Below, piece by piece: positions 1-64,000 of a stretch of DNA of 64,000 bases. Source of the DNA: Acidobacteriota bacterium (GTDB lineage Bacteria > Acidobacteriota > UBA6911); contig OY761556.1 of assembly GCA_963664705.1 (NCBI GenBank), positions 4,832,001 to 4,896,000 on the forward strand. Direction: 5' to 3'. Each line of letters opens with the position of its first letter. The stretch's first letter is position 1. The notes beneath the pieces are model-generated. The model searched no databases. It was not told the DNA's origin and was given only the letters and a program-made list of their open reading frames with translations. The translations under genes were made by a program, and so were the position numbers.

Positions 1-1556
1 GCGGGCGTCCACTTCCCGTTCGTGTAATCCGCACAGCTTTCAGGTTTGGCGAGCGGATACTCCTCCAGCGGATCGCTGGCAAGATTGAAGAACGTACAGT
101 TATTTACACTGTCGACACAAACGACCTTGTAGGTGGCATTTTGCGCACCAATCCATCGTGTACCCCCGGTCATGAGATTCTTGTTCTCATTCAGGATATA
201 TCCCATGTTCGGGTCGCGTGTGGCCTTCGCCTTGTTAAAAAGAATCGAAGTAAGCGATACGGCGTCTACTGGCACTTTTCCAGTCCCTTCACCATTGGAG
301 ACACTCTTCGGAGCAGGAATCTTCGCCAACTCCAGAATTGTAGAGAACAGATCCACCACGTGGGCATAGGCGTTGTTCTGGGAATTGGCCGCGATCCGGG
401 GACCACGGATGAGCAGGGGAACCAGAGCGCCGCTTTCGTAGGCCGTGCCCTTTCCGCGGCCCTTCCGGGTGATGTACATGTTGTCGATGAAGTCCAGGTT
501 TGGTCGGCCGTACATCGGCGTACCGTTGTCACTGACAAAAATGATATAGGTGTTGGGATCCGTGGCATCGACCGCATCGATCACCTTGCCGAGGATTGTA
601 TCCATGGAGTTGGTCATGGCGCGCATGAGCGCTTCGCCGCTGCAGGATCCCACATTGTTCGATCCGAACGTGCCGCCGCATTCCTTCATCTCTTTATAGC
701 TCACGGCATCCAGCGTGTCGGCATTCGGCACGCACATCGCGCTCGGCTGCTGGACGGCCGTCGCATGCGCCAGGTTGAAGGCCAGCCAGGCAAACCACGG
801 TTTGTTGGGATTCTCCGCCTTTTTGGCTTTGATCCATTCAATGGCATCGGCAGCCTTGACCACCGGCGCATAGTTGGTCGGAGCAATGCCGGGAAGTGAT
901 TTTGTCGGCATGGGCTCGGTGCGCCATTGATCCGCAGGCGTGTTGGCGTCCTGCACCTGGTAATCGTAGCTCCAGTATGAATTGATGGCGGCGTGCATGT
1001 TCCCTCTGAAAAGGTCAAATCCCGCCTGCTTCGGTTTCATGCCGGGGTAATCCACCGGTTTTCCGGGCAACCCGGCCATGTGCCATTTGCCGAATATTGC
1101 GGTGCTGTATCCGCCTTCGTCTCTCAGTTTCTGGACGAAGCTCGTATGCTTGGAGGAGAGGGCATCCGCATAAGTGGTAACGTTGGTCTTTGCCGCAAAC
1201 AGTCCGGTGAGAATCGCTGCGCGCGTAGGCGAGCAGAATGGATGGGCCCAAATGTTGCCGAACCTCATGCCCTGGCTGGCAAACTTATCCAGAACCGGCG
1301 TGGAGGCCGGCTTGCCGGCGATCTTGCGATAGTCCGCATGATTGCGACCGGCAGGCCCATATTGCTTCACCAGGTTGTCGATCATGCCCGGATACATATT
1401 GCTCATCACATCCATGCCGATATCATCGGCGATGACGAACAGGATATTGGGACGACGGGATGGACTGGCCTCGGCCTTTTTTTCTTTCGCTATGGAAGAA
1501 CACACACAGAGGAAAATTGCAGCCATTATCAAAAGTGCTTTTGTCGTAGATTTCAT
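1..1556 (-). CDS. Secreted sulfatase (arylsulfatase-like); 3' end runs off the window
   Basis: Not in the ORF track; translated manually from ATG 1556 (GGAGGA upstream): signal peptide MKSTTKALLIMAAIFLCVCSS, RPNILFVIADD, Cys-type formylglycine motif CSPTRAAILTG, GKWH, SDNG, GKGTAYESG. Confidence 0.9.
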   Translation of the reverse strand, partial: MKSTTKALLIMAAIFLCVCSSIAKEKKAEASPSRRPNILFVIADDIGMDVMSNMYPGMIDNLVKQYGPAGRNHADYRKIAGKPASTPVLDKFASQGMRFGNIWAHPFCSPTRAAILTGLFAAKTNVTTYADALSSKHTSFVQKLRDEGGYSTAIFGKWHMAGLPGKPVDYPGMKPKQAGFDLFRGNMHAAINSYWSYDYQVQDANTPADQWRTEPMPTKSLPGIAPTNYAPVVKAADAIEWIKAKKAENPNKPWFAWLAFNLAHATAVQQPSAMCVPNADTLDAVSYKEMKECGGTFGSNNVGSCSGEALMRAMTNSMDTILGKVIDAVDATDPNTYIIFVSDNGTPMYGRPNLDFIDNMYITRKGRGKGTAYESGALVPLLIRGPRIAANSQNNAYAHVVDLFSTILELAKIPAPKSVSNGEGTGKVPVDAVSLTSILFNKAKATRDPNMGYILNENKNLMTGGTRWIGAQNATYKVVCVDSVNNCTFFNLASDPLEEYPLAKPESCADYTNGKWTP

Positions 1557-1772
1557 TCGATCGGTTCCTCCTCCCCTCACGATTGTGCGAGTGTTTCTAT
1601 TTTGAGACACTGAATGAATTTTATCCACGATTTATTTGGCCTTATGCAAGACAATTCGGTTAATAATGAGACGCGGAGTGAACAGAGCGAAAACGGAAAA
1701 GACGGAGGAAAAAAGCGGAAGACACGCAGGATGCTGCACCATTCCTGTGTGCATTCAGCGCTTTGAGCCTGT

Positions 1773-4142
1773 ATGAAAAAGACGCCATGGATCATTGTCA
1801 TCCCAGCGGCCATTCTGCTAATTGCGCTGGCCCTGCTCTTTTATTACCTCAAGCCGGCCAGCCCCAGGCCAGCGGATTCCGTCCAATATTCCGGCACACA
1901 GTCCTGCAGGGAATGCCATGAGAAGTTCTATAAGCTCTGGGCACCATCACATCATGGTTTGGCGATGCAGCCCTTTACCGCGGAACTGTTTCAGACCCGG
2001 CTGGCGCCCCAGGCTAAAGGCCTGACAATCGGCGACGCCAATTACCAGGTGGAATTTGACGGCAAAAATGGCTGGATCCAGGAAAACAACCGTGGAGGAA
2101 ATAAAAAGTATCCCATCGTCCATGCCCTGGGCGGGAAAAATGTCTTTTATTTTCTCACCCCTATGGATCGCGGCCGTCTGCAGGTTCTTCCCGTTGCCTA
2201 CGATGTTCAGAAGAAATCCTGGTTCGATACCGCCGCAAGCGGTATCCGTCACTTTCATGATGTCGAGGAACGTCCGGTGGGATGGAAGGATCCGGAGTAT
2301 ACCTTCAATACTTCCTGCTATGGATGCCACGTGAGCCAGTTTTCGCGCAACTACGACCTGAAAACCGATACCTACCATTCGGCCTGGCAGGAACCGGGCA
2401 TCAACTGCGAAGCCTGCCACGGGTCGGCATTGGAACATGTCCGTGTCTGTCGACAGGCTCCGAAAGGTCAGCCTCCCGCGGATCTGAAAATCACCACGAT
2501 CCGCCCGCCGAAATATTCCAGAAAAAGTGCCGGAGACGCCTGTTCATCCTGTCACGCCAAAGCATCTCCCCTGACAGTTTCGTACCCGCCCGGAGAGGAT
2601 CTCTTTGATCATTTTGATGTGGGAATTCTGGATCTGCCGGATTACTACCCGGACGGTAGAGATCTGGGCGAAAACTACACCTATACCCAGTGGCTGTTGA
2701 GCCCGTGCGCAAAGTCAGGTCAGATGGACTGCCTGCACTGTCATACATCGAGCGGACGGTTTCGATTTGCGGGAGACAGGAAAAACGAAGCCTGCCTGCC
2801 GTGTCATGCCGAGAGAGTGAAGAATGCTTCCGCGCATACGCACCATCCGGAAGGAAGCACGGGGAATCAGTGCATTGCCTGTCATATGCCGAAGACCGAG
2901 TTTGCCCGGATGCTGCGCAGCGACCATTCGATGCTGCCGCCGACGCCTTCGACGACGATTGTCTATAAATCTCCCAACGCCTGCAATGTATGCCATGCCG
3001 ACAAAGACGCCGCCTGGGCGGACAGATCGGTGCGTCAATGGCAAAAGAGAGATTACCAGGCTCCGGTTCTGCATCGGGCTTCCCTCATTGATGCCGCGCG
3101 CGCCCGGAACTGGCAGAAACTCGCCGCCATGCTCAAATATCTGGGAAGCAAAAATCATGACGCGGTTTTTGCCGCTTCGCTGATTCGCTTGATGCGCCCT
3201 TGTAGCGATGACCGGAAGTGGCCCGCCCTTATCCGCGCGCTGGAGGATCCTTCTCCGCTGGTTCGCGCCAGTGCCGCGGAATCTCTGGGCGACCGGATCG
3301 ATGCGGAAACAATCAAGGCCCTCGGCACCGCGATCCGGGATAAATCCCGCCTGGTGCGCGTCCGCGCGGCCTCGGCCATGGCAGCCGTTCCGAGGGATTT
3401 GCTCGATGCCGCGACGGCAGCAGTCTTCGACCAGGCTGTGGTTGAATTCAAAGCAACCCTGGACGCTCGCCCCGACAACTGGAGTTCCTATTATAATGTG
3501 GGGAGTCTCTACCTCTCCCAGCATGACTATGGTCAGGCAAAAACGTTTTTCGAAACCGCCATTCGTCTGCAACCGCGTGTGGTTCAGCCCTATGTCAACA
3601 TCTCATTTGCCTACAATGCCCTCGGCATGAATGACAAAGCCGAGCAGAGTCTGCGTAAAGCCTGCGAGCTTGAACCGAAAAGCCTGGAAGCACACATAAA
3701 CCTCGGGCTGCTGCTCGGAGAAATGGGACGCCTCGAAGAGGCCGGATCCCATTTTCTGAAAGCCGCGGAGCTGAATCCCCAATCGGCTGTCGCCGTTTAC
3801 AACCTGGGAGTGATCAACACAAAGTTGGGCCGAATGAGTTCGGCTCTCGACTATTTGCGCCGCGCCTGCACGATGCAGCCGGAGAACCTCCAATACGGCT
3901 ATTCGCTGGCCTTTTATCTTCACCAGAGCGGACAGGATGCAGATTCCGTCCGGATGCTGCAGCGGATTGTCCGGCAGGAAGCGTCCTACATGGACGCGAT
4001 TTCTCTGCTGGGAGAAATTTACCTCAAGCAGGGGAAGATTAAGGATGTGCGGGCTCTGTATGAGAATGCCTTGCGGAGCAATCGGCTCCCTGCCGAGGAT
4101 ATGGAGTTTCTGAAGAGCAGAATCGCAGCACTTCCCAAATGA
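1773..4142 (+). CDS. Octaheme c-type cytochrome with HEAT and TPR repeats
   Basis: N-terminal TM/signal; 8 CxxCH (CRECH, CYGCH, CEACH, CSSCH, CLHCH, CLPCH, CIACH, CNVCH); HEAT-like DPSPLVRASAA and DKSRLVRVRAA; C-terminal TPR-like repeats. Confidence 0.9.
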   Translation: MKKTPWIIVIPAAILLIALALLFYYLKPASPRPADSVQYSGTQSCRECHEKFYKLWAPSHHGLAMQPFTAELFQTRLAPQAKGLTIGDANYQVEFDGKNGWIQENNRGGNKKYPIVHALGGKNVFYFLTPMDRGRLQVLPVAYDVQKKSWFDTAASGIRHFHDVEERPVGWKDPEYTFNTSCYGCHVSQFSRNYDLKTDTYHSAWQEPGINCEACHGSALEHVRVCRQAPKGQPPADLKITTIRPPKYSRKSAGDACSSCHAKASPLTVSYPPGEDLFDHFDVGILDLPDYYPDGRDLGENYTYTQWLLSPCAKSGQMDCLHCHTSSGRFRFAGDRKNEACLPCHAERVKNASAHTHHPEGSTGNQCIACHMPKTEFARMLRSDHSMLPPTPSTTIVYKSPNACNVCHADKDAAWADRSVRQWQKRDYQAPVLHRASLIDAARARNWQKLAAMLKYLGSKNHDAVFAASLIRLMRPCSDDRKWPALIRALEDPSPLVRASAAESLGDRIDAETIKALGTAIRDKSRLVRVRAASAMAAVPRDLLDAATAAVFDQAVVEFKATLDARPDNWSSYYNVGSLYLSQHDYGQAKTFFETAIRLQPRVVQPYVNISFAYNALGMNDKAEQSLRKACELEPKSLEAHINLGLLLGEMGRLEEAGSHFLKAAELNPQSAVAVYNLGVINTKLGRMSSALDYLRRACTMQPENLQYGYSLAFYLHQSGQDADSVRMLQRIVRQEASYMDAISLLGEIYLKQGKIKDVRALYENALRSNRLPAEDMEFLKSRIAALPK

Positions 4143-4165
4143 CCGCCAATTCACAACGCTTAGGT

Positions 4166-4192
4166 TGGAATCTGAAATCTGGAATCTGAAAT
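4166..4192. repeat. Heptamer microsatellite (TCTG[A/G]AA)n
   Basis: tggaatctgaaatctggaatctgaaat; same unit at three other intergenic sites. Confidence 0.75.
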
Positions 4193-4318
4193 TATATGCG
4201 GCATTACTGGGACGTCAGCGCTCCTGGGGAACGCTCCCGTCTGATTAGAGTATTCTTAATCAGAGAAAGAGAGTAGACTTTATATACTTACTTCCGGGTC
4301 CCTTTCGGAGGCCATGGG

Positions 4319-5047
4319 ATGGCAACAGCACGATTATTGGTAGTGGATGACGACCCGGCCGTATTGCGCCTGACTTCCAAAATGCTGGGAAGCAGATATG
4401 AAGTCGTCGCCGCCTCCGGTCCTTTAAAGGCCATTGATTTTGCAAGAGCCGGCAGATTCGACCTGGTGCTTTCAGATTTTGAGATGCCGGAGATGCAAGG
4501 CCCCGAGCTTCTTGCCGCAATTCACGGGTTTTCCCCTTCAACCGCAGCGTTGCTCATGTCCGGTAACAGTGATCTATCCACCATTCCGGACGGCATCAAA
4601 CTCATTAAAAAACCATTTACCTCGGAGGAATTGCACGCCGCTGTCGAAGACGTTCTGGCCAGCTCTCATCAGCTCGGAGCAGATCTTGCTCGTAAAAGGG
4701 AGCACACGACGACGCTCCTGGAGAAAGCTCAGCGGATAAAATTGGATCTGGACAAGACGCTGCAGGAATCCATCCGAGCGCGGAACCATTCACTAAAGCT
4801 TCGCAATCCGGTACCGGACCATCCGGCACAAAAAGCTCCCGAATATCTCTGCATCTTCTGTGCGGAAGCTCTTCCGGCAGATTCGCAGCTCTGCCATCGC
4901 TGCGGCAAACCTGTCGGCCCCTATGTCATCGTTCGCGATGGCCAAAAGGTGGGTATTTTCTGCAATGGAGAGGTCAGAATACATGGCTTGTCCCTGGAGA
5001 GAGCTAAAGCGTTGGCATTCCTTCTGAACACCATTGCAGGTGTGTAG
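4319..5047 (+). CDS. Response regulator: REC, helical linker, Zn-ribbon and unknown C-terminal domain
   Basis: LLVVDDD, DLVLSDFEMP, KPF; C-terminal CIFC-x10-CHRC. Confidence 0.85.
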   Translation: MATARLLVVDDDPAVLRLTSKMLGSRYEVVAASGPLKAIDFARAGRFDLVLSDFEMPEMQGPELLAAIHGFSPSTAALLMSGNSDLSTIPDGIKLIKKPFTSEELHAAVEDVLASSHQLGADLARKREHTTTLLEKAQRIKLDLDKTLQESIRARNHSLKLRNPVPDHPAQKAPEYLCIFCAEALPADSQLCHRCGKPVGPYVIVRDGQKVGIFCNGEVRIHGLSLERAKALAFLLNTIAGV

Positions 5048-5222
5048 CAATATTTGTCCGCGTAATGACCCGGGATGATGCGCTTCACGCCCTCCGGTCC
5101 AAATATTGGCAAATTTCGGGGTTGAACTGGACTCCACATATGACAAGATAATTCCAACTGTTTTGCATCCCTCTAAAGGCTATAACAGTCCCCTTTCTCC
5201 ATAGCTTTAAGGAGAAGCCTCA

Positions 5223-6902
5223 ATGAGCGAATCTGCGGAAAACCAGACGAAAGAAGATATAACCACCATCAATTCCAATGAGTTGATAAAGCGCCTGAGA
5301 AAAGAGCAGGAGGGGCTTCGTCAGGTAAACGAGGAACTGGCTGTAGCCGAGGAAGAGTTGCGCGTACAGAACGAAGAGCTTCTCCAATGGCGCGAAGAAT
5401 TAGAACACCTGAAACAACGATACCTTAATCTATTCAATGAAGCGCCCGACGGATATCTCGTCACAGATACCCAGGGCAGGATCCAGGAAGCTAATGAGTC
5501 TGCAGCCCATCTTTTCGGATGTGCGACCGAAAAACTGACCGAATTCAGGATTACGGACCTGCTGCCTGTCCAGATAGAAAACTTCCTGGCTGAACTCTCC
5601 TCACAACCGAGATCTCCATCACGATGGGAAGGTTTTGTTCTGCCTATCAGCGGAAAGCCTTTCTGGTCTTCGATAACCTGCTCTGCTTCACGCAGTGGAA
5701 ACGGCAGAGTCGAGGGCCTGCGCTGGCTGATTCGCGACGTCACCGATCGCAAGAGAATTAATGATGCCCTGGCAGAAAGTGAATCCCGGGCAACAACGCT
5801 GGCCGGTCAATTGCGGGAACTGGCCTCCGAACTGACGTTGGCTGAGCAGCGCGAACGGCAGCGTATCGCCCAAATATTGCACGATCATATTCAGCAAATG
5901 CTGGTGGCCGCGAAAATGCAGGCGGGTGCATTGATGCACCATCAGTCCAGCGAAGACCGTGAATCCGCTATGCGTCTTATATGCGCGTTCCTGGATCAGG
6001 CACTTGCCGAATCCCGTTCGTTGACTGCTGAATTGAGCCCTCCCGTCCTGTTTGATCTGGGGCTCGCATCCGCACTCCAATGGCTGGCCAAAAATATGTT
6101 GGAGAACAATGGATTGCAGGTTGAAGTATCGGTTGGACCCTCCTTTGAGATGAAAACGGAGAACACGGCAATATTTCTGTTCGACGCGGTTCGTGAGATT
6201 CTTTTCAATGTTGTAAAGCATGCGGGAGTTCATAACGCCCGCGTGGTCTGTCTGCAACCAAATGACAGCCTGTTTCAGATAGTGATATCCGACGAGGGCA
6301 AGGGCTTTGACCCCACCAGTCTCAAAAGGGGGGAGCCGTCCAGAGGATTAGGATTGTTCAGCATTCAGCAGCGGCTCAAACACATGGGCGGGCTGATGGA
6401 AATCGATACGGCACCGGGTGATGGCACGCGCATCACACTGATAATGCCGCGGCCGTCCTCGGCTCAGAAAGAGCTTGCGCCGGAGGTTGCCGCCCCGTCT
6501 CCGGACTCAAAAACAGAATCCTCGAATAATGCCGCGAAGATACGCGTTATCCTGGCGGATGATCACCACATAATCCGGAATGGATTGGCTCGCATCCTGC
6601 AGGAGGAAGTAGATATTGAAGTGGTGGGGGAAGCCTCCAATGGGGCCCAGGCCATAAATCTGGCCCGCTCTCTCCGGCCCGACATTATCATCATGGATGC
6701 AAACATGCCGGTCCTGACCGGAATCGAGGCCACGGCTGAAATTCTGCGCGATATGCCCAACGTAAAAATTGTCGGGCTATCCATGTATGAGGATGGAGAG
6801 CTGTCGTCCTCCATGCGGCAGGCGGGAGCTGTTGCCTACGTGACCAAGGGAGGCTCGCCGGAAGCTCTCGTTAAAGCCATACGCAGGGCGGCAGCGATCT
6901 GA
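5223..6902 (+). CDS. Hybrid sensor kinase (coiled coil, PAS, HisKA_3, HATPase, REC)
   Basis: ERQRIAQILHDHIQQ (NarX/UhpB-type H-box), NVVKHA, DEGKGF, GLGL; C-terminal ILADDH...MDANMP receiver. Confidence 0.92.
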   Translation: MSESAENQTKEDITTINSNELIKRLRKEQEGLRQVNEELAVAEEELRVQNEELLQWREELEHLKQRYLNLFNEAPDGYLVTDTQGRIQEANESAAHLFGCATEKLTEFRITDLLPVQIENFLAELSSQPRSPSRWEGFVLPISGKPFWSSITCSASRSGNGRVEGLRWLIRDVTDRKRINDALAESESRATTLAGQLRELASELTLAEQRERQRIAQILHDHIQQMLVAAKMQAGALMHHQSSEDRESAMRLICAFLDQALAESRSLTAELSPPVLFDLGLASALQWLAKNMLENNGLQVEVSVGPSFEMKTENTAIFLFDAVREILFNVVKHAGVHNARVVCLQPNDSLFQIVISDEGKGFDPTSLKRGEPSRGLGLFSIQQRLKHMGGLMEIDTAPGDGTRITLIMPRPSSAQKELAPEVAAPSPDSKTESSNNAAKIRVILADDHHIIRNGLARILQEEVDIEVVGEASNGAQAINLARSLRPDIIIMDANMPVLTGIEATAEILRDMPNVKIVGLSMYEDGELSSSMRQAGAVAYVTKGGSPEALVKAIRRAAAI

Positions 6903-7046
6903 ACTGTTCTGCAATATCCTGCTGAATCCACGCAACCAGGCCGCTAAATTCGTTGAGGCTCGATTTCTGTAAGAGTATGATTCCGCTGTAACCCGATTCT
7001 TATTTTCAAGCGCATCTGTCATTCTTCGCCTTAATGGAGCCTCAGC

Positions 7047-9605
7047 ATGGCAAAAACGAGAGAAAACAGCGAAAAGCCTCATGTGCAGGGCGGCATCGAA
7101 CGGCAGGCTGCTGGTAGTAGCGAACCATTGCGGACGGATTTCCCAATCGTCGGAGTAGGCGCATCGGCTGGGGGGCTCGAAGCGATGTCGAGTCTTTTTG
7201 GCGCAATGCCCGAAAAGGCCGGAATCGCTTTTGTCGTTATCCAGCACCTGGATCCAACCCATCCCAGCACGCTTCACGAGCTGCTAAAGCGTTATACCAA
7301 GATGACTGTGCTGGAGGCCAGTAACGATGTGGTCGTGGAGCCGGATCACGTCTACATTATTCCTCCGACAAAGAATATTTTTTACGTAGACGGGTACCTG
7401 CAATTGCAGGAACAGGACCGGAAACCGGGCGATCCACATACGATCGATTACTTTTTCAAATCACTGGCGGAGCAGTTCCACGATAGGGCCACCTGCATCA
7501 TTCTCTCCGGGACCGGCAGCGATGGAGTTGCCGGAGCAAAAGCCATCAAAGCGGAATTGGGAACGGTGATTGCGCAGGATCCGGAAACAGCCCGATATGA
7601 TGGGATGCCGAAGGCGGTCATCTCCGCCGGCCTGGCCGATTTCGTGCTGCCCCCCGACAGCATTCTTCCCCGCCTGAGGCAAATTATTGCCGAGGCAAAG
7701 GAGCTGATCGGCTCGGATCGTCGCGAAACCGGACTTCTTCAGAAGGTCTTTGCCATTATCCGGGCCAGAACCAAACATGATTTCTCCGGCTATAAGCTCT
7801 CCACCATTCACCGGCGTATTGAAAGGCGCATGCACGTCAACCAGTTTGAAAACCTCGCCGACTACATTAAGTCGCTCGAGAAAAATGGAGAAGAGGTCGA
7901 CGCGCTTTTTAAGGACCTTCTGATCAATGTAACCAGTTTCTTCCGCAATCCGGAAGCATTTGACGCTCTGAAGCTTTATATCAAGGAATTGCTGAATAAT
8001 AAGTCTGAAGGCAGTACCGTACGGATCTGGACTACCGGATGCTCCACGGGAGAAGAAGCCTATTCGCTGGCCATCGTCGTTGAAGAGTGTCTGGAAGAAC
8101 TGGGAAAATACTTCGAGCTCCAGGTCTTCGGAACCGATATCGACCCCGATGCCATCAATACAGCCCGTGCCGGCGTATATCCGCCCTCGATTGCGGACGA
8201 CGTAGGGGAAGAACGCCTAAAAAAATATTTCGTAAAAAAAGACGGGCAATTTCAGGTCAAAAAGGAGCTGCGGGAAAAGCTCGTATTCGCCATTCAGGAT
8301 TTTGTAGAGGATCCACCGTTTTCACGCATTGATATCATATCGGCCCGCAATATCCTTATTTATCTGGATGCCGAACTGCAGAAGAAGGTCATCCCGGTCC
8401 TGCATTACGCGCTTTCCGAGAATGGGATTTTATTTCTGGGGACAGCGGAAACGATCGGAGATTTCGGAGATCTCTTCGAAATTCTCGACCGCAAATGGAA
8501 AATCCACAGGCGGAAGGGCATCCAGCGGGAAATGGGAAGATTTATGCTTCCCGCGCGCGCAATCTGGCAGGAAACAGCGGTTACGATCCCGCCCAATCTT
8601 CCTTTGCGCCCCAGTTATGCATCCGAGCGAGCGCTGCTGCAAGCGCTGGCCCCCTCGGTTCTGGTCGACCAGCACTACCGGATCGCCTTTGTCCAGGGAG
8701 AAACCGGCAAGTACCTGGAATTATCCCAAGGTGAGATGAGCTCCAATATCCTGGATATGGCTCGTCCCACGCTCAAAAATGAACTTTCGGCGGCTTTGCG
8801 CGAGGCTACAACGCAAAAGCGGGATGCCATCAGGGAAAGCGGACGCATGTCGATCGACGGGATCCTGACGGCGGTCCGCATTGCGGTCCGGTGCGTTTCA
8901 GGTATTCCGGAGCGGGCCGGGCATATGATCGTCACATTTCAGGACATCAAGGAGCCGTTGAGGAGAAGGAAACCGACCGGCAACGAAAACGACAGTCGGA
9001 TAAAAGAGCTGGAGCAAGAGCTGCAATTCACGCGCGAAAACCTGCGCAGCACCATTGAGGAACTGGAAACGGCCAACGAGGAACTGCGCTCCGCAAACGA
9101 GGAATATCAGTCAACCAATGAGGAACTGCAAAGCACCAACGAAGAACTGGAAACGTCCCGGGAGGAGCTGCAATCGCTCAATGAAGAGCTCATGACGATG
9201 AACACCGAGTGTCAGACCAAGATCGATCAGCTCTCCGTCATCAATGATGACATGAAGAATCTCCTGAACAGCACAAGCATCGCCACGGTTTTCCTCGATA
9301 ACGAAATGCGGATCAAACGTTTCACCCCGGCGGCTACCGCCATATTCAACCTCATCGAGGCAGACATCGGCAGGCCGATCGACCATGTAACCTCGCTCCT
9401 GCAATATGATTCGCTGCCCGAAACGGTGAAAAAGGTCCTGGAAACCCTCATCCCGGTCCGGGAGGATGTTCGAATCCGGGGAGATTACTGGTATTCAATG
9501 CGGATTCATCCCTATCGGACAACCAACAATACCATTGCGGGATTGGTCATTTCGTTCATCGATATCAACGATTATGTCAGTGAAAAGAGGAATGCCAAAT
9601 CCTAG
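7047..9605 (+). CDS. CheB methylesterase-CheR methyltransferase fusion with coiled coil and PAS
   Basis: GASAGG, IQHLDP, SGTGSDG (CheB triad); INVTSFFRN, GCSTGEEAYS, RNILIY (CheR); ELQSTNEELETSREELQSLNEEL coil. Confidence 0.93.
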   Translation: MAKTRENSEKPHVQGGIERQAAGSSEPLRTDFPIVGVGASAGGLEAMSSLFGAMPEKAGIAFVVIQHLDPTHPSTLHELLKRYTKMTVLEASNDVVVEPDHVYIIPPTKNIFYVDGYLQLQEQDRKPGDPHTIDYFFKSLAEQFHDRATCIILSGTGSDGVAGAKAIKAELGTVIAQDPETARYDGMPKAVISAGLADFVLPPDSILPRLRQIIAEAKELIGSDRRETGLLQKVFAIIRARTKHDFSGYKLSTIHRRIERRMHVNQFENLADYIKSLEKNGEEVDALFKDLLINVTSFFRNPEAFDALKLYIKELLNNKSEGSTVRIWTTGCSTGEEAYSLAIVVEECLEELGKYFELQVFGTDIDPDAINTARAGVYPPSIADDVGEERLKKYFVKKDGQFQVKKELREKLVFAIQDFVEDPPFSRIDIISARNILIYLDAELQKKVIPVLHYALSENGILFLGTAETIGDFGDLFEILDRKWKIHRRKGIQREMGRFMLPARAIWQETAVTIPPNLPLRPSYASERALLQALAPSVLVDQHYRIAFVQGETGKYLELSQGEMSSNILDMARPTLKNELSAALREATTQKRDAIRESGRMSIDGILTAVRIAVRCVSGIPERAGHMIVTFQDIKEPLRRRKPTGNENDSRIKELEQELQFTRENLRSTIEELETANEELRSANEEYQSTNEELQSTNEELETSREELQSLNEELMTMNTECQTKIDQLSVINDDMKNLLNSTSIATVFLDNEMRIKRFTPAATAIFNLIEADIGRPIDHVTSLLQYDSLPETVKKVLETLIPVREDVRIRGDYWYSMRIHPYRTTNNTIAGLVISFIDINDYVSEKRNAKS

Positions 9606-10303
9606 CTATCGGGAGCGCCGCCGTCCCGGCTAAGACCGCATATTGTTTGCCAGGACCTGGAATCGCAAGGCAATCAGCCCTGGAAGGGCGGTCAGAACAG
9701 TCCGTATGCGGCATCAGCGCCATGCAAGCAGCTGTGAGCCCCGGCTTCATAGCAATGCGGCTAACTAGCGCTCCCAGTCGTAGCGCAATCCGCACCCTGA
9801 GCCCTCAATAGTCACGACTTTTTTTGGAAGCGCGCGTTGGAAGCACCGCCGGGACGGCTGATGCCGCTATTTGCCCAAGGAACTTGGAATCGCAATGCAA
9901 TCAGCCCTGGAGGGGCGGTCAGAAAGTAGCCAGGGGTGAAGCGCAGCGAACCCCTGGTAAAGATACGCACGAGAAAGAGCCCTGAAAGGGCGAAAGATCG
10001 GGCCTTCTGCCGCCCCTTCAGGGCTTGTTACTGCTCTATTCCAATCCAGGGGTTCGCTGCGCTTCACCCCTGGCTACTCGCTTTCGGCCCTCCGGGCCTG
10101 GTCCTCATTCGCGTCGCGGTGCTCAGAATAATCCGTATGCGGCATCAGCGCCATGCAAGCAGCAGTGAGCCCCGGCTTCATAGCAATGCGGCTAACTAGC
10201 GCTTCCAGTCGTAGCGCAATCCGCACCCTGAGCCCTCAACAGTCACGACTTTTTTTGGAAGCGCGCGCTGGGAGCGCCGGCGGGACGGCGGCGCTCCCGA
10301 TAG
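9606..10303. mobile_element. Non-autonomous composite palindromic element (MITE/REPIN-like)
   Basis: Perfect 23-bp terminal inverted repeats ctatcgggagcgccgccgtcccg (9606-9628 and 10281-10303); ~155-bp internal direct repeat (9701 and 10132); 32-bp perfect inverted repeat (9926-9957 and 10046-10077). Confidence 0.7.
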
Positions 10304-10304
10304 T

Positions 10305-11603
10305 CTAGCGCACTGCGTTGAGCGCATTGATACGCCCCTTGCCGGAATAGGCATCCGCGCCGGGCTTTAGAATATCGTCCGCTGTTTGCTGGATGATGGA
10401 CATCAACTGTGCCGGCTTCATCTTCCCGCGTTCCCCCACTATCAGAGCCGCCACGCCTGCAACATGGGGAGCGGCCATGGAAGTACCCGCAGCAAAGTAA
10501 TAGCCCTTATCGGATGCCGGGCTGAGAATCATGTCAAACGGGACATATGCCTCGTTGGCGAAGTCTCCCCCGGGAGCCGCAACATTAATTACGGACTGAC
10601 CGTAATTCGTATAGGATGCCGGTCGATCGAAATCCTGCAATCCATAGGGACCCGTGGCCGCCACGGCCAAACCATTCCCAAGTTGAGCCGGAATGGACCA
10701 GAGCCGGCTGTTGAGATCCACACCCTCATTCCCCGCTGACATCACGCACAGAACGCCTGCAGAGGTGGCATAGTTGAGGGCTCGATTAAGGGCTGCAATC
10801 AGCGTTCCGGCTCCGTCTCCGCCCGCATTAATGCGATCGAAGGTGGCGCCCAGACTCATATTGGCAACGTCCGCCCCGATCCCTGCGGCGTAGATCAATC
10901 CTTTAATGAGCCAGGAAAAAGATCCGCTGCCGGTATCGCTTTTCATTACCTTAATTGCCACGATTTCCGCCTGCGGCGCAACGCCCTGAATCCCTATCCC
11001 ATTGACGGGGGCGGCAATAATTCCGGCAACATGCGTACCATGGTTGAAGCCGGAGACAATAGGGTCGATACCTGGTTCGCCGGGAACGAAAGAGACGCTC
11101 AGCGTCGCGTTCAGATTGGCGGCGATATCGGGATGCTGGCTCCAGATTCCCGAATCAAGAACCGCCACGCGGGCTCGCTTTACAGTATTGCCCAGGTATC
11201 CCGCTGCCGCGGTCTGGTCAGCGCCAATCTGCCGTAGACTATATTGATAAGCCCAAAACGGCTCCGAGTTGATGCCTGCAGGCCCAGGGACCGGAAGGGC
11301 CGCCTGAACAACGCGCTCATTATTGACCCACTGCACCTGCACATCTTCCGCGACCCTTAACACACGCGCATCGGAGGCGATTTTCGCAAGAAAATCCGGA
11401 TTCTCCGACGAAGCCACAACAACACCCACTTCAGGGATTCTATTGACGATGACTCCACTCGCAGCTTGAACAGCGCTATCCAGATTCGTGCTATTCCGCC
11501 CCGTGTCCTTCGCTAAAATGAGATAATTATGAGGCGCACTGAACGCAAATGACGCACTCACCAACGCCATCAGTACTGCCAGCACTATAACGAGTTTTTT
11601 CAT
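10305..11603 (-). CDS. Secreted subtilisin-like S8 serine peptidase
   Basis: Signal peptide and prodomain; triad [23 protein letters not shown]. Confidence 0.95.
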
Positions 11604-11865
11604 TTCCGCCTCCTTGCGGTGCCGCTGAGATTGCGGCCGATCATTTGAAACCTAAATTGCTGTCGTTCTTCCCTGACGATACAGAATGAAAGCCGTGAGA
11701 ATGAGGAGTAACTAATAGTTCAGAGAGGATTTTTGATCGGTACGCGGAGCGAGTCAAGTGTTATTGGAAATAGCAAATACCCGCCTGCCCCACACTCTAT
11801 CGGGTAGTGCCCCGACCGAGTGTGGGTTTATGGCGCAAGGCTGCTTTGGGTAAATTCACTTCGGG

Positions 11866-13275
11866 CTATATTTCCATGGCAGGCGCCTGCATAGGCCTGT
11901 CAAATCCGTGAATTTTCAGGGCCGACTTCCTCCATCTTCCCGAGAGGTAATACAGATAGCCGACCACTGCAGTCACGGCAAATCCCGCGGCCATCGCGAT
12001 CCAGATACCGGATGACTTGAGCGCAGTATGCTGGGATAAATACCACGCTACAGGAACACGGACGGCCCAGAGCGAAATCAGCGTGAAGATCATGGGGATC
12101 ACTGTCTGACCGGCCCCATTCACAACTCCCATGGAAACAAAAATCAGGGCAAAAAGGAAATAGCAGGGAACAACGATCCTTAAGTACTGGACTCCGATCA
12201 GCAGGACCGGCTCGGATTGTGTGAACATGGAGAGGATAAGTTTTGGAAAGGCAAAAGCAAAAACGGCCACAACTCCCGAAATCGCAGTCCCCAGCAGAAG
12301 GGCCCACTTGAATATCTCTTTGACGCGCTCCGGCTTGCCTGCCCCGAGGTTCTGACCCGTTAAGGCAGTGGCCGCCATCCCGATCGCAATGGCCGGCATC
12401 ATCGCCACCATGTCAATGCGGCTTCCAGCCCCAAACGCAGCGATCGCGGCGGGTCCAAAGAAGTTCACATACTTGGTGACAAAGGCCGACCCAACCGATA
12501 TGAGGCACTGTTCCACGGTCGACGGAATTCCTATCCGGATAATCAGCCACGCAATATGCCTCTCAAATTTCAGCTTTCCAAAATTGATGGCAACCAGGTG
12601 ACTTTTGCGGTTCAGGTAGGTCAACGCGATGGCCAGGCTGATTGCCTGCGAAATAACCGAGGCGAGCGCGGCTCCGTTCAGCCCCAGTTTCGGGAAGGGA
12701 TAAATGCCCATAATCAGGAAGGGATCCAGAATGGCATTCAGAATGACTCCGGTTCCCATGAACAGCAGCGGCCGCACCGTATCACCGAGTCCGCGCAGAA
12801 TCTGGCTGATGGTAAAGGACAAATACAGAAAAATGATGCCCGAGAGGGAAATTTTGAGATAGCTGGATGACATGGCAAAGATTTCCTGCGGCGTGTCCAT
12901 CAATCTCAACATAGGATTGGACAGGGCAATCATGCCGGTGATCAGAACCACGCTTAAGGCAAGCTGGAGACAGACGGAGTTGTCGACGACCATTTTCAGT
13001 TGATCGAGTCTCTTGGCGCCATAAAACTGCGCCACCAGCACCGCCGTTGCCATGGACACTCCGGCCGCTATGCCGATCAGGATAAACATGATCGGGAAGC
13101 TGACCGCGGTTGCGCCGAGACCGTCCGCGCCTACGATGTGTCCCACCCAGACCATGTTGATAATGCTGTATCCGCTCTGGAGCATGTTCCCGAACAACAT
13201 GGGGAGCGAAAAACTAATCAGGTGCTTTGGAATACTGCCGACCGTCAGATCTGTCCCGAACTTTTTATCTTCCAT
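11866..13275 (-). CDS. MATE family efflux transporter
   Basis: DLTVGSIPKHL start, QFYGAK, LRGLGDT, NAILDP, GQNLGAG; about 12 TM segments. Confidence 0.93.
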   Translation of the reverse strand: MEDKKFGTDLTVGSIPKHLISFSLPMLFGNMLQSGYSIINMVWVGHIVGADGLGATAVSFPIMFILIGIAAGVSMATAVLVAQFYGAKRLDQLKMVVDNSVCLQLALSVVLITGMIALSNPMLRLMDTPQEIFAMSSSYLKISLSGIIFLYLSFTISQILRGLGDTVRPLLFMGTGVILNAILDPFLIMGIYPFPKLGLNGAALASVISQAISLAIALTYLNRKSHLVAINFGKLKFERHIAWLIIRIGIPSTVEQCLISVGSAFVTKYVNFFGPAAIAAFGAGSRIDMVAMMPAIAIGMAATALTGQNLGAGKPERVKEIFKWALLLGTAISGVVAVFAFAFPKLILSMFTQSEPVLLIGVQYLRIVVPCYFLFALIFVSMGVVNGAGQTVIPMIFTLISLWAVRVPVAWYLSQHTALKSSGIWIAMAAGFAVTAVVGYLYYLSGRWRKSALKIHGFDRPMQAPAMEI

Positions 13276-13489
13276 ATCAATCGTCTAGATTCCCCAAAAT
13301 CGCTGGTTTGCGTGGAACTTGGCCCCATGAGTCATCGCAGGGAACTCCTGCGAGGTGCATCCCGATATTCGCCATTCAAAAAAATAGGGAATAAATCATG
13401 AATCGCGCCAATTAGAAAGCCAAAACTTCCCGATCGGACTATTCGACCAGAGCTACCAAACTCAGAGCTCTCCCTATTCAGCCATGCGG

Positions 13490-13517
13490 GCGGTCCGGCT
13501 CTCGAGAGCCGGACCGC
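13490..13517. terminator. Perfect 28-bp palindrome downstream of the cytochrome gene
   Basis: gcggtccggctctcgagagccggaccgc, 22 nt after the stop; no clear U-tract. Confidence 0.55.
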
Positions 13518-13539
13518 AGTAGCAGGTTTTCGCCGGGCT

Positions 13540-14991
13540 TTACCTTATTGCAGCTTTTGCCGCCTCGAGGTCTTTGCCGGCCTGATCCAAAATCTTTTTC
13601 GCATATTCAAAATTATGGGCTCCCCGGGAGCCATCGCGCGTCAAAAGCGTGAGATTGGTGCGCGCGCCATTGACTTTGGCTTTCAGATCGGCGGGAAATG
13701 CCTCCGGCTTCTCCTTCATGGCAGCGCTTATCGTCTTCAGATCCGCCTGCAGCAGATCCATGTTCTTCGCAAAAAGGCCCTGCCATTCCTGCAGTTTGGC
13801 ACTGCGGTCTTTTTTGCTGCTGTTTTTGTGGCAGGAGGTACATGTGTCTGGTCGCTTCTCCGCCAGGTCGGGCGCATCGGGCCGGATCACCTTCATCAGA
13901 TGATTGGCTTCCGTCATGTGGCACTGAACGCAGTTGAATCCCGAGTGGGCGCTGGCCGTTTCCTCGATCCCCTTGACCGCAGTTCCCTTGATCATGGCCG
14001 CTTGCGGTCCCTGGGAATGACAGGAAACACAAAGCTTATCCGGCGCCATTACAAGCTGATGGGGATTTTCGCTATCGTGCGGGTCATGGCAGACAACGCA
14101 GGTGATGGAGTTGAAGCTCCCCTTTTTGGAGATATCCACCTTGGCGCCCTTCAGTTTTGCGGCAAAACCCTCAGCGGAATGGCAGGCATAGCAATCGGCA
14201 TTGGCAAAGCTGCTGTTGGCGATCTGCCCCAGGGCTTTGTTATGTCCGGAAGCTGCCCACATATTGTAATTCCGCAGATGATTCGCCGACACATCGGAAT
14301 CGGGCGGAGTCTTTTTCGGATCGACCGGGGTCAGTTGAACATCTTTCATTTCCGACAGCTTCATTCCCGGCTTGTATCCGACAATCCACTTCGTGCCGTC
14401 GGCCATCAGTTTCCCGCCGGTCTTGACGTCATTGCCACCGTGACACTGGCCGCAGGTATCCGCATCCTTGCTGGAAACGATCTTGGTTTTATCTCCCTTG
14501 GATAAAGCGTGTTCGCGCCCGGGACCATGACACGCTTCGCAGCCGATCCCAGGTTCGCCCCAGGTTAATTTGGGCGTATTCATGTTAGTGGTATGGCATC
14601 CGGCGCATTGTGTGGACCAATCCAGGTTCAGCGCCGAAGGTTTATAAGCTTTCGCCACTTTGTCGTAGGTGACACTCAACATTTTGTAGTGCTCGGTCAC
14701 AGGATCCTTTGCCACGAAAAAGGACCCGGCTACTATGTAGGAGGCTTTTCGGAGCTCTGCCTGGAGCTTTTCGGGCGCGCCGGAAATATCCAATGGAAGA
14801 TCAGACGAATTAATGATCGGCACGACCATGTTGGCATGGTTGGACGGTTTCCATTGACCGTATTTTTCCGCGTGGCAACCCAGGCAAGCCCGGGAGCCTA
14901 TATATTCGGGAATCTTCTCGCCGGCAATTGCGGCAACAGAACCTGCTCCTGCCAGCAAAACAAACATGGCAGACGATAAGAATCTACTCAT
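13540..14991 (-). CDS. Periplasmic nonaheme c-type cytochrome
   Basis: Signal peptide; 9 CxxCH (CLGCH, CAGCH, CEACH, CGQCH, CYACH, CVVCH, CVSCH, CVQCH, CTSCH); C-terminal helices with DGSRGAHN. Confidence 0.9.
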   Translation of the reverse strand: MSRFLSSAMFVLLAGAGSVAAIAGEKIPEYIGSRACLGCHAEKYGQWKPSNHANMVVPIINSSDLPLDISGAPEKLQAELRKASYIVAGSFFVAKDPVTEHYKMLSVTYDKVAKAYKPSALNLDWSTQCAGCHTTNMNTPKLTWGEPGIGCEACHGPGREHALSKGDKTKIVSSKDADTCGQCHGGNDVKTGGKLMADGTKWIVGYKPGMKLSEMKDVQLTPVDPKKTPPDSDVSANHLRNYNMWAASGHNKALGQIANSSFANADCYACHSAEGFAAKLKGAKVDISKKGSFNSITCVVCHDPHDSENPHQLVMAPDKLCVSCHSQGPQAAMIKGTAVKGIEETASAHSGFNCVQCHMTEANHLMKVIRPDAPDLAEKRPDTCTSCHKNSSKKDRSAKLQEWQGLFAKNMDLLQADLKTISAAMKEKPEAFPADLKAKVNGARTNLTLLTRDGSRGAHNFEYAKKILDQAGKDLEAAKAAIR

Positions 14992-15144
14992 ACAATTACC
15001 TCCAAACTCACCAAAACTCGAAATACCATTACCGGTCTATAGCGGTGTGTACGCAGGTCGGGGCAAGCTGTTTCGGTCGTGCGGCAACTGTAGAGAGTAG
15101 AGGATTACCGGCGATAAGAGGATTCTTAGAATGCAGCCACTACC

Positions 15145-15183
15145 GGGAGCGCCGGTCGTTTCGCCGGAGAGGCCGGCGCTCCC
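15145..15183. repeat. GGGAGCGCCG-family hairpin (possible terminator of the sigma gene)
   Basis: gggagcgccgg...ccggcgctccc; same end motif as the 9606-10303 element. Confidence 0.55.
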
Positions 15184-15196
15184 AGTTTAATAGGGT

Positions 15197-16654
15197 TTAC
15201 CAGCACGCATACTCGCGCAGTTTTTGAGAACGGGAAGGCATGCGAAGCTTCCGCAAGGCTTTTTCCTCGATCTGACGAATGCGTTCACGGGTAACCAGGA
15301 ATTTGTGACCGCATTCCTCCAAAGTGTGCTCCTTGCCGATTTCATTCAATCCATAGCGCATTCTCATGATTTCCTGCTCGCGCGGAGTCAGGGTGAGAAG
15401 CGCGGATTTGGTCAATTCGCCAAGGTCATAATCCATAATGCATACCTCGGGCGAAATCGCCTTCTGGTCTTTGATGAAATCGCCCAGAACCGCGTCGTCA
15501 TCCTCTCCGATGCCCTTATCGAGTGAGATGGGCTCCTGGGCAAATTCCAGAATCTCGGTCAATTTGGAGACGGAAATTCCGAGTTCGGTAGCAATATCCA
15601 GCTTGGAAGGCGGATGTTTCAGCCGCTTCTTGAGCTCACTCGTGGTCTTTGTGACGCGATTGATCGCCTCGACCATGTGGACCGGTACTCTGATGGTCCG
15701 CCCCTGGTCCGCCATCGCGCGGGTGATGCTCTGCCGGATCCACCAGGTGGCATAAGTGGAGAATTTGAAGCCCAGCCGATAATCGAACTTGTCCACGGCC
15801 CGCATGAGCCCGATGTTGCCTTCCTGCACCAAATCCAGAACTTCCATCCGCGGGTAGGAGTACTTTTTGGCAATACTGATGACCAGCCGCAGGTTGGCGT
15901 TCACGAACTGCTGTTTGACATCGGTGATCAGCGCTTGACTGCATTTGATGGAGGAAACGATCTTCCTCAACTCCTCGAGCGAGGTCAGGTGCTGGCCCTC
16001 GAGCTCGGCCAGAAGCGAAGGCGTTTGCCTGGCCGTCTTGCGTTTCGAAACAGGCTTGTCCGTCAGCTTCGCATCTTCCATCTGGCGCAGGACCTGCTCC
16101 AGGCCGGAAATCACTTCTTCGATCTGCTTCTCCGCAAATTTGATCTGTTGAAGACAGGCAAGAATCTTCTCCCGATCGGACGATTTGCCATGTCGCCGGG
16201 CCTCCCGATAGCGTGTCTCGAGCTTTTCCAGCCGTCCGATGATTTTGTGCACCAGTTGCAGACGAGCCGTGGCTGTTTCCTCAGAAGAGGCCTCGGTATT
16301 TTCCTCCTGCTTCCCCGATGCTCCGGCATTGGCAGGCTCCAGGTCTCCGGAGAGCGCCATAACCTTGGAGGAGGTTATGGGCGTTGCGGATAAAAACCGC
16401 AATACATCGAGTTTTGCGGCTTCGAGCTTTTTGGCCAGGAATATTTCCTGTTCTCGCGTCAGCAGCGGAAACCGACTCAGACTTCGGTAATAAAGATGAA
16501 GAGGATCTGAAACAGAGGGATCACGATCGGTCACAGTCCCGGATTCACCCGGGATCGGATCAAACTTGATCCCGGCAGCGCGGGCCTGCATAAACAGCGA
16601 TAATTCTGGGCTATCCAGCCTCTGACCCTCTAAGTCGTTATTTTCGAATGACAT
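15197..16654 (-). CDS. Sigma-70 factor, RpoD-like paralog
   Basis: Region 1.2 DPLHLYY/LLTREQE; region 2 [40 protein letters not shown]; region 4 [18 protein letters not shown]. Start set at ATG 16654 (RBS); ORF extends to 16696. Confidence 0.9.
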
Positions 16655-16951
16655 TTCTCCCCCAATGTCCCTTGTTCTCAGTTCCATCATCATCATCCAT
16701 ACCTTCCAACTCAGCCATGAACGCCCGCATTCCGGTTTGCGAACCTAGTTTTCGCAGAGCCCCACTCTGGCCTCTGTATTGGCGCCGCTCTCCCCTTATC
16801 AAAACCTGTGATTGTGAGATGCTAGGAATGCAAACGGCAGTTCATAACGGAGCGAGGATTATACACATTTTTGTGTTTTTGGAAAGCAACAAATGCAAAT
16901 CATTTATTTTATTGGTTTCCCGACCGGCCAGTTTCCTGGCCTCGACTCCTG

Positions 16952-18130
16952 CTACATCGACTCCTTGCCAAACCGCGACCACGAGCTTTCAACAAAAAAC
17001 AAGTCTGCAGTTCCTGCATAGGATGTAACGTTCCTTATTTTGGCTATGATCGCGTCTGAAAGCTGACAGCCGGCGCCCACCAGCAAAAGCCCGTCAGCGC
17101 TGTGGAAATTCTTCGCCAAGACCATCCCTGGCTGCAGGTCTCCCGCCGAGACGGCTCGAATCGGTCCGGATATTTCTATTTCTGCAACAATCGGAATACA
17201 CTCGTCCAAGACCTCGAAAACTTCAGGATCATACCAGCCGGCCCGTTTTTTCATGATATGAAGGGCTTTACTCCTGGGAATGCCCAAATTCTCGATCTGG
17301 AGAAGGTCATTCACCGCCTTTAGAATGCGGGATCCGATCGGGATTTTTTGAGCGGCAATATCATCTTGAGGCAGGCCGGTGCCGTCAAAATGCTTGTTCT
17401 GGTACTCCACAATCCTGGCAATCAGCTCCATGCGTGGAATGTTGTTGAGAAGATCTCGACCGATTTCGGGAACGCGCGCGAGCATTTTCTGCTCCATGGG
17501 ATTCAGCGGCCGCCCCGACTTGGCATTTTCTATAACTGCCGAAGGAACCGTGACAAGCCCGATCTGGCATAGCATGGATGCGACATCGAGCTCCCAGGAT
17601 TCCTTTAAGCCCAATTTTGCAGCTACTTTCTTCGCCCCATTTCGGACCTTCTCGGCATGTCCAAACGACTGCGGGGCTGTGATCGAAAGCAGCTCGATCA
17701 GCATCCGGACCGAACCGTTCAGCGTTTTTTCCAGCAATTCGCGCTCAGCCATGATCAATCGATGCTGCTCAACGCTTGCATTCAGCGCTTGTTCCAGCGT
17801 CTCGGGGGGACAAGGCTTGGTCAGAAAGCGGAAGATGTTGCCTTCATTCACGGCCTCAATAGCGGTCTGTACGTCGCTGTTTCCGGTCAGCATGATTCGA
17901 ACGCTGTCAGGAGCGATCTCCCGGGCTTTTTGTAGAAATTGAATTCCATCCATACCCGGCATGCGCAAATCAGAAACGATGATGGTATAAGGACCGTTCG
18001 TCGTTAAGGATTGCAATGCGGCCTCGCCGCCGAGCTGCGTATCGACCTGAAACTGCTTATGGAACTGTCGCTTGAACCCTGACAGAAGATTTTCTTCATC
18101 ATCAACAAACAAAACCTTATCCAAGCTCAT
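16952..18130 (-). CDS. Response regulator with degenerate HD-GYP-like domain
   Basis: VLFVDDE, SDLRMPGMDG, FLTKP; HD site reads MLCQIG and GYP reads FDGTGLP. Confidence 0.88.
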   Translation of the reverse strand: MSLDKVLFVDDEENLLSGFKRQFHKQFQVDTQLGGEAALQSLTTNGPYTIIVSDLRMPGMDGIQFLQKAREIAPDSVRIMLTGNSDVQTAIEAVNEGNIFRFLTKPCPPETLEQALNASVEQHRLIMAERELLEKTLNGSVRMLIELLSITAPQSFGHAEKVRNGAKKVAAKLGLKESWELDVASMLCQIGLVTVPSAVIENAKSGRPLNPMEQKMLARVPEIGRDLLNNIPRMELIARIVEYQNKHFDGTGLPQDDIAAQKIPIGSRILKAVNDLLQIENLGIPRSKALHIMKKRAGWYDPEVFEVLDECIPIVAEIEISGPIRAVSAGDLQPGMVLAKNFHSADGLLLVGAGCQLSDAIIAKIRNVTSYAGTADLFFVESSWSRFGKESM

Positions 18131-18189
18131 ACGGTACCGCCCTCACCATCCGCGAAAAAACACACGACTCTTCCCATCCTTTATGCTAC

Positions 18190-18216
18190 TTATCGACCCC
18201 CGCAGAGCGCGGATGA
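18190..18216 (-). promoter_or_regulatory. Putative sigma28 (FliA)-type promoter
   Basis: Minus strand TCAT-N15-GTCGATAA, about 60 nt upstream of ATG 18130; consensus TAAA-N15-GCCGATAA. Confidence 0.4.
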
Positions 18217-18369
18217 GCGAACTCTCGGAAAAATTTCCTAATGCCACATACTATTTGTCCCCGCAACTCGATTGAGACACCAGGCGCGGAGAGCCGAAAG
18301 CGAGCAGCCGGGGCTGATATGCATCGCACTTCCAGGTTCCTTGGACAAATAATATGGCGGTCTCAGTGA

Positions 18370-21231
18370 CTATAGGTCCGCCCCGGCAATTGGAAGCCTC
18401 ACAAAGAATGTCGTCCCTTTCCCCATTTCACTCGTAAATGTCAGCTTTCCTTTATGCCGGTCGACCACCACAGAGCGCGCAATCGCCAACCCTTGGCCGG
18501 TCCCTCGTCCAACCTCTTTGGTGGTGAAAAAGGGATCAAAGATCCGCTCATAAATGGCCTCGGGAATGCCGCCACCCGTATCCGAGATCGTAATCAGCGC
18601 CATCTTCTCCTCTGATTCGGTGTGCACCCGAATTTTGCCTTTTCCCCCTGTCTCGCGTACGACATCCGCGATGGCATGTGCGGCATTGACCAGCAGATTC
18701 AGGAAGACTTGATTCACGTCGCCGATGCTGCAAATCACGGGAGGCAGGTCTCCAAAATCGGTCTCGATATCCGCGACATACTTCAGCTCATTACGGGCGA
18801 CAGTAAGGGTATTGAACAAAGCCCGGTTAATGTCGGCAGCCACCATTTCCTTGGTATCCGGGTGGGCAAACTCTTTCATCGCGCGTACGATGGAGACAAC
18901 TCTCTCCACACCCTCCAGCGTCTGGGCAAGTGCCTTGGGAATCTCTTCCAGCAGATAGTCGCAGTCCAGTTGGGATTCCAGTTGACGCATCTCTGCGGAA
19001 ATCTCGGCCGTCGAGAGGGTACCGCCAGCCAGAAGCGCCTGGGATCTTCTGATCAGCGCCTGCAGGTCTCCAAACGAAGCCTGCATGAAACGTGTGTTGT
19101 CTCCCACGAATTGAATCGGTGTATTCATCTCATGAGCGATTCCGGAAGCCAGGCGCCCCACCGACTCCAGTTTTTGCGCCTGCCGCAACTCCATTTCCGC
19201 TACATCCCGCCCCGTGATATCTCGTGCAATCCCCTGGATTCCCACCGGCTTGCCGTCCTCATAAATCAACCGTGGATTCAGCTCCAGGGTCACCCGGCGG
19301 CCGTCTTTGGCCTTAATCTCCATTTCAAACTTGGTCGGAGGGCCGCCGGCAATCAATGGCTGGATGCTTGCTTCTATCTTCTTCCAATGCTCTGGATCGA
19401 CCAGTTCACTCACATTCATCCGAATCGCTTCCTCGCGACTGAATCCGATGGTCTTCTCCGCCAGCCGATTCAATGAGGTGATATGCATGTCGAGGGTAAA
19501 GGTATAGACGAGATCCCCGGCGTTTTCAAAAAGCTCCCGGTAGCGCTCTTCGGAGACCCGCAAATTTTCCTCTGTTCGTTTTCGCTCGGAAACATCCTGC
19601 TTGATGGCCACAAAGTGACTCACCCGGTTATCCGCGTCCAGCACAGGCGTTATTGTCAGCTCTTCGGTGTACAAAGTCCCGTCCTTGCGACGGTTTGTCA
19701 TCTCTCCCTTCCACACATTGCCGGAAAGTATGGTCTTCCATAAGTCCTGGTAATAGGATGCCGGGTGCGTCCCCGATTTCAGAATCCGCGGGTTCCGGCC
19801 GATCGCTTCTTGCGCTGAATAGCCCGTAAGCAGCGTGAAAGCCGGATTTACCCAGTTGATGCATCCGTGGCGGTCTGCAATGACAATAGCGTTCGCCGCA
19901 GCCTCCAGCGCAGCCGTCTGCAGCCGCGTCTGTTCCTCCTCCCGTTTCCTCTGGGTGACATCGCGAGCAATGGTTGCAGCCCCGGTGACTTTCCCGCTGC
20001 TGTCAAAAACAGGCGAAACGGTCAACGATGCATCCACAAGTTTGCCGTCCTTGCGGATCCGGACCGATTCACTTCGGTGCACCTTTTCACCACTGGCAAT
20101 TTTTTCCAGAAGCGACTGGAGCTGATCCTCCTGGCCCGGCGGAATCAGGACAGATACCGATTTCCCAATCATCTCCTCCGCGCTGTACCCGTAGAGTTCC
20201 TCGGCCCCCCGATTCCAGCTTATAACTGTGCCATCCAGGGTTTTGCCAATGATCGCATCCTGCGAGGATTCCACCAGCGATGCCAAAAATGCCTGCGCCT
20301 CACCCGCGCACTCGCGCTGGATGAACTGGGCGATACTGTAGGCAACCGATGCGAAGGCTTGAAGCGCGGTATCGGTCAAGGGATGATATGCAAAGGCCGC
20401 GGCTACACCCACGATGCGATCTCCCACTTTCAGTGGATATCCGGCGAATGCAACCATTCCTTCTCGACGCGCCCAATCGATGTCACTCAACAGGGGATCC
20501 CGAAGGAGATCGTTTGTCAAATGGGGCTCACCGCTTTGGGCAATGCCCCCGATCTTATATTTGCCCACCAAAACACGGGAATGGGGCCCATCCAGGTGAG
20601 TGTAGATTCCCGCACTTGCCTGCAGTTCAAGGACCCGTTCGCTCTCATTGAGTGTCCAGATCCGCGCAAAAGCGACATCCATATCATTGACGAGAATTTC
20701 CGCGCATGTCTGCAAACCGGCACGGAGGCTGTGCGCTCCTGTGAGCGCAACGCCCACATCCGCCGAAAGCTTGGCCATCCGATGGCGTTCCGCCATTTCG
20801 GCTTCTATCAGCATGCGGCTGGTAATATCCTGATAGAGCGCCAGTATTCCTTTGACCTTGCCCTCGAGAACCAGCGGAGTCGCATAGATATGAACGTCCA
20901 GGATCGTGCCATCCTTGCGTCTGCGTTGACTAATGAACTGCAGCTTTTTCCCGTCCAGGCACTTTCGCGTAAGACTGTGTGCTTCCTCAAAAAGATCTGG
21001 GGGTATGATCAGATCGTTCAAACGGAAACCCTGGGTTTCGGCGTCCGAATAAAGGAACATCTCGCGGAACGCGAGATTGGACATCAGGATGCGTTCCTCG
21101 CTATCCAGCACCACAATTGCCAGGGGACTGGCTTCGATGAGGGTGCTGGGCCCCAGAGCAAATCCCAATAGACTTAATTGCTGCTCGGCCGTCTGTAAGT
21201 CTTTCTGTCGCAACAAAAAACCCTCTTCCAT
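18370..21231 (-). CDS. Multi-PAS/GAF sensor histidine kinase
   Basis: PAS-GAF-PAS-PAS-PAS; [49 protein letters not shown]. Confidence 0.94.
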   Translation of the reverse strand: MEEGFLLRQKDLQTAEQQLSLLGFALGPSTLIEASPLAIVVLDSEERILMSNLAFREMFLYSDAETQGFRLNDLIIPPDLFEEAHSLTRKCLDGKKLQFISQRRRKDGTILDVHIYATPLVLEGKVKGILALYQDITSRMLIEAEMAERHRMAKLSADVGVALTGAHSLRAGLQTCAEILVNDMDVAFARIWTLNESERVLELQASAGIYTHLDGPHSRVLVGKYKIGGIAQSGEPHLTNDLLRDPLLSDIDWARREGMVAFAGYPLKVGDRIVGVAAAFAYHPLTDTALQAFASVAYSIAQFIQRECAGEAQAFLASLVESSQDAIIGKTLDGTVISWNRGAEELYGYSAEEMIGKSVSVLIPPGQEDQLQSLLEKIASGEKVHRSESVRIRKDGKLVDASLTVSPVFDSSGKVTGAATIARDVTQRKREEEQTRLQTAALEAAANAIVIADRHGCINWVNPAFTLLTGYSAQEAIGRNPRILKSGTHPASYYQDLWKTILSGNVWKGEMTNRRKDGTLYTEELTITPVLDADNRVSHFVAIKQDVSERKRTEENLRVSEERYRELFENAGDLVYTFTLDMHITSLNRLAEKTIGFSREEAIRMNVSELVDPEHWKKIEASIQPLIAGGPPTKFEMEIKAKDGRRVTLELNPRLIYEDGKPVGIQGIARDITGRDVAEMELRQAQKLESVGRLASGIAHEMNTPIQFVGDNTRFMQASFGDLQALIRRSQALLAGGTLSTAEISAEMRQLESQLDCDYLLEEIPKALAQTLEGVERVVSIVRAMKEFAHPDTKEMVAADINRALFNTLTVARNELKYVADIETDFGDLPPVICSIGDVNQVFLNLLVNAAHAIADVVRETGGKGKIRVHTESEEKMALITISDTGGGIPEAIYERIFDPFFTTKEVGRGTGQGLAIARSVVVDRHKGKLTFTSEMGKGTTFFVRLPIAGADL

Positions 21232-21282
21232 CCTTTAACTCTGCACCGAACGTCAGACGCCCGTTGCATCAGCTCCCGAAAT

Positions 21283-21327
21283 AAAAAAAGGCGCATTCAC
21301 TCCAGAGTCGGAGCGATCATGCGCCTT
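21283..21327 (-). terminator. Intrinsic terminator in the 5' leader of the kinase (attenuator-like)
   Basis: Minus strand AAGGCGCAT...ATGCGCCTTTTTTT hairpin plus U-tract, about 50 nt upstream of ATG 21231. Confidence 0.6.
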
Positions 21328-21382
21328 CAACTTGCAAACCCAATGCTTACACGCTAAGACGATACGATAGATTCCTTTATCC

Positions 21383-21408
21383 TTATCGGAGACAGGGGAC
21401 GTTTTTTA
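21383..21408 (-). promoter_or_regulatory. Putative sigma28-type promoter
   Basis: Minus strand TAAA-N14-TCCGATAA upstream of the kinase leader (spacer one nt short of consensus). Confidence 0.35.
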
Positions 21409-21489
21409 TACTTCAAAATGGGCGGGTTTATCGTGAGGGAAATTACAGCGCATTGCCGCGCGTTTTTGCCGCTGACTTCGCAAATTGGG

Positions 21490-21522
21490 CCGGGAGCACC
21501 GGTAGGTCGACAGCGCTCCCGG
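21490..21522. terminator. Hairpin downstream of the ALDH gene (GGGAGC family)
   Basis: ccgggagc...gctcccgg, about 20 nt after the stop. Confidence 0.45.
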
Positions 21523-21541
21523 TTTAATCACTCAGGAGAGA

Positions 21542-22987
21542 TCAGGAATAGGAGGTGCAGATAAATTTCAAATCCGTGAATTCCTCCATCCCACACACGG
21601 AATCTGACTTGCCGATCCCGCTCCCCTTGACGTTCCCGCCCCATGGGAATTCGGGAGTCATCATTCTCGGCATATTGATGAAAACGCTGTCGACGCGAAG
21701 CTCATTGGTGATTTTCAGGGCCTTGCTTCCGTCTTTTGTCCACACGCCCGCGCACAGCCCATAACTGGAGTCGTTGGCAAGTCGTATCGCTTCCTCTTCC
21801 GAGGAGAATTTGAGAATGGGCGCAGCCGGTCCGAATATCTCTTCCTGCACGATCGTCATATCGTGTCTGCAGTCCGCTACAACGGTGGGCATCAGGAAGT
21901 AGCCCTTATTGAGCGGAGCGGTTGTCGGCCTGGCACCGCCACACACAATCCGGGCTCCCTGTTCCCTGGCGGTCTGGATGAAATACTCCACTCTTTCAAG
22001 CTGCCCGAGATTGGCCATGGGTCCCATCATGGTCGAATCTTCCCAGGGCAACCCGACCTTGATCTTGTTTACTTCTTCCACGAATACCTCTACAAACTTA
22101 TCGTAGACTTTTTCATGCACATAGTACCGTCCGGGAGTCGAACAGTTCTGTGCACTGTTGCCATAATGTCTGCCCGCCTGCATCCTGGCGGCCTTCTCGA
22201 CTTCGGCATCTTCGCAAACAATAACCGGATTATTGCCGCCAAGCTCCATCACGCACTTCTTGACCGTCTGACTTGCGGCTTTGAGAATAACCTGCCCTGT
22301 ATCGGTCGCACCCGTAAAGCGAATCATATCTATGCCCGGGTGAGTGGCAAGCGCATCTCCCACGCTTCCGCCCGGACCCGTAACCAGATTCACCACTCCC
22401 TTGGGAATATCCGCCTTCTCGAGTATTTCGGTAAATTTGACGCCAAGGATGGAATTGACGCTTGCAGGTTTGAGAATGCAGGTGTTTCCCATGACAATGG
22501 CCGGGCCAACCATGCTCAGCATCATCATCAGGGGAACATTCCATGGCGTGATTACCGCGCATACGCCGATCGGCACTCTCTGAAGATATCCAACAGTGTT
22601 CGGCATGGACCGTGGAAGGACCTGTCCCATAATGCCGCGGCTTATCGATGCTATATATTCGAGCTGATCCACGGCAGCCATTGCAAAACCTCTCGCCAGC
22701 ATAACAGGCGTGCCGTGTTCATTCACTTCAAGGTCCACCAGTTCCTTTGAATGCTCCTTGACCGCCGCCGCAAATCGCAGAATGGCTTTCGCCCTGTCCG
22801 ACTGCGACATCCTGGACCAGCCCGGCAGCGCTTCATTTGCAGCCTTTACCGCTTCATCAACATCTTCTTTCCCCGCGAAAGGAACGCGCCCAAGCTCTTC
22901 TCCGGTGCTGGGATTAACAGTCGCGAATGTCCTGCCTGACAAAGCGTCTACCCACTTGCCATTGATATACATTTTATAATTCTGCAT
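21542..22987 (-). CDS. NAD(P)-dependent aldehyde dehydrogenase
   Basis: ITPWNVP, FTGAT, catalytic Glu MELGGNNP, catalytic Cys AQNCS, EEIFGP; start at ATG 22987 with GGAGAG RBS. Confidence 0.93.
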   Translation of the reverse strand: MQNYKMYINGKWVDALSGRTFATVNPSTGEELGRVPFAGKEDVDEAVKAANEALPGWSRMSQSDRAKAILRFAAAVKEHSKELVDLEVNEHGTPVMLARGFAMAAVDQLEYIASISRGIMGQVLPRSMPNTVGYLQRVPIGVCAVITPWNVPLMMMLSMVGPAIVMGNTCILKPASVNSILGVKFTEILEKADIPKGVVNLVTGPGGSVGDALATHPGIDMIRFTGATDTGQVILKAASQTVKKCVMELGGNNPVIVCEDAEVEKAARMQAGRHYGNSAQNCSTPGRYYVHEKVYDKFVEVFVEEVNKIKVGLPWEDSTMMGPMANLGQLERVEYFIQTAREQGARIVCGGARPTTAPLNKGYFLMPTVVADCRHDMTIVQEEIFGPAAPILKFSSEEEAIRLANDSSYGLCAGVWTKDGSKALKITNELRVDSVFINMPRMMTPEFPWGGNVKGSGIGKSDSVCGMEEFTDLKFICTSYS

Positions 22988-23393
22988 CGTGCTCTCCGAA
23001 TGTTTGCTTTTTATGTTCATCCCCAGCAGTTATGCCCTGACAGGGAATGTCTCCTGCCGATGCCGAACATCTTCAACTTCGCCGGCTTTTAAACACTTGT
23101 TTGAATATGGATGGCACTATAGCACATCTTTATTTCGTCATTAGCGATTATTGGAAATTCGTGTCAACCGAAGAGTCCGGCAACTCCGCCGCGATTCACC
23201 GCGACATATAGTGGTAATCAAAACTTTCCATACACCTAATAGTTTGTTTTCCTCATTTTGGTGGTAGAATCGATTCGGCGTTGGCCATAGATCAAAAATC
23301 AATTGTGGACACCCATTATTTGGGGATTGCATACGATGCCAATCGCCGCTGATTCAAACCCTTTTTTGCGCTGAGGCGCTTGGTCTCAATACC

Positions 23394-24035
23394 GTGGACC
23401 TGCATCGAAAAGAAATGGCAGAGGTCTCTTCCGAAGAGAGCCGACGGGCCGACAAGCGGTCTTCCCGAGGTTTGGAAGATGTTTCGCATCTATTCCTGTC
23501 GCAATCGCTCAACAAGCCCACAGAAAAAGCGGTAACTCCCGGCACTGCACCCGCATCGGCTCCGTCCGAACGGGCGCAAAACGAAGTCCCTTTTTTGCTG
23601 CACGATTCCCCAACTGTGAACCGGGAATCGCTTCTGAGCCTTTTGAACGGAACCGCCGCAGTCCTGGAAGAGGGCTTGCGTGTCATTGATTCCAATATTC
23701 CCTGCGATCCATTTGGCTCGATCGATCTGGTCGCGGTCGACAGCGAAAACCGTTTTTGTATCATCAATATCGATGTGTCCCAGAAGGACGAGTCGCTTCT
23801 CCGCGGAATCGCCTGTTTTGACTGGGTCGTTCGCAATATCCCGATTGTGCGGCGCATGTATCAGGGACGCGTCGTCAATTTTTCGGCTCAGCCCAGGCTG
23901 TTTCTTGTCGCACCCGGATTTTCCCCCTTAGCCCAATGCGTGGCTCAACGCAGCACCAGCCCCAAGGTCTGCTGCCTTTCCTATCGCACCGTGACCATGC
24001 CGGGCGGGGTGGGCATCCTGTTCAATCGCACCTGA
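23394..24035 (+). CDS. Hypothetical protein with PD-(D/E)xK/NucS-like C-terminal fold (probably degenerate)
   Basis: GLRVID...GSIDLVAVDSENRFCII...PRLFLVAPGF resembles restriction-endonuclease-like folds; no ExK motif. Confidence 0.55.
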   Translation: MDLHRKEMAEVSSEESRRADKRSSRGLEDVSHLFLSQSLNKPTEKAVTPGTAPASAPSERAQNEVPFLLHDSPTVNRESLLSLLNGTAAVLEEGLRVIDSNIPCDPFGSIDLVAVDSENRFCIINIDVSQKDESLLRGIACFDWVVRNIPIVRRMYQGRVVNFSAQPRLFLVAPGFSPLAQCVAQRSTSPKVCCLSYRTVTMPGGVGILFNRT

Positions 24036-24308
24036 GATAATCCGTTCATTCCACGCTGGCTTTCGCTGTCTGAAATCAAGACCGCTGGAATGAGACTCTC
24101 CTGCCGCAAGATGAGATTCCTCTAAATTTCTACCTCAAACTTGCCCCAGCCAACGCCTGTGAACACCGGGAACGGCACAATATATTGGGGGTCAGCGAAA
24201 AAAACTTCCAGATATTGTATTTTTTCCTTGACTCCGACTCGCTCCCTCCGGATATTGGCCCATTAGGAATTTTGTTTTGCATAAAGTGGAAAGCGAAAGG
24301 GAGAGCAG

Positions 24309-25310
24309 ATGAGAATTATAGCAATTGCGAATCAAAAGGGAGGGTGCGGGAAGACCACTACGGCTATCAATCTGTCGTCTTGTCTGGCATTGAAAGGGCA
24401 AAGAGTATTGCTGATCGACCTGGACCCTCAATCCCATGCAACGATGGGGCTCAACATAGATTGCGACCCGGAAAAGAACATATACCATGTGATCGCTCCG
24501 ACGCAGACGGCGTCGATCGGGCTCGATGATGTCATCGTCCCGGTTAAGGAAAACTTTGACATTGCGCCGTCCGATACGATGCTGTGCGCCGTGGAACAGG
24601 AATTGGCCTGCGTCGATGGCCGAGAAAAGAGGCTGTTGGAAGCGCTCGAGGCGATGAAGAAATCCTATGATTTTGTAATCATCGATTGCCCTCCCAGCAT
24701 CGGCCACCTGTGTTTCAATGCACTTCGTGCCAGTTCAGAGGCTATTATTCCCATCGACATGAGCCTGTTTTCGCTGCGTGGAATTGCAAAGCTGACGGAC
24801 ATGATGGTCACGATCGAAAACGCATACGGTCATGTAATTTCGCCGCGGGCCCTCGTAACCATGTTTGATGCCCGGACACGCTATTCTCAGGAAGTGCTGG
24901 AAAGGGTCCAGGAGAAGTTTGAGGAAAAAGTATTCGATACGGTTATCCGCTACAACATCCGGCTCAGAGAAACCGTGGATCACGGATTGCCTATTGGCGA
25001 TTACGACAAGCATGCCATCGGCCAGAAAGATTACGAGGCACTGTCCAAGGAAGTGCTTGCCGGAGTGGAAGACAGTTCGTTCGATGAAATCGAAGCATCT
25101 TCCGGGGCTGAGGAAGTGCTGCGGACCACAAAGGAATATCTCGATACCATGGAGCCGGTCCCCATGTCGGATGTGGATTCGGAACTGGAGACGGAAATTG
25201 CGGACAGCTTCCCCTACCCAGCCCAGTCCTCCTATTCGGCAATGATCAAGGCGATCGCCGGTGGCGCCATGCCGGAATGGTCGGATGAAAGCGACGAACC
25301 GGACAAATAG
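24309..25310 (+). CDS. parA: ParA/Soj family ATPase (orphan) with acidic C-terminal tail
   Basis: IAIANQKGGCGKTT, LIDLDPQ, IIDCPPS, TMFDART; no parB adjacent. Confidence 0.9.
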   Translation: MRIIAIANQKGGCGKTTTAINLSSCLALKGQRVLLIDLDPQSHATMGLNIDCDPEKNIYHVIAPTQTASIGLDDVIVPVKENFDIAPSDTMLCAVEQELACVDGREKRLLEALEAMKKSYDFVIIDCPPSIGHLCFNALRASSEAIIPIDMSLFSLRGIAKLTDMMVTIENAYGHVISPRALVTMFDARTRYSQEVLERVQEKFEEKVFDTVIRYNIRLRETVDHGLPIGDYDKHAIGQKDYEALSKEVLAGVEDSSFDEIEASSGAEEVLRTTKEYLDTMEPVPMSDVDSELETEIADSFPYPAQSSYSAMIKAIAGGAMPEWSDESDEPDK

Positions 25311-25315
25311 ACCTA

Positions 25316-25537
25316 CTGGGAGCGCCGCCGTCCGGCGGCATCAGCGCCCGGCAAGCAGCCACGCCCCTTGCCGGCGAGACGCCTGATGCCGCATGTGATT
25401 TGTTCTGAGCCCTGCGACGCGAGTGAAGCACCAGAGGCCCGGGGGGCCGAAAGCGAGTAGTCAGGGGTTCGCTGCGCTTCACTCCTGGCTGCTTTCTGAT
25501 CGCTCCTCCGGGGCTGGCGAGACGCGGACGCTCCCGG
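25316..25537. repeat. Second, internally deleted copy of the palindromic element
   Basis: Starts ctgggagcgccgccgtcc; 25381-25500 matches the reverse complement of 10078-10150 and 9903-9957. Confidence 0.75.
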
Positions 25538-27572
25538 TGTCCCGCGCGATGAGCGCGGCTCCGAGAGCACCGATGATCTGGGGATTATCCGACATTTCCA
25601 GGCGCGCACCCAGGGCACGCTCGATGGCGCTGACCACGCCGGTATTTTTGGCAACGCCGCCGCTCATCGCAAACTTGCCCTGACGCCCCACTCTTTCCAG
25701 CAAAGCCGCCGTGCGTGCGGCAATGGCGTCGCACACGCCGCGCGCAATTTCCGTCACCGGCGTTCCTTCGGCGATGAGCGACACGACTTCGCTCTCCGCA
25801 AATACGGTACACATCGAGGATATGGAGGCCGATTTCCCGGCTGCAAGGGCATGGGGCCCCAGATCGTCGATGTCGATTTCGAGCGTGCGGGCCATCATCT
25901 CCAGAAAGCGACCGGTGCCAGCTGCGCATTTATCATTCATTGCGAAAGCCCTTACCTGGCCGTCATCCTCAATGGCAATCACTTTTGTATCCTGCCCGCC
26001 GATATCAATGATTGTATGAACGCCTCTGGCCAAATGTGCCACCCCGCGGGCATGGCAGGTGATTTCCGTGACCTGCTTGTCTGCAAAATCCACGACGCCA
26101 CGGCCATAGCCGGTGGCTACACATTGAGCAATCTTCCCGTCTAATCCCTGATCCGTGAAAATCAACTGACGCAGTTTTGCGACAGATTTGCGGCTGCTGG
26201 CCCCGGTCAGGATCACGGTGTCGAAAATGATTTCTCCCCGGCTGTTGATGATGACAGCCTTGGCGGAAAGCGATCCGATATCGATGCCCAGATAGAGGTG
26301 CTCATTATTCACCATCCCAGTATTCACCACCTTCTTTCCATCCATCAGCTCCACAAAACCCTGCAATCGCGTCAGCGTCTGGCCTTTTGAATAATTTCGA
26401 CTATCCACGCAATCGCCATCGAGATCCAAAAAGGGAATCTTCATCGCCTTGAGCGCGTCGGCAATCGGCCGTACGCCACCGCACCCCTGGCGGCATCCCA
26501 GGTGCGAATAATGCAGTACTCCATCCAGCTGATAATCCCGCACCATCTTCTCGACAATCCGAACGCGGTTACTCACCGGGCCGAGATTGGGATTTTGCAG
26601 CATTTTGCGCGCGAGGCTCCTCATGGGCTGGCTCGCATCGAGCGGATCCCAGAATACCTGGGAGAATTCCTCCGTTACCACACGGATACCCATTGTTGTC
26701 TCGATCATTGGAATGAAATTGTCGGGGAAATAGGGATAAGCAAGCAGCCATGCGATACGGAATTTCTCTTCATCCGGATTCTCAGTCTTCCCGCACTCCA
26801 CTTCCTTGAGCAAATCCCGATAGCATTCGGCGAAGGATGGAGTTCCCATCATGAGCACGGACTGAAATGCCAGCGAGAATGCGGTTCTGCCGTAAAGAAG
26901 GCAAGGCCTGCTGCGGCGGAGTTCCAGCAGTCGCAGCATCATATCGCGGGTCTGGTTGCTGCAGCCAAAAACTCTCTCCCAATCCCGCATCGCTGCGCGG
27001 CGGCCGGTCAGTTCAACCAGTTTGTCTTCCACCTCTTCCAGTTGGGCGGCAAGGTAATCCACCGAGGCAGGGCTGCAATCGCCGGGAGTGTCGAGCAGCC
27101 TGTAGGCAGCTCCTGTCCGCGCTGCCAGCTCCTCGAGAGCCTTGTTTTGACCATCACAGAGATGGGAGGTGGCAATGATCAGATCGAATTCGGGCAAAAC
27201 TCCTGAAAGCCCGGCCCCCAGAGTAGCCCGGTGAAAGGAGCAACCATCGCGGCTGAATCCCAGGCGCTCGGCATACTCCAGGGTCCGTCTGGCATACCCC
27301 GCCGCCGCAATGGTTGCCGCAAGGTTTTCCGTATACATCGGCGAAGTACCGTAGACATGAAGCAGTTCAGCGGGAACCAAAAAGCCCGAAAGGACATTTG
27401 CGGTGCCTCGATGCCGGTAAATATCCAACAGCATGCGTGCATTCAGAAGATTAATGCGCTGTCGAGCCGGCAGCGTCGCTCCCGATCCGGGGCGGTTCTT
27501 CAGGATGTATCTCGCCAAAAGGCCGCGAATGATCAGGCGCTGAAGCAGACCCTTCGCACGATCGAGGCTCAT
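25479..27572 (-). CDS. 2-hydroxyacyl-CoA dehydratase subunit fused to its ATP-dependent activator (HgdC/FldI-like)
   Basis: N-terminal FSRDGCS, SHLCDG, GCRQ, LDGDCVD; C-terminal GIDIGSLSAK, ATGYGR, EITCH, DIGGQDTK, MNDKCAAGTGRFLE, SMCTVFAESE. Confidence 0.92.
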   Translation of the reverse strand: MSLDRAKGLLQRLIIRGLLARYILKNRPGSGATLPARQRINLLNARMLLDIYRHRGTANVLSGFLVPAELLHVYGTSPMYTENLAATIAAAGYARRTLEYAERLGFSRDGCSFHRATLGAGLSGVLPEFDLIIATSHLCDGQNKALEELAARTGAAYRLLDTPGDCSPASVDYLAAQLEEVEDKLVELTGRRAAMRDWERVFGCSNQTRDMMLRLLELRRSRPCLLYGRTAFSLAFQSVLMMGTPSFAECYRDLLKEVECGKTENPDEEKFRIAWLLAYPYFPDNFIPMIETTMGIRVVTEEFSQVFWDPLDASQPMRSLARKMLQNPNLGPVSNRVRIVEKMVRDYQLDGVLHYSHLGCRQGCGGVRPIADALKAMKIPFLDLDGDCVDSRNYSKGQTLTRLQGFVELMDGKKVVNTGMVNNEHLYLGIDIGSLSAKAVIINSRGEIIFDTVILTGASSRKSVAKLRQLIFTDQGLDGKIAQCVATGYGRGVVDFADKQVTEITCHARGVAHLARGVHTIIDIGGQDTKVIAIEDDGQVRAFAMNDKCAAGTGRFLEMMARTLEIDIDDLGPHALAAGKSASISSMCTVFAESEVVSLIAEGTPVTEIARGVCDAIAARTAALLERVGRQGKFAMSGGVAKNTGVVSAIERALGARLEMSDNPQIIGALGAALIARDTGSVRVSPAPEERSESSQE

Positions 27573-28675
27573 CTTCGGTTCCCCAGCAGTTCCGCAAACG
27601 CTTCGATACGCGTCCGCATTTGACCCAAAGTGCCGTCGAGACTGTCCCGCTCAATATGAAGGAAAGGAATCCCTCGATCCTGGGCCGTCTTTGCGAGACG
27701 GGGAAGATCCGATTGCACAAGATCGCAAAATTTGAGAGATAGAAAAATGATGCCTTTGACTTCGAATTCGCCGGCAAGATCGATGAGGTTGCCGGTTCGC
27801 GTCAGCGCTCCCTTCATTCGCGCGCATGCCCTGCGACGCAGATAGCGCCGGGCAATCCCTCGCAAAGGATCCAGGGTCGTGTCGACCAGGCCGTCAAAGT
27901 GCCGTTCCCCGGTGCACAGGTCATCACCTGCAACCCGAACGCCACAACTCTCAATCAACTCGTGCATCTCCCTCCCGATCACCGCACAACCGCAAAGGAG
28001 CACACCTGGCACTTTGGATTCATCCCGCTCGGCCGGCACGCGCGATGTCAGGAAGCGCCGGGCTTCCGTGTTGAATCGACGTTTGTCTGCTTGCATGTAG
28101 CAGCGGACAATGTCCGCAAAATCAGCGCTCGCCAGCGAAGCTCCCGGTAATCTGCGCAGCTCGGCGATTCTGCACATCAACCGGCGGGATTCATTCATGG
28201 TTTCGACTGCATCTCGAATGTCGTCCGGATGGATGGCATGCCCGGATTGCTCTTCCAGAATTCCGACAAATTCACGATAGCGAGCCTCCAGATAATCTTC
28301 GGCAATGGCATCCTGCCTCCGCGGACAATCAAGCCTGTAAAGGACAGGGATACTGGAATATCTCTCCCAGGCATCCGCCAATCGCCGCATGGCATCACAG
28401 GAATTGACAAAAACCATTCCTCTCAGATTATCTATCCCGCCCGCCAGTCCTACCTCCAGAGTCGCTCGTGTATAGGGACACAGATTGGCGGGAAGGTGTG
28501 CTTCATTCCCTGCCGTATTGGCTTCAATGCGATAGGGGGTATAGCCGGCAGCCAGGATGAATTCCTCGGGCGTATACGAGCAAAGCCATCCCACCAGGAG
28601 ATTCGCCGGATCGGGACGGCAATTCTCGAACTGGAAAGGCCTATTCATCCGCGAAGTCTCCATCCTGGGTCTCAT
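27569..28675 (-). CDS. 2-hydroxyacyl-CoA dehydratase subunit (HgdB/FldC-like)
   Basis: GWLCSYTPEE, NLCPY, NSCDAMRR, DDLCTGER, KFCD, GQMRTRIEAFAE; 4-nt overlap with the downstream gene. Confidence 0.9.
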   Translation of the reverse strand: MRPRMETSRMNRPFQFENCRPDPANLLVGWLCSYTPEEFILAAGYTPYRIEANTAGNEAHLPANLCPYTRATLEVGLAGGIDNLRGMVFVNSCDAMRRLADAWERYSSIPVLYRLDCPRRQDAIAEDYLEARYREFVGILEEQSGHAIHPDDIRDAVETMNESRRLMCRIAELRRLPGASLASADFADIVRCYMQADKRRFNTEARRFLTSRVPAERDESKVPGVLLCGCAVIGREMHELIESCGVRVAGDDLCTGERHFDGLVDTTLDPLRGIARRYLRRRACARMKGALTRTGNLIDLAGEFEVKGIIFLSLKFCDLVQSDLPRLAKTAQDRGIPFLHIERDSLDGTLGQMRTRIEAFAELLGNRR

Positions 28676-28695
28676 GGTAACAATTCACTTATGGA

Positions 28696-28739
28696 AGATT
28701 TCAGATTCCGGATTTCAGATTTCAGATTTCAGATTCCAG
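28696..28739. repeat. Heptamer microsatellite (GATTTCA/GATTCCA)n
   Basis: agatttcagattccggatttcagatttcagatttcagattccag. Confidence 0.8.
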
Positions 28740-28783
28740 CCCCAATCAGAAAGTAGCCGGAAAAGCGGCGCTCCCATTATCCA

Positions 28784-30067
28784 TCAATCCATCAGCGCCT
28801 GATAAACCATGGTGATGAATTCATTATAAAAAACCCGATCATCCGGAAATTTCTGCGTCAGGAATATTGCAACGATTCCTTTTTCAGGATCGATGATGAG
28901 ATGTGTAGAAGCGGCTCCGGACCAACCGAACTCCCCTTTGGAACCAAGATTGCCGCGACGAACCGGATCAACGAGCACGGAGACTCCAAGCCCATAGCCG
29001 GTCCCTGTGTTGAGGCTGGAATCCCCCATCCCCATCCACACTCCATCAGGAAGATGATTGGAACTCATCAGCCGGACAGTCCCCGGAGCCAGCAGGCGGG
29101 CACCATCAAGCTGACCGCCATTCGCCAGCATCTGTGCAAACCGCAGATAGTCCCGTGCACTGGAGGTGAGGCTCGAGCCTCCTCCGACTCCTTTATAGGA
29201 ACTGGTAGCCGGCTTGTCGGAAGCAGCGAGCTTCCCATCCTTGACGCCATAGCTTGTTGTCAGACGGGAAATATCCAGCGCAGGCACGCCCAATGTGCTG
29301 TCCTTCATATCGAGCAGCTTGAAGATGCGCGAACTCACGAACGCGTCGAACTTCATTCCGGAAAGCCTTTCGACCAGCGCTGCCTGCAAATCATGCGATA
29401 CGCTATACACCCAGCGCGTGCCCGGCTGATATAGCAATGGGATCTTCGCAAGTCTGGATACCATCTCCTGCAGGCTGCCCTGCGTCACCTTGGCATCCTG
29501 ATACATTTTGTCGACGGGTGTTTGACCAAACCCGTAGCCAAAACCCGCGGTATGCCGAAAAATATCGCGCACCGTGGGTTTGCGCTTTGGCGGTTCGACT
29601 TTCATCTGGTCCCCGCTGCCTGAAACATAAACCTGCAAATCCTTAAACTCAGGGAAGTATTTATCCAGCGGGTCGTCAAGCTGGAACTTGCCTTCTTCAA
29701 AGAGCATGAGAAGGGCTGTGCTGGTCACAGGTTTTGTCATGGAATACATGCGGAACAGGCTGTCGGTTTTCATAGGCGTGCCCGCCTCCAGATCCGCCTT
29801 TCCGTAGGCATCGAAATGAACAATCTTGCCGTGGCGTGCGATCAGCGTAATCACGCCTGCGGTACTGCCCTGATCGACATAGCCGTGCATCCTGGCGTTG
29901 AGCCGGACAAGGCGCTCGGCTGAAAAGCTCTCCTTCTCAGGCGCCACGCTTGATATCTCTGCGGCATTTACCGTCTGAAAGGCAAGAATGCCAACTAATC
30001 CGAGCGCAACGACAAGATGGAATCCGCTTGAAACAGCTTTGAAGAAATTACTCTTCCGGTCTCGCAT
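28784..30067 (-). CDS. Serine hydrolase, beta-lactamase/EstB (family VIII esterase)-like
   Basis: SxxK (YSMTK), RHTAG, LLYQPGTRWVYS, FGWSGAAST; start at ATG 30067 with GGAGGA RBS. Confidence 0.9.
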   Translation of the reverse strand: MRDRKSNFFKAVSSGFHLVVALGLVGILAFQTVNAAEISSVAPEKESFSAERLVRLNARMHGYVDQGSTAGVITLIARHGKIVHFDAYGKADLEAGTPMKTDSLFRMYSMTKPVTSTALLMLFEEGKFQLDDPLDKYFPEFKDLQVYVSGSGDQMKVEPPKRKPTVRDIFRHTAGFGYGFGQTPVDKMYQDAKVTQGSLQEMVSRLAKIPLLYQPGTRWVYSVSHDLQAALVERLSGMKFDAFVSSRIFKLLDMKDSTLGVPALDISRLTTSYGVKDGKLAASDKPATSSYKGVGGGSSLTSSARDYLRFAQMLANGGQLDGARLLAPGTVRLMSSNHLPDGVWMGMGDSSLNTGTGYGLGVSVLVDPVRRGNLGSKGEFGWSGAASTHLIIDPEKGIVAIFLTQKFPDDRVFYNEFITMVYQALMD

Positions 30068-30296
30068 GACTTCCTCCAGGGGATGTGTCATTTGGATTGA
30101 TAATAGAGAAATTGAATTTTCTATCATAAGCCAGCCTCTGAACCGGTAAAAACGAATAACCGCATCTGTGCTGGATAGTTTGCCGGTGCCGCATTGCTTG
30201 ATCGAAGCGAAGGCTTTGGAGTATAAGATCTGGAAAATCATGCAATTCAAATCGACCGCAGTATTACGTAACCAGACGGAAGCAAGGAGGCGTTTG

Positions 30297-31895
30297 ATGA
30301 AGCATCCCATGATGCCGGCTCACTGTTACATTTTGTTGGCAAGTTTAGTGCTCCTCTCCATTCCCGCGTCAGCCCAGCAGCCTTGCGCCGGCCTGGCGTC
30401 CGTTAGAATTCCGAACGTCACCATTACGTCCGCCAAAGACATGAGCCCGGATTGGGAAATACCGGCCACCGGGGGAATGTTCGCAACGCCTCCCGGGCAG
30501 AAGGTCCCGGTGCCGTTCTGTCGTGTTGAAGCCTATTCTGCTCCAACGAGCGACTCCCACATCGGCTTTGAAGTATGGCTCCCCAGGACACCAGGCTGGA
30601 ACGGGAAGTTTCTCGCCGTAGGCAATCCAGGATTCATCGGAGGGATTGCACGCGGCGCAATGTCCGGTATCGTGCAAAAAGGATATGTCGCGGCATCGAC
30701 CGATACCGGGCATACCGATGACGGCTACGATTGGGCAAAGGGGCATCCGGAAAAACTCGTGGACTGGGGATACCGTGCCGTTCATGAAACGGCCGTGGCG
30801 ACGAAGCAACTGATCCAAAGTTATTACGGCAAACCGGTTCAATACTCCTATTGGAATAGCTGCCACAATGGCGGTAACCAGGGACTAAACGAGGCACAGC
30901 GATACCCTGCGGACTTCAACGGCATTGTCGCCGGAGATCCGGCTTATTACGTATCCCGTTTGCAAGCCGGCTCACTGTATATCGGATGGGTTTCGCTCAA
31001 GGACGGAGTGAAGGCGCCGGGATACATACCTCCCGGCAAGTATCCGGCACTTCACAAAGCAGCGATGGCTGCCTGCGACGCCAAAGATGGGCTTGCAGAC
31101 GGCATCATTGAGGATCCGCCGCGCTGCGGCTTCGATCCCAGGAGCATCCAATGTCCGGAAGGCACGGATACCCAGTCCTGCCTCACTGCCGCCCAGGTCG
31201 AAACAGCAAGGAAGATCTACACTGGAGCCAGGTTCAACGATGGTTCAGCGCTATATAGCGGCTATGAACCGGGAAGCGAATTGGGTTGGGCGATGATGGC
31301 CGCCGGCCCCGACCCACTCAGCATTAATGCCAGTTATTTTTCGAGTATGGTTTTTGAGAATCCGAAATGGGATTTTCGCACATTCGATGTCGACCGGGAT
31401 ACGCGCCTGGCCGAAACCCGCACCGGCAAAGCCATCGATGCTTTCAACCCGGACCTAAAACCGTTCAGGAAAAATGGCGGGAAATTGATTATCTATCAAT
31501 CATGGAATGAGACCGTGGTACCGCCGCGGACGATTACGGACTATTACCGAAGCGTGGAAAAAGCCATGGGCGGCCCGGTACAAGCACAGGATTTCGCCCG
31601 GCTCTTCATGGCTCCAGGTCACAGTGGATGCCCGGGGTTCAGTAACGCTGAGGATTTCAATACTCTGAAAGCACTCGAACAGTGGGTTGAGAATGGCGTC
31701 GCTCCCGAGAAGATTGTTCTGACCCACAGAGAACAGGCGAAATTTGGGGAACAGGGCAAGGCGCTGCGCACTCGTCCGGTTTGTGCCTACCCCAAGGTGG
31801 CCAAATATAACGGCCAGGGCGATCCGGATAGCGCTGCCAGTTTTAGCTGTATTGCGCCAGGTAAAGAGGTAGTCTTCCCACCATCTTTGCCCTAA
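30297..31895 (+). CDS. Tannase/feruloyl esterase-fold protein with non-canonical active site
   Basis: FCRV, WNGKFL, STDTGH, RYPADFNGIVAG, RPVCAYP; nucleophile elbow reads SCHNGG; start at ATG 30297 with AGGAGG RBS. Confidence 0.88.
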   Translation: MKHPMMPAHCYILLASLVLLSIPASAQQPCAGLASVRIPNVTITSAKDMSPDWEIPATGGMFATPPGQKVPVPFCRVEAYSAPTSDSHIGFEVWLPRTPGWNGKFLAVGNPGFIGGIARGAMSGIVQKGYVAASTDTGHTDDGYDWAKGHPEKLVDWGYRAVHETAVATKQLIQSYYGKPVQYSYWNSCHNGGNQGLNEAQRYPADFNGIVAGDPAYYVSRLQAGSLYIGWVSLKDGVKAPGYIPPGKYPALHKAAMAACDAKDGLADGIIEDPPRCGFDPRSIQCPEGTDTQSCLTAAQVETARKIYTGARFNDGSALYSGYEPGSELGWAMMAAGPDPLSINASYFSSMVFENPKWDFRTFDVDRDTRLAETRTGKAIDAFNPDLKPFRKNGGKLIIYQSWNETVVPPRTITDYYRSVEKAMGGPVQAQDFARLFMAPGHSGCPGFSNAEDFNTLKALEQWVENGVAPEKIVLTHREQAKFGEQGKALRTRPVCAYPKVAKYNGQGDPDSAASFSCIAPGKEVVFPPSLP

Positions 31896-31948
31896 AATCT
31901 CCATCCTGAAGCTTTGAGGAAAACCGGCACAATGACAGGGAGGTCCCG

Positions 31949-32860
31949 ATGACTGTAATGCACAGCCTCTACCGCGAACCGAGTATCATCAGAATCGATG
32001 AGAGCACATGCGAACACTGCGGCCAGTGCGCAAGCATCTGCGCCGGGGATGTTCTGGTGATGGAGAATGGCCATGTCCGAGTCAGCAACGACAGCCCATT
32101 CGGCTGCATCGCCTGCGGCCACTGCATGATGGTTTGCCCGGTGGGGAGCATCACGGTGACAGGACGTGGGCTCAGCCCAGAGGATCTGCTGACGATGCCT
32201 CCCAAGGAATCATGCGCCACAGCCGATCAAATCTTTGCGCTAATGAAAGCTCGCCGCAGTGTTCGACGCTTTCAGCCGCGTGAAGTGGAACCGGAAATAC
32301 TCAACCGCATTGTCGAAATGGCCTCCTCTGCCCCCATGGGCATTCCGCCCTGGGACGTGGGCTGCATTATCGTCCAGGGGCGCGACAAGGTTCAGGAACT
32401 TGCGACAGAGGTCGTTAAGGGCTACGAACAGATTTTAAAGATATTCAAGCCATGGCTGCTTGCGGTGATGCGTCCGTTCGTGGGCCGGATAATGTATGAA
32501 CAGCTTCTCAATTTCGTTCGACCATTGGCCCGGTCCTATATCGACAGCCATCGCCAAGGTCACGACGCGTTATTCTATGACGCACCGGCAGTTTTGGTTT
32601 TCCATCATTCGCCATACGCCGAAGCCACCGACGCTGCCATTGCCTGTACCTATGCCATGCTGGCAGCCGAGTCCCTTGGTCTGGGCAATACGATGATCGG
32701 GGGAGCCCCGCCTATTATCAAACGCAATAAGAGCCTGTGTGCCCGGCTGGGCATTCCGGCCGGCAACACGCCGTCTATTTCATTGATTGTCGGCTATCCG
32801 GCCACGCACTTCAGACAATCCGTCAAACGCCGCTTTTCGCACGTCAACCGGATTGACTGA
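31949..32860 (+). CDS. Nitroreductase with N-terminal 2x[4Fe-4S] ferredoxin domain
   Basis: CEHCGQCASIC, CIACGHCMMVCP, RRSVRRF, LAAESLGLG. Confidence 0.92.
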   Translation: MTVMHSLYREPSIIRIDESTCEHCGQCASICAGDVLVMENGHVRVSNDSPFGCIACGHCMMVCPVGSITVTGRGLSPEDLLTMPPKESCATADQIFALMKARRSVRRFQPREVEPEILNRIVEMASSAPMGIPPWDVGCIIVQGRDKVQELATEVVKGYEQILKIFKPWLLAVMRPFVGRIMYEQLLNFVRPLARSYIDSHRQGHDALFYDAPAVLVFHHSPYAEATDAAIACTYAMLAAESLGLGNTMIGGAPPIIKRNKSLCARLGIPAGNTPSISLIVGYPATHFRQSVKRRFSHVNRID

Positions 32861-32953
32861 CCTTGCCGGCTTGCTCGCTGGCAAGGCAATGTATGGAGCA
32901 ATCACGGCTCTTTCCATGACGCTCGCGGCGGCATTCCATGCCAAAATGCTCGG

Positions 32954-33808
32954 ATGTATCCCGTGAAAAAGTTGAAAGGACTTGTCCGCCTGGTACGCCT
33001 GGAGCTTCCCTTCTCCGCCGGAGTCTGCGTCGTCATGGGACAATTATTCGCGCTGGGTGGGTTTGCCTCCATCCGCAACACGGCTTGCGCGTTTCTGTCC
33101 ATCTTTTCTATTGCAGCGTCCATACTCGTGTTGAACGATTACTTCGATGTCGAAACCGACCGGATCAATGCGCCGCACCGTCCCATCCCTTCCGGCATTG
33201 TGACGAAATCGGAAGCACTCTCGTTTTCCGTACTGCTTGTGGTTGCCGGACTGCTGCTCAGTGTTTTTCTTGGTACCAGCGCTCTTGCCTGCTCATTTGC
33301 CCTGCTGCTAATCGGTTTTCTCTATAATCGCAAATTCAAGCAAAGCGGATTGCCGGGAAATCTGATGGTCAGCGTCTCCGTCGGAATGACCTTTATCTAT
33401 GGCGGCGTATCGGTGGGAGTGCCTTTCGACAAGACCGTATGGCTATTTGCGGGCATTGCCGCGTTGGTCGACCTGGGAGAAGAGATCGCGGCAGATGCGA
33501 TGGATATGGCTGGAGATCGGCTTATCCAGTCGCGGTCACTGGCATTGCGATATGGAAGGGATGTTGCCCTTCGCGTCAGCGGCGGTCTCTTTGCCATTGT
33601 CATCGGGCTGACCTCTGTTCCTTTCCTTTTGGGATGGTTTCCCCTTCCCTATGCGGCGCCGATCGCGGTAATGGACGCCGTGATTGCCGGCTCAACGCTG
33701 CGTCTGCTCAGGTCCGAAAATCATGAAGGGCGAATTTATGTCCGACAGCTATACCTTGGCGCAACCGGCGGACTGCTGCTGTTTTTGCTGATGAGGCTGT
33801 TTCTGTGA
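32954..33808 (+). CDS. UbiA-family prenyltransferase (DGGGP synthase-like)
   Basis: NDYFDVETDRINAPHRPIPSG, GLPGNLMVS, EEIAADAMDMAGD; multi-pass TM. Confidence 0.85.
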   Translation: MYPVKKLKGLVRLVRLELPFSAGVCVVMGQLFALGGFASIRNTACAFLSIFSIAASILVLNDYFDVETDRINAPHRPIPSGIVTKSEALSFSVLLVVAGLLLSVFLGTSALACSFALLLIGFLYNRKFKQSGLPGNLMVSVSVGMTFIYGGVSVGVPFDKTVWLFAGIAALVDLGEEIAADAMDMAGDRLIQSRSLALRYGRDVALRVSGGLFAIVIGLTSVPFLLGWFPLPYAAPIAVMDAVIAGSTLRLLRSENHEGRIYVRQLYLGATGGLLLFLLMRLFL

Positions 33809-33848
33809 TCCAGTCCTCGCTGGAGCGCCATGCAGCCACGCCCAGTAG

Positions 33849-33888
33849 TCTGAAATCCGGAATCTGGAATCTGGAATCTGAAATCCGA
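33849..33888. repeat. Heptamer microsatellite
   Basis: tctgaaatccggaatctggaatctggaatctgaaatccga. Confidence 0.8.
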
Positions 33889-33964
33889 CTCAGATTGTTC
33901 CAAAGCACTTCGTGAGAATTAGTGGCCAACGTGGAAGGCAATCCTATAATATTCAAGCTGCGCT

Positions 33965-34780
33965 ATGGAATCAGATCATCCCAATGACTTGGCCGGTCAG
34001 ACAAATCTGCCGGCAGGACAGCATCCGCGGATAAACCCGGATGAAACACTCGACCGTTTGACCTCGAAATTCCTTATTATCCAAAAACGCCGGGGGCACC
34101 GGGCTGCTTCCGACGATACCCTGCTTGCCTGGGCCGCAGCTCGAACTCGTCCGGAAGCGTCGAGAGTTCTGGATCTGGGCAGCGGCAAGGGAACTGTCGC
34201 AATGCTTCTGCTCCACTGCTTGCCCGGTTGCCGTGTGATTGGGCTGGAGGCGCTGGAGGTTAGTCACGAACTCGCAACTCGAAATGCGCATCTGAATTCG
34301 CTGCAGGATCGTTGGGATCCGCGCCTGGGCGATCTGCGGGATCCAAGCCTCCTCGCCGGTGAATCTCTCTTCGATCTCATCACCGGTGCCCCGCCGTTCA
34401 TGCCGGTCGGAAGCGGTGTCATGCCCAAAGATCCCCAGCGCGCGGCCGGTCGATTCGAATTGCGGGGGGGCGTGTGGGACTACGCAGAGGCGGCGGCCGG
34501 AAATCTGGCCAAAGGAGGAAAGGTCGTATTTCTCATGGACGGGCTTGCTTCCTCCAGATCCCGAACACTGCACGCCCTGAGCGCGGCCGGACTCTGCATC
34601 AGCGTTATTACTGCAGTACATCCTTTCCCCGGTCGGAACCCGGTTTATTGGATCTTCGAAGCCGGTATGGGAGCCCAGCTGCAAACAGAGCAGTCGCTTT
34701 GCATCCGCACCAAACAGGATGGCGCTTTCTCACCGGAGTTTGAAGCGATCCGCCGGGAAATGAACTGTATTCCCGGTTAG
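33965..34780 (+). CDS. Class I SAM methyltransferase, tRNA1(Val) A37 N6-methylase (TrmN6/YfiC)-like
   Basis: IIQKRRGHR, VLDLGSGKG, GAPPF (NPPY-like). Confidence 0.75.
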   Translation: MESDHPNDLAGQTNLPAGQHPRINPDETLDRLTSKFLIIQKRRGHRAASDDTLLAWAAARTRPEASRVLDLGSGKGTVAMLLLHCLPGCRVIGLEALEVSHELATRNAHLNSLQDRWDPRLGDLRDPSLLAGESLFDLITGAPPFMPVGSGVMPKDPQRAAGRFELRGGVWDYAEAAAGNLAKGGKVVFLMDGLASSRSRTLHALSAAGLCISVITAVHPFPGRNPVYWIFEAGMGAQLQTEQSLCIRTKQDGAFSPEFEAIRREMNCIPG

Positions 34781-34937
34781 TGAATTCCCCACAAAAATTG
34801 AGAATCCTGGTATGGCCGCGATGGACCGGGATGGAACCGGGTTAAAGCATATTCCGCTATCCCCAGGAACTTTTCGTAGTAAAATCAGCCACTTTTGTTT
34901 TTCCAGGTAATCGCTGTTTGCGGCAGAGCTTTGTGGG

Positions 34938-37565
34938 ATGAGAAAAGACGACATCGCGCATATCCTGAAGGAGACTATGCTTTTCCAGCGGCTGGAGCGA
35001 AGCCAGCTCCTGGCAACCGCTGCAGTCGCCAAGATCTCGAGTTTTCCGGAGAACAGCTATGTCTATCGGCAGGACGATGTTGGAGAGGGATTCTATATTG
35101 TAGCTTCCGGCGAAGTCGATCTGGTGCTGTCTCGAGACGGCGGCGAAAAGATCGTGGTCGGGCGGATTGGTCCCGGTGGTCATTTCGGCGAGACCTCGCT
35201 GATTACCGGAAAACCGCATTCCCTGGGAGCCCGGGCCAAAGGAAAGCTGGTATTGATCTGGTTTGACCGGCATGTGTTTCAAGAAGTGCTTTTGGGCGAT
35301 GACTCCATCCATAGCCGGATGAATCTGGCGCTTGCCGAACGACTGAGAGTTTCCTTTCTGGACCAGGCGGATTCCGCAATACACGGCCATCGACGCGTTG
35401 CGGAAAAGGCCTCTTCATGGTCGGAGGATTTCGCCTATTTCGCCGAGGATCACGATCCGGGAACCAGCGAGAGCGGGCCGAATAGCCATCCCGTCTCGAC
35501 TACCACCAAGCGCGTCCAGAATATTACAAGCATTTTCGCCAAAAACCTCCACCCGGTTTTTCTAAGCGGCGAACCAGGCACCGGCAAGAAGCTGCTCGCC
35601 AACCAGATTCACCTGCAGAGTGTCTATGCCCACGGGCCCTATATTGAGGTGGATCTAAGAGACATCGAAGAGCAGGAGATCGTGGAAAAGCTCTTTGGCA
35701 ATCAGCGGGACGACCTGCCATTCACTCAAGCCCGGCAGGTGGGCACCTTTGAGCAATTCAGTGGTGGAACCGTGGCGCTGCTGAACTGCGAATCCATGGG
35801 TGAGCCGCTCCAGCAGAAACTTATCAAAGCGATCACTGAGGGCTCCTTTACACGAGTGGGCGGCAACCGGAAAACCCTGTTTCAGACTCGTGTCATTTTT
35901 ATCAGCGAATCAAGCATGGAAGATGTGGAAGCGACAGGCACCATCCTGCCGAAAATGCTCGAGATTCTGCAGCGGCAGCACTACCGCGTCCCGCCGTTGC
36001 GGGAGCATCGACGCGACCTGCCGCGACTGATTGAGCATTTCCTTCGTCGTTACAGCCGGGAATATGGAAAGAACATCCACAAAATCCATCCGAATTCCAT
36101 GGGGATCCTGCTGAATTACGAGTGGCCCGGGAACATGCCCGAACTGGAGAGCGTGATCCAGCGGGCAGTCATGCTGGCTCAGAAAGACGAGATTCTGACC
36201 GACCAGATCCTGCTGGGCCTGCCGAAGACTGAAGGGAAATGGGAGTTCAACGTACTGCGCATTCCCTGGGTGAGGAAGCTCCTGGAGTCGAGATATTTTC
36301 CGGTTATTCCGCGGGCTGTTATCGGCTACATCTTTCTCGCGGCAGTACTGGCATTGTTCTTCGGTCCGTCTGAACCGGAGAAGAACATCGGTATGACATT
36401 GAGCTGGGTAATCGGGTGGCCGATTTTATTCTTTTCCTTTTTCTTCCTCGGCAGGCTCTGGTGCACGGTCTGTACCCTGACGGTCCCGGGTCGAATGGTT
36501 CAATCGGTCCTGAAGCCGGATCGAAGCACCCCTAAACTAATAAAAAAATATTCCGGCTGGATCATGGCTTTGCTTTGCATCCTGGTGCTTTGGGTTGAAA
36601 TTGTGTGGGATGCCCACAATCATCCACGAATCGGTGGCTGGGTGATCCTGTCGGTCACGCTGGGAGCCCTTTTCTTCCGCACGTTTTTCAAGCGCCGATC
36701 CTGGTGTCTGTATGTCTGTCCGCTGGGTGCCATCAATGCGATTTTCGCCATGCCTTCCATCCTGGAGTTGAGAGCCAATCGACATCTTTGCCTGAATCGT
36801 TGCCGGAAGCATGTCTGCTTCGGCGCGGAGAATGAGCAGTCCGGATGTCCGATGTACCGGCATCCGTTCCTGGTCGACAACAACCGGGATTGCATTCTGT
36901 GCGCCAAATGCATCAAGAACTGCAAAGATAATTCGATCCATTTGAACTTCCGTCTTGCTCCGCAGGAGCTCTGGGACCTGGAAACACCAAGGCGGCCCGA
37001 CAGCTTTCTGATTGTTGCCCTGGGTGCGATCTTTTTCCCATTTGCGCTGCAGGAAAGATTCCTCCAGTTGATTGGCAGGGGACTGGCTCTTCTCCCTGCC
37101 GGCATCCATCTGCCGATATGGCTGGCCGCGACGGCTGTATTCTTCAGTCTCATCCTGCTCTTTGAAATCGGCTATGGACTGATGGTGGCCATCCAGGCGC
37201 GTTATGCGGCGGTGAACAAAGAGGTGCTGCTGCCCTTGTTGGGATATGGATTCATCCCGATGATTCTTGGCTGCTATTTAACCGTCCACTTCGATATCTT
37301 TGTGGGAGGCGCCTGGCGGCTTTGGCCCAACCTTCTCTCACTGATAGGAATTCAGTCCCTCTATCAAGGAGAGCGAATACTGAGCCTGGGAGGCACGGCG
37401 GTTCTTCAGACCATCACGGTTTTCGGCGGCATGCTGGCCTCTTTCTATGCAATATTCAGGATCATGGCGCGCCTGAAAGGGAGCCGCCAGTTTTCGTCCA
37501 GGATGCTGCTGCTGCCATACAGCTTCATGATTATTCTCGGCGGTCTGTCCCTCTTTATTATCTGA
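34938..37565 (+). CDS. cNMP-binding / degenerate sigma54-type AAA+ / membrane 4Fe-4S (NapH-like) fusion
   Basis: GEGFYIVASGEV...FGETSL (cNMP); GEPGTGK, YEWPGN; TM region with WCTVC, WCLYVCPLG, CILCAKCIKNC. Confidence 0.85.
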   Translation: MRKDDIAHILKETMLFQRLERSQLLATAAVAKISSFPENSYVYRQDDVGEGFYIVASGEVDLVLSRDGGEKIVVGRIGPGGHFGETSLITGKPHSLGARAKGKLVLIWFDRHVFQEVLLGDDSIHSRMNLALAERLRVSFLDQADSAIHGHRRVAEKASSWSEDFAYFAEDHDPGTSESGPNSHPVSTTTKRVQNITSIFAKNLHPVFLSGEPGTGKKLLANQIHLQSVYAHGPYIEVDLRDIEEQEIVEKLFGNQRDDLPFTQARQVGTFEQFSGGTVALLNCESMGEPLQQKLIKAITEGSFTRVGGNRKTLFQTRVIFISESSMEDVEATGTILPKMLEILQRQHYRVPPLREHRRDLPRLIEHFLRRYSREYGKNIHKIHPNSMGILLNYEWPGNMPELESVIQRAVMLAQKDEILTDQILLGLPKTEGKWEFNVLRIPWVRKLLESRYFPVIPRAVIGYIFLAAVLALFFGPSEPEKNIGMTLSWVIGWPILFFSFFFLGRLWCTVCTLTVPGRMVQSVLKPDRSTPKLIKKYSGWIMALLCILVLWVEIVWDAHNHPRIGGWVILSVTLGALFFRTFFKRRSWCLYVCPLGAINAIFAMPSILELRANRHLCLNRCRKHVCFGAENEQSGCPMYRHPFLVDNNRDCILCAKCIKNCKDNSIHLNFRLAPQELWDLETPRRPDSFLIVALGAIFFPFALQERFLQLIGRGLALLPAGIHLPIWLAATAVFFSLILLFEIGYGLMVAIQARYAAVNKEVLLPLLGYGFIPMILGCYLTVHFDIFVGGAWRLWPNLLSLIGIQSLYQGERILSLGGTAVLQTITVFGGMLASFYAIFRIMARLKGSRQFSSRMLLLPYSFMIILGGLSLFII

Positions 37566-37586
37566 CCCCGAAACCACCGATTTTCT

Positions 37587-39638
37587 TCAACGCAGCACGT
37601 TGCTTTCCTCCGCCTGCCGGATGAGCAGTTCGCCGTCCTCAGGCAGCAGGAACCGCTGTTTTACCAGGCCCCCGACCGCTTTCTTCACCGATTCGACATA
37701 GCCCGCATGATTTGAATATCGCTCCTCGATGGACAGGCGCGGATCCCCGGAGGCCTGACGCTCAGTCTTCGACCTGGCAAACGGAACGAAGCCGCCCGTA
37801 AATCCGCAGGCGCGTCCCCGGTAGAATCCTCCCTGAGTAACGTTCCAGCCCAAATAGGTACCCAGCGGCGCCTGATGCAGCGGGGATGCGATTCCGCTTG
37901 TTTCATTGCCGTCAGCATCCACCTTCGGCACAAGCAACGGCAGAATGCGTTGAACGATCGGCGGCTGAATTGTCAGTACTCCGGATAGATCGCGGCGGAT
38001 AAATTCCGGGCCAAAATCATAATCAAGAAATGAGTTGATGAGATGATCGGGCAGGGGCCGGCCGGGAATGGCGGGAAAGCCCAGGCTCCGGGAGTCGGGC
38101 CGCACCAGCTGCCCTTTGTCCAACCGGGGATAGACGCTTTGCGGCGGCTCTGCATTTTTAGTCACCCAATCGGTCAATGCAGCGATCAAGGCCCGCATCG
38201 TTTCGCTTTGCGGATTTGGGTTCTGCGGCAAATCGCAGGAGGGCGCCACGGCAGGAACCTCAGTGCTGAATCCACCACGCCCCCCGCCGTGAGTTGTGCC
38301 CGGAAAATAATAACGGCGCACATTGGCCGGAAGCGGAATATCCCTATCGGCGGCAGTGCCGATCAGGTTGGGTGACATCCGCAAACCCCAGAACTCCGCA
38401 GAACCGAACGTTTCCATAATCTTCGGACAGGTCTTTGTTGCGCGGCAACGGTCCAGCATGCTTCCGCTTTTCTGCCCGCGCATCCTATCCGCATAGGATC
38501 CCCACCAGAGTTGCGGTTCACTGCCCGCCTCATACATGTTGGCCGCGCCGCCTGGAGTGGCAAACCGGATATTCAGCGCCAGTTGCCGGCCGGCAATGTG
38601 CGGATTGGCGCCATCCCACACAATTTGTCCCGCTTCATCCTGGTTGAAACCAAGATGAAGGAAACTTTTGATGAAATTCCCCGACTGTGAAACGCCTTGC
38701 GCGATCACATGCCGCATCTTCCCTGCAACGGGATTAGCCAGATTATTCGAATCCATCGCAGAGCGACGGAAGAAGGAAACGATGTCGCGCGTTGCCGCGA
38801 AACCGATACCCAGCACAAGCGGATCTTTTGCCGTATATCTCAGTTCGTATAGATAGGCCGGATCGAATCCGTCCTTGAGGCAAACTTTGCCGGCATCGGG
38901 TTTTCCCGGAAACGGCATTTTGCTGCAATCCGCAAAAGCCCACTCCATTGGAGCGATCGGAATAACGGCGCTTTCCTCGCCAGCCTGTTTGGTGAGTGTT
39001 GCCCTATTGGTATTCATGTCCGCGGTTTCATGCGCAACGGGCAGCGGCATTGTTCCGGTACCTGCAGGCATGTTATTGAAGCGCGCCCATGCGGGTCCGG
39101 TGATACTGGAACCGTCCGCTTTCCGGGCGACCGGAACGGTAATTGTTTCGCTGCCGGGGCGCCCGGCCAGGTCGCCCTGCCAGCCGCTGTGCAAAATCAC
39201 GTATCCGCGTTTGAGAAAGAAATCATCGCCCGATTCACCTGCGGTGCCGAACGACATTGTTGAAATGCGGCTGCCGCGATTAGGTACGGCATAAAGGAGC
39301 ACGCCATTGGCCTTCGTCATGTCTACCGGCTTGACCAATGTATAGGTGGCAGAATATTCGACATGCCCGCGAACATTGCGCGGCGCAAAACCGAGATCGG
39401 TAATAATAGCATTGTGAACATCTTTGGGATCCAGCTCGCCATAGGCGCGTCCGCTGAGAATCTCATACGGACCCACGCTTCCAAAGCTCTTCCCATCAAA
39501 TGCAGGCGACTGCCGCTGTTCGATCTCAATCCGAATAATCCGAGCCTCAACTTTTGCGGCGCACAAAATAGCGATAATCAAAGAAAACCACATTGCGGAG
39601 GGTCGCTGAGCCAATAATGATTTGCGCGATGGATTCAT
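37587..39638 (-). CDS. Secreted alpha/beta hydrolase domain protein
   Basis: FGSVGPYE, VPNRG, SGWQGD, GVSQSG nucleophile elbow, GTTHG, VDADGNE, DPRLSIEERY; start at ATG 39638 inferred. Confidence 0.8.
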   Translation of the reverse strand: MNPSRKSLLAQRPSAMWFSLIIAILCAAKVEARIIRIEIEQRQSPAFDGKSFGSVGPYEILSGRAYGELDPKDVHNAIITDLGFAPRNVRGHVEYSATYTLVKPVDMTKANGVLLYAVPNRGSRISTMSFGTAGESGDDFFLKRGYVILHSGWQGDLAGRPGSETITVPVARKADGSSITGPAWARFNNMPAGTGTMPLPVAHETADMNTNRATLTKQAGEESAVIPIAPMEWAFADCSKMPFPGKPDAGKVCLKDGFDPAYLYELRYTAKDPLVLGIGFAATRDIVSFFRRSAMDSNNLANPVAGKMRHVIAQGVSQSGNFIKSFLHLGFNQDEAGQIVWDGANPHIAGRQLALNIRFATPGGAANMYEAGSEPQLWWGSYADRMRGQKSGSMLDRCRATKTCPKIMETFGSAEFWGLRMSPNLIGTAADRDIPLPANVRRYYFPGTTHGGGRGGFSTEVPAVAPSCDLPQNPNPQSETMRALIAALTDWVTKNAEPPQSVYPRLDKGQLVRPDSRSLGFPAIPGRPLPDHLINSFLDYDFGPEFIRRDLSGVLTIQPPIVQRILPLLVPKVDADGNETSGIASPLHQAPLGTYLGWNVTQGGFYRGRACGFTGGFVPFARSKTERQASGDPRLSIEERYSNHAGYVESVKKAVGGLVKQRFLLPEDGELLIRQAEESNVLR

Positions 39639-39764
39639 TCGCTGTTTACTCCAGAAATAGAAGCGCCACTGTAGGAGAAGATTCCCGATCTGAGCCCTCA
39701 ACACTATCGTAGAATGGCTGGGAGCATGTTCGAGAATTGGGATAGGATATACCTCATTCTGAGA

Positions 39765-41384
39765 CTATTTGACGTTCTTGTTTGAAGGCAACGCACATAC
39801 AAAACTGGCAGCGTCGTCCGTATTTCCGCTTCCTTTGTACTTTGCAACCTGAGGATATGGACACAACGGACGCGTTCGATCCACTTTGCCGGCCGCTGAA
39901 TGGGAGGCAATAATCTGATCGGGCGCCGTATCCCTTTCCACCCACTGCTCCAGAGAGGCAAGCGCATCAAAGCTATTCGGTCCGGAACCGCCGCCGCAAT
40001 GAGCCATCCCGGGCGCCATAAAGAGTCGCACGAATTCATCCGACTTCCTGACGCCTCCGTTTTTCTTTTGAACGCTTTCAAAATACTGAACCGTGTTTCT
40101 TGGAGCAATATTCTGGTCCAGCCACCCGTGGTACATAATCATTTTGCCGCCGCGCTGTGCAAAGAGAGCTAGATCCGGATTGGTTGAGTCCAGGACTGGA
40201 CCAAGTTTCCGGGATGCATCCTCCATGAACGCAAAGTTCTTTGAGTCGGAGAAGGAAAAATTCCTCCAGTTCCAATTCGGGTCCTTCATCACCATAAATT
40301 TGAAATAGGAAATAGGCGTATTAAAAGGATTGTTGATGTGCCCCGGCCACTGAGTTTCACTGCTTTTCTCATAGCCATACCAGAAGTTTCTCCCGGTAGA
40401 AGGATCCTTAGCCCCTTCGTAAATTTTCCTTACTGAATCCGCTTGAGCCGCGGTCAGGCAGGTTGGACGATCCGCCCCGGAACACTGGATCCTGGCGGGA
40501 TCGAAATTGCACTGCCTGGGATCCTCGATAACGCCATCCTTGATGCCATCTGACTCATCACATGCTTCGATCGCGGCATTGGTGATCAACGACAGTTTTT
40601 CGTTGGGGATGCGGCTGGCTTCATCTCTGTGGGTAACCCAGGCCGCATAAAGCTCCCCGGGCCAAAGGCGTGTTGGGAAATTTGCGGGTGCGCCGGCCAC
40701 GATACCGTTGTAATCGGCTGGGTATCGTTGAGCCTCGGAGAGCGCCTGACCGCCTCCACCCGAGCAACCGGTGAAGTACGAGTAGCGCGGATCCTGATTG
40801 TAGTACGCCTTGATGACTGTCTTCGCGGCGATCGCGGTCATGTGTATGGAACGCGATGCAAAATCAATGCGCAGTTTTTCATCAAGCGCCCAGGAGTCAT
40901 CCCCCATTTTGTCAACATGGCCGGTATCCGTGCTGGCCGTAGCATAGCCTCGCGCAATTGCCTGCATCATGGCATCGTAGTTGATGAAACCGGCAAGGCC
41001 ACCGTTTCCGACTCCATTAAATTTTCCATTCCATTTCCGTTCACCGGATAACAGTGGCAGCCAAATCTCAAAATTGATTGAAGGTTGCACCTTACCGGAT
41101 ACACGGCAAAAAGCAGGCATGGCATTTCCTGTGGCTGCCGAGCCTCGACCGATATCCGGCTTCCCTCCGAAAGGAGGCTGTCCGCCGCCGAGAGCAATTC
41201 CTCTGCCTGGAGGAATAAATTCGCCTGCCGACACCGATTGGGCGGCAACGATGTTTATTTCGGGAATTTTGAGGTTTTTCAGGCCCTCACAAGAGCCCGT
41301 CGTCACCTGACCGTATGCCGAGGCAATCGAAAGAATCATGGCAATGCTCAGGAATGCAGCGGAGCCAACTCTATAAGCTTTCAT
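39765..41384 (-). CDS. Tannase/feruloyl esterase family hydrolase (canonical)
   Basis: Signal peptide; GCSGGG, HGWLD, PGMAHC (CS-D-HC motif); start at ATG 41384. Confidence 0.92.
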   Translation of the reverse strand: MKAYRVGSAAFLSIAMILSIASAYGQVTTGSCEGLKNLKIPEINIVAAQSVSAGEFIPPGRGIALGGGQPPFGGKPDIGRGSAATGNAMPAFCRVSGKVQPSINFEIWLPLLSGERKWNGKFNGVGNGGLAGFINYDAMMQAIARGYATASTDTGHVDKMGDDSWALDEKLRIDFASRSIHMTAIAAKTVIKAYYNQDPRYSYFTGCSGGGGQALSEAQRYPADYNGIVAGAPANFPTRLWPGELYAAWVTHRDEASRIPNEKLSLITNAAIEACDESDGIKDGVIEDPRQCNFDPARIQCSGADRPTCLTAAQADSVRKIYEGAKDPSTGRNFWYGYEKSSETQWPGHINNPFNTPISYFKFMVMKDPNWNWRNFSFSDSKNFAFMEDASRKLGPVLDSTNPDLALFAQRGGKMIMYHGWLDQNIAPRNTVQYFESVQKKNGGVRKSDEFVRLFMAPGMAHCGGGSGPNSFDALASLEQWVERDTAPDQIIASHSAAGKVDRTRPLCPYPQVAKYKGSGNTDDAASFVCALPSNKNVK

Positions 41385-41579
41385 TTTCTTTTCCTTATGC
41401 AAAAGATGTGCCGACCGGATCCAGGCTAACAATTCCGCATAACGAATCTTGAAACCATCTCGGCTATAACGCAGGCATTTATGCAAGGAATCTCCACTAC
41501 CAGACAAGCGGCAGTATGGATTAGCCGGAAACGGGGCTGAACATCGAGGCTCCCTGCAAATTTCGGTACATGAGCCCGA

Positions 41580-43079
41580 TTATGGGAAGTGCGTTCCTGG
41601 TGGCTTCGTTTCTCTCAGGATGTAAGCTTTCGCTGTTCGGCGATCAAGTCCGGCACGCCTGGCCACTTCCTCATAGGTACCCAAACGCTCATACAGAAGC
41701 CGGCAATAGCCGGCCAGCAGGGAATCCGCCGGCAGGGACCCGGATGAGATACCGGCCTGCAGCCTGGCGCACAGATCGGGGGCCAGGGCCTGTTGATCGG
41801 CTCTGTATTCACGCGTCAGCAACACGCGCCGAACTGCCTGTTCGAGTTCGCGCACATTCCCCGGCCACGAATAGTGTTTTCCCGGAGACTCCAGAATGGC
41901 GGTACGGATCTTCTCCACGATCTCGTGCGAAGATTCTCCAGTCAGACGGTTGACTATCAGGGTGATCAGGTCTTTGAGCTCTTCCGGTTCCTCGACAATG
42001 CGCTGCCGCAGCGGTGGAACCTCGATGACATCCGAGCAAAGTCGATAATAAAAATCCTCTCGAAACTGGCCGCCCGCCCGCAGCTTCTCCAATGGTTTGT
42101 TCGTCGCCGCGATGACCCGTCCGCGGAATCGCAGCTTCTCGTGAGAGCCGACCGGCGAGAAAATTCGCTCCTGAAGAACGTGCAGCAGTTTAATCTGGAT
42201 TGGGATGCTGGCATCTCCAATCTCATCAAGAAATATCGCTCCGTAAGGGCTGCACCGGGCAAATATGCCCTGATGGGCCTCAACCGCTCCCGTGAAAGCA
42301 CCCTTGCGATGTCCAAACAGCTCAGATTCAATCAGATTTTCGGGAAACTGCGAAAGATTCAACGAGGTGAAACTGCCGGTAAAACTGTCGGCGAACACTC
42401 CCTTTTTCTCATCAAAGGGAATAAACCCCGAACGGCCGATCGCGGCGGCCGCCGCCCCTTTGCCGGCTCCCGTCTCCCCAAATAGCATCGTGGAGAAATC
42501 TTCCATCCGGTTCCACAGGTGCCGCTCATAGAGACGGATGTCGTGCGTGAACACGTTGTTCCAAAGATGGCGGCGCAGCTGCTTCATAGACTCGCTGCTC
42601 CCGACCAGGCCGCGATCAATGAAGTAGAATGCGCGACGGATCTGGAACAGGATCGCGAAATATCGCCTGGCTTCATCCGGTGTAAATCCACGCCGAACAA
42701 GAAGGCGCAGGACATCCCCCGCGATCCGAACGGGAACCGAGCGCTCACCGGCCGCGACCTGATCCACAATCAGCTCATCCAGCTGCGGCATAAACCGATA
42801 ATAGATGTCGAACATGAGAGCATAGCGGACCAGTTGCCTGTCCTCGCCGCCATATCGACGCATATCATCCAGCCCGCCCGCCTCCATGCGCCGGACCTCT
42901 TCGCTCACCCGGGAGACAATTCGCTTGTTCTGTTCATCAACGGGGACCGAAGCGTCGCACCCGGCAATCTGCAACTGGAGCTTGAAATAGGCATCGCTGA
43001 ATGGATTGGTAGCCGCCGCTTCCGCGAGCAACCGAAGGAAATCGCGATCACGACCTGACAAGCTGTTGGCATGGGTCAT
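41580..43079 (-). CDS. Sigma54-dependent transcriptional activator (bEBP)
   Basis: GETGAGK, ESELFGHRKGAFTGA, IFLDEIG, FREDFYYRL, WPGNVRELEQ, C-terminal HTH. Confidence 0.92.
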   Translation of the reverse strand: MTHANSLSGRDRDFLRLLAEAAATNPFSDAYFKLQLQIAGCDASVPVDEQNKRIVSRVSEEVRRMEAGGLDDMRRYGGEDRQLVRYALMFDIYYRFMPQLDELIVDQVAAGERSVPVRIAGDVLRLLVRRGFTPDEARRYFAILFQIRRAFYFIDRGLVGSSESMKQLRRHLWNNVFTHDIRLYERHLWNRMEDFSTMLFGETGAGKGAAAAAIGRSGFIPFDEKKGVFADSFTGSFTSLNLSQFPENLIESELFGHRKGAFTGAVEAHQGIFARCSPYGAIFLDEIGDASIPIQIKLLHVLQERIFSPVGSHEKLRFRGRVIAATNKPLEKLRAGGQFREDFYYRLCSDVIEVPPLRQRIVEEPEELKDLITLIVNRLTGESSHEIVEKIRTAILESPGKHYSWPGNVRELEQAVRRVLLTREYRADQQALAPDLCARLQAGISSGSLPADSLLAGYCRLLYERLGTYEEVARRAGLDRRTAKAYILRETKPPGTHFP

Positions 43080-43219
43080 GCAAATAATGTACATCAGGTT
43101 TGCCAAATTCGTACAACAAACGATGTATCCCCTCTGCGAATTCCATCGTGAATACAGGGGAGGGCGAGGTATTTGGGCAGGGACGCCCGGAGGAAAAGCA
43201 GGGTCGTTGGCCGAGGGCT

Positions 43220-43249
43220 GATTTCAGATTTCAGATTCCAGATTTCAGA
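43220..43249. repeat. Heptamer microsatellite
   Basis: gatttcagatttcagattccagatttcaga. Confidence 0.75.
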
Positions 43250-43299
43250 AGCTCAAAATCGGGGGCTGATTCCAATATTGAATTTTCGACCCTGACTTT

Positions 43300-43587
43300 T
43301 CAACAGGATAAGGCCGGGGTGTTGTCCATCTCCTCGATGAAGCTGTTCAGAACGGCGATGATCTCCTCGGCTCTCGGCAATTCATCCTGGCTTAAACCGT
43401 GAACCTGGATGTCTCCACGAAACGATATGGCGAACTGTTGTCCTTCAGGAACGATTTCGTAAGAGTCGGATTTGGGAATTGCACGGGATATCTTCAGCAA
43501 GCGCAAACGCTGGCCGCAGCTGTTGCAGGAAATGGTCAATGCCGGGATCTCTTCATTGCATGAAGGGCAGAGCGCATTTTCGTACAT
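43300..43587 (-). CDS. Small Zn-ribbon protein of unknown function
   Basis: AAGGAG RBS; CPSC-x10-CNSC; similar to the C-terminus of 4319-5047. Confidence 0.75.
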   Translation of the reverse strand: MYENALCPSCNEEIPALTISCNSCGQRLRLLKISRAIPKSDSYEIVPEGQQFAISFRGDIQVHGLSQDELPRAEEIIAVLNSFIEEMDNTPALSC

Positions 43588-44048
43588 GCCACGCTCCTTT
43601 TATATCAGTGTGGATCGAACGGTTGTGGGGGGGGGCCAATTTTCAAATAATCAAACGGATGGGATTGTAATCTTTCGCAGGAAAAAGCATTGTGATTTTG
43701 ATCACGGTCAGAGAAATAGCTATGCGGTTGGAAGCTGTGCTCCGAGGGTTTCTTTCATTCTTTTTGGAAACGACCGCGCCGCTTCGTTTCCCGGGAAACC
43801 AATCTCCTGGACTTCAAACAGGAAAATGTACCTGAAAAATAGGCTCCGGTCAGCGTACTATATCTATGGACCGCTTGACCACAAACCCTATTTCTATATG
43901 AATCAATGAGCTGCGAACAACGTTGGAGATCCATCGATGAGATTTGAATGCAGAACAAAAATCCAGATTGCTCTTGTTATATTGTGCCTGCAGATCGGCC
44001 TGGTTCCCAGTGATGCCCCGGCAGAGATGAAGAAAAGGGAGATTGTTT

Positions 44049-45581
44049 ATGGGTAAATATCTGGTGCGGATCCTGTTGGTAGCAGCTCTTGGCGTCATTC
44101 TCTTTGTTACGCCTATAGCCGCAGCAACTTGTGAGAGTGTTGCATCACTTGCATTGCCGGATGGAAAGATCACCTCGGCAACCCTGATCGCCGCAGGTTC
44201 GTTCACGCCTCCTGGCGGCGGGCTTATGATGGGCGGACCGGGTGGCTCCTCGGCCTTTAAATCGGCTCCCGCATTCTGCCGAGTCACTGCCACGCTTACG
44301 CCAACACCCGATTCAGACATCAAGATAGAGGTCTGGATGCCGGCGGATAACTGGAATAGCAAACTTGTCGGCATCGGCAACGGAGTATGGGCCGGCAGCA
44401 TCAGCTATTCGGCCCTGGCAGAGCCTCTGGCAAAGGGCTACGCCACCGTCGCAACCGATACCGGCCACGTTGGCACCGGAATGGATGCAAAATGGGCCGT
44501 CGGTCACAAGGAAAAGCTGATTGATAATGGATATCGCGCCATTCATGAAATGACGGTGAAAGCCAAGGCCTTCATCAAAGCATACTACGGGCGCAAGGAA
44601 CAGCGGTCGCTTTGGGTCAGCTGCTCCACTGGAGGTCGACAAGGGCTCATGGAAGCCTATCGCTACCCGGAAGACTATACCGGCATCTCTTCGATGGCTC
44701 CGGCGAATCACTGGTCAAGGCTGATGATTGGATCATTATGGTCCGGCTATGTCACATCAAAAGATGATGCTCACAGAGTTACACTGGCAAAAATCAATGC
44801 TGTGCATAAAGCCTTCGTCAATCAATGCGATGAGAAAGATGGGCTGAAGGATGGAATTATCAGTGACCCTGAACGCTGCCGTTTCGATCCCGAAATCATC
44901 CAATGTAAAGAAGGAGACGGCAGCGACTGCCTGACCGCTCCACAGGTTGAAGCCATGCGACAGGTTTACGCCGGCGCAAAGAATCCGCGCACCGGAGAAC
45001 AGATTCTTGCCGGTTTTCAGCCCGGAAGTGAACAGCAATTGATGGCGCTGATTGGAGGAAAGGAGCCATTCCCGGCTGCCTACTCCTATTTCCGCGATGT
45101 TGTATTCAACAACCCCCAGTGGGATTACAAATCTTTTGACTATGACAGGGACCTCGCAGCAGCCTACAAAATCGGAAGTGAAATCCTCGACGTCCCGAGC
45201 GACGGGTTATCCAAATTTTTTAAAAATGGCGGGAAGCTCCTGCTTTCGCACGGCTGGTCGGACGGCCTGATTCCGGCAGGCGGGACTGCGGTTTTCTACA
45301 AATCGATGATTGCAAAGATGGATCCAAAGGCCGCCGATTCAGCCCGGCTATTTATGTTTCCGGGGATGGGTCACTGCGGTGGTGGCGAAGCCCCCGCGGT
45401 AGCAGATATGCTTACTGTGATCGATCAGTGGGTGGAAACGGGGAAAGCTCCGGAGCGTATCATTGCAACCAATCCGCCCAATCAAAAGCCGATGTCGCGC
45501 CCGATTTGCCCTTATCCGCAGACTTCAAAATACAAGGGCTCGGGAAGCACAGAGGATGCGGCCAATTTCGAGTGCAAATAG
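44049..45581 (+). CDS. Tannase/feruloyl esterase family hydrolase (canonical)
   Basis: Signal peptide; SCSTGG, HGWSD, PGMGHC. Confidence 0.92.
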   Translation: MGKYLVRILLVAALGVILFVTPIAAATCESVASLALPDGKITSATLIAAGSFTPPGGGLMMGGPGGSSAFKSAPAFCRVTATLTPTPDSDIKIEVWMPADNWNSKLVGIGNGVWAGSISYSALAEPLAKGYATVATDTGHVGTGMDAKWAVGHKEKLIDNGYRAIHEMTVKAKAFIKAYYGRKEQRSLWVSCSTGGRQGLMEAYRYPEDYTGISSMAPANHWSRLMIGSLWSGYVTSKDDAHRVTLAKINAVHKAFVNQCDEKDGLKDGIISDPERCRFDPEIIQCKEGDGSDCLTAPQVEAMRQVYAGAKNPRTGEQILAGFQPGSEQQLMALIGGKEPFPAAYSYFRDVVFNNPQWDYKSFDYDRDLAAAYKIGSEILDVPSDGLSKFFKNGGKLLLSHGWSDGLIPAGGTAVFYKSMIAKMDPKAADSARLFMFPGMGHCGGGEAPAVADMLTVIDQWVETGKAPERIIATNPPNQKPMSRPICPYPQTSKYKGSGSTEDAANFECK

Positions 45582-45664
45582 CCTAGGGAGAAGAACCACC
45601 ACGGATTTCACAAATCACCAACTCCACTTCGTGAGATCCGGGGTGCCTCTTTTGGAGGAGACTG

Positions 45665-47602
45665 ATGTTGACCAGCAAATATCCACACCTGCTTAAGCCG
45701 ATCAAGATTGGCAAATTGACATTGAAGAACCGCATTACCAATGCGCCAACCTATAATTTTCTGGCTTCCTACGATAACCACATAACCCGCGAGGGAATCG
45801 AGTTTTCGAAACCGGTTGGCCAGGGCGGCGCTGCCACCGTTACGCTGGGCAGCGGCTTCATCAACCGGGTATTGCCGCCTGCCGCCCGCCACATTGTCGG
45901 GCTGAATGACGATTGGGTTGTCACCTATTTGTCGGAGTGGTGTGAAGCCGTCAAACGGTATGGCGCAAAGGCTTGTGTGGAACTGGTGCCCATCGCGTCC
46001 TACTTCGGCACACACGAGGTAGAGAGTTCCGTCGGAATTCCCATGGAAATCGATTGCAATCTTTTGACCCTGCAGGAGCTTCAGGATTTCATTGCGGACT
46101 ACGCAAAATCAGCGCGCCATGTTCTAAAGGCTGAGGGGGACATGGTTTTGATTCACGGCGCTCACTGCCAGTTGCCTGCGCTGCTTTTTTCCAAGGTTTT
46201 CAACCGGCGAACCGATCAGTATGGCCCACAATCCTTCGAAAACCGGTGCCGTTTTGCGGTGGAAGTCCTGGATGCTATTCGTGCCGAAGTGGGCGACAAA
46301 CTGGCAATCGAGTATCGCATCAGCGCAATCGATATGGTTCCCGGATCGCCGGATATTGAAGAGGTCATCGAGTTTGCAAAGCGGATCCAGGGGAAGATTG
46401 ACCTGCTTCATATTTCGCGCGGCAACCTGGCCATCAACAAACAGACGCCCTTCATTTTTCCCCCGGCCTACATGGAACATGGAATCAATATTGAGCTGGC
46501 CGCTCAGTTCAAAAAGGCTTTGCAGATACCCGTCAGCGTCGTTGGAGCAGTCAGCCTGGAACAGGCGGAAGAGGCTATCGCTTCAGGCAAAGTCGATATG
46601 GTTGCGCTATGCCGTCAGCTTATAGCGGATCCGGAAACGCTCAACAAGCTGGAGCGCGGCCTGGAAGACGAGGTCCGGCCTTGTCTCCGATGCAATACCT
46701 GTATCAGCAGAAGCCATTTCGGATCGAAGCCGCCCAGATGCGCGGTGAATCCCCTGTGCGGACGCGAACTGGATTACATCCATTACCCGGCCCCAAAGCG
46801 GTCGAAAAAGGTAGTGGTCGTGGGGGGCGGACCTGCAGGTCTTGAAGCTTCAAGAATTCTCGCGGCACGGGGCCATCACGTGGTCCTGTTCGAAAAATCC
46901 GCTGAACTGGGTGGGCTTCTGTACAAGGCCGCCAAATCTCCCCTGAAATCCGACTTGAAACAGTATCTTGATTGGTCCATTCGCCTGACGAGCCGCTGCG
47001 AAAAAGTCGAGCTGAAAACCGGCATTGAAGCAACCGTGGAACGCATTGCCGAGGAGCATGCAGATGCGTTGATTCTGGCGATCGGAGGAACGCCGGTAAT
47101 TCCCAAGCTTTCGTTTTCTGATAAATCAAAGGTCGTCTGGGTGGGCGATATCGATGATGACGATGTCCGGGTGGGAAAAAACGTTTTGATTGCAGGCGCC
47201 GGCCTGACCGGTTGTGAGACGGCCTTGAGATATCTTCAGTCGGGCAGGAATGTGACTCTGATCGATGCCCTGCCCCGCGAAGAGCTTGGTTCAGGCAGCT
47301 CGCCCATCAATGCCTATGCCCTTTTCAACATTCTCGCGGATTACGCTAATCTCGAACTGCGGACCCAGACAAAATTGGCGGATGTGACAAAGGAGAATGT
47401 CACGGTCATCAAGGATGGCAAAAAGGAAACTCTGGTTTTTGATACGGTTATTCTTGCGATGGGAACACAGGTCGACATGGCGCTGATCAGCCGTTTAAGA
47501 GCCACCGTTGCGGAGTGCTATGTGGTTGGAAACTGCAGCGGAAAATCAAACACTGTCTGGAATGCCACGACCAGCGCCTTCGATGCAGCCATGGTCATCT
47601 GA
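45665..47602 (+). CDS. NADH:flavin oxidoreductase (OYE barrel, 4Fe-4S, FAD; enoate reductase/BaiCD-like)
   Basis: LKNRI, HGAH, NRRTDQYG, CLRCNTC...CAVNP, VVGGGPAG, GAGLTGCE. Confidence 0.9.
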   Translation: MLTSKYPHLLKPIKIGKLTLKNRITNAPTYNFLASYDNHITREGIEFSKPVGQGGAATVTLGSGFINRVLPPAARHIVGLNDDWVVTYLSEWCEAVKRYGAKACVELVPIASYFGTHEVESSVGIPMEIDCNLLTLQELQDFIADYAKSARHVLKAEGDMVLIHGAHCQLPALLFSKVFNRRTDQYGPQSFENRCRFAVEVLDAIRAEVGDKLAIEYRISAIDMVPGSPDIEEVIEFAKRIQGKIDLLHISRGNLAINKQTPFIFPPAYMEHGINIELAAQFKKALQIPVSVVGAVSLEQAEEAIASGKVDMVALCRQLIADPETLNKLERGLEDEVRPCLRCNTCISRSHFGSKPPRCAVNPLCGRELDYIHYPAPKRSKKVVVVGGGPAGLEASRILAARGHHVVLFEKSAELGGLLYKAAKSPLKSDLKQYLDWSIRLTSRCEKVELKTGIEATVERIAEEHADALILAIGGTPVIPKLSFSDKSKVVWVGDIDDDDVRVGKNVLIAGAGLTGCETALRYLQSGRNVTLIDALPREELGSGSSPINAYALFNILADYANLELRTQTKLADVTKENVTVIKDGKKETLVFDTVILAMGTQVDMALISRLRATVAECYVVGNCSGKSNTVWNATTSAFDAAMVI

Positions 47603-47611
47603 GCCAATCTC

Positions 47612-47654
47612 GGTGGAATTCGTGGCTAAAAGTCCATTCGCCACGAATTCCACC
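47612..47654. terminator. 15-bp-stem hairpin between convergent genes
   Basis: ggtggaattcgtggc / gccacgaattccacc; shares its core with the 136-bp repeat palindrome. Confidence 0.6.
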
Positions 47655-47762
47655 CCTTCCGCAAAAGCCTCGCTAAAACGAACTCTATTTACATCAGGTT
47701 TTGGCGCCGTGAGGATGGTTCTGTGATTACTCGAAACAAAAAGCTATCCTGCTGGACCAGAG

Positions 47763-48866
47763 CTATTGAATGCTCTGTATCTGCTCTGACATCCCTTGTT
47801 CGAAATTGCTCCATCCAGAGTTCATTCCATAGGGGCATCGTTGCAGAACAGCTTCAATACGACGGATTTTTCCTTTCTCTATCTTGAAAAGCTCCGCCTG
47901 CTGCCAGGTCCACGGCTCCGTTGGGCCGGCCACGACATCGCGACCGTCGGGCGTCTTGAAATAGCGTGTCTTGCCCGCGCCATGATCAAAGAAATTGAAG
48001 GTGAATACAATTCCGCGTTCGCGATCCACCGCGGCGAAGCGCCGGTCACGAATTCGGGAAACAAAGTGCATGAGACCGGACTCAAACTGCTTTTTGCACC
48101 CCCACGCGGAGGAATAGACTTTTTCCTTAACCGCATCCGGCATCTTTTCTCCCGGCTTCAGCGGAACATTGGTTGCTCTATTCCCATTTTCAATACGATC
48201 GCAGTCATCGGTGAAGGGATAATGCCCTTTGCCGTCATTCCGCTGCAATCCGGAGAAGTAATAATTGGCGGTTTTGATCATTTCCTCCCGCGAAGCCCGC
48301 TCCGCTTCAGGAATCGATTCCATATACACGGCGTGAGGCGCACCCATTTTCTCAATGCTCTCGGCGGCAGATGGCGGACGTTTGCGGGTCGGATCGAGTA
48401 GATTGCTTTCCGGTCGGATCACGAGCTGCTCCGCTTCGGCAATCACCCCCTTGGATATCTTCAGGCGAAGCGCAACCACCACGGGATTGCCTTCTCCTGG
48501 CGCGCCGGATTCCTCGCGGGCTGTACCGATAAATGCAACCTGCTGGGTCTCAATATCCGGAACATAAAATTTGTAAGTCCCTTTTCCAACCATGCTCGCC
48601 CATAGCCCCTCGTTTCCGAACTGCAATTGCACTCCATTCTCCGTAAACCGGACACTATCGGCAAAAAGGGCTTTGTCGGGTTCATGCTTGAGCATTGCAT
48701 CCATATATTTGTCGACGTAGCCTTCCAGGCAGGCGCGGTCACAAGCGCTTGGAGGAACAGCTTTCTGCGCAACTGCTGTTTCGGGAGAGGCGCTATCAGA
48801 AGCAGGTTTTTGACAGGCGACAACCATGAACGAAAACGCCATAACGGCGAGGCATTTCTTCCACAT
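47763..48866 (-). CDS. Hypothetical lipoprotein
   Basis: GGAGGAG RBS; lipobox VVAC; CDRACL, RFTENG, CDRIENG; apparently two related halves. Confidence 0.75.
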   Translation of the reverse strand: MWKKCLAVMAFSFMVVACQKPASDSASPETAVAQKAVPPSACDRACLEGYVDKYMDAMLKHEPDKALFADSVRFTENGVQLQFGNEGLWASMVGKGTYKFYVPDIETQQVAFIGTAREESGAPGEGNPVVVALRLKISKGVIAEAEQLVIRPESNLLDPTRKRPPSAAESIEKMGAPHAVYMESIPEAERASREEMIKTANYYFSGLQRNDGKGHYPFTDDCDRIENGNRATNVPLKPGEKMPDAVKEKVYSSAWGCKKQFESGLMHFVSRIRDRRFAAVDRERGIVFTFNFFDHGAGKTRYFKTPDGRDVVAGPTEPWTWQQAELFKIEKGKIRRIEAVLQRCPYGMNSGWSNFEQGMSEQIQSIQ

Positions 48867-49244
48867 AACTCCTCCTTTGTTATTTATAAGTAATGAGGTG
48901 CCCTACATCAAAAGATAAGTCAGTGATAACTTACTTTAAAGCCGTTCGAGTGCGAGTGTCAACCGGGTTGCCGCTATCAGGGCGGTGAAGCCCGTGCCAC
49001 TGATGCCACCCGGCAGTGCCCCCCCCCGGCACAGAAAAACAGATTAATAACTTCCAATGAGCTTGAGCTTCATCCTAGAATATGGCTACCAGGAATTAAA
49101 CAAAGAATTAAAACCAATGCTTAATTGTGCCATCTATTCTTCGAAGAATTGGACAACCGGCACAAAATCCCATAGTCGTGGGAACCACCGATTTATCCCA
49201 AGAGTATTTTTCCTTGTAAGCATTGTTGGGCTGGAGAATGCCAT

Positions 49245-52028
49245 ATGTCACAGCATCCAGAGCAGAGCAGTTTTGTAGAGCGGATCAAGGAATTGGAATC
49301 CCGCGTGGCTCAGTTGGAATATGAAGCCACGCTCCACACCCAATCGGAACTGCAGGACCAGTTAGCCAAGATTGCCGCCTCGGTCCCTGGTTTGATCTGT
49401 TCATTTGGCATGCGCGCCGATGGTTCCACCTGCATGCCTTTCGCAACCGACCGCATTGAGGACCTCTATGGCCTTAAGTCCGCGGTGGTGCGCGAGGATT
49501 TCAGTCCAATTCTGTCACGCGTACATCCGGAAGATGCCAGCGGCCTCCAATCGGGCATTGCGGAATCGGCCCGTACCATGACGCCATGGCACGATGTTTT
49601 CCGCTATCTTCACCCGACAAAGGGAGAGGTCTGGATTGAGGGGAACTCGATGCCGCGGCGGGAACAGGATGGCAGTATCCTGTGGCACGGCTTCGTCCAT
49701 GATATTACCGAACGCAAGCGCGCCGAACTGGCGTTGCGTGAAAGCGAAGAACGATTCCGCGCGCTTTTCGAGCAGGCGGGCGTAGGCGTGGCGGAGGTCG
49801 AATCCGCCACAGGCCGATTCCTCCGCATCAACCAGCGCTATTGCGAAATCGTCGGCTACAGCCGGGAGGAGATGCTGCATCTGGATTTCCAGACGCTGAC
49901 GCATCCAGATGACTTGAAATCGGATCTGGCTCAGATGGAGCGGCTGAAAACAGGCACGATCCACAATTACATCCTGGAGAAACGCTATTACCGGAAAGAT
50001 GGCACGATCGTGTGGGTAGCGCTTACCGTTTCACCGCTGTGGTCGCCTGGTGCCGCGCCCACCAAGCATGTCGCGGTCGTGCAGGATATCACCGATCGCA
50101 AGGCCGCTGAAGCAAAGCTGCGGGAAAGCGAAGAACGTCTGAGCCTGTTTGTCGAGCATGCCCCTGCGGCTCTTGCCATGTTCGACCGCGATATGCGTTA
50201 CCTTGCGGTCAGCCGTCGCTGGATCTCCGATTTCCAACTCTACGATGCGGAGATTATTGGAAAACCTCATTACGAGATTTTCCCGGAGATCGGAAACGAT
50301 TTAAAGGATATTCATCGTCGGGGCCTCGCGGGCGAGGCGCTTAAAGGCAATGAAACTCGCTTCGTGCGTGCGGACGGTTCAGTTCAGTATGTGCATTGGG
50401 AGATGTATCCATGGAATGACAGCAATGGCACAATCGGCGGAATTGTCATCTTCATTGAGGATGTTACCGATCGCAAACACGCGGAGACCGCGCTGGGCGA
50501 AAGCAAGGAACGTTACCGGGCCCTGGTCGAAACAACCTTTGATTGGGTCTGGGAAGTGGATGCGGAGGGCAGATACACCTACGTCAGTCCTAAGATTCAG
50601 GATCTCCTGGGCTATGCGCCGGAAGAGGTTTTGGGGAAGACTCCTTTCGACTTAATGCCCGAAGACGAAGCCAAACGCGTGGGCGTCATCTTCGGCGAAA
50701 TTGCGCATCAGCGGATCCCGTTCTCCGAGTTGGAGAACTCCAATCGCCACAAAGATGGCCGCCTGGTGATTCTTGAAACCAGCGGAATCCCCATATTGGG
50801 ACAGGACGGTCAATTCAACGGCTATCGGGGCATGGATCGAGACATCACCGCACGAAGGAAAGCCGAAAGCGAGAGGGTTCGACTGGAGGATCAGTTGCTG
50901 CAGGCGCAGAAGATGGAGTCAGTGGGCCGTCTGGCAGGCGGCGTCGCGCATGACTTCAACAATATGCTCGGCGTCATTCTTGGAAATGCGGAATTGGCCC
51001 TGGCGGAGCTCGATTCAAGACAGCCCATCTGCGGCAACCTTACAGAGATTCTCGAAGCCGGCAAACGATCCGCGGAGCTTACGCGCCAGTTACTGGCATT
51101 CGCCCGAAAACAGACCATTTCCCCAAAAGTGATTCATCTAAACGAGACCATCGCGGGCATGACCAAAATGCTTAAGCGAATGATCGGCGAAAATATCGGT
51201 CTTGCATTTAAGCCCGCGGCAGATCTATGGACCGTCAGGATGGATCCCTCTCAAATCGACCAGATCCTGGCTAATTTGTGTGTCAATGCCCGCGATGCTA
51301 TTGCGGATGTCGGTCAAATCGTCATCGAATCGGAAAACAGCCTCCTGGATGAGAATTTTTGCGCATCGCGCGCAGGCGCAAAACCCGGAGCCTATGTGAA
51401 GCTGATCATCGCTGATGATGGGAGCGGCATTGATAAAGAGACCCTGGACCATATCTTCGAACCTTTCTTTACGACCAAGGAAGTCGGCCGGGGAACCGGC
51501 CTCGGGCTTGCCACCGTCTACGGCATCGTTCGGCAAAATGAAGGGTTTATTGAAGTTGAAAGTAACCAGGGGTTTGGAACTCGGTTCTCGATCTACCTGC
51601 CGCGCCACCAGGCAACCGATGACCGGACACAGTTGGAAGAGGCTCCGCCCGCCAGGCTGGGCCAGGTGACTATTCTGGTGGTTGAGGATGAACCGAGCCT
51701 CCTGAAACTGATCAGTGCAGCCCTCCGGAAACACGGCTGCACTGTTATAGAAGCAAGTGCTCCAGGTGATGCAATTCTCAGGGCCAGAGAATACACGGGC
51801 AAAATCCACCTTCTCATAACCGATCTGATCATGCCTGGAATGAATGGACGCAATCTTGCCGTTGCACTGCAGTCCGTATATCCAACAATTAAGTGCCTGT
51901 TCATGTCCGGGTATACAGCGGACATCATTGATCGTCACACTGTGCTGGAAGAAGGCGTCCACTTTATGCAGAAACCTTTTTCAACGGAGAGCCTGGCAAG
52001 GAAGGTCACGGAAGTGCTGGGCAAATAA
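49245..52028 (+). CDS. Hybrid sensor kinase (4 PAS, HisKA, HATPase, REC)
   Basis: [50 protein letters not shown]...[10 protein letters not shown]. Confidence 0.95.
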
Positions 52029-52212
52029 GCAAAGCCGCTACTTCAGGCGCCGGCGTCTCCCGGTGAAATCCCGTCTGCCGTCTTCTGGCTTGCTACGGGA
52101 CTCCGAACTTTTGTAAAATCTCCGCAAAGATTAGCCATGCAAACTTGCTGAAGGCTTGGGGGTCGCCCATTCTCGAGGATGTTTCGGAAGGAGCAGTACG
52201 GGTGGTTTTAGA

Positions 52213-53640
52213 ATGAGCGCGGAAGAATTTCCCAATACTTCAAGACCCGCCCGCATCCTGCTTGTAAAAAGCTGCTGCAATGATCCTGCCTACAAGGTAG
52301 TCAATCATCCTCTGGGTCTGATGAGCATCGCCTCCTACCTGAGGGAAAAATACGGTTGCCAGGCCAAGATCATCGACCTTCGGCTGGATGGCAATAGCCG
52401 CAGCGGACTGGAATCCGAGATTCGTCTTTATGCCCCTGATATTGTCGGCATCAGCGCTTTGACCTTTGAATCCAACGCCATTCCCTGGATCGCCGAAAGC
52501 GCTAAGCGCGTAAATGCAAAAACGCCTGTGCTGTTGGGAGGCCCGCATGCCACCGCGTATCCGGAGCAGGCCGCTCAAATTCCCGGTATTGACTATGTCA
52601 TCGTCGGCGAGGGCGAGGTCGCGGCCGGCAGATTGATCGAACGCATTCTGAATCAGCAGGATCTCTCTGGTTTGAAAGGGATCGCCTATCAGCGCGGGAA
52701 CCAGGTTATTACGACCGTCAGGGAAGATCCGATCGAAGATATCAATCTCCTACCGTCACCCGCCTATGATCTGATTCCCATTGAGCAATACGGGGAATAC
52801 AGCCGAATGAGTCGTACAGGATCAGGCAAATTCATGAGCCTCTTTTCCTCGCGCGGTTGCCCTTACCAGTGCATCTATTGCCACAATATTTTTGGAAAGG
52901 CATTCCGCTTTCGCAGTGCCGAAAACCTTTTTAACGAAATCAAACACCTTTACACCACCTATCAGATCCGCGATTTCGAGATTCTGGATGACATCTTCAA
53001 TCTGGACCGGGAACGGCTGATCGAGTTCTGTGACCGTATCATCTCGAGCGGCATCAAGGTTACCCTGGCCTTCCCGAATGGCGTACGCGGCGACATCCTG
53101 GACGAGGACCAGCTGTCCAAGCTTCGGCAGGCGGGAACAATATTCATGGCCTTCGCCATTGAAACCGGATCGCCGCGCATGCAGAAACTCATCAAGAAAA
53201 ATATCCAGCTCGAGAAAATAAAGAAGAATATAGAGATCGCACACGCTCTCAAAATTCATCCCCATGGATTCTTCATGATCGGCTTCCCCGGCGAGACGCT
53301 GGAGGAAATGCAGATGACCGTCCGGTTCATGGTCGCTTCCAAACTTCATACCATCGCGCTATTTGTGGTTATGCCCTTTGAAGGGACCGAACTGGGAAGA
53401 ATCACGAAGGAAATGGGCAAAGCCCCGGTCAGCGATTTTTCGATGAGCTATCATTCAGAGAGCTTTGTCAACCTGACCAGTGTGCCCGCCAGACAGGTGA
53501 ACCGCCTGCGGCTCCACGCGCTGATGAAGTTTTATCTGAATCCATTCCGGCTGTTTGTGCTGGTGAGAGATTTCCCGAACAAGCGGGAACTAGGTAAGCT
53601 CGTGATGGTTTTTTTCCGACGCCTGCGTTGGCGGGGTTGA
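52213..53640 (+). CDS. B12-binding domain radical SAM protein
   Basis: HPLGLMSIAS, GGPHAT, GEGE, SRGCPYQCIYC. Confidence 0.92.
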   Translation: MSAEEFPNTSRPARILLVKSCCNDPAYKVVNHPLGLMSIASYLREKYGCQAKIIDLRLDGNSRSGLESEIRLYAPDIVGISALTFESNAIPWIAESAKRVNAKTPVLLGGPHATAYPEQAAQIPGIDYVIVGEGEVAAGRLIERILNQQDLSGLKGIAYQRGNQVITTVREDPIEDINLLPSPAYDLIPIEQYGEYSRMSRTGSGKFMSLFSSRGCPYQCIYCHNIFGKAFRFRSAENLFNEIKHLYTTYQIRDFEILDDIFNLDRERLIEFCDRIISSGIKVTLAFPNGVRGDILDEDQLSKLRQAGTIFMAFAIETGSPRMQKLIKKNIQLEKIKKNIEIAHALKIHPHGFFMIGFPGETLEEMQMTVRFMVASKLHTIALFVVMPFEGTELGRITKEMGKAPVSDFSMSYHSESFVNLTSVPARQVNRLRLHALMKFYLNPFRLFVLVRDFPNKRELGKLVMVFFRRLRWRG

Positions 53641-53687
53641 AAAATCGAGGGGCGGCAGGCAATCCTCCTCGGGTTTCGCGGTAGCTC

Positions 53688-55133
53688 ATGCGCATTCTTT
53701 TTATCTGCAAAGATATCAACTTGAGCCAGCCCATGGGAATTCTCTCCCTCTCGGCAGTTTTGCGCGCGCAAGGCCACCACACTGATCTGGCGCTGGCTGA
53801 GCGCAGGGGATTCCTGGCGCGAGTGAGCGATTTCAGGCCCGACGTCCTTGCCTACTCCGTGACCACGGGGTTTCACAACTACTACCTTGATCTCAACCGC
53901 CGCCTGAAAACACATCTGGCTGGAGAGGGCCGAAATCCTCTGACGCTGATGGGCGGTCCACATGTCACGTTCTTCCCCGAAATAGTGGAGGCGGAAGGGG
54001 TAGACGCCGTTTGCCGAGGCGAGGGAGAAGATGCGATCGTGGACTTTGTCCATGCGCTGGAGCGGGGCAGCGACTACACGCAAATTGCCAATTTCTGGGT
54101 CAAGACTGGCAGCGGAATAGTCCGGAACGATGTGCGCCCGCTCATAGAGGACCTCGACCGCCTGCCATTTCCCGACCGCGATCTGTTGTTCAGTGTGGAC
54201 CGCTTCACACGCGAATCTCCGGTGAAGGTCTTTTTCCCGAACCGCGGCTGTCCATACCTTTGCACATACTGTTTCAATCATAAGTACAACGCACTTTATT
54301 GCGGCAAAGGAAATATCGTCCGCTACCGATCGGTGGAAAGTGTTCTCGCCGAAATCAAGGAGGTCCGTGCCAGGTGGCCCCTAAAATACCTCTTCTTCCT
54401 TTCGGATAATTTCATCCTGAACAAAGAGTGGGTCGGCGAATTTGCGGCGCGATACCGCGCGGAAATCGGGCTGCCTTTTACCTGCAACGTGCGGGCGAAC
54501 CTTGTGGATGAGAAGGTGGTTTCCGATCTGCGGAAGGCCGGGTGTGTCTCCGTTCTTTTCGGTGTCGAATCGGGAGATGAGCACCTGCGCAACGATGTCC
54601 TGAAGCGGCAGATGTCTGACGACGTCCTGCTTCGCGCCGGCCGTTTGCTGCGCGCGGCCAATATCCGACTTTACACGCAGAACATATTGGCGCTGCCGGG
54701 CGAGGACTTTCGCCAGGCCCTTTCTACCCTAAAGCTGAACCAGAGTTTGCGGCCCGCCTATGCCTGGGCTTCGATTTTTGCGCCGTATCCTTCAAGCGAG
54801 TTGACGGAATACGCCATTGACAACGGGCACTTCGAGGGCGACTCCAACAGGATCAACCCGTCTTTCCATAGCAGGTCGGTCTTGAAGTTCTCCAGTCGAA
54901 AAGAGCGGCGGATGTTCACAAACCTGCACCGGCTTTTTGGCATTTTTGTTGAATGGCCGTCTCTGGGCAGGAATGCCCGACTGTTCTGCGCCTTGCCGCT
55001 GACGCCCGTTTACTCGGTTTTATACAAATTATGGTATGGCTATACCAATCGATACCGGATCTATCCGTACCCGGCATCACCGCGGGAGTCCATGGTCGGG
55101 CTCATTCGTTTTCTCAGGAAAGACCGATCATGA
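53688..55133 (+). CDS. B12-binding domain radical SAM protein
   Basis: PMGILSLSA, GGPHVT, GEGE, RGCPYLCTYC. Confidence 0.92.
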   Translation: MRILFICKDINLSQPMGILSLSAVLRAQGHHTDLALAERRGFLARVSDFRPDVLAYSVTTGFHNYYLDLNRRLKTHLAGEGRNPLTLMGGPHVTFFPEIVEAEGVDAVCRGEGEDAIVDFVHALERGSDYTQIANFWVKTGSGIVRNDVRPLIEDLDRLPFPDRDLLFSVDRFTRESPVKVFFPNRGCPYLCTYCFNHKYNALYCGKGNIVRYRSVESVLAEIKEVRARWPLKYLFFLSDNFILNKEWVGEFAARYRAEIGLPFTCNVRANLVDEKVVSDLRKAGCVSVLFGVESGDEHLRNDVLKRQMSDDVLLRAGRLLRAANIRLYTQNILALPGEDFRQALSTLKLNQSLRPAYAWASIFAPYPSSELTEYAIDNGHFEGDSNRINPSFHSRSVLKFSSRKERRMFTNLHRLFGIFVEWPSLGRNARLFCALPLTPVYSVLYKLWYGYTNRYRIYPYPASPRESMVGLIRFLRKDRS

Positions 55134-55187
55134 TTGTCGCTCATGCTGCAAGCTCTAAACCATGTTGATTCACCGAAAGCAATACGC

Positions 55188-57140
55188 ATGAAAAAAAAGG
55201 CAAAGAACAATAGCTCAAACCAGGCGCCATCCATCAAACAAGACCGCGGGAAAAAGCAACTCCTGTGGGTTCTGGTTGCGATTGTCATCCTTGCAACCGG
55301 AATCGCCTATTCGAATTCTTTGAAGAACGGGTTTGTAAACTGGGACGACGACCTGTACGTCTATACAAATCCGGATATAACACATTTGGATGGCAGTTCC
55401 ATTCGGGAATTCTTCACCGGATATTTTGTGAAAATGTATGCGCCGATCACCATGATCAGCTATGCGCTCGACTATCAGATCGGCGGACTGAATGCCACTG
55501 TCTATCACAGCACAAACCTGATCCTTCACCTGCTGAACACGACTCTTGTCTTCTGCCTTGTCTACCTGCTCACCCGGCAAATGCCCATCGCCTTTATCTC
55601 TGCCCTGTTTTTCGGTATCCATCCGCTGCACGTTGAATCTGTAGCCTGGATTTCCGAACGAAAGGATTTGCTCTATTCGTTCTTTTACTTATCCGGATTG
55701 ATTACCTATCTTCAAATTCGTCGGAACAACGAAAGCCGCAAGTATTACTTTTTCACGATCCTGCTGTTCTGTTTAGCGCTCCTGTCCAAATCCGCCGCGG
55801 TTACGTTCCCGCTGGCGCTTCTCCTGATCGATTTTTATCGAGGACAAAAGCTGACGCTCAAGGACAATCTCGACAAGATTCCCTTTTTTGTGCTGGCCTT
55901 GGGGTTTGGCATCCTTTCCCTTCTATCGCAGCAGGTTATAGGTGAAAACCGGGATTACGTGGCAGGGTATACTGTTTTTGACCGGTTTTTCCTCGGGGCA
56001 TATTCCTTCACGTTTTATCTGATCAAGTCGGTTATTCCAACCGGCCTCTCTGCCCTGCACCCAATGCCCATGAAGCCTTCCGGCCTTCTGCCTCTGCGCT
56101 ATTACTTTTCGGTTCTTTCATTCATCGGGTTTGTCTGGCTGCTGTTCCGGGTTTTCAGATCAAAAATAGATGAGGCATTCAAAAAAGACATCATCTTCGG
56201 TCTCCTGTTTTTTCTTCTCACCCTCTTTCTGATACTTTTCATCCCGGTGGGAGAGGCGGTGGTTGCGGAGAGGTATACCTATCTTCCATATATCGGGATT
56301 TTCATGATCCTGGGAAGACTCTATTTGTATCTTCAGGAGCAGACCTTCCGCTCGCTTCCCAGGCTGAGGCAATGCTGCACCGCATGTGTCGTCATGGCGG
56401 CCCTTCTGTTCACCGGGATCGCTTACGGCAGAAACGGAGTCTGGAAGGATACGCTCAGCCTGTTTTCGGATGTGATCGCAAAGGATCCGGATGCCGGGCT
56501 GGCGTATAACAACAGGGGCAACATCCGGATAGAACAGAAGGATTTCAAAGGTGCCATGGAGGATTTCAACAAAGCGATAGAGCTAAAATATGAGGATGCC
56601 TATAACAACAGGGGCATTCTCAAGAACCGGCTCGGGGAATACAGGAGCGCTCTTGAAGATTTCAACCGGGCAGTTCTGCATGTCAAACTGGACAAAGCCA
56701 AGGTTCACTACAATAGGGGCATTGCCAGGTTGAATTTGAGCGATTACAAGGGTGCAGAAGAGGATTTTGGAATAGCGATCAAGCTGAGCCCGAAATATGG
56801 CAGCGCTTACAGCAACCGCGGTCTGGTGAGATATGAGAAATTATCAGACCTTGCGGGGGCTATCAGGGATTTCGATACTGCCATCAGTCTCGATCCGACC
56901 GATCCCTATTCCTATTATAATCGAGGCAATGTACAACTGCGTTCAGGCAGATTTGAGGATGCGTTATCCGATTATGATCGAACGGTACAGATCGCCCCAG
57001 GATTCACTGCTGCATATTTCAATAAGGGAGTTGTCTTATTGAAGCTGAAAAACAGAGAAGGGGCCTGTCTGAGCTGGAGCAAGGCACTGGACCTGGGGGC
57101 AAAGACGGCGGCCGAACTGATGCAGGCGTATTGTCAATAA
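55188..57140 (+). CDS. TMTC-like GT-C glycosyltransferase with C-terminal TPRs
   Basis: FVNWDD loop after TM1, HPLHVESVAWISERKD, LLSK, AERYTYLP, several YxNRG TPRs. Confidence 0.85.
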   Translation: MKKKAKNNSSNQAPSIKQDRGKKQLLWVLVAIVILATGIAYSNSLKNGFVNWDDDLYVYTNPDITHLDGSSIREFFTGYFVKMYAPITMISYALDYQIGGLNATVYHSTNLILHLLNTTLVFCLVYLLTRQMPIAFISALFFGIHPLHVESVAWISERKDLLYSFFYLSGLITYLQIRRNNESRKYYFFTILLFCLALLSKSAAVTFPLALLLIDFYRGQKLTLKDNLDKIPFFVLALGFGILSLLSQQVIGENRDYVAGYTVFDRFFLGAYSFTFYLIKSVIPTGLSALHPMPMKPSGLLPLRYYFSVLSFIGFVWLLFRVFRSKIDEAFKKDIIFGLLFFLLTLFLILFIPVGEAVVAERYTYLPYIGIFMILGRLYLYLQEQTFRSLPRLRQCCTACVVMAALLFTGIAYGRNGVWKDTLSLFSDVIAKDPDAGLAYNNRGNIRIEQKDFKGAMEDFNKAIELKYEDAYNNRGILKNRLGEYRSALEDFNRAVLHVKLDKAKVHYNRGIARLNLSDYKGAEEDFGIAIKLSPKYGSAYSNRGLVRYEKLSDLAGAIRDFDTAISLDPTDPYSYYNRGNVQLRSGRFEDALSDYDRTVQIAPGFTAAYFNKGVVLLKLKNREGACLSWSKALDLGAKTAAELMQAYCQ

Positions 57141-57141
57141 C

Positions 57142-57843
57142 ATGAACTCATCGACTGAAATGGATCTTGAATCGATATACACGAGGCGTTTCGAGCCGAA
57201 TGCGGAATATCGCCGCGCGGTGTGGCGTGTTCTTGTGTCCAGCTATTTTTCCCGTTTCATCCCTGCCGACTCCACCGTGCTCGACCTCGGCTGCGGGTAT
57301 GGCGAGTTCATTCAGGCTGTGCGCGCAAAAACGCGCATGGCTATGGACATGAACCCGGGAGTGCGGGACAAATTGGAAGTCGATGTGCATTTGTTCCTCC
57401 AGGATAGCGCCGAACCGTGGCTTGGAATCCAGGACGACTCCATTGACGTTATTTTCACGAGCAACTTTCTTGAGCATTTGCCGAACAAGGCTTGCGTGAG
57501 CAGAACCCTGCGGGAAGCCCATCGCTGCATCAAGCCTGGGGGGCGATTCATTGCAATGGGGCCCAATGCAAAATATCTTGGCGGGCTCTATTGGGATTTC
57601 TGGGATCACGAAATACCCATGACGGAGAATTCCCTCGCGGAAGTTCTGGGCTCCAACGGTCTTGTCACGGAGGTTTGTGAAGGCCGGTTCCTGCCGTTTA
57701 CGATGTCTTCCGGGCGGCGGTATCCTCTCGCTATGATAAAGCTATATCTCGCCTTTCCTTTTCTGTGGCGCCTGTTTGGCCGCCAGTTTTTGATTGTGGC
57801 CCGCAAGCAGTCCCTCCACGAACCGAAGGGGACGCGGAAATGA
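57142..57843 (+). CDS. Class I SAM-dependent methyltransferase
   Basis: VLDLGCGYG, FTSNFLEHL, IKPGG. Confidence 0.9.
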   Translation: MNSSTEMDLESIYTRRFEPNAEYRRAVWRVLVSSYFSRFIPADSTVLDLGCGYGEFIQAVRAKTRMAMDMNPGVRDKLEVDVHLFLQDSAEPWLGIQDDSIDVIFTSNFLEHLPNKACVSRTLREAHRCIKPGGRFIAMGPNAKYLGGLYWDFWDHEIPMTENSLAEVLGSNGLVTEVCEGRFLPFTMSSGRRYPLAMIKLYLAFPFLWRLFGRQFLIVARKQSLHEPKGTRK

Positions 57844-59540
57844 TGAAAGCGCGTCCAAAAGATCGAGCGAATTCCGCTCCCGCGGCGGTTCATCCGCCAA
57901 AGCCGTCCATTTCGCGCGAGATCCTCGCAATCGCTGTTTGTGTGCTGCTCCTGTGCGGGATCTACTTGGGCAAGGCCTACAACATGGACGACCCGCTCGT
58001 TATCTGGACCGCAAAGCAGATCGCAGCGCACCCGGGAAATTTCTACGGGTTTAATGTGAACTGGTGGGGATACGCCACACCGATGTGGCAAACAGACCTG
58101 AATCCGCCGGGAGCCGCGTATTACACCGCAGTTTTTGGGGCTCTCTTCAACTGGCGCGAAGCTGCAGTTCACGGCGGAGTCGCCCTGATCGCCGTCGCAC
58201 TCATTCTCGGGATCTATTATCTCGCGCGACAAATGGGGGGAAACGCGCTGACGGCGGCGGTCATTGCCCTCGCTTCTCCCGCAATCTTTGTGTCGATGGG
58301 CACGGTGATGACGGATCTGCCGATGACGGCATTGTGGGTATGGGCGGTTTTCTTGTGGTTGCGCGGATTGGATAAGCCGCACCCGTACCTCAACGCGCTA
58401 TCGGGACTGCTGATCGGACTGGCTGCCCTGGCCAAGTATTTCGCGCTCAGCCTGGCACCGCTGCTGTTGGTATACACACTTTTGCGCGACAAAAGCCGGC
58501 GAACCCGGCTGCTCTGGCTACTGGTGCCGATCGTGATCCTGGGTCTCTTTGATCTCTATACCGAACGGCTTTACGGAGTGGGACAAATCCGCGGAATATT
58601 CGGAATTATTCAGGACTATCACGAAGTCCACACAACCCCTGTAGGAAGAAAACTCCTGACAATGCTGATTTTCCTGGGCGCGGGCACTGCCCCGTTGCTG
58701 TTCCTTGCACCCTGGCTCTGGCATCCAAAAGAGCGGACCAAACTCTGGATCGCTGCCCTCGTAACCGCACTGGCCACGGTAGTGCTCCAGCAGAGCGGAT
58801 GGCGCGTAGCCGAACCGGATGTACCGCTTCGATGGTGGTTCTGGATTCAATACGGCCTCTGGTTGCTAGCCGGGCTTCACGTCATCACTCTTATGGTTGC
58901 GGAACTCTGGACCCGACGCGACCCCGATTCCCTGCTCCTGGGTTTGTGGTTTGCGGGGACTCTCATCTATTGCCTGTTCGTCTACCAGTTCGTCAACATC
59001 CGTGTGCTCCTGCCGGCCCTGCCGGCCATTTTTCTGATATGTGTCCGTCGACTGCAGCAGGTCAACGCCGATAAAGAGACCGGCCGAACGGCGCTGCAGA
59101 AACCTGTGGGGGGAGTTGCCGCTGCGGGTATTGTCCTTAGTCTTTGTGTAGCGAACGCGGACATCAGCCTGGCAAATTCCGCGCGAGCGGCGGCAGAAAA
59201 GATTGCGCCGGAAAAAAGAAGCGGAAGCACATGGTTTTCGGGACACTGGGGATTTCAATATTATATGGAAGCACGCCACGCGAAGCCCATTGACGTAAAT
59301 CACCAGGAATTCCGTTTGAAGGATACGGTTGTGACACCGGAGAACGGAACAAACCGGTTCCTGACGCGGGTACGTATCGAGACAATAGATCAGAGTTTTG
59401 AATTGCCCGTTTGCAGCTGGGTTACGACCATGCGTGCCGAATGCGGGGCGGGATTCCACTCGGATCTGTGGGGACCCTTGCCATTCGTGTTTGGGCCGGT
59501 CCCGGCCGAGCGTTACCGGGTTACGGTATTGGGCCGTTAA
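57840..59540 (+). CDS. GT39/ArnT-like (GT-C) membrane glycosyltransferase
   Basis: ATGA overlap with the previous stop; MDDP acidic motif after TM1, NPPG, ALAKY; many TM segments. Confidence 0.8.
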   Translation: MMKARPKDRANSAPAAVHPPKPSISREILAIAVCVLLLCGIYLGKAYNMDDPLVIWTAKQIAAHPGNFYGFNVNWWGYATPMWQTDLNPPGAAYYTAVFGALFNWREAAVHGGVALIAVALILGIYYLARQMGGNALTAAVIALASPAIFVSMGTVMTDLPMTALWVWAVFLWLRGLDKPHPYLNALSGLLIGLAALAKYFALSLAPLLLVYTLLRDKSRRTRLLWLLVPIVILGLFDLYTERLYGVGQIRGIFGIIQDYHEVHTTPVGRKLLTMLIFLGAGTAPLLFLAPWLWHPKERTKLWIAALVTALATVVLQQSGWRVAEPDVPLRWWFWIQYGLWLLAGLHVITLMVAELWTRRDPDSLLLGLWFAGTLIYCLFVYQFVNIRVLLPALPAIFLICVRRLQQVNADKETGRTALQKPVGGVAAAGIVLSLCVANADISLANSARAAAEKIAPEKRSGSTWFSGHWGFQYYMEARHAKPIDVNHQEFRLKDTVVTPENGTNRFLTRVRIETIDQSFELPVCSWVTTMRAECGAGFHSDLWGPLPFVFGPVPAERYRVTVLGR

Positions 59541-59593
59541 TATGCAGCATGAACCGGGACGGCGGAGTTCCCAGTTTTCAGACAGGTGGTTCT

Positions 59594-60664
59594 ATGCGTG
59601 TTTTGATCACCGGCGGTGCGGGATTTGTCGGCTCCAGGATAGCTCTTGCGTTGGCAGCATCCGAGGGCGTCCGTGTCACTGCTCTCGATAACCTCAAACG
59701 ACGGGGTTCCGAACTCAATATCCCAATCCTGCGCGAAGCAGGGATCGATTTTGTTCACGGCGATATCCGCATACAGGCGGACCTGGAGTCCGCAGGGGGC
59801 AATTTTGATTTGATGATTGAAGCCTCCGCCGAGCCCAGCGTTGCTGCGGGGCAAGACGGTTCGCCTGCCTATGTCATTGCTACAAACCTGGCGGGCACCG
59901 CCAATTGCCTCGAATTTGCCCGGAAGAAGGTGGGGCGATTTCTCTTTATATCCACCTCGCGCGTCTATTCCATCGCGTCGCTGCGCGCAATCAAGCTGGA
60001 AGAACAATCGAGCCGTTTCGAAATTGTCCCGAATCAAATTCAGTCGGGAGTATCTCCAGAGGGCGTCCGGGAAGATTTCCCGACAAACAGCGCCCGTTCC
60101 TTCTATGGAGCCACCAAGCTGGCCTCCGAAATGCTGATTCAGGAATATCATGAGAGCTACGGGCTGGAAGCCCTCATCAATCGCTGCGGAGTAATTGCCG
60201 GGCCCGGGCAGTTTGGCAAGCCGGACCAGGGCGTTTTCACCTTGTGGGTAGCCGCACACTGCTTCGGCGCTCCATTGCAATACACCGGATTTGGAGGCAC
60301 GGGAAAACAGGTGCGCGATCTATTGCATCCGGCCGACTTTGTCTCCCTGGTACAAAGCCAATTCACGGATGGTCGCCGTTGGGATTGCGGAATCTTCAAT
60401 GTCGGCGGGGGAAGAGCGGGTTCGACCTCGCTGCGGGAACTGACTGAAGTCTGCCGTACTGTCACGGGCAGAGAGATCTCCATAAAGGAAGTATCGGCAA
60501 CAGCGCCGTACGATGTACCGGTTTATTGGACGGACAACAGCCGCGTATCCGCAGCATACGATTGGAAGCCTCGCAGGAGTATCGAAAACATCGTCTCAGA
60601 GATTGCTCTCTGGATTCGAGCCAACGAAAAGGCGCTGAAGCCGCTGTTCTGTCTGCCCTGTTGA
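59594..60664 (+). CDS. NAD-dependent epimerase/dehydratase (CDP-paratose 2-epimerase-like)
   Basis: [29 protein letters not shown]. Confidence 0.85.
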
Positions 60665-60695
60665 GAATTATTGTCGAACTCGAGATTGGAGCTTT

Positions 60696-61766
60696 ATGTC
60701 TACAGCCATTGTTACGGGATCCGCGGGATTAGTTGGAAGTGAGGCGGTCCGGTTTCTTCACGACCAGGGAATGGATGTGATCGGGATCGACAATAATCTG
60801 CGCGAATACTTTTTTGGACCTGACGGGTCCACGCGTTGGCAGCAGGAGCAGTTGACCGGATGCCTGAACCGCTATCGGCACTTCGATCTGGATATCCGCG
60901 ATCAGGAATCGATGTTCCGGCTGATCCGGGAGCACCAGCCTTCACTGCTGATCCATTGTGCCGCACAGCCCAGTCACGATTGGTCCGCCAGGGAACCGAT
61001 CACGGACTTTTCGGTCAATGCCTGTGGAACCGTGGTGCTGCTGGAAGCCCTGCGGCGCTTCGCACCGGAAGCCGTGTTTATCTTCGTATCAACAAACAAA
61101 GTGTACGGGGATACGCCCAATCATCTGCCGCTGGTCGAGCAGAATACGAGATGGGAGCTGGATTCAAGCCATCCCTATGCCGCCCGCGGTATCGATGAAT
61201 CCATGGGAATCGATCAGACAAAGCATAGCCTGATGGGGGCAAGCAAAGTAGGCGCGGATGTGATGACGCAGGAATATGGCCGATATTTCGGGTTGAAGAC
61301 AGGAGTTTTTCGGGGAGGTTGCCTGACCGGTCCCGCTCATTCCGGAGTCGAGCTCCATGGGTTCCTGGCCTACCTGGTAAAATGCGCGGTACTTGAGCGG
61401 CCGTATGTTGTCTATGGATACAAAGGCAAGCAGGTGCGCGATAACATTCATTCGGCCGATCTGGTCTCAGCCTTCTGGCAATTCTACTGCCGGCCCCGCC
61501 CCGGAGAGGTTTACAATATCGGCGGATCAAGACACAGTAACTGCTCTATTATTGAAGCTATCAACAGAATCGAAGCCTTGTCCGGGTGCCGCGTCGAATA
61601 TTCCGTGGTGGATCAGGCGCGTTCGGGCGATCATATCTGGTGGATATCGGATGTAAGCAAGTTTATGCGCGACTATCCCTCCTGGAAATATGCCTACAAC
61701 CTGGATGACATCCTGCAGGAAATCATTGCGGCGGTGAAGGCACGAACCGGGAGTCGAAGCCTGTGA
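60696..61766 (+). CDS. NAD-dependent epimerase/dehydratase (RfbE-like subfamily)
   Basis: [33 protein letters not shown]. Confidence 0.85.
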
Positions 61767-62500
61767 AACTCTCGGTATTGATACCCGCGCATAATGAATC
61801 CTCATGCATCGCCTCGACAGTCCAGTCGCTCTTTGCCGAGCTGGACCGCCAGGCGATTGATCACGAAATACTTGTCATCAACGATCACTCGACCGATCAG
61901 ACCGAGGCGGTGCTTCAGAGTCTGATCCCTTCAATCCCCACCCTGCGCTACCTGAACAACTCGCGGGGAAAGGGGCTTGGGCTGGCCGTTCGCCTTGGAC
62001 TGGAGACTTTTGCGGGAGACGCGGTCGCACTATTCATGGCCGATGGGTCAGACGATCCCGTCGATCTGGTCCGCTTCTTCAGGAAAATGCAATCCGATGA
62101 CACGGACTGCGTATTCGGAACCAGGTTTTCCAGGGAGTCCAGAGTCGTCGGATACCCGCTGGTGAAACTTGTTTTGAATCGGTGCGGAAACAACCTCATA
62201 CGACTTTTGTTCGGCCTGCGTTACAACGACATCACAAACGCATTCAAGCTGTATCGGAACTATGTGATCCAGGGCTTGCAGCCGATCATTAGCCATCACT
62301 ACAACCTGACGGTTGAATTACCCCTGAAGGCTATTGTTCGCGGATACAGCTACTCGGTCGTCCCCAACTGCTGGACAGAACGGCGGCACGGGCTTTCCAA
62401 GCTGAGAATAAAGGAAATGGGATCGCGGTATATGTTCATCATACTCTACTGCTTTATCGAAAAATGGCTTTCAAAGGGGGATTATTACCGCAAGAACTGA
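61763..62500 (+). CDS. GT2 glycosyltransferase (polyprenol-phosphate glycosyltransferase/DPM1-like)
   Basis: [31 protein letters not shown]; GTG start overlaps the previous stop. Confidence 0.88.
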
Positions 62501-62936
62501 TGGTGTTGCAGCCGCTTTGGTGCAATTCGTGAAAATTCGGGAAATTCGTGGCAAAAAGAAGCTGCACATCCGCCACGAATGCCCACGAATTACACTAAAC
62601 CCCACATCCTGCCGGGATTATTACCGCTAGAATTGATGATGTTGCAGCTGCTTTGGTGCAATTCGTGAAAATTCGGGAAATTCGTGGCAAAAAGAAGCTG
62701 CATATCTGCCACGAATGTCCACGAATTACACTAAACCCCACATCCTGCCAGGATTATTACCGCAAGAACTGATGGTGTTGCAGCTGCTTTGGTGCAATTC
62801 GTGAAAATTCGGGAAATTCGTGGCAAAAAGAAGCTGCATATCTGCCACGAATGTCCACGAAATAAACTAAACTCCGCATCCTGCCAGGAAAAATGGCTTT
62901 CAAAAGGGGAGATTATTACCGCGGGAACTGATGGTG
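62461..62936. repeat. Tandem array of three 136-bp units plus a partial fourth, including the GT2 3' end
   Basis: attattaccg at 62481, 62617, 62753 and 62912; each unit holds an attcgtggc...gccacgaat palindrome. Confidence 0.9.
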
Positions 62937-62940
62937 GAGA

Positions 62941-62991
62941 GGGCCACAAATTTCACAGAGGTTACAGCCTGTTCTGTAAAATTTGTGGCCC
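62941..62991. terminator. Hairpin between convergent genes
   Basis: gggccacaaattt...aaatttgtggccc. Confidence 0.6.
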
Positions 62992-62999
62992 GTTTTGTT

Positions 63000-64000
63000 C
63001 TAGAAAGTTAACCGCAATTTTGCGGAGAAGACTCGGTGTCCGCCTTTATACCCGATAAAGCCGAATGGATCGGTACTATTCAGGTTGAAATTTGGATTCG
63101 AGAGTTCATAGTCACGCGCATTGTAGGTAGCAGGAACTCCACCTGATGGCGTGGGGTGGTTGAATATGTTGGTAACATCGACACGGAAATTGAGGCTCTT
63201 GCCTTCCATGAATTCGATGTTTTTGCTCATTGCCATATCCAGGCTCCAGCGCCCGGGACCGGTAAGCTGATTCGGCAGGTAATTGCCTCTCACACCCGGC
63301 TTGGGATGCTGGAAGATAATCGCGCTTGTGTCGCTGGCGAGAGCGAGCGCCCTGAGACCAGCCGCGCAGGTAGCCTGAAGGCTCGTGGCAACTCTGGCAC
63401 ACTGCGGATCATCAACGGACGTGTACTTGCTGCCATAAAAACGGCCGCGATTGTTTGGATCCCACGTGAATTCCCCAGCTTTTGGATCCCACAGATCTGC
63501 TCTGACGAGATCCGGCATGGTGCGAGCATACATCGATTCCACGGTGGTGACTGAAGAAGGCAATCCACTGGTAATGCTGTTCACCCAGCTGAGTTGCCAT
63601 CCTTCGGCAATCTTCTTGGCTATACCGGAACTGTTGCGGAACAGGTATCCGGCTTTCCCCAAAGGCAGATTGTAAGTGCCGTAGGTCTGGAGCATGTGCG
63701 AACGGTGATTGGAAAGGATTCCATAATCCGCCGCCCGGTCCAGAGGATCAGTGGCAGCGCCGCTAACCCCAAGGTTTCTGCTCCAGGTGTATGTCGCCTG
63801 GAAGTTCAATCCATGCTTCGGCCGCATCATGACCTGCGCCTGCAGGGAGTGGTAGTTGGAATAGTTGATATTTCCCCACACATTCGCCGCGGCAAACTGC
63901 GGGTTCGTGTAGATGAAATTCTCGGCGAAGCCACTGCTGCGGAGAAGTTGTCCATATACTCCCCGTCCAGCGGCAACAGTCCCATTGGTGGTAGCCAGGA
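63000..64000 (-). CDS. TonB-dependent receptor (Oar-type beta-barrel), C-terminal part
   Basis: SNYHSLQ, ATYTWS, YNLPLG, GWQLS, GPGRWSLDMAMSK, FRVDVTNIFNHP, terminal Phe (LRLTF); reading frame open to the window edge. Confidence 0.85.
   Translation of the reverse strand, partial: LATTNGTVAAGRGVYGQLLRSSGFAENFIYTNPQFAAANVWGNINYSNYHSLQAQVMMRPKHGLNFQATYTWSRNLGVSGAATDPLDRAADYGILSNHRSHMLQTYGTYNLPLGKAGYLFRNSSGIAKKIAEGWQLSWVNSITSGLPSSVTTVESMYARTMPDLVRADLWDPKAGEFTWDPNNRGRFYGSKYTSVDDPQCARVATSLQATCAAGLRALALASDTSAIIFQHPKPGVRGNYLPNQLTGPGRWSLDMAMSKNIEFMEGKSLNFRVDVTNIFNHPTPSGGVPATYNARDYELSNPNFNLNSTDPFGFIGYKGGHRVFSAKLRLTF

Follow-up and report, generated by a model that had tools for sequence, protein, structure and literature searches.

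The window, the whole 64,000-nucleotide stretch of DNA analysed here, carries a gene of the tannase fold, P0001, together with two canonical paralogs of the same fold (Table 1). An earlier note on this DNA, made from the letters alone, had described the ribosome-binding site, the full ORF and both active-site cysteines (C189/C445) as intact, and the AGGAGG element and the uninterrupted 532 codons bear this out. The note had also called a signal peptide. The N-terminus is hydrophobic, with a peak 11-mer of 2.95 on the Kyte-Doolittle scale, and the leader ends in A-S-A before a Q, so that by hydropathy and inspection it appears signal-peptide-like, and the claim stands in this softer form. Of 121 N-type proteins, 111 have a similar mature start, QQ/QP/QR-x-C, mostly preceded by A-x-A. 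No membrane-like stretch follows the leader of P0001 by Kyte-Doolittle hydropathy (peak 19-mer 0.92), and a scan for promoters and terminators returned roughly the shuffle level (4 vs 2.9 and 7 vs 5.0).

Table 1 Features of the P0001 locus and its paralogs; positions are those of the window.
Feature	Position	Strand	Remark
His-elbow tannase-fold gene P0001, 532 aa	30297..31895	+	ORF intact; Pfam PF07519, E 6e-106
Shine-Dalgarno AGGAGG	30285..30290	+	ATG starts 6 nt downstream
Signal-peptide-like leader, residues 1-26, A-S-A end then QQPC	30297..30374	+	hydropathy
Oxyanion loop G109-N-P111-G112-F113	30621..30635	+	Gly112 = oxyanion NH of FoFaeC Gly123
Nucleophile elbow S188-C189-H190-N191-G-G, His in place of catalytic Ser	30858..30875	+	conservation and model
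Asn194 (nucleophile+4), likely structural H-bond to Ala216 carbonyl	30876..30878	+	232/233 listed relatives
D214-P215-A216 right after strand beta6, 'position IV', proposed His190 partner	30936..30944	+	conservation, DSSP, lipase spacing
Gln223 and Ser226, aligned to FoFaeC Gln234/Ser237	30963..30974	+	gap-free alignment block
Lid Asp261/Asp264/Asp268	31077..31100	+	233/233 listed relatives each
QSWNE, former HGxxD acid motif	31497..31511	+	Glu405 not conserved
PGHSGC, former base loop; Gly444 at catalytic-His site, Cys445 kept	31614..31631	+	His442 incidental
Canonical Ser-Asp-His paralog, served as control	39765..41384	-	
Second canonical paralog, SCSTGG / HGWSD / PGMGHC	44049..45581	+	

By fold and descent, P0001 is a member of the PF07519 tannase/feruloyl esterase family. 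It matches the Tannase profile with 355.6 bits (cut-off 29.8), and PDB sequence searches gave 12 significant matches, all of the tannase family. An AF2 model built from a 116-sequence alignment (pLDDT 91.9) predicts an alpha/beta hydrolase core with a large helical lid, with a TM score of 0.87-0.90 to the fungal feruloyl esterases and, against 6g21, a Z of 43.8 and an rmsd of 2.5 A across 483 residues. The same two-domain fold is predicted to be shared with AoFaeB (3WMT), AoFaeB-2 (6G21) and FoFaeC (6FAT, 8BHH, 9HUN) at Z 43.3-43.8 and rmsd 2.3-2.5 A, and with MHETase of Ideonella sakaiensis, of the same family, at a Z of about 35. NCBIfam assigned no family to the three His-type proteins queried, as we call those with His at the elbow, and a search of the ESM Atlas returned generic tannase clusters only.

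Aligned to the two window paralogs, P0001 reads SCHNGG for GCSGGG/SCSTGG, QSWNE for HGWLD/HGWSD and PGHSGC for PGMAHC/PGMGHC. A phmmer alignment to FoFaeC, for which PMC13618265 gives the triad Ser201-Asp412-His452 and the oxyanion residues Gly123/Thr202, pairs H190 with Ser201, E405 with Asp412, G444 with His452, C189/C445 with Cys200/Cys453 and G112/N191 with Gly123/Thr202. Both alignments confirm the change from Ser to His at the nucleophile that the earlier note had placed at the codon CAC at 30864 (elbow codons AGC TGC CAC AAT GGC GGT; His190 at 30864-30866), and the change from Asp to Glu at the acid position was likewise read correctly in P0001 (Glu405). The base His had been described as lost or shifted by two. 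It is lost, since G444 aligns to FoFaeC His452; His442, two residues ahead of the base position, is incidental and occurs in only 4 of 233 listed relatives. In the predicted structure a strand ends at residue 189 and a helix begins at 191, which places His190 at the elbow. P0001 thus carries neither the elbow Ser nor the beta8-loop His nor the post-beta7 HGxxD Asp of a serine esterase. At 29-32% identity, the fungal feruloyl esterases AoFaeB, AoFaeB-2 and FoFaeC have the disulfide Cys pair, the Ca-motif Asp and the oxyanion Gly in common with P0001; the His-type proteins differ from them by Ser201 to His, His452 to Met/Gly, Asp412 to Glu/Ser and Gly122 to Pro, and by the gain of an Asp at position IV.

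To describe the relatives of P0001 we merged the best 120 matches of each of two similarity searches, in which the motif was not a selection criterion, into a list of 233 proteins with sampled pairwise identities of 48-95%, matches common to both searches entering it once. All 233 carry S188, C189, H190, A216, Q223 and C445, so the elbow substitution is not unique to one sequence, a possibility that the earlier note had allowed for. Position 191 is N in 122 and E in 111; position 405 is E in 152, S in 79, G in one and a gap in one, and never Asp; position 444 is M in 133, G in 93, I in 4 and A, N or H in one each. The single His at 444 belongs to P0472, a chimeric record with His at both elbow and base. 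We considered and rejected it as an intermediate: over residues 1-417 it shares 85% identity with His-type proteins, and its C-terminal part best matches Ser-type ones. The best 120 relatives of a canonical paralog have the catalytic Ser in 120/120, the Asp in 120/120 and the His in 118/120 (2 gaps). Taken with the invariant His190, this indicates that the elbow His is not a product of chance. Its codon is CAC in 59 and CAT in 21 of 80 coding sequences.

The host genome holds 13 tannase-fold genes, two of them with an elbow His; the second (C1:438530-440125) is 57% identical. When the best 150 cluster representatives at 50% identity were inspected, an elbow His turned up in P0243 and the fragment P0325 and in no other. 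We built trees from 78 rows (25 His-type, 44 other representatives and 9 host paralogs; L034 was left out as partial), with SH-aLRT or SH-like supports. In a quick IQ-TREE run of all 78 rows, a branch with support 100 separates the His-type rows from all others, and the split persists in FastTree after removal of 50 motif columns. By these trees the His-elbow proteins are a single monophyletic clade, within which two forms occur, SCHEGG (mostly with Glu405 and Met444) and SCHNGG; the loss of Glu405 maps to one branch within the SCHNGG form.

The clade is under purifying selection. The median dN/dS is 0.136 (NG86; 649 unsaturated of 3160 pairs), and at the loci of the host's relatives it is 0.13 for the His-type (59/300 pairs) vs 0.105 for Ser-type genes (31/378 pairs). 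The earlier note had proposed coordinated change rather than decay, and this proposal is supported: the changes belong to a single clade with a dN/dS of 0.13-0.14, His190 is invariant and the aromatic pocket is retained. The motif is present in 26 of 30 host-genus genomes and in only 4 of 401 genomes of an even phylum draw, all four from the host genus. Clade members come from Acidobacteriota including Ca. Acidiferrales, Desulfatiglans and other Desulfobacterota, Gammaproteobacteria and a few other taxa, a spread taken from collection matches for which one of two scan patterns included the motif. A metagenome scan with a single protein query gave 5 loci, 2 of them close. Contigs from two sequencing runs are identical to the stretch and are possibly its source, and a third run is patchy, with pieces that do not reach across the His codon; none of the three counts as independent evidence. 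No RNA run is listed among the sequencing runs that contain the stretch.

Which residues the clade has kept is informative about the site. Of the polar residues that the clade conserves to 97% or more, six are rare among 143 Ser-type representative rows, namely H190 (0% of those rows), N194 (1%), S188 (7%), Q223 (14%), D214 (15%) and D315 (16%), and five of the six lie at the active site. Across 161 proteins, conservation reaches 97% or more at 15 of the 21 pocket positions, vs 24% of positions overall, and stands at 35-81% for the abandoned triad positions. The C189/C445 pair is invariant among the listed relatives, consistent with a retained active-site disulfide. The lid aspartates are the family's Ca-site motif and would serve as ligands of the metal.

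Asp214, which the earlier note missed, is a likelier partner of His190 than the residues that it had considered. It is present in 229 of the 233 listed relatives, position 213 before it is variable, and in the model it directly follows strand 209-213 as assigned by DSSP. PMC7034887 defines this site as position IV: in nearly all families its backbone atoms make contact with the elbow residue, and in four, pancreatic lipase among them, it supplies the catalytic acid. The lipase has S152 and D176-P177-A178 (Table 1 of PMC7034887), and P0001 has the same spacing of 24 between H190 and D214 and the same D-P-A. In the lipase and the other 'group B' alpha/beta hydrolases of that table the Asp at elbow+24 pairs with the beta8 His of a Ser-His-Asp triad, whereas P0001, of another family, has neither this Ser nor this His. 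The same table records that an Asn at nucleophile+4 bonds the carbonyl of position IV+2 (the N155-O/A179 contact), which would explain Asn194 as structural.

The acids around His190 vary in a reciprocal manner. Position 214 is Gly in 4 of the 233 listed relatives, all with Glu191 and Glu405, and all 80 that lack Glu405 retain Asp214, so that an acid always stands beside the His; the reciprocal loss would amount to about two evolutionary events. Asp214 is not diagnostic of the clade: among the 143 Ser-type rows, 21 likewise have Asp at this position, and 19 of these keep the whole triad.

The substrate is likely a 4-hydroxy-aromatic compound. Docking in PMC5967792 puts the 4-hydroxyl of hydroxycinnamate on both Gln234 and Ser237 of FoFaeC. 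By an alignment of 29% identity combined with this docking, Gln223 (233/233) and position 226 (S in 220, T in 13) match a phenol-binding pair. In the oxyanion loop, P111 is kept in 232, G112 in 230 and F113 in 229 of the listed relatives. Pro111 is specific to the clade and adjoins the oxyanion Gly112; at the equivalent position 91% of the family have Gly, and MHETase has Ser131, where changes tune substrate fit (PMC7568301).

We also compared the surroundings of 79 loci, with flanks of up to 6 kb and many short contigs. No neighbour family recurs in more than 14 loci, and no conserved operon from which a substrate could be read was found across the 79. Alcohol or aldehyde oxidoreductases are neighbours in 33 of 79 loci, namely AFOR in 11, PQQ dehydrogenase in 11, Fe-S aldo-keto reductase in 10, xanthine-dehydrogenase-like proteins in 8 and Zn-ADH in 6, mostly as shared synteny among kin. 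Such proximity comes cheaply, since the host genome alone yields 23 matches of the AFOR-like and 20 of the xanthine-dehydrogenase-like kind, and such families flank Ser-type paralogs too. Within 6 kb of the window gene these oxidoreductase families are absent. Immediate xanthine-dehydrogenase/AFOR neighbours occur at 4 of 30 His-type vs 0 of 28 Ser-type loci, all relatives, in a comparison where 23/52 and 24/50 flank ORFs had a Pfam match. The window copy itself is flanked on one side by a divergent beta-lactamase-family hydrolase and on the other by a nitroreductase/4Fe-4S gene, an arrangement that was not seen to recur among the 79 loci. The context suggests a stand-alone exported protein of aromatic and aldehyde metabolism, and names no substrate.

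Taken together, these data make us lean, if only slightly, towards a triad that has collapsed to His190-Asp214, with the base now at the elbow instead of on the beta8 loop and the acid at beta6 instead of beta7. The pair would work in acid/base catalysis or, in the boldest version, with His190 as a covalent nucleophile, and would serve the extracytoplasmic breakdown of plant phenolics in uncultured Acidobacteriota and Desulfobacterota. Its acid/base form we put forward tentatively: an exported, serine-free enzyme in which the relocated His190-Asp214 pair acts on a hydroxy-aromatic substrate. The imidazole of His190 would swing into the space vacated by the beta8 His, now Met or Gly, and hydrogen-bond to Asp214, with Glu405 as an ancestral and dispensable second acid. 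The lid pocket would take up the aromatic ring, Gln223/Ser226 would contact its para-hydroxyl, and a carbonyl or carboxyl oxygen of the substrate would be held in the oxyanion hole. His190 would then shift a proton, with no covalent intermediate, in a lyase, decarboxylase or isomerase step or in the activation of water. An aldehyde as product or substrate would fit the oxidoreductase neighbours, although the link is weak. Against this acid/base reading, the acid of known position-IV enzymes pairs with the beta8 His and not with an elbow side chain.

Ser-independent chemistry of this kind has possible functional models on the same fold. In MKS1 and the hydroxynitrile lyases the catalytic His stands on the loop after beta8 and not at the elbow. 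The same holds for the His of HOD dioxygenase, (PMC10548524), whereas that of P0001 is at the elbow. HOD and MKS1 use a His or His-Asp base independently of Ser (PMC10548524), and these two and the hydroxynitrile lyases work with no covalent nucleophile (PMC10548524; PMC11878206 section 2.7). We saw neither a lid nor sequence kinship linking these three groups to the tannases. MHETase, by contrast, needs Ser225-Asp492-His528 and is inactive as S225A (PMC7568301), and P0001 has no elbow Ser. The carboxylate anchor Arg411 of MHETase corresponds to Ser/Thr in the His-type proteins.

The clade likely performs a different chemistry on aromatics with a predicted His-Asp pair, and may instead only bind them, between which sequence cannot decide: a binding site would likewise conserve His190, Gln223 and Ser226. 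A non-catalytic periplasmic binder is unlikely in our estimate, though the strongest of the alternatives. Here His190, made cationic by Asp214, would join the two oxyanion NH groups in gripping the carboxylate of an aromatic acid set free by the Ser-type paralogs, so as to buffer, deliver or sense it. Receptor-type alpha/beta hydrolases such as the gibberellin receptor GID1, which has lost the base His and binds a carboxylate in its oxyanion hole, offer a model; GID1 retains its elbow Ser and works with a partner protein, whereas the His-type clade has no conserved partner gene. Two of the three triad positions drift freely and the pocket residues are retained, as a binder would allow. In the host genus an MFS gene is the immediate neighbour at 5 of 30 His-type vs 1 of 28 Ser-type loci, which are kin and not independent. 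However, MFS importers normally work without binding proteins, and the elbows of pseudo-hydrolases are mostly Gly, Ala, Asn, Asp or Arg and not an invariant His. In FoFaeC, the oxyanion hole and the elbow Ser do bind benzoate (PMC13618265, section 14). Among the 79 loci, from several phyla and many of them on short contigs, no conserved transporter or sensor partner was seen (ABC-ATPase motif in 2/79, His kinase cluster in 4/79, MFS cluster in 4/79), and a spread over several phyla with no conserved partner gene suits a self-sufficient enzyme.

It is improbable that His190 is itself a covalent nucleophile, forming an acyl- or phospho-imidazole with aryl (depside) esters or phosphoesters while Asp214 orients the ring. 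The residue does occupy the nucleophile position, the oxyanion hole is kept and the clade-specific Pro111 beside the oxyanion Gly could reshape it. Yet an imidazole nitrogen stands farther out from the backbone than the oxygen of Ser, which would be expected to make the intermediate miss the hole, and no cationic residue has been gained for a phosphoryl group; the Arg at nucleophile+4 in 75 of 143 Ser-type rows has instead become Asn.

The earlier note had offered, besides an aromatic-binding pseudoenzyme, new chemistry in the form of a His/His/Glu metal site, a lyase or an oxygenase. A metal site, from His190/His442/Glu405, a set that we reject, or alternatively from His190/Asp214/Glu191/Glu405, is in our judgement very improbable. 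H190, E191, D214 and E405 do co-occur in the SCHEGG subclade, and the combination H-E-D-E-M is found in 102 of the 233 listed relatives, but His442 is nearly always absent, Glu405 gives way to Ser in 79, position 444 is usually Met or Gly, and the 79 H-N-D-S-G proteins retain only His190 and Asp214 of the candidate ligands. Desulfatiglans and other Desulfobacterota are anaerobes, and several copies in their genomes disfavour an oxygenase.

We give still less credit to a shifted serine hydrolase with a Ser188-His190-Asp214 triad. Ser188 is invariant among the listed relatives and rare in Ser-type rows, but the model places it within strand beta5, where GxSxG has its first Gly, a position normally turned towards helix C. 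Its equivalent is also present in the canonical window paralog with SCSTGG, and its codons are AGY in 80/80, consistent with a single change from Gly to Ser. Decay or sequencing error, suggested by a few broken copies (L005; G012:C160 with one TGA), is rejected as next to impossible on the invariance of His190, the dN/dS and the presence in 26 of 30 genomes of the host genus.

The His-elbow branch of the tannase/feruloyl-esterase family is conserved and apparently undescribed. Section 2.7 of PMC11878206, a survey of alpha/beta hydrolases, gives the elbow residue as Ser, Asp, Cys or none and the His on the beta8 loop, and names no elbow His. Searches of the open literature listed no description of such a tannase clade. 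If true, a selected clade with an elbow His and a beta6 acid would add a new active-site architecture to one of the best-studied folds, and to the scaffold of MHETase and the feruloyl esterases used in plastics and lignocellulose engineering. The protein is soluble and of about 55 kDa, and the same genome offers canonical paralogs as controls, which makes the proposal cheap to test. At least 233 protein clusters, many of them labelled 'feruloyl esterase' at source, are without the esterase triad.

The host genome carries a second His-type tannase-fold gene, whose product is 57% identical to that of the His-type gene in the window. It is flanked on both sides by xanthine-dehydrogenase-like genes, with an AFOR gene and that of its Fe-S subunit nearby. 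Across the whole genome, large expansions comprise 13 tannase-fold genes and matches to about 29 DUF8021-like, 35 UGSC-like, 23 AFOR-like and 20 xanthine-dehydrogenase-like genes.

Other tannase-fold lineages also lack the elbow serine: the cluster representative P0274 combines an elbow Cys with a Leu in place of the base residue, and all five of the representatives P0295, P0312, P0318, P0328 and P0374 have Gly at the elbow. Serine catalysis seems to have been abandoned more than once in the family.

Among relatives, a Gammaproteobacteria genome encodes SCHEGG-type and SCHNGG-type copies in tandem (L033:4295-7494), which suggests that the two forms are non-redundant; a canonical paralog lies about 4 kb from the pair. 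The synteny of the Desulfatiglans group (loci L022, L025-L032 and L035) joins AFOR and its Fe-S subunit to a His-type tannase, and further includes an SGL lactonase and/or a multiheme cytochrome, a twin-arginine-like aldo-keto reductase with Fe-S and, often, a thioredoxin-like gene.

Coordinates of the second and broken His-type copies and of other window genes
Feature	Location	Strand	Remarks
Second His-type copy, host genome	G000:C1:438530-440125 (L001:8531-10081)	-	SCHNGS / GSWNS / PGSTGC
Broken His-type copy	L005		split ORF
Broken His-type copy	G012:C160:2630-3943		one internal TGA
2-hydroxyacyl-CoA dehydratase subunits	window 25479-28675	-	one carries fused BadF/BcrA activator ATPase
Divergent beta-lactamase-family serine hydrolase	window 28784-30067	-	
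4Fe-4S + nitroreductase fusion	window 31949-32860	+	
UbiA prenyltransferase	window 32954-33808	+	closest models: PRK12884/geranylgeranylglycerol-phosphate transferase
Abhydrolase_10 protein	window 37587-39704	-	
DUF8021-like group gene	window 47763-48866	-	N-terminus leader-like

One protein record, P0472, is chimeric, with 417 N-terminal residues of His-type and a Ser-type C-terminus, and is either an assembly artefact or a recombinant.
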